Source: a virus | Taxonomy: Duplodnaviria; Caudoviricetes | Reading direction: 5' to 3' (one strand) | IMG/VR virus record: IMGVR_UViG_3300037310_000072 | Location: 1-31,238 of that record | Length of the DNA stretch: 31,238 nt | Shown: positions 1 to 31,238 of the stretch, piece after piece | Position numbering within the stretch: position 1 is the stretch's first letter | Layout of the letters: each line of letters opens with the position of its first letter | Position numbers and translations under genes: made by a program | The notes under the pieces: generated by a model | The model's input: only the letters and a program-made list of their open reading frames with translations | The model's database searches: none | What the model was told of the DNA's origin: nothing

Positions 1-172
1 GATCCTGCGTCGCCACGCCGATGACGAGTTCGTCCGTGAGGTGGCGCAGGGCCTGCGCGGGCGTGGCGGCGCGGATCAGGCGCGTGGAGTGCACCACGTC
101 GGTGGGGCCTTCGCGCTTGGGGGTGATGGCGTAGATGCGAGTTGCGGTGGTCTTGGTGGCGGGCTGGTTCAC
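1..172 (-). CDS. Small phage hypothetical protein, truncated by window edge
   Basis: Not in ORF track. GTG at 172 overlaps the YqaJ stop (GTGA) and reads MNQPATKTTATRIYAITPKREGPTDVVHSTRLIRAATPAQALRHLTDELVIGVATQD open to the edge. Confidence 0.7.
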   Translation of the reverse strand, partial: MNQPATKTTATRIYAITPKREGPTDVVHSTRLIRAATPAQALRHLTDELVIGVATQD

Positions 173-783
173 TTGCTTCCTTGTCGTGCGGCCTTGGTGC
201 GGATGACTTCGAGCATGGCCTGCACTTCTTGCTCGAAGGTCAGCAGCGCTCCCGCGAGCGTTGCAATGTAGGAGTCGTTCCTCGGCACGCGCTCGATGTA
301 GAGGCGATAGGGCTCGGCGGCGCGAGGCTCATATGAGACATACCACCAGTGCGATCGGCCCGTGATCCACAGGTAGCCCTGCACCTGCGCGACGTGCTCT
401 GCCGGCATGCCTTCAAGCCACGTTTGCACGCTGACCGACTCGTCCATCGGGCACTTGACCTCAACACCGCTGTCTCGACCAACCAACCTGTCCGGCGATC
501 CAGCGACGAACGGATAGCGCGGGTGTCGTATGAGGCCGGCGCGTTCGCACACCAAACCAGTCTCAAGCTCGAACGCGGCGACCGCGTAGTCCTCGACCTC
601 TCGCCCCCACGTCAACGACCTGCCGTTAACTTCGTGCATCGGCGTGCCTGAAAGGCGCTCGAAGACAACTTCGCGGGCCAGCTTTTGACGGGCGGCCTTC
701 GTGCCAAGCACGTCTCGAAAACGCGAGCATGTCAGCAGCCCGCTCCTGGCCTGCCTCCACTCGTCAGTGCGCTGCTCAACCAT
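169..783 (-). CDS. YqaJ/lambda-exonuclease family recombination nuclease
   Basis: QRTDEWRQAR...TCSRF, WGREVE, GSPDRLV...EVKCP, QVQG motifs. Start moved to ATG 783 (MVEQRT). Confidence 0.92.
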   Translation of the reverse strand: MVEQRTDEWRQARSGLLTCSRFRDVLGTKAARQKLAREVVFERLSGTPMHEVNGRSLTWGREVEDYAVAAFELETGLVCERAGLIRHPRYPFVAGSPDRLVGRDSGVEVKCPMDESVSVQTWLEGMPAEHVAQVQGYLWITGRSHWWYVSYEPRAAEPYRLYIERVPRNDSYIATLAGALLTFEQEVQAMLEVIRTKAARQGSK

Positions 784-1381
784 GAATCGCCTTCGTTGCC
801 TTGCGGTGCCGATTCCACGCGCAGTGGTACGAGACGCCGAGCGCATCGGCGTATTCCTTCATCGATAGTTCTCGGCCCCCGAAGATGACCCTGACGTTCG
901 TGCGGCGGTTGTTGCTCTGCTCGACGCGCGTACCCCAATAGCAGTTGGTTGGCTCGTAGTCGCCGTTGTTGTCGGAACGTTCTACAGAGTGCTCGCCGCT
1001 TGGGCGCGGCCCCATGTCGGCCAGGAACGCCATGAAGTCGGAGTCCCAGCGAGCGCAAACCTTGATGCCGCGCCCGCCGTAGTTGGCGTAGTCCTTGGAC
1101 CGCTTGTTGTTGCAGCGGGATCGCAGCCCGATCCAAACCATGTACTCCGGCGATCTGCTGTGGCCGTGAGTAGTAAGCGATGCGCGCCCGCGCTCCTTCG
1201 TGATGCAACCGCAAGACATGGTTTTCAGCGCGCGGAGCAGCGTTCCGTTGACGGAGGCAGTGCCGCCGCAATCGCATTGGCAGAGCCAATGCGCGTGTGG
1301 ATTTCCTTCCCTGACCTCTCCGCGGCCAACCACCAAAAGTCGTCCGGAACGAAAACCAATCATGTCTTTTACGCGCGGCAT
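776..1381 (-). CDS. Free-standing HNH-type homing endonuclease
   Basis: WLCQCDCG...SCGC N-terminal module, YGGRGIKVC, SVERSDNNGDYEPTNCYW...QSNNRR nuclease motif. Confidence 0.85.
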   Translation of the reverse strand: MPRVKDMIGFRSGRLLVVGRGEVREGNPHAHWLCQCDCGGTASVNGTLLRALKTMSCGCITKERGRASLTTHGHSRSPEYMVWIGLRSRCNNKRSKDYANYGGRGIKVCARWDSDFMAFLADMGPRPSGEHSVERSDNNGDYEPTNCYWGTRVEQSNNRRTNVRVIFGGRELSMKEYADALGVSYHCAWNRHRKATKAIHG

Positions 1382-1409
1382 CTCGTTTTTCCTCGTTCAG
1401 TCCCCACCC

Positions 1410-2105
1410 TCACAGCCCCGCCTCCGGCCGAAACGCGGAATGCTGGTTCGATCGCCGCCAGAACAGCGCCTCGTCACCTCGCATCAGCGACAGGTGCGCC
1501 ACCACGTCATCGGTCGGCGTCATCGCGCCCGCCCACGAACCGCTGTAGTACGCGATCGGATGCAGGCACAGCGCGCACAGCACGCGCATCGTGCCGTTGA
1601 CGTTGTGCAGCGCGACGGTTGGCTTCAGGCGACGGAACAGGTACGTGACGCCGCTGCGCTTGCTCGACTCCAGAAACATGCCGGTCAGCAGGTACTGCTT
1701 GAACTGGCGATGGCGCACCAGCCCGGCCAGCAGATCGAGCGCGGCGCTTTCCTGCTCGATGCCCCACGCATCGGCGCAGCCGAGCGTGCGAAGATCGTGC
1801 GTGAGATGGTGGATCGCCGGCACCTTGCCATGAGTGATGCGTCCGTCGTGCTCCTCGAACACCACAATGTCGCAGCGCTTGGCGGTGGACATGAACTCGT
1901 TGCGCACGCGGAACGTCGGCGGCCCATCCGGTTCCTGCTCCGCGCTGATCGCCATGAGGCCGTCGGCCTTGGGATAGGTCGGCTCGACAACAAGGCGCTC
2001 GCCCTCAAGCGGCATCGGGATGCCGGCCCAATCCGACCTGTCGGCAGCGACGCGACGCAGCGCGTTGCGCAGCCCCGCATGCGTGTCGCACGCCTCCAGG
2101 AGCAC
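1410..2105 (-). CDS. Uncharacterised phage protein with LCxHP...D motif (candidate Cys/His enzyme)
   Basis: Start re-called at GTG 2105, 7 nt after GGAGGA. C-terminal LCALCLHPIAYY...PTDDVVAHLSLMRGDEALFWRRSN. Confidence 0.75.
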   Translation of the reverse strand: MLLEACDTHAGLRNALRRVAADRSDWAGIPMPLEGERLVVEPTYPKADGLMAISAEQEPDGPPTFRVRNEFMSTAKRCDIVVFEEHDGRITHGKVPAIHHLTHDLRTLGCADAWGIEQESAALDLLAGLVRHRQFKQYLLTGMFLESSKRSGVTYLFRRLKPTVALHNVNGTMRVLCALCLHPIAYYSGSWAGAMTPTDDVVAHLSLMRGDEALFWRRSNQHSAFRPEAGL

Positions 2106-2109
2106 GCGC

Positions 2110-2553
2110 TTATCCTCCGGCGCTGCGCGCCACCGCGACGGCGCGGACGGACTCGGCTTTGACGGACTTCTTGCCGGGAGGGCGGCCTCGCCGCTTCGGC
2201 GCATCTGTCGCAGCACTTCCTTGCGCAGCGTCCGCTTGAGCTTCTGCTTGTTCTTGGGCACGGGCGAACTCCTGGATGTTGTCGGCCTGCTGCGCCAGCA
2301 GTGGGTCGAAGTCGGCGATGATGTACTCGCAATGGTTCTCGTCGAAGTCGATCGCGCGCGTGAACTTCTTGACGCCATCGACTTCGACCTCGATCAGCAG
2401 CGCGTAGCCGCGGCGGATCATGTCCTTGACGATGCGCGCGGCGCGGATTCGCTCGGCCGGGTTGTTCGGGTCGAACGACAGTTTGGTGTCGCCGACGCCG
2501 ACGTTGAGGATTCCAACTTGGCCGACGCCGGTGGTGTTGAGGCGCTTGTTCAT
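2110..2553 (-). CDS. Uncharacterised protein ending in Gly-Gly, with AT-hook-like insert
   Basis: ATG 2553 overlaps the upstream stop (ATGA). GDTKLSFDPNNPAE...RRGY N-domain, PKRRGRPPGKK, C-terminus AVAVARSAGG*. Confidence 0.8.
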   Translation of the reverse strand: MNKRLNTTGVGQVGILNVGVGDTKLSFDPNNPAERIRAARIVKDMIRRGYALLIEVEVDGVKKFTRAIDFDENHCEYIIADFDPLLAQQADNIQEFARAQEQAEAQADAAQGSAATDAPKRRGRPPGKKSVKAESVRAVAVARSAGG

Positions 2554-3044
2554 GGTCGGTCCCCAATCACGAACCATGTGATTCCAAAGCCATACTCGCG
2601 AGCCGCAGGCACCTTCATGACTCTTGGCGCGTCGCCGGCTGGCATGCGGTGGTACTCGTTACGTTCGTAGCCAGGGACAAGCGTTTCAACCCACACCGGG
2701 ACATCGCCGTGCTCGGCAAGAGCGGCCTGAGCGGCGCGGATCAACTCAGACAGCCTCAATGGCGTCATGCGGTCGTCAGTGGTGCCATACGGCACCCCGT
2801 CGTCCTCGAAGTCGCGACGCAAAAACTCCAGCTCACTGCGCAAGTCAGCGCCAAGCCGCTCGACGTTCACGCGCTGCTCCACCATCGCAACGATGTGCTC
2901 GGCAAGCCGCTGACGCATCTTGGCCTCGACTTGGCGCAGCGCCTCCTGAATCACTGGCTCGGCCGCCGCCAGCATGGACGCATTCAGGCGCTCCTTGAGA
3001 ATGCGAACCGAGTCCTCGGAGTTGAAGTTGAACATCGTGCTCAC
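2550..3044 (-). CDS. Hypothetical protein
   Basis: GTGA and ATGA overlaps with both neighbours; helical N-terminal half. Confidence 0.7.
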   Translation of the reverse strand: MSTMFNFNSEDSVRILKERLNASMLAAAEPVIQEALRQVEAKMRQRLAEHIVAMVEQRVNVERLGADLRSELEFLRRDFEDDGVPYGTTDDRMTPLRLSELIRAAQAALAEHGDVPVWVETLVPGYERNEYHRMPAGDAPRVMKVPAAREYGFGITWFVIGDRP

Positions 3045-3952
3045 GCCGGCAACTCCGGCTGCTGCTTCGCCGCCCGCCCCTCATCGGCCTTCTTGCCGAT
3101 CTCCCCGATGCGGTCGCGCTCGGGGATGCCGATGGCGATGCGATCCTCCTTCGAGAGCCGACCCCAGGCCGCGACCACTGCATCGAAGCCTTGCCCGCGC
3201 GCGATCAGCTCCAGGTCGGCGATCTGGCTGGCGTGCTTGTCGGTGCGCTCGACCTTGGGCGCAGCCGCCGCGGCCACCTGCGCGCCGCTGGCGTTGGGCG
3301 GCAGGGCGCTGTTCTCGATGCGCTGGTACATCAGCACTTCCTCGGTCTGCGGGATGCCGCGCAGAACGTCGGTGAACACGTCGCGCAGCGCGAACGCGCG
3401 GGCGCGCAACTGGCGCATGCGCTTGGGGTACTGCGTGTGCGGCCCCTGCTTGCTGTGCAGGCCGGCGGTCTTCTGGTCCTCGATCGAGAAGGTGCGCACC
3501 TGCTCGGGCTCGCCGCGGCGCTTGGCGCGGCAGCGCGCGGTGCCATGCTCATCCCAATCTTCGAGCACGTACTCGCAGTGCGGGCTGTTGCGCACCAGCG
3601 CGAGCTGGGCGTCGCCCCACAGGGACGGGCGGCCGTTGATGGTGCTGATGTTCTGCATCGACTGCAACGGCTTGAGGCCGATTTCGGCGCCCCACTGGAT
3701 CGCAACCAGCACGTTTCCGGGCTTGCCCTGGTACTCCTTGGGCACCATGTCGCTGTTGGCGAGGTAGTCGCACAGGCGCAGCGCCTCGTCGAGCGAGCGG
3801 GGCGAGAAGTCGTTGGCCGGCGCCGCGACCAGCGGATGCGGCGTGAGCACGGTCAGCTCGTGGGCGTCGATGTCCACGGCGGGCGCGATGGCGGTCCGCG
3901 CCGGCTGGGGCTCGACCACAGGGCCGGCGGCGGTTGGGGTTTGCTCGTTCAT
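3041..3952 (-). CDS. recT: RecT-like single-strand annealing protein
   Basis: VPKEYQGKPGNVLVAIQWGAEIGLKPLQSMQNISTINGRPSLWGD...YPKRMRQLRARAFALRDVFTDVLRG. ATG 3952 preceded by GAAGGA. Confidence 0.85.
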   Translation of the reverse strand: MNEQTPTAAGPVVEPQPARTAIAPAVDIDAHELTVLTPHPLVAAPANDFSPRSLDEALRLCDYLANSDMVPKEYQGKPGNVLVAIQWGAEIGLKPLQSMQNISTINGRPSLWGDAQLALVRNSPHCEYVLEDWDEHGTARCRAKRRGEPEQVRTFSIEDQKTAGLHSKQGPHTQYPKRMRQLRARAFALRDVFTDVLRGIPQTEEVLMYQRIENSALPPNASGAQVAAAAAPKVERTDKHASQIADLELIARGQGFDAVVAAWGRLSKEDRIAIGIPERDRIGEIGKKADEGRAAKQQPELPA

Positions 3953-4188
3953 GCTTTCGTTCCTTCGGTGGTGGTGGTGACTGGTTGATCCTCGAACACG
4001 AGGCGGGCGATGCGGCAGGCGCCGTATCGCTCCATCGCGGCGGCGCGCTTCATGGCTTGATCGCGCGTGGCTGTGCGCGTGGGCGTCTCGTACACGAGCG
4101 GGCCGCCCGGGTCGGTCCCCAAGCGCGGGTGCGGCTTGTCGTTCTGGCAGACGACGACCCAAATCTCGGGCTGCTTGCGCTCGCTCAT
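3949..4188 (-). CDS. Hypothetical protein (79 aa)
   Basis: MSERKQPEIWVVVC...; ATGA overlaps at both ends. Confidence 0.7.
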   Translation of the reverse strand: MSERKQPEIWVVVCQNDKPHPRLGTDPGGPLVYETPTRTATRDQAMKRAAAMERYGACRIARLVFEDQPVTTTTEGTKA

Positions 4189-5291
4189 GCCGCGATCTCC
4201 TCGTTGCTGCCGGTGGCGAGCGCGATGGCGATGCGCGCCTCTCTCTTGCTGTCCTCCCACGCCGACGCGCCGTTGCCATGCTCGACGTTGAAAAGCAGTT
4301 TTCGCAGCGCTTCCAGCAGTGCCGGCGCCGCGTCGTGCAGCCGCTGCCGCGCCACGTCGGCCTTGCGCTCCTCGGCCTCCATCTCGGCGGCGATGCGCGC
4401 CTTCTCGATGCGCCACGCCTCTTCGCGCTGGCGCTTGGCCTCGGCCTCCAGCCGCTCCTGTTCGGCGCGCTGGGCGCGCTCCTGGGCGGCCAAGCGCTCG
4501 GCTTCTTCGCGTTGCGCGCGCTCACGCGCCTCGACTTCCAAGCGTCGAGCGTGGTGCTCGTCATTGAGGCGCTGCTGTTCACGCGCCATGCGCTCGCGTT
4601 CGGCGGCCTGTTCGGCTTCCTGCTGCGCGCGGGCAGCACGGTCGCGCTCGGCGGCTTCGGCACGCAGCCGGGCCAGCTCCTCGCGCTCGGCGGCCAGCCG
4701 CGCGGCCTCGGCCTCGCGCGCCACCGCGGCGCGGTGCAGCTCGCGCAACAGGCCCAGCGTCTCCTTGCGCGCCGCCTCGGCCTGCTCGACGAACTCGTGA
4801 AAGGCCGCGGCATCGATCGTGAAGTTGGCGACCAGCGTGATGTGCTCCTCGATCTTGGCCGGCGAGGCTGTCGTGGCCTCGGGCGGGATGCGGCGCAGCG
4901 CGGCGATGGCGTCCTGGATCGCCTGCATGCGCGCGGCTTCCTCAGCCGCCTTGCGCTGGCGTTCTGCCTCGCGCGCTTCTTCCTGCGCGCGCACCTGGGC
5001 GTCGATCGGCTTCTCCAGCTTCTCGATCTCGGCGGTGATGCGTGCGGCCTCGCTGTCGATGCGGCGGCTGTACTCCAGCGCCGGGGCTTTCAGCATCTTC
5101 CGCTTGGCTTCGAGCCCGGTGCGCAGGCTCACCAGCTCCTTGCGCGCGGCGCGTGCGTCCTGCTCGCCCTCGCGTGTCGTCACGTCGAAGATCACGCCGC
5201 CGAAGCGCTGGCGCAGCTCGGCCAAGGCCGCTTCCGTGTCGGTGTACTCGCGGATCGCGCCTTGCGCAGTCGCCGCGTCGATGGTTTCCAT
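4185..5291 (-). CDS. Long coiled-coil protein of phage recombination modules (DUF1351-like)
   Basis: METIDAA...FDVTTREGEQDARAARKELVSLRTGLEAKRKMLKAP, then Ala/Glu/Arg-rich coiled coil; upstream of recT. Confidence 0.7.
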   Translation of the reverse strand: METIDAATAQGAIREYTDTEAALAELRQRFGGVIFDVTTREGEQDARAARKELVSLRTGLEAKRKMLKAPALEYSRRIDSEAARITAEIEKLEKPIDAQVRAQEEAREAERQRKAAEEAARMQAIQDAIAALRRIPPEATTASPAKIEEHITLVANFTIDAAAFHEFVEQAEAARKETLGLLRELHRAAVAREAEAARLAAEREELARLRAEAAERDRAARAQQEAEQAAERERMAREQQRLNDEHHARRLEVEARERAQREEAERLAAQERAQRAEQERLEAEAKRQREEAWRIEKARIAAEMEAEERKADVARQRLHDAAPALLEALRKLLFNVEHGNGASAWEDSKREARIAIALATGSNEEIAA

Positions 5292-5293
5292 GC

Positions 5294-5839
5294 TCACCCT
5301 TTCGCGGTTACCCGCTCCCACAGCCGATCCAGGATGTCCACCTGCCTGGGCGTCGGCGCGCGCCCATCGGTGAGCTGCTTGCGCAGCGATTCGCAGAAGC
5401 GTTGCTCCCACTCGTTCATGCGCGACTCGCGGTGTTCGCAATCGTCGAGCATGGTGATGTACTCCCAGGTGGTCATTCGTCGTTCCTTCCGCGCGCTTCC
5501 CATGCCGCATCGCTGCGCGCCTCGTCCTTGCGGCGGCGCCGCCTCTCGTGGCGACGACACCACGGGCGCTTCCATGTCGAGTTTGGTGCGGTCGTACATT
5601 CCCACGCGCTCCGCAATGCGCATCATCTGGTGCGGCTTCCCCCGCTTCTCCAGAAAGATCAGCGCGCCCGCACAGTGCAGCGATTTGTCCTTGGGCTTGT
5701 AGCAGCCCTCGCCACTCAGATCGCAGGTTTTGTGGCAGGCGAACTCGCCAGTCGCGTGGCGCACCAGCGAGGCCCAGGTAAAGCCGCTGCCCTTGAGGTA
5801 CGGGCAGGCGTCGCAAGGCTTCGTCATCGAGTAGTTCAT
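5294..5839 (-). CDS. Cys-rich putative metal-binding protein, in frame with a second small protein (internal start 5476)
   Basis: PCDACPY...FACHKT...HCAGALIFL; internal GGAAGGA-spaced ATG at 5476 (MTTWEYITMLDDC...LWERVTAKG). Confidence 0.65.
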   Translation of the reverse strand: MNYSMTKPCDACPYLKGSGFTWASLVRHATGEFACHKTCDLSGEGCYKPKDKSLHCAGALIFLEKRGKPHQMMRIAERVGMYDRTKLDMEAPVVSSPREAAPPQGRGAQRCGMGSARKERRMTTWEYITMLDDCEHRESRMNEWEQRFCESLRKQLTDGRAPTPRQVDILDRLWERVTAKG

Positions 5840-6048
5840 CTCAGTCTCCCAAGCAGCCCCGCCAGCGCCAGCGAGCCGTACAGCGCCACGGTCGCGGCGA
5901 TCTCGTGCCACCAGCGCCGGCCCAGGCGGATGCGCGACGGCCGGTAGCCGATGACGCGCCCGCTTGGCGTGGTGATGCTGCCGGCCCAATCGGCGCCGCG
6001 GAACGCTTCGGACGTGGTGCGCGGATGGCGCTTCACGGTGTTGTTCAC
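5836..6048 (-). CDS. Small membrane-anchored phage protein
   Basis: GTG 6048 (GTGA overlap); KRHPRTTSEAF and hydrophobic C-terminus. Confidence 0.65.
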   Translation of the reverse strand: MNNTVKRHPRTTSEAFRGADWAGSITTPSGRVIGYRPSRIRLGRRWWHEIAATVALYGSLALAGLLGRLR

Positions 6049-6296
6049 GGCAACACCTCCCACGGAACAGTGCGGTTCGCGGCGAACCACAACGTCGCGC
6101 CGATGGCGACGATCGCCACCAGGAACCACGCCACGTCGGCGATGCGCGCGCGTAGCGTCGGCTCGACGTAGGTGATCGGGCTGCGCATGGGCCGGTCGTC
6201 GTCCGTGTAGTAGTCGTGCCACTCGTTGTCGGGATCGACCTCGGGCAAGTCATCCTCGCGCGGCGGCTCGGGGAACTGGATCAGCTTGGCGGTCAT
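6045..6296 (-). CDS. Small membrane protein with acidic N-terminus
   Basis: GAGGAGG RBS; C-terminal TM segment VAWFLVAIVAIGATLWFAA. Confidence 0.75.
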   Translation of the reverse strand: MTAKLIQFPEPPREDDLPEVDPDNEWHDYYTDDDRPMRSPITYVEPTLRARIADVAWFLVAIVAIGATLWFAANRTVPWEVLP

Positions 6297-6305
6297 CGCG
6301 CCTCC

Positions 6306-6713
6306 TCAGTCAGTGCAGCACCAGTTGCGCGGCGTTCGCGCGTCGGTATGCCTCATCGGCTGCCGCGCGCGCGGCCTCGTACTGCGTACGCGCGTCATCG
6401 AGCGTGGTGGCGCACGCGCGGGCCTCTGCCGTCGCGGCGTTCCTTTCGCCCTGACGTGCTCGGCGGCGGCCTCGTACGGGCTGGCGAAGTCGCGCACGGC
6501 CGCCGCGCGCTGGAGCGTGAGGCGGTCGCACAGGTCGCTCGCGGCCTGCCGGTCAGCGTCGTCCTTGAGGCGCCCGCCGAGCGCGCGCAGGATCAGCGCC
6601 GCGTCCTTGGGGAACACGCGGAACACCCAGGCGGGAGAGAACACGGCCTCGGCGTTGGGCTCGCGAGGCTCGCGGCTGCCCGCGACTGCTTGAATGTCTA
6701 GTGGCGCGACCAT
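6306..6713 (-). CDS. Hypothetical protein, probable frameshift near 6445
   Basis: LILRALGGRLKDDADRQAASDLCDRLTLQRA looks coding. After about 6445 the protein-like frame is the one ending at 6310 (ATAEARACATTLDDARTQYEAARAAADEAYRR). Start uncertain. Confidence 0.45.
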   Translation of the reverse strand: MVAPLDIQAVAGSREPREPNAEAVFSPAWVFRVFPKDAALILRALGGRLKDDADRQAASDLCDRLTLQRAAAVRDFASPYEAAAEHVRAKGTPRRQRPARAPPRSMTRVRSTRPRARQPMRHTDARTPRNWCCTD

Positions 6714-7021
6714 GACTGGCCTCCATCGTGAGAGTGCAGGCCCGAGGCGATGGCGCGCGGGTCCATGCGGTTGCCGCCCATCGCTTCGGCGCGCAGCACG
6801 GCGCGCCGCATGGCGGGCGAGTTGGACAGGGCGCGGTAGGCGCACAGGTCGCTGACGCCCTCGCGGTCAGCGTCGAGCCAGCCGGTGAACGTCACGCCGC
6901 CTTGGCGGCCGATCAGCACCTTGACAGTGCCGGCGCCGAGCGCCGCTTCCAGCCGCGCCAGCGCCGTGCGCTGGGCGGCCTTCTGCTGCTCGGTGAGTGT
7001 GGGTTGTGTGAGGCAGGGCAC
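6698..7021 (-). CDS. Small AAA-module-associated protein (MPC...HSHDGG)
   Basis: AGGAGG RBS before GTG 7021; third gene of the ATPase cluster. Confidence 0.75.
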   Translation of the reverse strand: MPCLTQPTLTEQQKAAQRTALARLEAALGAGTVKVLIGRQGGVTFTGWLDADREGVSDLCAYRALSNSPAMRRAVLRAEAMGGNRMDPRAIASGLHSHDGGQSWSRH

Positions 7022-7030
7022 GGCAGCCTC

Positions 7031-7870
7031 CTACAGTTCAAACGCCGGCACCACGGCCGACGGCAGCTCGCGCGGCGGGAGCGTCACATCGGCGGCCGGC
7101 GGATCGAACTCGATCGCGCGGCCGGCCTGCTCCTGACCGGCCTCCCCGGCGCGCGCGTCTTCGATGTCCAGCACCGCGAAGCGCGCGGCTTCGAGCGCTT
7201 CGAGCTTCACCTGGTCCACCACGGCCGCGGCACTCTCGCCGGCCTCGACGGCGCGCAGCAGCTCGCGGGCGATCTTGCGCGACTGCTCGATCGCCTTGCC
7301 GACCTTGGCCTGCACGTCGCCGGACAGTACGCCGCTCATGGCGCGCGCCTTCGAGGCCGCGTTGCGGATCGCCTCGGGGTCAGCGGCCTTGACGCCGGCC
7401 TCCATCGCGCCCAGCAGCTCGCGAACCTCGGCGTTGATGGCCCGCATCGCCTCGGCGTCGTCGGAGCTGACGCGGCCGGTGAGGATGTAAACCTCGATGT
7501 TCGAGTGCTGGGCCGTGGCATTGAAGTCGTTCGCCATGCGGCGCGCCTTCGCCACGGCCTCGGCCAGACTCGATTCGCAGCCTTGGGGGCACAGCAGGCC
7601 AACGGCTGTCTCGCAGCACTCGCGGGCGACGATCGAGCGCGCCTGCGAGCGCACCTTCTGCGCGCGGTCGAACTCGTCCGCATCCGTCACGATGCGCGTC
7701 GTCTCCCACTTGGCGCGCGTGGTGGCCTCGCCCTCTTGGATGGGGTGCGCCGCCTCGATGTCCTGCTTGTCGTAGCGCACGCCGCCGCGCACGCGCACGG
7801 ACAGCGACACCAGCAGGCCCGGGCGGATGGTGGTGGTCTGGAAAGCGTTGGGAACGGTGGTGATCGTCAT
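7031..7870 (-). CDS. Uncharacterised AAA-associated protein (possibly DUF3150-like)
   Basis: ATG 7870 with GAGGA RBS immediately after the ATPase stop; mixed alpha/beta N-half and helical C-half. Confidence 0.75.
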   Translation of the reverse strand: MTITTVPNAFQTTTIRPGLLVSLSVRVRGGVRYDKQDIEAAHPIQEGEATTRAKWETTRIVTDADEFDRAQKVRSQARSIVARECCETAVGLLCPQGCESSLAEAVAKARRMANDFNATAQHSNIEVYILTGRVSSDDAEAMRAINAEVRELLGAMEAGVKAADPEAIRNAASKARAMSGVLSGDVQAKVGKAIEQSRKIARELLRAVEAGESAAAVVDQVKLEALEAARFAVLDIEDARAGEAGQEQAGRAIEFDPPAADVTLPPRELPSAVVPAFEL

Positions 7871-7878
7871 GATGGTCC

Positions 7879-10305
7879 TCACAGGTCGAGCGCGCGCGGC
7901 GCGCTGGTGGTGGTGGCGGTGGACTCGGCGGCGCTGGCGTTGCGTGCGCGGCCGACGGCCCATTGGCGGATGGCGGTGATGCGCTCGCTCGCGGTCTTGG
8001 CGAGCGGCACGGTGCGCTCGGCGGCCTGTTGCAGATCGGCCGTGAACACAGGGCGTGCGTCATCAGCGAACGCTGCGAACATCGCGTCAGGCACCAGGGC
8101 GGCCAGCTCGGCGCCGGTGAACTCGCGCGTGGCGGCGGCGATCGGCGCCAGGTCGATGCCCTCGGGGCCGATGCCGTGTGCGGTCAGCGCCGCGCGCAGG
8201 ATCGCCTCTCGCTCGGTCGCGTTGGGCAGATCGACAAAGAACACTTCGTCGAAGCGGCCCTTGCGCAGCAGCTCGGGCGGCAGCGCCGACACGTCGTTGG
8301 CGGTCGCCACCACGAACACGTCGCCCGCGCGGTCCTGCATCCACTGGAGCACGGCGCCGAGCGCGTCGGCGCTGGTGCCGCCGTCGGCGGCGCCCTGCGT
8401 GGCGCCGGCCAGGGCCTTCTCGATCTCGTCGAGCCACAGGACGCACGGGGCGACCGTCTCTGCCACCTTGAGCGCCTTGCGGATGTTGCCCTCGGACTCG
8501 CCGACCCACTTCGAGCGCAGCGCGCCCATGTCCAGGCGCAGCAGCGGCATGCCCCATGCGGTCGCCACGGCCTTCGCACTGAGCGACTTGCCGCAGTTGT
8601 GCACGATCGCGCCGCCGTTGACCACGAAATTGGGCAGCGGCTCGGCCATCGTGATGTCGAATGTCTGTCGAATGCCGATGGGCTCAATGCTGGCAACGAG
8701 CGCCGCTCGCGTGTACTGAGTCCCAAAGTTCGCGGCGGCATCAGCACCATGCAGGCGCGCGTGCTCATCGTGCGGAACGACAACGAGGTTGCCAGGGTCG
8801 TCGTTCATCGAGTCCTCATCGGCGTGGTGCACGTCGTACTCGGATGGCAGGTAGGCCAGCGTCGCGGCGCGCGCCTCATCTGACTTCAATGTCTCGATGA
8901 ACGACTCCAAATCCATGCCGTTCATTCGCGCCTCGATGACCAGCCGGGCGCGCGTGGTGCGCTGGTATTCGTACCGCTTGTCTCCGTCGATGACGACCTT
9001 GCGCCATGCGATCGGGTGGTAGCGCAATCCATCGATCACCACGCGCTTGCGGTGGGTGCGCGGCTGCCCGCTGGCCTGCGGCAGCATGCTCCCGCGCACC
9101 AGAATGCTCGAATGGCCTGCTTGCAGCTCCTGCGCTTGCGCCCATGTTCCATCGGCCAGCAGAATCGGATGGTCGCTCGTGCATTCGACTTCGCTGCCGC
9201 ATTCGGTGCGCACGCGCACGCAGGGTTTGTAGCCCGTTGGCATCACCGCCGTGACCTCGTTGTAAACCAGAGCGCCGGTCTGACTGTTCCAGGACTGGAG
9301 GTAAGTCGGCACGTCGGCCGTCCAGGGGCGGGAAGAACTCGCCTGCCCGTTGAACTTGGCGCAGAAAACCTCGATGGGCAGTGATCGCCCGGCTGCCGAT
9401 ACGCGCTTGCCGCGCAGGTACGCGACACGGGTGCCTGCCGCCAAGCACCCAGGCACGCCGACCAGCATCACCCCCTTGGGCGCCGGCAGGCCGTAGGCGC
9501 GCGCCTTGGCCGAGAACGCGGCGCGGCGCTGCATCAGCCAGCCCTTGAGCACTTCCAGCCCGCCGACGGCTGCCAGTCCTGCCGGGTGCGGGTCGAACCA
9601 CTCCAACACGCGCTCGCGCGAGATGACGCGGCGCTTCTCGCTGGCAACCGCGGCAGGATCGATCCGGCGCGCGGTGATGAGCGAGCGCGCGAAGGTGCTC
9701 TGCGCTTCCTCGGCGGTCAGGCCCACAGCGGCGTCGATCGCGGCATCGCGCGTGCCGTTGGGCGCCGCGCTGTCGCGCACGTCCTCGGGCAGCGCCCGCA
9801 CCGCGGCGTCGAGCAGCGCGGCGATCTCGGCGCGGTCGGGCAGCGGCAAGTCAACGACGATCGCATGCCCTTGCAGCTCGGGCGGCACTTCGGCGCTCGG
9901 CGTCACCACGATCATGGCGCGCGCTTGGTCGCGCGGCTTCGATGGCAGATCGCGGCACAGGGAGCGCACCGCGCGCACCACGGTCGGGTCGCGCAGCCAG
10001 GGCGGCAGATCGCGCAGCACGTAGACGCAGCGCTCTGTGCGGTCGCGGATGGCGGCCAGCGCCTGCGCCGGGTCGGTGCAGCGCGAGTCGATCGCCTGTC
10101 CGTCGCCGCGCGTCAGGCCGGTGGCGCAGTCCCACATCGCCACGTCGTAGACGGCCGAAGCGGTGGCCTCGATCAGCACGCGCTCGGCGCGGGCCTCCTC
10201 GCGTGTCACGAGCCAGATCAGCGGGTTGCGGGCGCGCAGCAGCGCGGCGATGTCGGCGGCGCACTTGGCGCCGGCCGCGGCGGTGGTGGCAGCAGCGGCG
10301 CTCAT
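7879..10305 (-). CDS. Ycf46-like AAA+ ATPase, intein-containing
   Basis: VGGLEVLKGWL, Walker A GVPG/CGKS split by the intein, SKWVGESE pore loop, Walker B VLWLDEIEK, ATAN...LPPELLRKGRFDE SRH; degenerate N-terminal AAA-like domain. Confidence 0.92.
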   Translation of the reverse strand: MSAAAATTAAAGAKCAADIAALLRARNPLIWLVTREEARAERVLIEATASAVYDVAMWDCATGLTRGDGQAIDSRCTDPAQALAAIRDRTERCVYVLRDLPPWLRDPTVVRAVRSLCRDLPSKPRDQARAMIVVTPSAEVPPELQGHAIVVDLPLPDRAEIAALLDAAVRALPEDVRDSAAPNGTRDAAIDAAVGLTAEEAQSTFARSLITARRIDPAAVASEKRRVISRERVLEWFDPHPAGLAAVGGLEVLKGWLMQRRAAFSAKARAYGLPAPKGVMLVGVPGCLAAGTRVAYLRGKRVSAAGRSLPIEVFCAKFNGQASSSRPWTADVPTYLQSWNSQTGALVYNEVTAVMPTGYKPCVRVRTECGSEVECTSDHPILLADGTWAQAQELQAGHSSILVRGSMLPQASGQPRTHRKRVVIDGLRYHPIAWRKVVIDGDKRYEYQRTTRARLVIEARMNGMDLESFIETLKSDEARAATLAYLPSEYDVHHADEDSMNDDPGNLVVVPHDEHARLHGADAAANFGTQYTRAALVASIEPIGIRQTFDITMAEPLPNFVVNGGAIVHNCGKSLSAKAVATAWGMPLLRLDMGALRSKWVGESEGNIRKALKVAETVAPCVLWLDEIEKALAGATQGAADGGTSADALGAVLQWMQDRAGDVFVVATANDVSALPPELLRKGRFDEVFFVDLPNATEREAILRAALTAHGIGPEGIDLAPIAAATREFTGAELAALVPDAMFAAFADDARPVFTADLQQAAERTVPLAKTASERITAIRQWAVGRARNASAAESTATTTSAPRALDL
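8596..9447 (-). mobile_element. Intein (284 aa) with HNH endonuclease domain
   Basis: Starts CLAAGT, block B ECTSDHPI, block F FDITM...NFVVNG, ends VHN followed by Cys+1. Internal DVHHADEDSMNDDPGNLVVVPHDEHARLH. Confidence 0.93.
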
Positions 10306-10448
10306 GCGAACCTCCGCACGATCCAGGTCGCCACGGCGCCCAGCAAGACCGCGGCCAGCGCCACCAGCAGCGGGTCGAACGGCAGCGCGTGCGCGCCGGC
10401 CGCATGGAACCGCGCCGCGTGAGCCAGCACCAGGAATTTCGTCGTCAT
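10302..10448 (-). CDS. 48-aa membrane peptide, first gene of the left arm
   Basis: Not in ORF track. MTTKFLVLAHAARFHAAGAHALPFDPLLVALAAVLLGAVATWIVRRFA*; AAGGTGG RBS; stop overlaps the ATPase ATG. Confidence 0.65.
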   Translation of the reverse strand: MTTKFLVLAHAARFHAAGAHALPFDPLLVALAAVLLGAVATWIVRRFA

Positions 10449-10602
10449 CGTGTCCACCTTTTCCGAGGGGCGGTGTGCCCCTCTACAGGTCAGCCGAACA
10501 TACGGCCATGACAGGATTCAACCATGGTTCGCGGCTGTTCGTCAACTACAGTTTCGACCCCAGTTGCGCCGCGCTCGGGAACTGTGGTTGAATACCACTC
10601 CC
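10449..10602. promoter_or_regulatory. Divergent control region with three AAC-N4-GTT operator-like sites
   Basis: AACCATGGTT 10520-10529, AACTACAGTT 10544-10553, AACTGTGGTT 10580-10589; partial GACCCCAGTT 10556-10565. Point of divergence of the two arms. Confidence 0.7.
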
Positions 10603-10797
10603 ATGACCAAGAACGAGGCCATCGGCCTGCTGGGCGGCACCATCAACGCGGCGGCCGAGGCCATCGGCATCACGTACCAGGCGGTGAACAAGTGGCCAGA
10701 CGTGCTGCCGCAGCGGATCGCCGATCGGGTGCAGGCGGCGCTGTGGCGCAAGGCGAACTCGCCGCTGCCGCCAAAGAAGGAGCGCACGGCAGCATGA
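10603..10797 (+). CDS. Cro-like HTH regulator
   Basis: MTKNEAIGLLGGTINAAAEAIGITYQAVNKWPDVLP; no obvious SD (possibly leaderless). Confidence 0.88.
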   Translation: MTKNEAIGLLGGTINAAAEAIGITYQAVNKWPDVLPQRIADRVQAALWRKANSPLPPKKERTAA

Positions 10798-11117
10798 GCA
10801 TTTGCGCCTACTGCGAGCAAGTCATCCCCGCGCGGCCAGGCGAAGGCCCGGCGCGGCGCGCCAAGCGAAAGTGCTGCTCGCGCGCCTGTGGTGCCGCGTG
10901 GGCGCGCTATCGGCTGATGAGCGCCCCGCAACACGTCGATGCGCGCGAACGCTTGGCGGCGCTGTGCTCCAAGGTGCCGCCCTCGGTGCGCGACGGCGGC
11001 GTCATGAAGACGCGCGCGTGGGTCGCTGCCGTGCAGGCTTGCAGCGGCGCTCTCAGGCGCGGATCGGCGGAGACGTGCGAGCGGCTGGCCGAGATGGTGC
11101 GGGAGGCGGCGCGATGA
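10794..11117 (+). CDS. Zinc-finger hypothetical protein
   Basis: CAYC...KCCSRAC; ATGA overlaps; AAGGAG RBS. Confidence 0.7.
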   Translation: MSICAYCEQVIPARPGEGPARRAKRKCCSRACGAAWARYRLMSAPQHVDARERLAALCSKVPPSVRDGGVMKTRAWVAAVQACSGALRRGSAETCERLAEMVREAAR

Positions 11118-11302
11118 CCCAACACCGCCGCGGCCACGCCAACACCTACAAGCCAACGCACGATCGGGGCGTGATCGCTCCGTCGCTGGGCAAGACCTAC
11201 CTCTGCGGCCGGTGCAACACGCCGAAAGAGACGCTGCTCGGTCGCTGGAAGCATCCGGTGCTCGGGTGGTGCTGCGGGGCGTGCAAGGACGCGGCGCGAT
11301 GA
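11114..11302 (+). CDS. Small zinc-ribbon protein
   Basis: CGRC...CGAC; GGAGG RBS; ATGA overlap. Confidence 0.65.
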   Translation: MTQHRRGHANTYKPTHDRGVIAPSLGKTYLCGRCNTPKETLLGRWKHPVLGWCCGACKDAAR

Positions 11303-11343
11303 GCGACAAGACCTTGATCTCCTTCTGGCGCACCCAGCCATGA
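11299..11343 (+). CDS. 14-aa bridging mini-ORF (MSDKTLISFWRTQP)
   Basis: ATGA overlaps with both the upstream stop and the initiator start. Confidence 0.45.
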   Translation: MSDKTLISFWRTQP

Positions 11344-12404
11344 GCACCTCACAGCCGTTGCCTGATCCGATGGTCCCTGCCGAGGTCGATCTGCGCGGGC
11401 TTGAGTACATGCCGCTGTTGGGCGCCAAGCTGTTCGCGAGCGACTTCGACCTGGAGGCCACGGACGCCGAATTCCGGCGCGGCCTGCGCCTGTGGTGGGC
11501 CGCCTGGAACCAGGTGCCGGCCGGCAGCCTGCCCGCTTCGGAGCGCGCCCAGGCCAAGCTCGCAGGCTTTGAGGACGAGACGAGCGCGAGCTGGAAGCGG
11601 GTCAAGCGGCGCGCGCTCGACGGCTTCTTGCTGTGCTCGGACGGCCGGCTGTACCATCCCGTGATCGCCAGCCAGGCCGTGATCGCGTGGGAGAAGCGGC
11701 AAGAGGACCGCGACAGGCGCGCCAACGAGGCCGATCGGCAGCGGCACGTCAGGGCGCAGAGGAGGGAGCTGTTCGAGCAATTGAGGCAGGCCGGGATCAG
11801 GCCAAAGTACGACACGCCGCTGAGCGAGCTGCGGGAACTGGTGGCCCAGCATGCATCGCAACCTGTCACGCCACCTGTCACTGTGACAGCACCTGTGACC
11901 GTCACACCACCAGTCACAGAACCAGTCGCGCAGACAGTACCCGTGACCGTTACGCAGACAGACACGGCTAAGACGGGACGAGACGGGAATGGAATACAAC
12001 AGCCAATACAGGGTAAGCCCGCGCCTTATCAGCACTTACCCTTGGATGCCGAGGCCCAGGCGGGCGCTTTCGACCCCAACCCGGGGCCGATTCCAACCCC
12101 GGCAGGGCAGGCTTGTCGAGCCATGCGGGCCGTCGGAATCACGGCGGTCAACCCGTCCCACCCGGCGCTGATCGCGCTGCTGGAAGCCGGAGCCACCGTG
12201 CCAGAGTTCATCGCCGCAGCGCAGTCTGCGAGGGACAAGCGCGACCCATTCGCCTACGTCCTGGCGACGGTCGCGGGGCAGCGCAAGGACGCTGCGGCGA
12301 TGGCTGCGACGGTGCATCGCGGACCCCTGCCGAACCGTCAGGAGGCCATCGAACGGCGCAACATGGACATCGCGGAGCGATGGGCCGAAGGAGCTGATCC
12401 GTGA
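11340..12404 (+). CDS. Phage replication initiator, DUF1376/YdaU-like (lambda O analogue)
   Basis: DLRGLEYMPL...LWWAAWNQVPAGSLP...LCSDGRLYHPVI; central PVT-repeat linker; position after the cro-like gene. Confidence 0.8.
   Translation: MSTSQPLPDPMVPAEVDLRGLEYMPLLGAKLFASDFDLEATDAEFRRGLRLWWAAWNQVPAGSLPASERAQAKLAGFEDETSASWKRVKRRALDGFLLCSDGRLYHPVIASQAVIAWEKRQEDRDRRANEADRQRHVRAQRRELFEQLRQAGIRPKYDTPLSELRELVAQHASQPVTPPVTVTAPVTVTPPVTEPVAQTVPVTVTQTDTAKTGRDGNGIQQPIQGKPAPYQHLPLDAEAQAGAFDPNPGPIPTPAGQACRAMRAVGITAVNPSHPALIALLEAGATVPEFIAAAQSARDKRDPFAYVLATVAGQRKDAAAMAATVHRGPLPNRQEAIERRNMDIAERWAEGADP
11861..11953. repeat. GTCAC/GTGAC repeat cluster, putative iteron origin
   Basis: Multiple direct and inverted GTCAC copies including palindrome CTGTCAC-T-GTGACAG 11875-11889, followed by an A-richer stretch. 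Confidence 0.6.
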
Positions 12405-12431
12405 CACCACAGCTGCCGGCATGAGGCAAGC

Positions 12432-12496
12432 GCCTAACGCCGGAATTGAGGGGCGAGGCCCGCAGGGCCGAGTCCCTCTCGAATGACCTGTTCGGC
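12432..12496 (-). repeat. attC-like site 1
   Basis: + strand GCCTAAC-GCCGGA-ATTGAGGGG...CCCTCTCGAAT-GACCT-GTTCGGC; 6/5-nt spacers; unpaired base in TCGAA. Confidence 0.8.
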
Positions 12497-12524
12497 TTGG
12501 TGCCGGAGCGAAAGGAACGATGGA

Positions 12525-12968
12525 ATGCTTGCACTGAGTATTCGCCAGCCCTGGGCAAGCCTGATCTTGAAGGGTGGCAAGGACATCGAGAACCGCGACT
12601 GGCCCACAAAGTACCGCGGGCGCATCCTGATCCACGCGGCCAAGGGCATGACCCGCGCCGAGCACGAGGACGCGATTCACTTCGCGGTGCAGGCGATCCA
12701 GGCCGACCCGCGCAACAAGGATGCGAACAGGCGCACCACGCTGCGCGACCTGGGCTTCGACTTCGACGCTCTGCCGCGCGGCGGCATCGTGGGCAGCGTG
12801 GAGATCACCGCATGCGTGGCCGACAGCGCGTCGCCGTGGTTCGTGGGCAAGTACGGCTTCATGCTGCGCGACCCGAAGCCGCTGCCGTTCACGCCGTGGA
12901 AGGGGCAACTCGGCTTCTTCGACGTGCCTGAGGCGGCCCTGACGCAGCCTGCCGAGCTGGCCGCGTGA
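12525..12968 (+). CDS. ASCH domain protein
   Basis: ALSIRQPWASLILKGGKDIENRDWPTKYRGRILIHA...GGIVGSV...KGQLGFF. Confidence 0.92.
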   Translation: MLALSIRQPWASLILKGGKDIENRDWPTKYRGRILIHAAKGMTRAEHEDAIHFAVQAIQADPRNKDANRRTTLRDLGFDFDALPRGGIVGSVEITACVADSASPWFVGKYGFMLRDPKPLPFTPWKGQLGFFDVPEAALTQPAELAA

Positions 12969-12969
12969 A

Positions 12970-12996
12970 GCCGAACGCTGCCGGTAACCGGCCGCC
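12970..12996 (-). repeat. attC-like half site 2 (partner arm missing)
   Basis: GCCGAAC-GCTGCC-GGTAACCGGCCGCC just after the ASCH stop; no matching arm seen before 13395. Confidence 0.55.
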
Positions 12997-13090
12997 GTCA
13001 GGCGGGACCCCTCAGCGACGGGACAAACCAACTTTGTGAGAAGCACTACACCAGCCAAGAGAACGGCCTGCTGCGCGACTGGGGCACGGC

Positions 13091-13222
13091 GTGAGCAATA
13101 CGCAGGCGCTGAGCGAGATCGGCGCTGCGGCGTCGGAATACGTGCACAGCGGGCAAGCCCTGCGGGTGCGCGAGATGACGACCGAGGAAGCGCACCACAT
13201 CGGCTTCGCGCCTGCGACATGA
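13091..13222 (+). CDS. 43-aa hypothetical protein
   Basis: Not in ORF track. MSNTQALSEIGAAASEYVHSGQALRVREMTTEEAHHIGFAPAT; ATGA overlap with the next ORF. Confidence 0.4.
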   Translation: MSNTQALSEIGAAASEYVHSGQALRVREMTTEEAHHIGFAPAT

Positions 13223-13446
13223 TGGAGACCGAGCGCCATCCCACACCCGCGCGCTGGCACGCGCCGCACCCGCAGCAGCCGACGCGCCCGCTGTGCGGCA
13301 CCGTTGGGGAAGACGGCAACCCTACGCACCGAGTTGCGAAGCAGATCGCAGTGACGTGCAGGCGCTGCCTGCGGATGTTGGAGCGCAACAAGACGCCTAA
13401 CGCCGCAGTTGAGCGGCCGGAACGGTCCGCTCGAACTGCCTGTTAG
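13219..13446 (+). CDS. Small zinc-binding protein reading through attC-like site 3
   Basis: WH...PLCG...VTCRRC; stop is the TAG within GTTAGGC. Alternative start at GTG 13036. Confidence 0.55.
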   Translation: MMETERHPTPARWHAPHPQQPTRPLCGTVGEDGNPTHRVAKQIAVTCRRCLRMLERNKTPNAAVERPERSARTAC

Positions 13447-13448
13447 GC
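13395..13448 (-). repeat. attC-like site 3
   Basis: - strand GCCTAAC-AGGCA-GTTCGAGCGGACCG-TTC-CGGCCGCTCAAC-TGCGGC-GTTAGGC: R''/L''/L'/R' layout with two unpaired bases. Confidence 0.9.
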
Positions 13449-13473
13449 CCAACGGTGAACGGAGGCACAGACG

Positions 13474-13623
13474 ATGGCATGCCCAAAGTGCGGTTGCAAG
13501 ACCGTGTACCAGTTCGATGACGAGGACGACCCGCAGGACGACCGGCTGCAACGCTGCGCAGCCTGCGGAGAAGTGTTCGACCTTGACGACCACGCGGAGG
13601 AAGACGATGACGACATGCCCTGA
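13474..13623 (+). CDS. 49-aa acidic zinc-ribbon protein
   Basis: Not in ORF track. MACPKCGCKTVYQFDDEDDPQDDRLQRCAACGEVFDLDDHAEEDDDDMP; GGAGG RBS. Confidence 0.7.
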   Translation: MACPKCGCKTVYQFDDEDDPQDDRLQRCAACGEVFDLDDHAEEDDDDMP

Positions 13624-14038
13624 GTGCAACGACACCGGAGAACGCGACAGCGGAGGAATGCACCCTTGGGGAGAGCCCGTGTACCTACCGTGCGACTGCA
13701 AGGATGCCGAAATAGGCCGACGCTGGCGCGAGGACAACAGCCTGCATAAGTGGTTTCCGATAACCGCTGAGCGGCTGGCGGCGCTGGAGGCCAAGAATGC
13801 AGAGTTGACGCGAGAGGCGCACGAATGGTGGACGGCCTGCGCTGACGCGACGAAGACGCAGGAAGAACTGGCGATGATGGTGCGAATGCTGACCAGCAGC
13901 CTGAAGCGGCATTGGCCGCACGCGCCACAGCCTGGCGACTTGCCAAGCCGCGCGATGGATCTGCTGCGCAGGCACAACCTGATGGGTTCGCCGCTGCGCG
14001 ATGAGAGCAACAACCTTGGCCCGCAACAAGGGGCCTAA
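13607..14038 (+). CDS. Hypothetical protein with N-terminal CxxC...CxC and coiled coil
   Basis: GGAGGA RBS; stop TAA lies within the CCTAAC core of site 4. Confidence 0.7.
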   Translation: MTTCPECNDTGERDSGGMHPWGEPVYLPCDCKDAEIGRRWREDNSLHKWFPITAERLAALEAKNAELTREAHEWWTACADATKTQEELAMMVRMLTSSLKRHWPHAPQPGDLPSRAMDLLRRHNLMGSPLRDESNNLGPQQGA

Positions 14039-14101
14039 CGTTCCGGTTGAGGCGGGGCCGACGGTACTCCGTTGGACCTCGCCTCGAACCGGGGGTTAGG
14101 G
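14033..14101 (-). repeat. attC-like site 4
   Basis: + strand GCCTAAC-GTTCCG-GTTGAGGCGGGGCCGACGG-TACT-CCGTTGGACCTCGCCTCGAAC-CGGGG-GTTAGGG. Confidence 0.88.
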
Positions 14102-14147
14102 CGCTGGTGCCGAAGCGTGACCATGTTTGCGTGTTACAAAATAGTTG

Positions 14148-14175
14148 TTGACGCCGGCGGTTGCTGTGCTACAGT
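14148..14175 (+). promoter_or_regulatory. Sigma70-like promoter inside cassette
   Basis: TTGACG-16 nt-TACAGT with TG extension, in an AT-richer patch. Confidence 0.6.
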
Positions 14176-14205
14176 AACTACATCAACAACGCACCGGAGA
14201 ACAGC

Positions 14206-14334
14206 ATGCTCTACGAACACATCGCCACCTACACCACCCAAACCGAGGCGGATATCTTTGTCCGTTGCTGCCCAAAACTTTCCACCTCATACCGGGTTGG
14301 CCCCGGCCAATACCAAGTGTGGGTGGCACTCTAG
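14206..14334 (+). CDS. 42-aa hypothetical protein
   Basis: Not in ORF track. MLYEHIATYTTQTEADIFVRCCPKLSTSYRVGPGQYQVWVAL; GGAG RBS, downstream of the promoter. Confidence 0.55.
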   Translation: MLYEHIATYTTQTEADIFVRCCPKLSTSYRVGPGQYQVWVAL

Positions 14335-14340
14335 CCACCC

Positions 14341-14358
14341 GGCCCGAAAGGGCCTTGT
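14341..14358 (+). terminator. GNRA hairpin, weak terminator-like
   Basis: GGCCC-GAAA-GGGCC-TTGT right after the stop. Confidence 0.4.
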
Positions 14359-14452
14359 ATCGGGTTCGATCGGTGCGCGTTATCGAATGGGTTGAACGGC
14401 TCCGGCTGGCCCAAGCACCCCGGACAACGTAACCGGGACTTTTGGAGACGCA

Positions 14453-14641
14453 ATGAGCAGCAACGACAAGAACAAAGGCGGGCGCCCGCCAGCACCGCCA
14501 GGCCAGCGCCGGGTAAATGTGCCGCTGCGCCTGCCGGAATGGCTTGTGCAGTGGATGGCAGAGCAGGCCGAGACGCCTGCGGAATTGATCGAAGCCGCAT
14601 TGCTGAAGGCGCACAAGCTGCGCCCGCCTCGTGCGCCCTAA
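14453..14641 (+). CDS. Ribbon-helix-helix DNA-binding protein (BrnA/CopG-like)
   Basis: GGRPP...RRVNVPLRLPEWLVQWM...AELIEAALL; GGAG RBS; stop lies within CCTAAC. Confidence 0.7.
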   Translation: MSSNDKNKGGRPPAPPGQRRVNVPLRLPEWLVQWMAEQAETPAELIEAALLKAHKLRPPRAP

Positions 14642-14660
14642 CAGGTGATATACACACCTC
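14633..14660 (-). other. Terminal simple recombination site (attI-like or secondary site)
   Basis: - strand GTGTATATCACCT-GTTAGGGCGC; core present, no hairpin arm. Confidence 0.55.
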
Positions 14661-14684
14661 ACAAGCTCTGCTAGAGTTCCTCGC

Positions 14685-15002
14685 ATGCCATACCGCCGCA
14701 CCAAGAAATACAGCGCCGAGCGCCTCGCCGCGATGCGTGCCGGCAAAGACCGCGCCTGCATGGAGCGCCCGGCCCCGGACTACCCGCCGGATCTGCCCGA
14801 CCTGCGCATGCGCATCACGATCACGCGGTACGACTACGGAGAAGAAACGCATGTGTTTGAGCTTCGCAAGTCGCGCCGCGTGGATCAGTTCCGCGTGACG
14901 GTGGACGGAAAGCCGCTGCGCGGGCAGATCGGGCTGACACGCATCCTGGACATGCTGCGCAAGGCCACCCCGCGCGCGATCAGCCCGAGGGCAGCATCGT
15001 GA
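14685..15002 (+). CDS. Basic hypothetical protein abutting the array end
   Basis: 105 aa; TG-extended TAGAGT 7 nt before ATG and no SD; GTGA overlap with the next gene. Confidence 0.75.
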   Translation: MPYRRTKKYSAERLAAMRAGKDRACMERPAPDYPPDLPDLRMRITITRYDYGEETHVFELRKSRRVDQFRVTVDGKPLRGQIGLTRILDMLRKATPRAISPRAAS

Positions 15003-15625
15003 CCGACGCCGATCGGAAGCCGTTCGCTGTCCTGCTGTCGCAGGCGCTGGCGTTCTACCGCCAGGACGTGAGCGAGTTCGCGCTCGGCGTTTGGTGGGCC
15101 GCGTGCCAGCCCTTCGACCTGGAGCAAGTGCGCAAGGCGCTCACAGCCCATGCACTCGACGCCGAGCGCGGCCGATTCGCGCCCAAACCAGCCGACATCG
15201 TGCGCGAGCTGCAAGGCACCGTCACCGACCGCTCGCTGGTCGCTTGGGGTAAGGTCTTGGAGGCCATGCGCGTGGTCGGCGCGTACCGCAGCGTGGCCTT
15301 CGACGATGCGGCGATCCACAGCGCGATCGAGGATATCGGCGGATGGGTCGCGATCTGCCGCACCGCGCTCGACGAGCTGCCGCACCTGCAACGCCGCTTC
15401 TGCGAGTCGCATCGCGTGTACTCGCGCCGGCCGGCGGCGACGCATCGGCCTCACCTACCGGGCGAGTTCGAGGCGACCAACGCGCTCAACGGCCGGCGCA
15501 TCGACGCGCCCACGCTGATCGGCGACGAGAGCGCGGCGCGCGCCGTGATGCTGGCCGGCTCGTCCGCGCCGCGCATCGGCATCACGCCCGCCTCGCAGGC
15601 GCTCGCGCTGGAGGCTGCGCGATGA
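14999..15625 (+). CDS. DUF6475-containing replication partner (lambda P/loader position)
   Basis: FAPKPADIV...AWGKVLEAMRVVGAYRSVAFDDAAIHSAIEDIGGWVAIC. Confidence 0.75.
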   Translation: MTDADRKPFAVLLSQALAFYRQDVSEFALGVWWAACQPFDLEQVRKALTAHALDAERGRFAPKPADIVRELQGTVTDRSLVAWGKVLEAMRVVGAYRSVAFDDAAIHSAIEDIGGWVAICRTALDELPHLQRRFCESHRVYSRRPAATHRPHLPGEFEATNALNGRRIDAPTLIGDESAARAVMLAGSSAPRIGITPASQALALEAAR

Positions 15626-15912
15626 CCTGGCACGAGCGTCTGCAAGCGCGCGTCGATGCTGGCGAGGTCGTGCTCACGGACACCCAGCGCCGCATGCTCA
15701 ACGAGGCCAGGTCCAGGCCGCGCAGTCGCGGCGCCGAACTCGGGCCTCTGCGCTCATCGTTGGCGTCTGGCCCCCTACCGTGGCCCGCCGGTGTGCCGCG
15801 CGTGAGCGCGGAGTCCGAGGACCACGCGCCGCCCGCGGAAACCCCTTTGCCAACGCCGTCGCGCGCAGCACAATCCAAGCCCGCGCCGCAGTGGACCGAA
15901 GACGAGGAGTGA
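15622..15912 (+). CDS. Hypothetical protein
   Basis: GGAGG RBS, ATGA overlap; MTWHERLQARVDAGE. Confidence 0.6.
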   Translation: MTWHERLQARVDAGEVVLTDTQRRMLNEARSRPRSRGAELGPLRSSLASGPLPWPAGVPRVSAESEDHAPPAETPLPTPSRAAQSKPAPQWTEDEE

Positions 15913-15916
15913 GTCG

Positions 15917-16141
15917 ATGACGATGACCAGAGACGAGGCCAAGCGCGTGCTTGACGCGGCGCGCGATGGCGCGGTGGACGTGAGCGCGAAAGCCATCACC
16001 CTAGCGCTGCTCGCCAGCGGCGACTTGGCCGACGATCCGCCGCCGCGCGTGCTGCACAGCGGGCGCGAGGAAGGCTGGAGTCCCGGCGTGCGCTACGCGC
16101 AGGCCCACCGAGCGCCACGCGGCGCGCGGAGTCCGATGTGA
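15917..16141 (+). CDS. Hypothetical protein
   Basis: GAGGAG RBS; MTRDEAKRVLD...ALLASGDL. Confidence 0.65.
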   Translation: MTMTRDEAKRVLDAARDGAVDVSAKAITLALLASGDLADDPPPRVLHSGREEGWSPGVRYAQAHRAPRGARSPM

Positions 16142-16518
16142 TCGTGCGATCGGCCGAACTCGAAGGCGCGCTGCTGGATGCGGCGGTAGCAAAAGCCGAA
16201 GGTCATCTCCTGAGTCGGTCGGAGCAGTACGGTCTCGAAGTCATCGATGCGGCGACCAATCGTCTCGTTGCAAACACGGACTACAGCAGCGATTGGGCCT
16301 GCGGCGGCCCGATCATTGAGCGCGAACGCATCGCTGTGCTGATGCTCGACAACAAGTGGCGCGCGTGGACGCCGGAGCATCATGGCTACGATCCGCGCTA
16401 CTGGCTGTTCGAGCGCACGTCGAGAAGCGCCGAAGGAACAGGACCAACGCCCCTCATCGCCGCCATGCGCGCATACGTCGCCAGCAAGTTTGGCGAAGAA
16501 GTGGAGTTGCCAGCGTGA
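16138..16518 (+). CDS. ninX: NinX/DUF2591 family protein
   Basis: LEGALLDAAVAKAEG, YSSDWACGGPIIERERI, GPTPLIAAMRAYVASKFG. Confidence 0.85.
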   Translation: MIVRSAELEGALLDAAVAKAEGHLLSRSEQYGLEVIDAATNRLVANTDYSSDWACGGPIIERERIAVLMLDNKWRAWTPEHHGYDPRYWLFERTSRSAEGTGPTPLIAAMRAYVASKFGEEVELPA

Positions 16519-17027
16519 TCGTCCTGTCCCTTCCGTACCCGCTGTCTGCCAACGCCTACTGGCGCCCGGTCAACATGGGCAAGCACATCACCATCGTGCC
16601 CACGAAGGAGGCCAAGGCGTACAAGCGCACGGTCGCGACCTACGCCATGATGGCCGGGATCACGCGACCGATCCCGGGCCGCGTTGCGGTGCACATCGAC
16701 CTGTACCCGCAACGACCCCAGGACTGGCAGGCTCGCATGCGCAAGCTCGGCTCCGAGTGGGACACGTCGGTGCGATGCATTGACATCGACAACGCGCGCA
16801 AGGTGCTCTACGACGCGCTCAAGGGGATCGCGTTCGAGGACGACGCGATGGTCTGGCGCGACAGCGCCAGGCGCATGGCGCCGGATGAGCGCGGCGCGCG
16901 TGTGATCGTGCGCATCGAGCCCGTCATCGTTGAGCAGCCGCAACCTGCGCTGATCTACACCGAAGCTCACGACGACAGCAAGCTGCTGCGCGTCGAGATG
17001 GAGGACTTCAGGCCATGCGCATCCTGA
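16515..17027 (+). CDS. rusA: RusA-family Holliday junction resolvase
   Basis: LPYPLSANAYWR, DIDNARKVLYDALKGIAFEDDAMV; GTG 16515 overlaps the ninX stop. Confidence 0.9.
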   Translation: MIVLSLPYPLSANAYWRPVNMGKHITIVPTKEAKAYKRTVATYAMMAGITRPIPGRVAVHIDLYPQRPQDWQARMRKLGSEWDTSVRCIDIDNARKVLYDALKGIAFEDDAMVWRDSARRMAPDERGARVIVRIEPVIVEQPQPALIYTEAHDDSKLLRVEMEDFRPCAS

Positions 17028-17221
17028 TCGTGATAGCCGCGCTGCTGCTGTTCGGCATCGTCATCATCGCTGTCATGACGCACGAGTACGCCGCAGCCAT
17101 TGACCGAGAGCGCGCTGCGTGCGAACGCATCGGTGGCGTGATGGCGCGACTGCATCATGGCGGGTCGGCGTGCGTGCTGCGCGCGCTGCCACCAAGCGCG
17201 AAGGGGAGCAAGTGGACGTGA
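17015..17221 (+). CDS. Small membrane-anchored protein
   Basis: N-terminal TM helix; ACERIGG...C; GGAGGA RBS. Confidence 0.65.
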   Translation: MRILIVIAALLLFGIVIIAVMTHEYAAAIDRERAACERIGGVMARLHHGGSACVLRALPPSAKGSKWT

Positions 17222-17255
17222 CTAGCATCCGTGACGGAGCGCTGGTGTGGCAACA

Positions 17256-18314
17256 GTGACCTGCGCCGCCTGCACCGCCGCCGCTCAGGCGCCAAGCTAC
17301 GAGTTCTTCGCCAACTGCCGCGGGTGCTGCGCCCGCTCGATCGCGCGCTCGCCACAGTTCTTCGAGGCGCGCCAGACAGGCAAGCAGGATCGCAAGTACC
17401 GCGCGCTGCTCGAACAGATCGGCGGGATGTTCGCGCCGCCGATCACGCACGCCGAAGTACAGGCAGCGCACGCCGCCGATGCACGAGCCAAGGAACCCGA
17501 CGCGCTGCGCGCCGCAGTACCAGAGAGCACGGCCCCGATTGGCCGCTCGGGTGACGCGCAGCGGGCCGACAGGTGGGACGACGGCAACGTCATCCCGAGC
17601 GCCGAGCCTGTCGTGCCGGATTGCGCGCCACCCGACGCCGTGAGCGCGTCGCCGGACGAGGGTAACCGGCAACCAGACCCGCAACCGTCACCCGCGCCGG
17701 CCGACTACGACTTCGGCGCCGTGTTCGATCGCAAGCAGGCATTCGACGCGACCGTCGTGTTCGTGCAGTACGGCGGAAGTGTCAACCTCATGGTCACGGA
17801 TCACCAGGGCAAACAGTTTTTCCGGCCGTGCGTGATGCTGCAAGACCCGCTCGAAGCCGACGCCCACGAGATCAGCGGCATGGAGTTCGTCGACCTGGAT
17901 GCCGTACCAAGTTGGCCAAGCGCGCAAGGAGGGCTGATCCATGCACCGCACCACATCCCCCGACACCAGCGACGCCGCGATCGAGCACGAACTTGTCGAC
18001 GAAGGGCAAGACCGCGCCCCGCGTCACGCTCGCCGACATCGAGGCGAGCATCATCGGGAGCGAGCACTACTTCACGGCGGCAACGGCGTTCCAAGAAGGC
18101 CACGAGCCGCCGCCCGAGCTTCAACTGCTCACCTTCTGCGTCCTCGTCCTGCGCAACGGCTTCACCGTCACCGGCGAGAGCGCGTGCGCGAGCCCCGAGA
18201 ACTTCGACGCCGAGATCGGCCGCAAGCTGGCGCGCGCCAGGGCGATCGACAAGTGCTGGCCGCTGCTGGGCTACGCGCTCAAGGAGCGACTGCATGCGAT
18301 GGCGCCGCCGCTGA
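17256..18314 (+). CDS. Apparent fusion of a Cys-rich protein and a second small phage protein; part after about 17937 probably not real
   Basis: TCAAC...CRGC N-domain, Pro-rich linker, QAFDATVVFV...VNLMVTDHQG domain; the tail overlaps the gp49-like gene out of frame. Confidence 0.45.
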   Translation: MTCAACTAAAQAPSYEFFANCRGCCARSIARSPQFFEARQTGKQDRKYRALLEQIGGMFAPPITHAEVQAAHAADARAKEPDALRAAVPESTAPIGRSGDAQRADRWDDGNVIPSAEPVVPDCAPPDAVSASPDEGNRQPDPQPSPAPADYDFGAVFDRKQAFDATVVFVQYGGSVNLMVTDHQGKQFFRPCVMLQDPLEADAHEISGMEFVDLDAVPSWPSAQGGLIHAPHHIPRHQRRRDRARTCRRRARPRPASRSPTSRRASSGASTTSRRQRRSKKATSRRPSFNCSPSASSSCATASPSPARARARAPRTSTPRSAASWRAPGRSTSAGRCWATRSRSDCMRWRRR

Positions 18315-18331
18315 CAGGAGAGGCGCAATGA
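17941..18331 (+). pseudogene. N4 Gp49/Sf6 gp66-family protein with a 1-nt frameshift near 17998
   Basis: MHRTTSPDTSDAAIEHELV in one frame, KGKTAPRVTLADIE...LTFCVLVLRNGFTVTGESACASPENFDAEIGRKLAR...WPLLGY in another; GGAGG RBS at ATG 17941. Confidence 0.75.
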
Positions 18332-18546
18332 TGGCCCCCTACCAGCAGCGCGTGCTCGACGAGCAGAGGGAGTTGCAGGGGCGCATCGAGCGCCTGCATG
18401 CGTTCATCGACTCGCCCAACTTCGAGTCCGTCGTGCCCGACAAGATCGACCGCCTGTTGCTCACGGCGCAAGCCTCGGCGATGACCGCCTATGGCCTGGT
18501 CCTGCAACTGCGCATCGACCGCTTCACCACCACGACAGGAGCCTGA
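18328..18546 (+). CDS. crAss001_48 / T4 Y16Q-like small helical protein
   Basis: YQQRVLDEQRELQGRIERLHAFI...Q..AM..Y..VL..RI..F pattern; AGGAG RBS. Confidence 0.75.
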   Translation: MMAPYQQRVLDEQRELQGRIERLHAFIDSPNFESVVPDKIDRLLLTAQASAMTAYGLVLQLRIDRFTTTTGA

Positions 18547-18549
18547 CCA

Positions 18550-19227
18550 ATGAGACCCCGCATCTTCAAGACCTACGCCAGCGCCGTGCTGATCTTCGCC
18601 GCCGTGGCGTTCCTCGTCCTGCTGGCGCTGCCGGCGATGGCGACGACCACGCCCGAGCCGCCGAAGCATCCGCCGGCCCACGGGCACCACCACGGCGCGG
18701 CGCAGGCCGCGGCCGACGCCGCAGCCAAGGCCACCAGCTCGGCCACCGCCACCAACACAGCCAGCGGCGGTAGCGTGCAGTCCAGATCGGGCGACCTGTG
18801 GGTGCTGCCGGCGCCGGTGTTCGTGCCGCCGATGGCCGCGCTCCCGTGTCCGGCCGCCCAGGTGGACCAGCAAGCGATCGGACTCGGCTGGAACTTCTTC
18901 AGCCACTCGACCGGCAAGACCGACACGCGCGATTGCACCGCCATCATCGTCATCAACAGCCTGATCGAGCGCTGCCAGTACGGCAGGGCGCAGCAGGCGC
19001 TCGATTTGCTCGCGGTGCGCGCGCTGCCGGGCTTCGAGACCAAGCCAGCGCCGTACCTGGACCTCGAGCCGAGCGCGTGCGCGGCCATCAAGATGCCGGT
19101 GCAGGCGACCGCGGCGCCGGTCAACCTGATCGCGGCCGAGCCGAGGGCATGCGAGCCAGCTCCGAGGCAGGCGGCGGCGAAGGCCAAGAAGCCGGCCAAG
19201 CGCGTCGCCTCGACCTGCAAGAGCTGA
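18550..19227 (+). CDS. Exported or membrane-anchored protein
   Basis: Signal-peptide-like N-terminus (…LALPAMA), Ala/Thr linker, several Cys. Confidence 0.7.
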   Translation: MRPRIFKTYASAVLIFAAVAFLVLLALPAMATTTPEPPKHPPAHGHHHGAAQAAADAAAKATSSATATNTASGGSVQSRSGDLWVLPAPVFVPPMAALPCPAAQVDQQAIGLGWNFFSHSTGKTDTRDCTAIIVINSLIERCQYGRAQQALDLLAVRALPGFETKPAPYLDLEPSACAAIKMPVQATAAPVNLIAAEPRACEPAPRQAAAKAKKPAKRVASTCKS

Positions 19228-19238
19228 CAGCGCGGGGT

Positions 19239-19508
19239 ATGCGGCGCTCCGGCTTGCGTCACGAACACGTCGTGCAGCACGCGCCCGCCAACGGGCTGCG
19301 CGGCTGTAACGGCAAGCGAAGCTACCCGAACCACGCCGACGCTGCGCGCGTCGCCAAGCAGGCCCGCCGCAACCTCGACGAGCCACTGGAGGCGTACAAG
19401 TGCCAGCACTGCCACGACTGGCACATCGGCCAGCCACCCGAGAAAGGGGCACGCCGTCGGCCCCAACCTGACGACGGCAAGGCAACTGCAAAGGAGATCG
19501 ACACATGA
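19239..19508 (+). CDS. Small zinc-binding phage protein
   Basis: CNGKRSY...AYKCQHCHDWHI. Confidence 0.7.
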   Translation: MRRSGLRHEHVVQHAPANGLRGCNGKRSYPNHADAARVAKQARRNLDEPLEAYKCQHCHDWHIGQPPEKGARRRPQPDDGKATAKEIDT

Positions 19509-19585
19509 AAGGCAAGACCAAGGCCCCGGCCAAGAAGGCGGCGCCCAAGAAGGCGCCCGCCAAGGGCAAGATGCCGGCCTACTGA
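19505..19585 (+). CDS. 26-aa Lys/Ala/Pro-rich peptide
   Basis: Not in ORF track. MKGKTKAPAKKAAPKKAPAKGKMPAY; AAGGAG RBS; ATGA overlap. Confidence 0.65.
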   Translation: MKGKTKAPAKKAAPKKAPAKGKMPAY

Positions 19586-19605
19586 GCCGGCGGCAGCATC
19601 CAACC

Positions 19606-19628
19606 ACGGCCGGCAACCCCGGCCGTTT
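19606..19628 (+). terminator. Putative intrinsic terminator
   Basis: ACGGCCGG-CAACC-CCGGCCGT-TT hairpin with a short T run. Confidence 0.45.
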
Positions 19629-19632
19629 CAAC

Positions 19633-20169
19633 ATGCACGAGACATCGCGCACCGCCATCGACCTCGCCCTGGCGAACAGCCGGCCGCGCCGGCTGCGCTG
19701 CTTCGACGACGATGAGACGTGGTTCGGCTACCTGCGCGTTGTCCACGAGAGCGGGGACAAACTCACCAAGCGCAGCGACACTGGCAAGCATCGCGGCGAC
19801 CGCCACGTCATCCAGATTCTGGTGGCCGGCGCCAGCAAGAAGGCGTGCGAGGACTGCGAGGCCGGCTTCCAGCGCCGGATGAAGGCCGCCGGCAGGTGCG
19901 AGCGCGTGAGCCCCGGCAACGCCGCGCGGCACTGGCTCAAGGCGCTCCTGGCCGCCGGGCCGATGCTGTCGAGCGCCGTGCTCGCGCTGGCGCGCGCCCA
20001 GGGCTTCACCAGGCGGACAGCCTACCGGGCGGCCCAGCGCGTCGGCGTGCTGCGCCGCCGCATGGACCCGACAAGGCCGGAAACAACGACTTGGGGCCTT
20101 CCGCTGCGGCGTGATTGCCAACTTTCAGCGCCATCCGCCCACACGGGAGCACTGGTGGCCGGCCTATAA
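19633..20169 (+). CDS. Putative DNA-binding protein (Cys cluster plus C-terminal winged-helix-like domain)
   Basis: C...CEDC...GRC, then WLKALLAAGPMLSSAV...GFTRRTAYRAAQRVGV...W; lies just before terS. Confidence 0.6.
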   Translation: MHETSRTAIDLALANSRPRRLRCFDDDETWFGYLRVVHESGDKLTKRSDTGKHRGDRHVIQILVAGASKKACEDCEAGFQRRMKAAGRCERVSPGNAARHWLKALLAAGPMLSSAVLALARAQGFTRRTAYRAAQRVGVLRRRMDPTRPETTTWGLPLRRDCQLSAPSAHTGALVAGL

Positions 20170-20177
20170 CCCGCCGT

Positions 20178-20783
20178 ATGCCAAGGTCCGCCAATCCAAC
20201 CCGGCCGCTGTCCGAGCGCCAAGAGCGCTTCATCGCCGAGTACCTGCTGGACTTCAACCAGACGCAGGCGGCCATTCGCGCCGGGTACTCGCTCAAGAGC
20301 GCGTCCGTCGTGGGCTTCCACTTGCTCCGGCATCCAGTCATCGCCGCGCGCGTGCAGGAGCACCGAGATCGCGTGCGCAAGGCGTTGGACGAGCGGATCG
20401 AGCTGACCACCGAGCGCACGATCCAGACGCTGGCTGACCTGGCGTACTTCGACCCGCTGAACATGGTCAACAGCGACGGCACGCCCAAGAACATCCAGCA
20501 GATGGACCGCGCCAGCCGCATGGCGATCCAGGGCTTCGAGGTGACATCGCAGTGGGTCGGCAAGGGTGAGACTCGGCGCAAGGTCGTCACCACCAAGGTA
20601 AGGCTCGCCAGCCGCGCCAGCGCGATCGACATGGCCGCCAAGGTGGCCGGCGCATACGCCAAGGACAACGAGCAGCGGCGCAACGCGCGCGAACTGAGCG
20701 ACGAGGAGATCAAGCGGCGTCTGGCCGAGTTGCTCGGCGGCGAATCCGCGCTGACACCGCCCGAGGGCGCGACGCTGCAATGA
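20178..20783 (+). CDS. terS: Terminase small subunit
   Basis: LSERQERFIAEYLLDFNQTQAAIRAGYS; TATAAC 7 nt upstream of ATG 20178. Confidence 0.92.
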   Translation: MPRSANPTRPLSERQERFIAEYLLDFNQTQAAIRAGYSLKSASVVGFHLLRHPVIAARVQEHRDRVRKALDERIELTTERTIQTLADLAYFDPLNMVNSDGTPKNIQQMDRASRMAIQGFEVTSQWVGKGETRRKVVTTKVRLASRASAIDMAAKVAGAYAKDNEQRRNARELSDEEIKRRLAELLGGESALTPPEGATLQ

Positions 20784-20800
20784 CGCTCGCGCACTGAGCC

Positions 20801-22369
20801 GTGCGAGATTTGTCAACGCTCACCCCCGGCCGGCGCGCCGAGATCGTCGAGCTGCTCACCGAACTCGACGGCCGCCAGGCGCGGCGCGATCTGCTGTCGT
20901 TCGCCCGTTTGGCGCTGTCGATCAAGACCAAGGCCGGCACCATCATCCGGCTCGCGCTGAACAAGGCGCAGCGGCACATCCACGCCGCGATCGAGCAGCA
21001 GAAGTTCGCCACCGGCAAGGTGCGAGCGATCGTGCTCAAGGGCCGCCAGCAAGGCGCCTCTACGTACATCGGCGCGCGCTTCTACTGGCTGACGACCAGC
21101 AACCGGGGCCGCAACACCTTCATCCTGACCCACGAACAGGCGGCCACCGACAACCTGTTCGACATGACGAAGCGGTATCACGAGTTCTGCCCGGCGGCCT
21201 GGCGCCCGGCGACGGCCGCCGACAACGCGAAGGAACTGTGGTTCAACCACCTGGACAGCCGCTACAAGGTGTCCACCGCAGGCACGAAGGGCACAGGCCG
21301 CTCTGCCACCGCGCAGTATTTCCACGGCTCGGAAGTCGCCTTCTGGTCCAACGCCGAAGACCACATGGCCGGCATCGGGCAGACGGTGCCCAACGAAGCC
21401 GGCACCGAAATGATCCTGGAGTCCACCGGCAACGGCCTGGGCAACAAGTTCCACAAGATGTGGGTCGAAGCGGTGCGCGGCGAGTCGGAATACATCGCGA
21501 TCTTCGTGCCGTGGTTCTGGGAGGACGGCTACTCGACGCCGCCGCCCGATGGCTTCACGCTCGACCCCGACGAACTGGTCTACCAGCAGGCGTTCGGCTT
21601 GTCGATGGGGCAAATGTGCTGGCGCCGCAACAAGTTGCGCGACGACTTCGGCGGCGACGTGTCGCTGTTCAACCAGGAGTACCCGGCGACGCCAGAAATG
21701 GCGTTCATGCGCAGCTCGACGCAAAGCCTCGTGACGATGGAGCAGGTGTCGCTGTCGCGCCAGCCGAAGAAGATCGCGCAGGGCGAGAGGGTGCCGCGCA
21801 TCCTGGGCGTGGACCCGGCCGAGTACGGCGACGACGACTCGGCGATCACCGAGCGCTACGGGAGAGTGGCGCCGTGGACCAAGCGCTACTCGCGCAAGGG
21901 CACGATGGAGCTGGCCGGCATCGTCTCGAAGCTCGCCAACGACGCCCGCAAGGCAGGGCGCCCCTACGACGCGATCAACGTGGATGTGACCGGCGTGGGC
22001 ACCGGCGTCGCCGATCGCCTGATCGAAATGGGAGTGCCCAACGTGCATCGCGTGCACTTCGGCGGCAAGGCGTATGAGGATGACAAGTACGTCAACCGGC
22101 GCGCCGAGTGCTACGGGCGCGCGGCCGACTGGTTCAAGGACGAGCCGAACCAGTGCCCTGACGACGACGTGTTCCAGACCGAGGCGGTGTCCGTCGGCTA
22201 CGACTACGACTCCAGCCGGCGGCTGCGCATGGAGTCCAAGGAGCACATGAAGAACGTGCGCGGACTGACCAGCCCGGACACCTACGACTCGTTCGCCCTC
22301 ACCTTCGCCGAGAACATCATGCAGAGTACAGCCTACGAGGAAGCAGAATCCCCGGATTGGCGACTGTAG
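20801..22369 (+). CDS. terL: Terminase large subunit
   Basis: LKGRQQGAST Walker A, FHGSEVAFW Walker B, ILESTGNG, ILGVDPA and SPDTYD nuclease motifs. Confidence 0.95.
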   Translation: MRDLSTLTPGRRAEIVELLTELDGRQARRDLLSFARLALSIKTKAGTIIRLALNKAQRHIHAAIEQQKFATGKVRAIVLKGRQQGASTYIGARFYWLTTSNRGRNTFILTHEQAATDNLFDMTKRYHEFCPAAWRPATAADNAKELWFNHLDSRYKVSTAGTKGTGRSATAQYFHGSEVAFWSNAEDHMAGIGQTVPNEAGTEMILESTGNGLGNKFHKMWVEAVRGESEYIAIFVPWFWEDGYSTPPPDGFTLDPDELVYQQAFGLSMGQMCWRRNKLRDDFGGDVSLFNQEYPATPEMAFMRSSTQSLVTMEQVSLSRQPKKIAQGERVPRILGVDPAEYGDDDSAITERYGRVAPWTKRYSRKGTMELAGIVSKLANDARKAGRPYDAINVDVTGVGTGVADRLIEMGVPNVHRVHFGGKAYEDDKYVNRRAECYGRAADWFKDEPNQCPDDDVFQTEAVSVGYDYDSSRRLRMESKEHMKNVRGLTSPDTYDSFALTFAENIMQSTAYEEAESPDWRL

Positions 22370-22383
22370 GAGTCTGGACCGAC

Positions 22384-24597
22384 ATGGAACCCAACACCAC
22401 GCCGCCCGCGGCCCTAGACGACCCGAGCCTGGCGATCACGCAGACCGAGTACCGCGACATCATCCAGGAGATCGAGGAGCAGCCGTACTGGCGCGCCACG
22501 GCCGACAAGGAGATGGACTACGCCGACGGCAACCAGCTCGACTCCGAGCTGCTGCGCAAGCAGCGCGAACTCGGTATCCCGCCGGCCATCGAGGACCTGA
22601 TCGGGCCGGCGCTGCTGTCGATCCAGGGCTACGAGGCGGCCACGCGCACCGACTGGCGCGTGACGCCCAACGGCCAGCCCGATGGGCAAGACGTGGCCGA
22701 CGCGCTCAACTTCAAGCTCAACGAGGCCGAGCGACACGCCAAGGCCGACAAGGCGTGCTCGACCGCGTTCCGCGGCCAGATCGGATGCGGCCTCGCATGG
22801 GCCGAGGTCGCGCGGCAGTCGGACCCGTTCCGCTACCCCTACCGCTGCATGGCGGTGCACCGCAACGAAATTCACTGGGACATGAAGACCGAGGACATCG
22901 CGGATTGGCGCTGGCTGCGCCGCACGCGCTGGCTCGAAGCGGAACGACTCGCCAAGGTGTTCCCGAAGCACAGGGACCTGATCCTGATGGCCGGCCGAAG
23001 CGGGCCGTCGTGGTGGAGCGACGAGGCCCTGCACATGGATGGCGGTGCATCGACCGGCCTCAACAACGCCTGGGCCGAGGCCCGCGCGTGGACGCGCTTC
23101 GAACAGCGCTGGTACAACACGACGACGCGCGAGCTGTGCGTGGCCGAACTGTGGTATCGGCGTTGGGTGTCCGCGCCCGTGCTCAAGATGGCCGACGGCC
23201 GCGTCATCGAGTACGACAAGACCAACTCGGCGCACGACTTGGCGCTCGCGTTGGGCAAGGCCAGGGCCGAGCGCGCCATGTTCGCGCGCGTGCGACGCTC
23301 GTACTGGATCGGCCCGCACCTGCTGGACGATGGCCCGACGCCCTACACGCACCACCACTTTCCTTACGTGCCGTTCTTCGGCTTCCGCGAGGACACGACC
23401 GGCATCCCATACGGGTACGTGCGCTCGATGAAGTACCCCCAGGACAGCCTCAACACCGGGCAAGCGAAACTGCGCTGGGGCATGAACGTCGCTCGCGTCG
23501 AGCGCACGAAAGGCGCCACCGAACTGACCGACGCGCAACTGCGGCGCCAGGTTGCGCGGCCTGATGCCGACATCGTGCTCAACGCCGAGCACATGGCGAA
23601 GCCAGGAGCGCGCTTCGAGGTCGTGCGCGACTACACGTTGACCGAGCAGCACTTCCAGATGCTCGCCGACAACCGCATGTCGATCGAGCGGGTTTCTGCG
23701 GTCACCGCCGGATTCATCGGCCGCCAGGGTACCGCGCGATCTGGCGTTCAGGAGCAGACCCAGGTGGAGCAGAGCAACCAGTCGCTCGCTCACATGATGG
23801 ACAAGTTCCGCGAGGCCCGCACGATGATGGGCGAACTGCTGATGGCGATGATCGTGCAGGACATCGGCAAGGACCGGACGGCCGTGGTGATCGAGGGCGA
23901 TGCGCTTTCGCCGGAGCGCACCGTGGTACTCAACGAGCCTTCCACCGATGAGATGGGCCTGGAGTACCTGTCCAACGACGTGCAGCGCATCCGCCTCAAG
24001 GTGTCGCTGGATGACGTGCCGAGCACGAACAGCTACCGCGGTCAGCAGCTCAACGCAATGAGCGAGGCCGTCAAGGCGCTCCCGCCGCAGTACCAGGCCG
24101 CAGCGATGCCGTTCCTGGCATCGCTGATGGACGTGCCGTTCAAGCGCGAGCTGGTGGAGGCGCTGCGCGCTGCGGGTTCGGCAGAGTCGCCCGAAGCGAT
24201 CGAGCAGCGCGTGCGCAGCGACGTGGCGAACGAACTCAAGTCGCGCGAACTCGACCTGAAGCAAGCGAAGGACGAGGCCGAGATCAAGCGCATCGTGTCG
24301 CAGGCGGTGCAGGTGGGCGTGCAGTCCGCGTTCTCGGCCATGCAGGCCGCGGCTCAGATCGCTGCCAACCCGGCCATCGCGCCGGTGGCGGACATCATCA
24401 TGCAAAGCGCCGGCTACCAGGAGCCGGTGCCGGCCGGAGTCGATCCCAACTTCCCGGTGCCGCAGGCGGCGCCGACGCCGGAGCTGGCGGCCGTGCGCAC
24501 CAACACGAGCCCGACTTTCCCGCCGGTGCCCAGCGATGGCGCATCGCCGATGGGCGGCATCGAGACGCCCAGCCAGCGCGACAACCTGCCCGTGTGA
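22384..24597 (+). CDS. P22-like portal protein
   Basis: About 737 aa after terL; DYADGNQL, FPYVPFFGFR...PYGYVRSMKYPQDSLN; AGGAG RBS. Confidence 0.88.
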   Translation: MEPNTTPPAALDDPSLAITQTEYRDIIQEIEEQPYWRATADKEMDYADGNQLDSELLRKQRELGIPPAIEDLIGPALLSIQGYEAATRTDWRVTPNGQPDGQDVADALNFKLNEAERHAKADKACSTAFRGQIGCGLAWAEVARQSDPFRYPYRCMAVHRNEIHWDMKTEDIADWRWLRRTRWLEAERLAKVFPKHRDLILMAGRSGPSWWSDEALHMDGGASTGLNNAWAEARAWTRFEQRWYNTTTRELCVAELWYRRWVSAPVLKMADGRVIEYDKTNSAHDLALALGKARAERAMFARVRRSYWIGPHLLDDGPTPYTHHHFPYVPFFGFREDTTGIPYGYVRSMKYPQDSLNTGQAKLRWGMNVARVERTKGATELTDAQLRRQVARPDADIVLNAEHMAKPGARFEVVRDYTLTEQHFQMLADNRMSIERVSAVTAGFIGRQGTARSGVQEQTQVEQSNQSLAHMMDKFREARTMMGELLMAMIVQDIGKDRTAVVIEGDALSPERTVVLNEPSTDEMGLEYLSNDVQRIRLKVSLDDVPSTNSYRGQQLNAMSEAVKALPPQYQAAAMPFLASLMDVPFKRELVEALRAAGSAESPEAIEQRVRSDVANELKSRELDLKQAKDEAEIKRIVSQAVQVGVQSAFSAMQAAAQIAANPAIAPVADIIMQSAGYQEPVPAGVDPNFPVPQAAPTPELAAVRTNTSPTFPPVPSDGASPMGGIETPSQRDNLPV

Positions 24598-24732
24598 CCG
24601 CCCACTCGGGCCGCTTCCGACGGTCCTAGAGTCCCCGTCCAAGCCGAGCAATCGGTGAGACGGCGCGGGCGTTCGAGCTTCGCGCCAACCGCATGGACCC
24701 CTTGCGGCCACGGCGAGATGTGGCGGGACAGC

Positions 24733-25821
24733 ATGGACATCAACCAGCAGCAGACCGAGTTTCTTCAGTCGCTCGACGGACTTCCGACACCCGAACAGGC
24801 AGCGCAGCTCTTGGAGCTGGGCCAGGGCGATACCGGCGCTACGACGCCGGATGCAGGCGGCGCGCCCAGCGTCGCCACGGGCGCGGACGCGAGCGCGGCT
24901 CCTACCGAACCGACGAAGCAAGATGGCGCGCCAACGCCAGGCGAAGGTGCCGACGCAACGCCGCAGGGCGGGGCGGCCAAGCCCGACCCGGACAAGGCAG
25001 TGATCTTGGCAAAGGATGGCGTGCACACCATCGGCTACGAAAAGCTGGTGGAGGCGCGCGAGGACGCAAAGACCTGGCGGCAGAAGGCCGAGGAAGCGGA
25101 ACGGCAGATTGCGGCGCTCACGGCGCAGCAGCAGGCCGCCGCAGCCGCACCCACGGCCACGGCCACGGCATCAGCGCAAGAACCCACCGAGCCCGCACCC
25201 AATGCTGGCGCGGTGGACATGAAGGCGCTGATCCGCGAGCACCACGCCGCGATGGTCAATGGCGAAGACGACAAGGCGCTCGAACTGGCCGAAAGGATCC
25301 AGGCCGAGAACCGGCGCCTTGCCATCGAGCAGGCGCGCGCTGAGGTCAATGCCACGCTGGCACCACTCCAGCAACGGCAAGCGACCGACGCCACCGCGCA
25401 GCACTTCGCGGCCATCCTGGCGAAGCACCCGGACCTCGACTCGCTCGCCGAGTCGCAGGAACTGCGTTCGTTCATCGACGCGCAGCCGAGCTTCGTGCGC
25501 GACTCCTACGACGCGGTGCTCAAGCAGGGCACGGCGGCGCAGGTGATCGAGCTGTTCGATCGGTTCAAGGAAGCCACGGGACGAAACGCACCTGCGTCGG
25601 CGCCATCGCCGGCCAGCGTGAAGGCTGCTGCTGCTGCGGCCATTGCCAAGGCTGCCGCACCAGCGGCGCCGGCGAGCCTGTCCGACATCCCGGGCGGAAA
25701 GCCCGGCGGTGCGGCGACGCGCGAGGAGCAGTGGCAGCAGATGGATGGAGTGGCCCTGGCCGAAGCGATGGCGGAAGCCTCGCCAGACCAGATCGAGAGG
25801 TTCTTGAACCGGCGCGTGTAA
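24733..25821 (+). CDS. Scaffolding protein
   Basis: Acidic Ala/Pro-rich coiled-coil protein between portal and capsid; KDGVHTIGYEKL. Confidence 0.75.
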   Translation: MDINQQQTEFLQSLDGLPTPEQAAQLLELGQGDTGATTPDAGGAPSVATGADASAAPTEPTKQDGAPTPGEGADATPQGGAAKPDPDKAVILAKDGVHTIGYEKLVEAREDAKTWRQKAEEAERQIAALTAQQQAAAAAPTATATASAQEPTEPAPNAGAVDMKALIREHHAAMVNGEDDKALELAERIQAENRRLAIEQARAEVNATLAPLQQRQATDATAQHFAAILAKHPDLDSLAESQELRSFIDAQPSFVRDSYDAVLKQGTAAQVIELFDRFKEATGRNAPASAPSPASVKAAAAAAIAKAAAPAAPASLSDIPGGKPGGAATREEQWQQMDGVALAEAMAEASPDQIERFLNRRV

Positions 25822-25857
25822 CCAACCCGAACAGCGCCGGGCAACAAGGAGTCAAGC

Positions 25858-27153
25858 ATGCCCGCACCGACGAAAACGGCCGCCGCCTACGGCGATGCCA
25901 CCAACATGGTCCAACAGGCCGCCGGCCTGTTCGCGACCCACATGCAGCGCAACAGCACGTTCAATCGCCTCACGGGCAAGATGCCCAAGGGCGAGGACGG
26001 CGCGATGGCGACGCTGCGCAAGCAGACCTCGCAGCACATGCCCATCGTCACCTGCCAAGACCTCGGCAAAGGCGAAGGCGACGAGGTGGAGTTCCACCTG
26101 CTCAACCCGGTGAACGCGAAGCCCATCATGGGCAGTGCCTACGCCGAGGGCAAGGGCACCGGCATGAAGCTGTCCGAGGACCGCGTGCGCGTCAACCAGG
26201 CGCGCTTCCCGGTGAGCCTCGGCGACACCATGACCGACATCCGCTCGCCGGCCGACTTCCGGCGCCTCGGGCGCCCGGTCGCGCAGAACCTGATGGACCG
26301 CTACATCGACCAGTCGATGCTGGTCCACCTGTGCGGCGCGCGCGGCTTCCAGGACAACGTGGAGTGGGTCGTGCCGCTGGCGTCCGATCCCGACTTCGCC
26401 TCGATCATGGTGAACACGGTCAAGGCGCCCACGAAGAATCGGCACTTCCTGGCCGACTCGACCGACGGCGTGAAGGCGTTCGTCCTGAGCGGCGGCGACG
26501 CCGACCTGGGCACCACCGACCTGTTCTCGATCGCCACCGTGGACGCGATGCGCACGGTCATGGACCAGATGGTCCTGCCGCCCCCGATCGTGAAGCTCGA
26601 AGGCGACGAGATGGCCGAGGACTCGCCGCTGCGCGTGTGGCTGATGTCGCCGGCGCAGTACAACCTGTTCGCCAAGGACAGCTCGTTCCGCAACTTCCAG
26701 GCGTCGGCGTTCGCGCGCGCCAGCCGCGCCAAGCAGCACCCGCTGTTCCTGGGCGAGGCCGGCCTGTGGAACGGCTTCCTGCTCATGAAGATGCCGCGGC
26801 CGATCCGGTTCTACGCTGGCGACACGATCAAGTTCTGCGCGTCGGCAACGTCGGAAACCGAGTCCAACGCCCTCGCGGCGGCGGCCCTGGGCACCGGCTT
26901 CGCGATCGACCGCTCGATCATCCTGGGCGGCCAGGCGCTGGCGCACGCGATGGCCTCGTCGAAGAAGTCGGGCATCCCGTTCTTCTGGAGCGAGAAGGAG
27001 CTGGACCACGGCGACAAGGCCGAGCTGCTGATCGGTGCCGTGCGCGGCTGCTCCAAGGTTCGCTTCGCGGTGGACAACGGCGACACGAGCGAGATCACCG
27101 ACTACGGCGTCGTGGTCGTGGATTCCGTCGTGCCGCGCGTGGCCGGCCAGTAA
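25858..27153 (+). CDS. Major capsid protein (N4-gp56/DUF4043-like)
   Basis: DLGKGEGDEVEF, AEGKG, HPLFLGEAGLWNG, WSEKELDHGD, DYGVVVVD; AAGGAG RBS. Confidence 0.9.
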   Translation: MPAPTKTAAAYGDATNMVQQAAGLFATHMQRNSTFNRLTGKMPKGEDGAMATLRKQTSQHMPIVTCQDLGKGEGDEVEFHLLNPVNAKPIMGSAYAEGKGTGMKLSEDRVRVNQARFPVSLGDTMTDIRSPADFRRLGRPVAQNLMDRYIDQSMLVHLCGARGFQDNVEWVVPLASDPDFASIMVNTVKAPTKNRHFLADSTDGVKAFVLSGGDADLGTTDLFSIATVDAMRTVMDQMVLPPPIVKLEGDEMAEDSPLRVWLMSPAQYNLFAKDSSFRNFQASAFARASRAKQHPLFLGEAGLWNGFLLMKMPRPIRFYAGDTIKFCASATSETESNALAAAALGTGFAIDRSIILGGQALAHAMASSKKSGIPFFWSEKELDHGDKAELLIGAVRGCSKVRFAVDNGDTSEITDYGVVVVDSVVPRVAGQ

Positions 27154-27183
27154 CCCAACCTGAACTGAGATAGGAGAGCCAAC

Positions 27184-27663
27184 ATGGCCGACTACACCAA
27201 GAAGCAACCCCGTTCGGGCAAGCACGGCGCCACGCCCTACGGCAACCAGGTGTCGTATGCGTTCGACTTCGCCACCAACGCCTCGGGCGTGCCGCTGAAC
27301 AGCGACGCGACTGCGGCGCTGACGGCGAGCGACACCATCCGACTGGGCGTGATCCCGGCCGGCACCAAGCTACTCGACTCCATCCACATCCTCAGCGATG
27401 CCTTCACGGCCACGGCGACGTGCAAGCTGGGCTTCGCCTACGTGGACGGCGTGGACAGCACCGCGGTGCCGCAGGACGCGGACTACTTCGCCGCGGCGCT
27501 GGACCTCAACACGGTGGCGATCACCCGCAAGAGCAACGCGGGCGCGCGCCCGGTCACGCTGCCGAAGGACGCCTACCTCGTGCTCGACCTCGACGTTGCG
27601 ACGCTGGCCGCCGCTGGCGTGCTCGACATCGTGGTCCTGGGCGAGATGGTCGGCGCGGCCTAA
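27184..27663 (+). CDS. Capsid decoration/cement protein (putative)
   Basis: Beta-rich 159 aa directly after the capsid gene; strong RBS. Confidence 0.65.
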   Translation: MADYTKKQPRSGKHGATPYGNQVSYAFDFATNASGVPLNSDATAALTASDTIRLGVIPAGTKLLDSIHILSDAFTATATCKLGFAYVDGVDSTAVPQDADYFAAALDLNTVAITRKSNAGARPVTLPKDAYLVLDLDVATLAAAGVLDIVVLGEMVGAA

Positions 27664-27702
27664 GCGGCGCAAGCCGCGCACTGAGCGCACTGAGAGAACC
27701 CA

Positions 27703-27730
27703 CGGGGGCGGCCTTGGCGGGCTGCCCCCG
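27703..27730 (+). terminator. GC-rich hairpin after the capsid genes
   Basis: CGGGGGCGGCC...GGCTGCCCCCG; no U-tract. Confidence 0.4.
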
Positions 27731-27752
27731 GTAGATGAGAGAGGAGTACGCC

Positions 27753-28178
27753 ATGAGCAGCGACGACCGACTGCCGATCAAGTACATCTTCCGGCGCGAG
27801 CGCTGGGTGGATCGCATCTACGGCTCGGGCCTGGAGTTCACGACCGGTCAGACGCGCGTGGTGCCACGCGACCTTGGGCTCAAGCTCCTGCGCCATACCG
27901 ACACCTTCACGCTCGACATCGACGCGCTGCCGCCGCTGGAGCCAACCGAGGCTGAGCAGACGCAGGCCGCGCTCGACGCCGCAGCCAAGGAAAAGGAAGA
28001 AGAAGCGCGCCGCCAAGACGAGCTGTTCGCGATGCACGACAGCATCGACGCGATGGACAAGGCCGCGCTCTCGCGGTTCGTGAGCGACAAGTTCCAACTC
28101 GACCTCGATCAGAGCCTGTCGATCGACGACATGCGCATCGAGGCCAAGGCGCTCATCGACCGCTTCGGGCCGACGTGA
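27753..28178 (+). CDS. Hypothetical head-region protein
   Basis: GAGGAG RBS; acidic helical C-terminus. Confidence 0.7.
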   Translation: MSSDDRLPIKYIFRRERWVDRIYGSGLEFTTGQTRVVPRDLGLKLLRHTDTFTLDIDALPPLEPTEAEQTQAALDAAAKEKEEEARRQDELFAMHDSIDAMDKAALSRFVSDKFQLDLDQSLSIDDMRIEAKALIDRFGPT

Positions 28179-28858
28179 AGCGACGCGACATCTTCGACGT
28201 TTTCAGGCGGCGCATGCACGACCTGGAGAAGCCGTACCTGTGGTCGGACGATGACCTGTCCGAGTACCTGGACGATGCGCAGCGCGAGGCGGCCGAGCGA
28301 TCGGTGCTGCTGCGAGACTCGCGCACGCCAGAGGTGTGCCAGATCACCGTCGCCGCCAACGTCGCGGCATACGAGCTGGATCACCGCATCATCGAGGTGC
28401 TGCGCGCCAAGCTCGACTTGCAAACCCGCCCGCTGACGCTGACGACGACTGAAGCGCTCGACATCGACTACCCGGGGTGGGAGTCGAAAGAGGCCGATGA
28501 GCCGCAGATGCTGGCGATCGATCGCGAAGGTGATGCCTGGACGGCCATGTTTGTGCCGCCTCCGAGCGCGGCCGACGTGTTGCGCCTGCAAGTGCACCGG
28601 CTGCCGCTCGAACCGACCATCAAGGACGACTGCGAGCCCGAGATTCATGAGCGCCTGCACATCAAGCTGATCGACTGGATGGTCCACCGCGCGTACTTGA
28701 AGGACGACGGCGAGACGCTGGACACCGACAAAGCCGAGAAGGCCGAGAAGGCGTTCGAGATGACGTTTGGCCCCAAGCGCAACATCAAGGACGGCGCGGT
28801 GCACCACGATCAGCAGTTCCCCGTGGTCCGCTCGGCCGACATCGTGGGGGCGCTGTAG
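28175..28858 (+). CDS. Head-tail adaptor protein
   Basis: PYLWSDDDLSEYLDDAQREAA...PEIHERLHIKLIDWMVHRAYLKDD; position in the head operon. Confidence 0.75.
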   Translation: MKRRDIFDVFRRRMHDLEKPYLWSDDDLSEYLDDAQREAAERSVLLRDSRTPEVCQITVAANVAAYELDHRIIEVLRAKLDLQTRPLTLTTTEALDIDYPGWESKEADEPQMLAIDREGDAWTAMFVPPPSAADVLRLQVHRLPLEPTIKDDCEPEIHERLHIKLIDWMVHRAYLKDDGETLDTDKAEKAEKAFEMTFGPKRNIKDGAVHHDQQFPVVRSADIVGAL

Positions 28859-28862
28859 GGTC

Positions 28863-29465
28863 ATGAGCTGCGAGCGCGTCAACCTGGAAGTGCAGCAGGG
28901 CGCCACGTTCACCTACGTGGTCCGCTGGGAGACGACCCCGATCGTCTACAAGCCGATCACGGCCATCATCGCGCAGGCGCCGGTGCGCATCACCGCGCCG
29001 AGTCATGGCCTCGTGAGCGGTTGGCGCGCGGCCGTGGTGCGAGTGCGCGGCATGCGCCAGGTGAACGCCGAGCATGACCCTCCTCGCGACGAGGACTACC
29101 ACCAGGTAACGGTCATCGACTCGACCACGGTGGACATGAACGAGGTCAACGCCGCCAACTACTCGACGTACTCGGGTGGCGGCTATCTCCAGTTCAACAC
29201 GCCCACCGATCTCGCCAACTTCACGGCGCGCATGACGGTGCGCGATCGGATCGGCGGCACGGAACTGCTGTCGCTGACCACCGAGAACGGCCGCATCGCG
29301 ATCGACAACGCGGCCAAGACGATCACCCTCACGCTGGCGGCGACGGACACCGACGACCTGGCGTTCGACACCGGCGTGTACGACCTGGAGATGGTCAGCG
29401 TCGGCGGAGTCGTGACGCGGCTTCTCGAAGGCCGCATCAACGTGTCCAAGGAAGCAACCACCTGA
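28863..29465 (+). CDS. Virion beta-sandwich protein with inserted FCCH-like beta domain
   Basis: NLEVQQGATF...FTARMTVR...GVYDLEM...RLLEG frame with ITAPSHGL...GMRQVN...YSTYSGGG insert. Confidence 0.65.
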   Translation: MSCERVNLEVQQGATFTYVVRWETTPIVYKPITAIIAQAPVRITAPSHGLVSGWRAAVVRVRGMRQVNAEHDPPRDEDYHQVTVIDSTTVDMNEVNAANYSTYSGGGYLQFNTPTDLANFTARMTVRDRIGGTELLSLTTENGRIAIDNAAKTITLTLAATDTDDLAFDTGVYDLEMVSVGGVVTRLLEGRINVSKEATT

Positions 29466-29474
29466 GAGCCAACC

Positions 29475-29705
29475 ATGAACGTGCAAGCCATCCCCCAAGA
29501 CGAGCCCCTGATCTGGACGATCCGCGGCAACGTGCCCATGTCGTCGCTGCATCCGGCCGACATGCAGTGGGTCATCAACGACGACTTCATCAAAGTCGTC
29601 GAGCGCTACCGCGCGATCGACACCGGCGAAGTGGTGAAGGAGTCGGCGCACGTCTACGACCGCAAGGGCACCTTCGCCGCCGGCTTGGCCGCGTCGATGG
29701 GCTGA
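29475..29705 (+). CDS. Hypothetical protein
   Basis: PLIWTIRGNVP...GEVVKESAHV; in operon. Confidence 0.7.
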   Translation: MNVQAIPQDEPLIWTIRGNVPMSSLHPADMQWVINDDFIKVVERYRAIDTGEVVKESAHVYDRKGTFAAGLAASMG

Positions 29706-29735
29706 CATCCACCTCGTGACCAAGGAGCACATCAC

Positions 29736-30332
29736 ATGAGCACCAAGACCCGTTCGCGCATCGGCAATCTGTTCCGTGTCGCAGACCCCGACGCGCCCAT
29801 CGGGCGCGCGTTTGCCGCCGACGCCGCGGCCCATGCCATTGCTTGCTGCGCGACGTTGCTGGAAGCCAACACCCAGGCAATGTGCACCAGTTTTAAGGGC
29901 GAGCTACTGTCCGGCTACCACCAGTTCGGCGCCGCCACACTCACCTCGCGCGGCAGCCTGACGGCCCCGACCAAGGACAGCTACAAGGCGGCCCTCTACC
30001 TGGCTTCGGCGACGTACAACGCATCGACCACCGCCTACAGTGCAACGGGCGAAGTCAGCGGCACGAACTACACCGCCGGCGGCATCGCTGTCACCAACGC
30101 CAACGACCCGAGCACGTCGGGCACGACTGCGATCTGGACGCCGAGCGCGTCGCTGGTCTACACCAACGTGACGCTCTCGACCGCGTTCGATGCCGTGCTG
30201 ATCTACAACGACACGCAGGCCGATCGCGCTGTCAGCGTGCACACGTTCGGCTCGCAGACCATCACCGCCGGCACGTTCACGCTGACGATGCCGACCAACG
30301 ATGCGTCCAACGCGCTCATCAGGATCGCGTGA
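29736..30332 (+). CDS. Putative virion structural protein
   Basis: Thr/Ala/Ser-rich; QAMCTSFKGELL...KAALY...TTAYSATGEVSGTNYTAGG; AAGGAG RBS. Confidence 0.7.
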   Translation: MSTKTRSRIGNLFRVADPDAPIGRAFAADAAAHAIACCATLLEANTQAMCTSFKGELLSGYHQFGAATLTSRGSLTAPTKDSYKAALYLASATYNASTTAYSATGEVSGTNYTAGGIAVTNANDPSTSGTTAIWTPSASLVYTNVTLSTAFDAVLIYNDTQADRAVSVHTFGSQTITAGTFTLTMPTNDASNALIRIA

Positions 30333-30658
30333 TGAGCGCAGCAGTGCTTGACGCACCCACGCGCGCGCCAACGCCTGCCGCGTGGTCGGCGACCTCCTGG
30401 AAGGGCGTGGTCGCCGTGCAGCGCCCGCAGTGGTCAGGCCCGGACGCGCCGTGCAGGGTGTTTTCTGCGCGCGCGATCGAGTTCAACGGCCGCCGCGCGG
30501 TGCTGGTCGATGTGCCCTACAGCATGGTGGCGCACTACTTCGACTCCGACGACGACGAGACGGTCTACGTCGAGGCCGAGGTGATCGATCAGCACCTGCA
30601 ACTGCACGGCAAGTCGAACTTCAAGGAATGGGCCTACTTCTCGGCCTCTCGCAACTGA
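30329..30658 (+). CDS. Hypothetical protein
   Basis: Start overlaps the upstream stop; fills the operon gap. Confidence 0.65.
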   Translation: MMSAAVLDAPTRAPTPAAWSATSWKGVVAVQRPQWSGPDAPCRVFSARAIEFNGRRAVLVDVPYSMVAHYFDSDDDETVYVEAEVIDQHLQLHGKSNFKEWAYFSASRN

Positions 30659-30671
30659 AAGGAGCTGCATC

Positions 30672-31157
30672 ATGTTCATGTACAACATCCGCACCCCGTA
30701 CAACGGCCAGGCCACGGCCACGCTGGGCGCGACCACGACGCAGCTCGGCACCCTGGTGGCCGCGGCGCTGCGCGGGTTCTTCATCACCGAACTCGACTTC
30801 GAGGGCATGGGCGCAGGCACCAGCTCGAACAACGAACTCGGCGTCTTCCGCATCGGCACTGCTGGCGTAACTGGCTCGAACGCGCTCCAGATTCGTCCGG
30901 TGAACCCGGCGTCGCCTGCGGCAGCCATGACGGCGTTCTTCACCTACGCCACGCAGCCGATCATCGTCGCCTCGACCGATCCGGTGCAGAACTGCCCGTT
31001 CAACGGCAACGGCCAGCGGTACAACTGGAAGGCGCTGCCCAACTACAGCGACGCGATTTGGGTGCCGCCCGGCAACAACGCCGCCGCCTCGGTCGGCTTG
31101 TTCCCGATGCAGGGCACCGCCGCCTTCGTCGGGCGCGTCAAGGTGTGCGAAGTCTGA
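30672..31157 (+). CDS. Putative virion structural protein
   Basis: AAGGAG RBS; beta-rich, low-charge composition. Confidence 0.65.
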   Translation: MFMYNIRTPYNGQATATLGATTTQLGTLVAAALRGFFITELDFEGMGAGTSSNNELGVFRIGTAGVTGSNALQIRPVNPASPAAAMTAFFTYATQPIIVASTDPVQNCPFNGNGQRYNWKALPNYSDAIWVPPGNNAAASVGLFPMQGTAAFVGRVKVCEV

Positions 31158-31238
31158 GCGCCGGCGCGCGCTGACGGGGCCAATCATGGGCTTCCGATCG
31201 GGGTGGCGCGGCAGCAGGCCGCGCCGCGTGACCGCGTT

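Follow-up and report, generated by a model that had tools for sequence, protein, structure and literature searches.

Our analysis shows that the early operon of this phage houses an integron-type array, the cassettes of which probably come and go at the AA|C point through an integron integrase (IntI) likely acting in trans. A preliminary description of this DNA had proposed a phage gene-shuffling platform built of reversed attC cassettes; covariance model support, breakpoints located at the core, and a variant devoid of two cassettes now speak in favor of this proposal. The array works like an integron array and fits the CALIN type; it is distinct both from canonical cassette arrays and from complete integrons.

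The window, i.e., the whole stretch of 31,238 bases analyzed here, is the entire virus contig: a linear fragment with an estimated completeness of 49%. The genome layout is of the temperate type, with recombination genes reading leftward and a Cro-like gene, a replication gene, and then terminase, portal, and capsid genes reading rightward; RecT-like and YqaJ/RecE genes are present in the window. The array is bounded by the phage replication protein gene (11340–12404, plus strand; phrog_22470, E 6e-49), which belongs to the rightward early operon and has the Cro-like gene farther upstream, and by a DUF6475 gene on the downstream phage flank (14999–15625, plus strand; PF20081). The closest DUF6475 relatives are uninformative on breakpoints, because a site is absent from the fetched flank in 19 of 20 loci and the sites of L097 lie in the other operon. 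A blastn search of 50,697 isolate phage records, with the arrays of the window and of L042 as queries, returned either nothing or only ASCH-gene and short matches. The phage is a freshwater one, and no RNA run is listed among the runs holding it.

Three full imperfect palindromes occupy positions 12432–12496 (site 1), 13395–13448 (site 2), and 14033–14101 (site 3), as in the preliminary description. Their top strand is the minus strand, on which all three show the order R'', 5 nt, L'' with an extra C, hairpin, L', 6 nt, and GTTRRRY; the R'' and R' cores (RYYYAAC and GTTRRRY) are complementary at 6–7 of 7 pairs. The bulged G is on the plus strand, the layout of which equals that of the aadA7 bottom strand as presented in Table S3 of Qi 2023. 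The crossover at G|TT of R', putatively after 12437 in site 1, is backed by comparisons between loci, not by assay.

A covariance model comprising only 10 base pairs was built from bacterial attC sites (50 aligned of the 76 picked, no viral site). On the minus strand it gave sites 1, 2, and 3 scores of 43.3, 49.5, and 31.1 bits (E 7e-9, 2e-10, and 8e-6, respectively, all roughly calibrated). Plus-strand support reached at most 19.6 bits, for site 2, with 11.8 bits for site 3 and site 1 unlisted at E ≤ 1. Together with the layout search, these minus-strand scores bear out the integron attC layout assigned earlier. The strict layout search found the three full minus-strand sites and one 137-nt match at 28419–28555, which was dropped by later finders and by the covariance model. 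A relaxed search found four sites in the real window, while 60 Markov-resampled windows contained none in 47 cases, one in 12, and two in 1; the fourth relaxed site, at 18750, is absent from the covariance model matches and was treated as chance. In the Rfam search no family reached its gathering score. Spacing of 6/5 or 5/5 together with the bulged G characterizes 273 of 333 viral sites. A phage-specific spacer geometry was considered and rejected, since viral and bacterial sites are both mainly 6/5 and 5/5.

A cassette unit consists of a hairpin, the downstream gene, and a closing RYYYAA box. A circularized cassette with a crossover at AA|C predicts that R'' pairs with the next box and not with its own left box. 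In the window, the R'' of every full site pairs with the box that follows it downstream (three of three cassettes) and not with its own left box; the half site at 12970 and the terminal site at 14636 are included in this pattern, which fits such a cassette circle. The rarer box variants pair too (GTTCGGC with GCCGAAC and GTTAGGG with CCCTAAC). This complementarity indicates that both incomplete sites, at 12970 and 14636, are real boundaries, and the earlier claim that they punctuate the array is upheld. The half site (12970–12997, minus strand) retains an R' box matching the R'' of site 1, a spacer, and the first stem arm; its closing half was not found, and it is an attC site broken by a non-specific deletion.

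Gene calls agree with the earlier observation that all cargo lies on the plus strand, antisense to the usual cassette orientation. Cassette A (12438–12975, 538 bp, plus strand) comprises the hairpin, an ASCH-domain gene (12525–12968; PF04266), and a closing GCCGAA box. Its gene recurs in L282, L287, and L289 (3 of 19 ASCH loci), where the rare box pair is the same but the neighbors differ; L285 has another matched box pair, and most of the remaining ASCH loci have no site. Cassette B (12976–13400) is damaged, its truncated hairpin being fused to the remnant of a Dam-type methyltransferase gene (12998–13089, plus strand; 84% to L045, the gene of which matches PF05869 with E 1e-23). Cassette C (13401–14038, 638 bp, plus strand) contains a zinc-ribbon gene (13474–13623) and a gene for 143 aa (13607–14038) with its stop codon inside the closing box. 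Cassette D (14039–14641, 603 bp, plus strand) contains a small ORF ending at 14334 and a gene for 62 aa (14453–14641), which also stops inside the closing box. A sigma70-like promoter in cassette D (14148–14175, plus strand) was the sole match of a simple consensus scan of positions 10200–15100. The homology of cassette D to L040, L042, and L008 ends at 14642, where a full attC follows, and L060 has the hairpin of site 3 in identical form before a different sequence.

The reversed polarity recurs in other viral loci. One strict pattern retrieved 96 stretches from IMG/VR, and of the genes neighboring the viral sites that could be assigned, 181 of 184 and 173 of 175 lay on the attC bottom strand (229 sites, with 45 and 54 unassigned; strands came from a crude custom gene caller). 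With one vote per viral contig (n = 90, after six same-contig loci were dropped), 82 were reversed, none canonical, and 8 undecided, although contigs are not independent lineages. The same pattern retrieved 132 stretches from about 10 of the 64 parts of a bacterial genome collection; 46 of the 121 loci counted were canonical, 9 reversed, and 66 undecided, a count that omits 11 overlapping loci, including one whole Rhodanobacter array. Across 135 adjacent viral site pairs, R'' matched the next box in 91 and its own box in 23. In 10,000 permutations the next-box matches averaged 22.6 and never exceeded 37, and the discordant pairs split 72 vs. 4 (n = 106). A ribosome-binding site with ATG on the bottom strand lay inside the hairpin in 40 of 276 viral sites vs. 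3 of 167 bacterial ones. Thirty of the 276 viral hairpins were at least 85% like a bacterial hairpin; none of 230 viral cassette units had a gene in common with the 115 bacterial units.

The terminal simple site (14636–14654, minus strand) is likely the attI of the array, judging from its conservation, its placement at the array head, and its role as crossover partner, although it scores poorly on an attI profile drawn from IntI-bearing phages. When a profile is made from six orf105-linked sites, covering 12 bases beyond the core with the window itself and the core columns excluded, it ranks first of 663 AAC positions. On profiles of more distant sites it ranks 30th (eleven orf105-type sites) and 185th of 663 (twelve IntI-linked sites). 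The adjoining gene orf105 (14685–15002, plus strand; 105 aa, no known family) belongs to the platform and is linked to the terminal site. An RYYYAAC-type box precedes the start codon by 32–41 nt in all six close orf105 relatives examined, and eight more distant relatives also have a conserved box upstream of the start; L302, with a weak match of 24 residues, has no RYYYAAC-type box. Reversed arrays lie upstream of orf105 relatives in L375, L377, L378, and L381. The orf105 protein has 115 relatives and a predicted model of a helix, four strands, and a helix (pLDDT 89), with no Pfam family and no Atlas features. Foldseek searches of the PDB and viral sets gave nothing at E ≤ 0.001, and the VIA search (best Z 4.3) matched no known DNA-binding fold. 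Our guess would be that orf105 is a DNA-binding accessory of the platform and not a catalyst.

The sole public sequencing run with the phage contains good, if not conclusive, evidence of a natural variant. A contig of 1572 nt matches positions 11854–13395 with no mismatch (a flank of 1542 nt) and then continues at 14637. The joint skips 1241 bases, which are exactly cassettes C and D (638 + 603 bp); the missing block has its left end at site 2 and its right end at the terminal site. The short side of this joint is 30 letters (the bridging bar of the tool is 31), the run is possibly the source sample, and a microhomology deletion would give the same joint because 6 letters fit both sides; the broken site at 12970 testifies to non-specific deletions of this kind in the array. 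A second contig of the same run spans 13420–14666, and depth is 9.1 over the flanks and 5.6 over the C+D block. No cassette-circle junction is listed in this run. Since this run holds a form from which two cassettes are missing precisely at the swap points, the array is likely still being reshuffled.

Comparisons between relatives likewise place gene-content breakpoints at the core. L001 and L019 are 99.9–100% identical except that L019 has an additional 1.7 kb, the right end of which is 2 nt from the crossover point and the left end of which aligns 48 nt into a similar hairpin. A 99.8% flank shared by L024 and L045 ends at +1, and the two also share a 100% cassette that runs from -2 to 0; an additional cassette lies between flank and cassette. 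Most block ends in these two pairs fall within 3 nt of the crossover, and some lie 15–48 nt inside similar hairpins. G014, the genome containing L024, is rated 100% complete and gave no match to PF00589 or IntI. Among informative pairs, 5 of 10 kept the hairpin together with the gene downstream of it and 0 of 9 kept it with the gene upstream; the remaining 5 of 10, which are more diverged, show a replaced hairpin, and a one-point IntI crossover does not account for this replacement. The hairpin as a freely separate module was rejected, since near-identical pairs keep the hairpin with the downstream gene, and this idea is retained only as a slower process.

As noted earlier, the window has no tyrosine recombinase: neither PF00589 nor IntI has a match in this 49% complete record. 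The search of 96 distinct records for PF00589, with 15 matched proteins tested for IntI, gave a PF00589 match in 17 records and a full IntI in 2. Each of the two true IntIs is encoded behind a terminal site and reads with the cassettes. Twelve phage tyrosine recombinases were rejected as IntI, none reaching the TIGR02249 cut-off (best 50 bits, cut-off 265). The two true IntIs come from a second batch of five records, in which L307 and L310 were rejected and L308 and L309 fell outside the test. PF00589 gave no match in 9 of the 17 array-bearing records that are at least 90% complete, nor did IntI in five complete array-bearing phages, and no shared phage recombinase was seen among eight complete genomes and the window. 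A search with one phage IntI returned 62 viral loci, and a tree of 81 sequences placed 28 viral IntIs in one clade (support 0.99) excluding the 37 sampled bacterial IntIs, the search having been seeded from inside the clade. A reversed array lies upstream of 21 of these 28 genes, and 7 have no site in the fetched DNA. The intI of this clade is located directly behind the terminal site, in the slot filled by orf105 in the window phage, and it reads on the attC bottom strand, which is the regular arrangement. The earlier term “integrase-less” stands for the array in the window, but a sister group of phages carries its own IntI. Of 230 cassette units taken from IntI-less arrays, nine have genes in common with arrays of IntI-bearing phages.

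Bacterial genomes also bear on the source of the integrase. In the order of G100 (a Rhodocyclaceae bin), orf105 was found in 2 of 401 genomes, both of which encode IntI elsewhere. This co-occurrence is not significant given a base rate of 44% in the order, where IntI was above the cut-off in 88 of 201 sampled genomes (87 of 200 without the unpublished G127). In the bacterium G311, one contig bears a reversed array linked to orf105, and three IntI genes are on other contigs. The cassettes at the orf105-linked site of G463, a genome with two IntI genes, are canonical, an observation suggesting that sites of this class are open to a chromosomal IntI. Taking into account the IntI genes of orf105 hosts, the phage IntI clade, and G463, we infer that IntI in trans, from the host or another phage, is the most likely and most economical reading; a phage, and not only the host, may be the helper, since sister phages encode their own IntI behind the terminal site.

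Other explanations of these data have been weighed. The sites could be integron relics; modules would then move by slippage at short shared boxes and hairpins or by the phage's own homologous recombination of the RecT/RecE type, and IntI would play no part. The presence of RecT-like and YqaJ/RecE genes in the window, the hairpins swapped in diverged cassette pairs, the non-specific deletion in the 12970 site, and the 6 nt of shared sequence at the variant joint are all compatible with this scenario. We nevertheless consider it unlikely, given that breakpoints fall on the 6–7-nt core even beside unrelated hairpins, that spacer lengths and extrahelical bases have been preserved (in 273 of 333 viral sites), and that the terminal site is a crossover partner without hairpin homology.

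It also seems quite unlikely that orf105 is a required cofactor, steering IntI or a host tyrosine recombinase of the XerC/D type to its own class of terminal site, as part of a two-component system that would differ from ordinary integrons. Such a role would agree with the box conserved 32–41 nt before the start in six of six close relatives and in eight distant ones, with the position of orf105 in the intI slot and its movement together with the terminal site between genomic contexts, and with a site class unlike the attI of IntI-bearing phages. However, many arrays end without orf105, no protein is common to eight complete phages beyond common phage families, no known DNA-binding fold was matched (best Z 4.3), and the linkage of gene and site could be plain co-inheritance of neighbors. 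An own IntI or another recombinase encoded in the missing 50% or so of the genome is very unlikely in our estimation. The record is indeed only 49% complete, and 2 of 96 records do have a full IntI; yet in those two and in the phage clade intI lies directly behind the terminal site, a slot occupied here by orf105, and the five complete array-bearing phages mentioned above lack an IntI match.

Each cassette carries its attC hairpin in front of a gene located on the attC bottom strand. According to the favored model of an integron integrase acting in trans, IntI would fold and cut the plus strand as it does for any attC. Cassettes would excise and then insert at the simple site 14636, so that the newest cassette would be the one farthest from the phage promoter. 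The cargo would be read from the rightward early transcript of the phage or from its own promoter, not from Pc, and the reversal may be the phage's route for integron chemistry to feed an existing operon. The integrase could come from the host chromosome or a co-resident phage.

Integrons are known as bacterial devices with Pc-driven cassette expression. A reversed form that is common and apparently active among uncultured phages would supply a site-specific route to mosaic early regions and bears on whether phages exploit host IntI. It also bears on the first making of cassettes, as the same gene is found behind different hairpins and hairpins hold ribosome-binding sites and start codons. What the window newly contributes is a natural variant with and without cassettes and a candidate platform protein, orf105. 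It is possible, if doubtful, that phages run a mirror-image integron economy of separate reversed cassettes with built-in translation starts and a phage IntI clade, along with integrase-less “hitcher” platforms in which a conserved simple site and orf105, a small protein of a new family, replace intI and recruit a borrowed integrase, early genes being rearranged in living populations.

A search of openly accessible papers, bioRxiv supplements excepted, found no account of phage cassettes with reversed polarity, and the covered portions of PMC8876359, PMC13676570, and PMC9176274 do not describe reversed cargo. The covered portion of Qi 2023 (PMC9892861) describes CALINs in phage genomes (17 CALINs in 10,705 genomes) and the recombination of five of six phage attC sites by IntI1. 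The array resembles those CALINs in its clustered attC sites, the absence of intI nearby, its methyltransferase cargo, and the proposed bacterial IntI; it differs in its systematic bottom-strand cargo, its conserved terminal site and the gene linked to it, and its natural excision variant, none of which is reported in that portion. Among the sites presented there, those of TJE1 were canonical when checked here, whereas P12002L attC1, the sole placeable reversed site, was not recombined by IntI1.

In the terms given in the covered portion of Cury 2016 for a CALIN, the window has at least two attC sites on the same strand within 4 kb and no intI nearby. It departs from the canonical cassette in that genes lie on the attC bottom strand with their own hairpin in front, and from the complete integron in that the record has no intI beside the array (the slot holds orf105) and no promoter reading the top strand from attI in the scan of 10200–15100. 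The covered portions of Cury 2016 (PMC4889954) and PMC13323075 distinguish two layouts by intI vs. attC and not by the cargo strand. The inverted-integrase (“reverse”) integrons of PMC4889954, as far as described there, are also an orientation variant, in which intI is flipped relative to attC, whereas here the cargo is flipped and the array contains no intI that could lie on the attC strand.

According to the covered part of Loot et al. (10.1101/2022.09.11.507474), IntI can insert cassettes at simple double-stranded attG sites outside integrons, with a GWT motif as the sole sequence signature and neither strand favored. Such an insertion might have been the origin of the array, but here the site is conserved with its neighbor gene and the cargo is uniformly reversed. 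Loot 2017 (PMC5371416) states, in the portion covered, that orientation relative to replication alters excision rates, and by analogy one may speculate that the reversal raises the excision rate here. The chromosomal integrons of Burkholderiales and Xanthomonadales and class 1 integrons share the attC anatomy, bulges, and crossover point with the phage array, in which, unlike in bacterial integrons, genes are on the bottom strand behind the hairpin, no Pc is needed, and there is no intI. In the IntI-bearing sister phages, intI occupies its customary side of attI with respect to attC polarity, as in bacterial integrons, and viral inverted-integrase loci (e.g., L355, L358, and L371) fall outside the reversed-cassette clade.

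In the divergent early operons of several phages (loci L262–L278; genomes G002, G014, G021 and G043), sites were present in both operons, and the genes lay on the attC bottom strand every time, in either operon. A ribosome-binding site and an ATG were found within the loop in 40 of the 276 hairpins from the viral loci L001–L097 and the complete genomes, and with such starts the attC arm would encode the first residues of some proteins. Within cassette D, the last before the terminal site, window positions 14148–14641 hold the cassette's own promoter and a gene for a small basic protein; among copies sharing both cassette ends, the first small ORF varies.

Truncated N-termini of the integron integrase IntI were located directly behind the terminal sites of two viral loci, one of 120 aa (L047:2876–3238, minus strand; 66 bits against TIGR02249) and one of 83 aa (L028:3077–3328, plus strand; 61 bits), and the integrase appears to have been lost from both arrays. 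A second integron layout in phages, of the inverted-integrase type, is represented by L355, L357, L358, L359 and L371, in which canonical cassettes lie downstream of viral IntI genes.

Outside the window, orf105 and its site precede canonical-orientation cassettes, including a peroxiredoxin-type gene, in a chromosomal locus (L382:8355–10180). L381 (G311:C26) is a prophage-like or satellite-like element that carries orf105 together with a reversed array and also encodes a Xer-like integrase and a primase of 919 aa; the genome bearing it contains three IntI genes.

Elsewhere in the window, the AAA ATPase gene (7879–10305, minus strand) is interrupted, likely by an intein with an HNH domain; the Pfam matches are HNH_3 and, below the cut-off, Intein_splicing. 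An HNH endonuclease gene (776–1381, minus strand) adjoins the YqaJ exonuclease gene.

Follow-up and report, generated by a model that had tools for sequence, protein, structure and literature searches.

Integron-type cassettes with genes antisense to attC, probably stacked at an attI-like site in a phage genome

Between two replication genes of a Caudoviricetes record (IMG/VR IMGVR_UViG_3300037310_000072, 49% complete; 31,238 nt, referred to below as the window) lies an island whose flanking hairpins are integron attC sites on the minus strand, with the genes on the plus strand. We consider it very likely that the island consists of integron-type cassettes stacked at an attI-like docking site and that this site is fixed to a gene for a basic 105-aa protein (together, the platform); the cassettes are likely moved by an IntI integrase acting in trans. 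The coordinates are collected in Table 1. In relatives, the NRQEAIE motif at the C-terminus of the O-like protein adjoins the P-like gene directly, and in the 20 relatives compared the island is never immediately upstream of that gene. All island genes lie opposite to attC, whereas in a complete integron they would run in the direction of attC and be transcribed from Pc. Within 12300-15100 a promoter scan found no promoter-like site on the minus strand, and no terminator-like site was found on the plus strand. Rfam returned only three weak matches, all below gathering scores and none relevant, and a general repeat finder did not pick up the attC sites.

Table 1. Features of the island and its borders (positions in the window)
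Feature	Positions	Strand	Remarks
O-like replication initiator gene	11340..12404	+	left edge of island; phrog_22470 replication protein, E 5.6e-49
Candidate right-half remnant of the array	12405..12437		33 nt from O stop to last crossover in the minus reading; predicted from sequence
attC site 1, of ASCH cassette	12432..12496	-	detector score 10.0 minus vs 8.2 plus; crossover 12437/12438; variant core
ASCH cassette	12438..12975	-	attC left, gene on plus; equal ends, core pairs of 9-12 bp and other neighbours in loci L003, L008, L010
ASCH-domain gene	12525..12968	+	PF04266, E 1.5e-7, above cut-off
attC site 2, half deleted	12968..13010	-	from sequence: AAC core, spacer and first arm left; second arm and GTT core gone
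Damaged fourth unit	12976..13400	-	short plus ORFs 13091-13222 and 13219-13446; no core pair; weak PHROG matches only
attC site 3, of two-gene cassette	13395..13448	-	detector score 11.9 minus vs 9.4 plus; 7/7 L-box pairs; crossover 13400/13401
Two-gene cassette	13401..14038	-	zinc-ribbon gene 13474-13623 and 143-aa gene 13607-14038, both plus
attC site 4, of RHH cassette	14033..14101	-	detector score 11.2 minus vs 8.9 plus; crossover 14038/14039
First (newest) cassette, RHH unit	14039..14641	-	sigma-70-like promoter 14148-14175; 42-aa ORF 14206-14334; 62-aa RHH-like gene 14453-14641
attI-like docking site (site 5)	14636..14668	-	AAC core, crossover 14641/14642; 18-nt spacer with L-box-like stretch; then ACAAGCTC box
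105-aa basic protein gene	14685..15002	+	no known family; position and direction of intI; model pLDDT 89
P-like gene	14999..15625	+	right edge of island; DUF6475, weak helicase-loader similarity

Geometry, core pairing and strand of the attC sites

Read on the minus strand, sites 1, 3 and 4 have the RYYYAAC (R'') and GTTRRRY (R') cores, the L'' and L' boxes, the 5-nt and 6-nt spacers and the extra L'' base of attC. The aadA7 site in Table S3 of the PMC9892861 supplement has the same geometry, 7/5/8...7/6/7, and likewise carries its extra base at position 4 of L''. The attC detector gave 0 matches in 10 shuffled sequences and called the published TJE1 array on the same strand as its annotated genes. 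It did not call site 2, whose half-deleted form is found with zero differences in one contig of sequencing run X1 that spans it. The three intact sites lie within 1.7 kb, a number sufficient for a CALIN.

A preliminary description of the window held that each cassette is bounded by its own perfectly complementary core pair, matching better across the cassette than within sites 1 and 4. Three such pairs are exact reverse complements, of 9 bp (12490/12976), 9 bp (13442/14039) and 10 bp (14095/14642), against 3, 7 and 6 bp inside sites 1, 3 and 4, and none of them extends outward. The word "each" applies to these three units and fails for the fourth, where the AAC-core partner is absent. When 3 GTT and 5 AAC cores were compared all against all, every GTT core paired longest with the far end of its own unit. 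A cross-cassette pair of at least 9 bp occurs in 51 of 100 distinct phage and metagenome cassettes, versus 5/100 within sites and 6.2% when the same cores are paired at random; at that rate, three pairs out of three would arise by chance about once in 4000 under this null. The bacterial control gave 86/127 across the cassette, 12/127 within the site and 2.9% at random. Among homologous viral loci of the RHH unit 21 of 32 have a pair of at least 9 bp, and no full core pair is present in 11/32 RHH and 16/19 ASCH homologues. Conserved pairing across cassettes argues that a circular intermediate is needed; taken alone it is symmetric and compatible with either strand. We also rebuilt the circles in silico: their junctions give more stable folds than the sites do in the array (-20.2, -25.6 and -35.2 against -15.4, -21.6 and -30.7 kcal/mol), the R box is fully paired in the circle form, and site 1 folds completely only as a circle.

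Where a gene ends at attC, it lies on the opposite strand at 170 and on the same strand at 0 of 275 distinct phage and metagenome attC sites. In bacterial loci retrieved by that pattern, 16 gene ends were same-strand and 2 opposite for 164 attC sites; since the codon-model gene caller left 146 of these 164 uncalled, the longest ORF was used as a second measure. By this measure 75 of 127 bacterial cassettes were same-strand and 8 opposite, and same-strand calls were made for 7/55 viral cassettes. A>T skew was rejected as a strand test: it read "opposite" in 54/55 phage and 91/127 bacterial cases and did not separate them.

Cassette recurrence and natural breakpoints

Each of the three units is found again in other viral contigs, its ends unchanged and its neighbours different. 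Together with the better folds of the circle junctions, this supports the earlier proposal that they integrate as circular integron-type cassettes and are not simple terminator hairpins. The limits of these units shift, so that each mobile unit carries its left hairpin. The crossover, previously placed at the plus-strand GTT, is moved to the plus-strand AAC cores by the extra L-box base, the 5/6-nt spacers and all breakpoints. Site 5 has no hairpin and only a weak fold, and reads as an attI-like docking site and not as an attC. Neither the 105-aa gene nor the damaged fourth unit had been noticed in the first reading.

The two-gene cassette recurs in loci L380 and L381, with core pairs of 12 and 11 bp, and in L382, where the right core has one extra base. 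No homologue of the damaged unit was present among the loci collected. Pfam matches of the zinc-ribbon gene are below cut-off, and the 62-aa RHH-like gene has no Pfam, NCBIfam or PHROG match, its label coming from the preliminary description only. The attC does not always move with the cassette body: 20 RHH units hold 18 distinct left 20-mers, with a mean identity of 51% versus 89-97% inside. In five near-identical body pairs (264 contexts) the attC that went along was the unit's own only in 1, the neighbour's only in 0, both in 2 and neither in 2.

Several loci provide natural before-and-after states. Run X1 contains a variant that lacks exactly the two attI-proximal cassettes: position 13395 is joined to 14637 through 6 letters that both sides share and that end at AAC. 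The joint omits 1241 nt, as the minus reading predicts. This joint is carried by one contig with 30 letters on the short side, from a run that may be the window's own source, and it may instead stem from a related phage or from a deletion at short homology. No circle junction was found among the contigs of four runs, contigs being prone to drop rare forms. Loci L356 and L371 have a common platform (98% identity). A 283-nt cassette, 100% identical, stands mid-array in one of them and at the docking site in the other, accompanied by its left attC, and a second cassette is absent together with its left attC. Docking-site right halves with more than one left neighbour number nine out of 40, and the switch occurs at the core. 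All of these mapped recent breakpoints (the X1 joint, the L356/L371 events and the nine shared right halves) lie at the AAC core, and none at the GTT cores or the arms, although these are shared to the same degree. The natural variants suggest that the docking site receives cassettes at G/TT, as an attI does. Only these breakpoints bear on the use of attC in this array, presumably through bottom-strand recombination by IntI.

The docking site, the 105-aa gene and the source of the integrase

The docking-site motif is present in 52/52 distinct contexts of the 105-aa gene, a count that omits five truncated pieces of the gene and three loci lacking room upstream, as compared with 7/243 other gene starts. 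Its spacing is 18-19 nt (19 nt in 29/98 matches). With a matrix built without it, the docking site ranks best among the 664 AAC sites of the window. The link between site and gene holds for proteins down to about 45% identity, in loci of 40-69% GC and with unrelated downstream genes. Where platform sites have 500 nt of room, an upstream attC is found in 25/32, always on the minus strand.

The 105-aa protein has 116 homologues and 267 clusters at 50%. It matches nothing in Pfam, NCBIfam or PHROG, its fold has no Foldseek match at E 0.001 (VIA best Z 4.3), the best E in a PDB sequence search is 0.25, and the Atlas gave no usable feature match. A word-index search returned no longer form, and there is no profile similarity to IntI. 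The model predicts four strands followed by a helix, and in proteins P0159 and P0203 the domain is C-terminal to HNH_3. AP2 and integrase arm domains have a three-stranded sheet and a helix. The protein might be a DNA-binding accessory of the docking site acting at the GCAAG box, a suggestion we make tentatively. GenBank phages had no match to the 105-aa protein, site 3 or the RHH unit, and four bacterial genomes had none to the protein, so no cultured host was found. The gene is present in 0/36 other array or ASCH records; the platform therefore accounts for only some arrays.

In a complete integron intI adjoins attI; here the 105-aa gene fills the slot. No tyrosine recombinase (PF00589) match was found in the 31-kb record, whose flanks around the island are 12 kb and 16 kb at 49% completeness. 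IntI-like proteins are encoded in 30 viral loci, and the two tested both pass TIGR02249. AAC-N3-AATTCG stands just before intI in 25/29 viral IntI loci, and where attC is found upstream the layout is inverted in 21/21. Scored with the matrix of the 105-type site, the phage IntI-adjacent sites score 4.7 bits, attC -8.1 and random AAC -11.6; three of four bacterial attI candidates score 2.8-7.1 and the L105 candidate -2.9. In the phage IntI sites another AAC follows after about 32 nt; the 105-type site has instead the GCAAG box at 18-19 nt. For attI1-type sites, the text of PMC8946536 describes accessory direct repeats DR1/DR2. None of the 30 IntI records has the 105-aa gene. An IntI tree placed 19 phage rows in one starred clade; with only 7 bacterial rows, phage-biased seeds and several broken rows, it is not evidence. 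The integrase is likely an IntI supplied in trans by the host or by a co-infecting phage.

Mechanism, alternatives and relation to known systems

In the proposed mechanism a single crossover between the AACs of two sites would release a cassette as a circle and so unite its two cores into a perfect R box. The circle would then re-enter at the attI-like site, the newest cassette coming to adjoin the 105-aa gene. Because the cassette genes face the phage early transcript, from cro through O, they could be expressed without the integron Pc promoter. Many related phages encode IntI in the same slot, and such a co-infecting phage, or the host, would be the likely source of the enzyme.

The hairpins could be attC sites by descent only, the units now being shuffled by phage single-strand annealing recombinases through short shared cores or leaders. 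The record does encode a YqaJ exonuclease and no integrase, 7/10 records at least 90% complete are without any PF00589 match, attC interiors and cargo vary inside the RHH family, and the X1 joint shares 6 letters. We nevertheless regard this as improbable, given that none of the mapped recent breakpoints falls in the GTT cores and arms, which are shared just as much, and that the maintained cross-cassette pairing requires a circle. Even less probable is a different system, either a non-IntI recombinase from the missing half of the genome or the 105-aa protein working together with an Xer-type enzyme of the host. Other phage integrases do occur in 4/14 platform records, and IntI and the 105-aa gene are mutually exclusive in our sample; yet as IntI substrates the sites follow the textbook, and the docking site is similar to the sites next to true intI genes. 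PF00589 has no match in two platform records of 78-82% completeness, and the protein is unlike IntI in profile. As for canonical plus-strand cassettes, with each gene followed by its own attC and crossover at the plus-strand GTT, symmetric core pairing would fit them equally, but the extra base and the spacers fit the minus strand only, site 5 has no hairpin, and the joint positions at AAC contradict them; we give this reading almost no credence.

Cassette movement by IntI in trans would be the same whatever the role of the 105-aa gene. There is nearly an even chance that the gene is a passenger: a phage gene whose leader once gained an attI-like site of the attG secondary type, or a replacement of a deleted intI, with the GCAAG box as its own promoter or operator. 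The protein's lack of a family, fold or partner match and the gene's absence from most arrays agree with this, as does the insertion of cassettes by IntI at many genomic attG sites, described in the text of 10.1101/2022.09.11.507474. A passenger sits less well with the 52/52 association, maintained at fixed spacing across divergent proteins, GC contents and downstream genes, or with the gene's absence from IntI records. A bolder possibility, which we think rather unlikely, is a mirror-image integron economy run by phages, in which attI fused to a 105-aa DNA-binding protein would be a minimal platform that replaces intI, recruits or activates a borrowed IntI, and spreads as a 400-nt module seeding new arrays.

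Movement of cassettes by IntI in trans would represent a site-specific mechanism by which phages become mosaic in their small early genes, with states before and after a move seen in nature. The antisense layout would split phage and bacterial cassette pools, as a phage cassette in a host integron would face Pc and be silent, and the reverse likewise. Active attI sites without an integrase are marked by the 105-aa gene, and current tools cannot search for them; according to the text of Cury 2016 (PMC4889954), the majority of integrons lack a known attI. The gene also opens two questions to test, namely whether an enzyme acting in trans serves CALINs and which accessory factors attI needs; for V. 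cholerae attIA, an extra unknown factor is proposed in the text of PMC8946536. If the bolder possibility of a phage integron economy is true, the protein would be the first dedicated, element-encoded integron accessory factor.

CALINs in phage genomes, with attC sites that are IntI1 substrates, have been published (Qi et al. 2023, PMC9892861); like the island described here, they have at least two attC, no intI nearby and small accessory cargo. Our attC detector places the attC of MW202573, one of the 17 CALINs of that study, opposite to its annotated genes. In the text of PMC9892861 consulted here we found no remark on genes facing against attC, on an attI with a small-gene platform or on reshuffling between phages. 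The TJE1 CALIN is canonical in strand. In the present island an attI-like site is present and appears to be used. With bacterial integrons, as the texts of Nivina 2016 (PMC5027507) and Cury 2016 (PMC4889954) portray them, the island has in common the attC geometry, the single AAC-triplet crossover, the newest cassette at attI and a gene in the intI slot pointing away from attI. Unlike them, it has neither intI nor Pc, with the 105-aa protein in the slot, and its genes are antisense to attC and point to attI, the non-expressed orientation in bacteria. The inverted integron-integrase group of Treponema, in the account of Cury 2016 (PMC4889954), is a mirror variant with intI and the cassette genes on one strand. 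In that group it is intI that is reversed with respect to attC; in phage IntI loci the genes are flipped, and intI, attI and attC keep the bacterial geometry. Finally, the attG secondary sites (10.1101/2022.09.11.507474) share IntI-mediated insertion outside a cognate integron; by that description they are scattered chance sites, whereas the docking site here is conserved, has taken up cassettes repeatedly and belongs with a single gene family.

Orientation and limits of the cassettes

The six core motifs lie at 12490-12498 and 12968-12976 (ASCH cassette), 13442-13450 and 14031-14039 (two-gene cassette) and 14095-14104 and 14633-14642 (RHH cassette), as in the preliminary description, and form pairs of 9, 9 and 10 bp. 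Its claim of a better match across a cassette than inside a site also stands: the longest pairing of each GTT core is with the far end of its own unit, and core runs within hairpin sites 1, 3 and 4 reach only 3, 7 and 6 bp. Among 100 distinct phage cassettes, pairs of at least 9 bp occur across the cassette in 51 and within one site in 5 (random pairings, 6.2%); 127 bacterial cassettes follow the same trend, with 86, 12 and 2.9%. A core pair had been ascribed to each cassette. This is true of the three units, but the damaged fourth unit (12976-13400) has no pair, and its site 2 has lost the second arm and the GTT core.

We wrote an attC detector for the grammar of a 7-nt core, 5-nt spacer, 8-nt L'' (extra base at position 4), 7-nt L', 6-nt spacer and core, a geometry shown by the aadA7 attC sequence in the supplement of PMC9892861. 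It finds three attC sites in the window, all on the minus strand and every one scoring lower on the plus strand, and none in 10 shuffles. The cassette genes are on the plus strand, i.e. against the attC. As a control, the detector places the published TJE1 array on the same strand as the genes annotated in it. When both collections were searched with one and the same pattern, genes that end at an attC were on the opposite strand at 49 of 85 viral sites and on the same strand at none, versus 2 and 16 of 164 bacterial sites; the longest-ORF measure gives 21 opposite and 7 same for viral sites (n=55), and 8 and 75 for bacterial ones (n=127). Over all phage and metagenome loci the counts are 170 opposite against 0 same (n=275). 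Of these 275 attC, 117 contain the stop codon of the preceding gene and 31 the start codon called for the following one (e.g. loci L030, L044 and L052), so the ends of proteins are translated from attC arms.

Of the earlier proposal that circular cassettes integrate by crossover at G/TT, the observation of the units is confirmed, but strand and unit limits are corrected to a minus-strand reading: in the plus-strand AAC cores the crossover separates the second A from the C, and the left hairpin of a cassette belongs to that cassette. Circles rebuilt in silico fold 4-5 kcal/mol better at their junctions, with the R box closed, and site 1 adopts the attC fold only as a circle junction.

Mobile units of the array
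Unit	Position	attC	Basis
ASCH cassette	12438-12975	minus strand, left hairpin own	minus-strand crossover reading
Two-gene cassette	13401-14038	minus strand, left hairpin own	minus-strand crossover reading
RHH cassette	14039-14641	minus strand, left hairpin own	minus-strand crossover reading

The units recur with the same ends beside other genes, rather than always with the same neighbours or ending at unrelated positions. The ASCH unit has the same ends and different neighbours in 3 of 19 homologous loci (pairs of 10, 9 and 12 bp); one other locus keeps only the left end, and the remainder show no cores. The two-gene unit has the same left end in all three of its loci, two of which have pairs of 11-12 bp. 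RHH units have pairs of at least 9 bp in 21 of 32 loci, in one of these (L379) through a core altered on both sides. The ASCH unit of L003 ends at a half attC (8435-8460); the first arm of this half site matches the complete attC that lies upstream of the ASCH unit in L008 (7914-7990). RHH-type cassettes of L348-L379 (507-1117 nt) have in common a constant 40-nt leader and promoter at the left end and the RHH gene at the right end, with differing genes between; judged by this layout, they appear to resemble a capture vehicle inside a cassette.

Simple cassette inheritance does not fit everything. The left attC of RHH units is far more variable than the body ends, and among five near-identical body pairs inheritance of the own attC only is seen in one and of neither in two. 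Top-strand recombination at R'', which IntI performs at a low rate (PMC5027507), would exchange attC interiors and keep the core pair; a further possibility is that cassettes are freshly assembled from shared leaders.

The attI-like site and its adjacent gene

Site 5 (14636-14668) has no fold, and the 105-aa gene (14685..15002, plus strand) follows it, pointing away from the array like intI. A motif of AAC, 18 or 19 nt and a (G/A/T)CAAG box a short way upstream of the start codon is present in 52 of 52 distinct contexts of this gene, drawn from 14 viral and 43 metagenome loci recovered by protein alignment plus loci met along the way, and at 7 of 243 other gene starts. The right half of the site occurs with more than one left neighbour in 9 of 40 cases, the switch falling at the core. 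An attC lies within 4 kb upstream of 25 of the 32 platform sites (the site with its 105-aa gene) with at least 500 nt upstream, always on the minus strand. A matrix from which site 5 was withheld ranks it first among 664 AAC sites in the window. By inspection, the genes downstream of the platform vary (P-like, excisionase-integrase, terminase, portal, head morphogenesis, lysis), so it occupies many genomic places. These comparisons identify site 5 as an attI-like platform, apparently used though integrase-less. Duplicated platform sites on a single contig are seen in L071 (4293 and 6342), L072 (2471) and L073; one of the copies precedes a 105-aa gene cut down to its first 36 codons, and upstream attC were not detected in these three loci.

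The 105-aa protein forms 267 clusters at 50% identity, and no family or fold match to it was found. Its predicted structure, a confident model, begins with a basic helix at the N-terminus; four strands and another helix follow. Two proteins carry a domain of this type C-terminal to an HNH nuclease, the place occupied by DNA-binding domains in such enzymes. Our guess is that the protein binds DNA at the GCAAG box; that its gene is a passenger is at least as likely.

The island and its natural variants

The window is a fragment of a lambdoid-type phage (cro-like gene, replication initiator, DUF6475, NinX, RusA, terminases, P22-like portal, capsid), and its cassette island lies between the replication initiator (end 12404) and a P-like gene (start 14999). 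The island is directly upstream of the P-like gene in 0 of 20 viral relatives of that gene; in 14 of the 20 the called upstream gene ends at the P start and has the C-terminal motif of the window's initiator. This arrangement in the relatives suggests that the 2.6 kb between the two genes is an insertion. The 6-mer CGTGAC is found at both island ends, at 12397-12405 (O stop, preceded by a ribosome-binding site) and 14996-15003 (P start), which suggests entry at the O/P start-stop overlap. Elsewhere in the window, the stretch preceding the cro-like gene holds an inverted repeat bounded by AAC/GTT (10516-10593), which is not an attC by the detector and is probably an operator region. An AAA ATPase gene (7879-10305, minus strand) has an intein-like insertion containing an HNH domain (HNH_3 over cut-off, Intein_splicing below it).

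In sequencing run X1, which may be the source of the window, a contig joins 13395 to 14637; the six letters common to both sides end in AAC. The join, with 30 letters on its short side, skips 1241 nt, exactly the distance from the site 3 crossover to the site 5 crossover, and represents a variant without the two newest cassettes and their left hairpins. Depth is 5.6 on the cassette-bearing contig versus 9.1 on the flanks, values that are no measure of the variant's share. Loci L356 and L371 have the platform and most cassettes in common. A 283-nt unit, 100% identical, stands mid-array in L356; in L371 it occupies the site, along with its left attC. L356 has the RHH unit at the site, and L371 has it at a distance of four cassettes. 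One cassette is absent, as is its left attC. Neither record (82% and 22% complete) has a match to the tyrosine recombinase profile PF00589.

The recombinase and known arrays

No tyrosine recombinase is present in the window, the whole of a 49% complete IMG/VR record, and a true IntI is encoded in 2 of 50 array records. PF00589 matches, by inspection ordinary phage integrases, occur in 4 of 19 other records with the 105-aa gene, most of them fragments. Since 7 of 10 near-complete records have no tyrosine recombinase, the simplest reading is that the enzyme is supplied in trans.

A scan gave 30 viral IntI loci, with AAC-N3-AATTCG just before intI in 25 of 29. Where attC lie upstream they are on the minus strand (21 of 21 loci), and 64 cargo genes are on the plus strand and 1 on the minus strand. 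Phage intI, attI and attC are in the bacterial geometry; only the cargo is flipped. The matrix for sites of the 105-aa gene gives positive scores to the phage attI sites adjacent to intI and to 3 of 4 bacterial candidates. The 105-aa gene itself is found in 0 of the 30 IntI records (5 of them at least 90% complete). The phage IntI of L255-L284 have a four-box attI (a second AAC about 32 nt further along, and additional GTTAC boxes within intI), and a second same-strand gene of about 300-430 aa often follows intI. In phage record KX853513 (L384, 4680-8813) four attC-like sites lie downstream of an IntI-like gene and on the same strand as that gene, a co-oriented integrase layout.

Phage CALINs and the activity of IntI1 on their attC have been published (PMC9892861). 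By our detector, the attC of the published CALIN in MW202573 (L385, 2069-3738; Qi et al.) lie opposite its annotated genes, as in the window, an inversion on which the available text of PMC9892861 makes no remark. Our literature search, covering the text of papers readable without subscription, found none that deals with antisense cassette arrays in phages or with an attI linked to a small gene. The array of the window is a variant of the integron/CALIN kind, with strand and unit limits now corrected and, in addition, an apparently used integrase-less attI platform.
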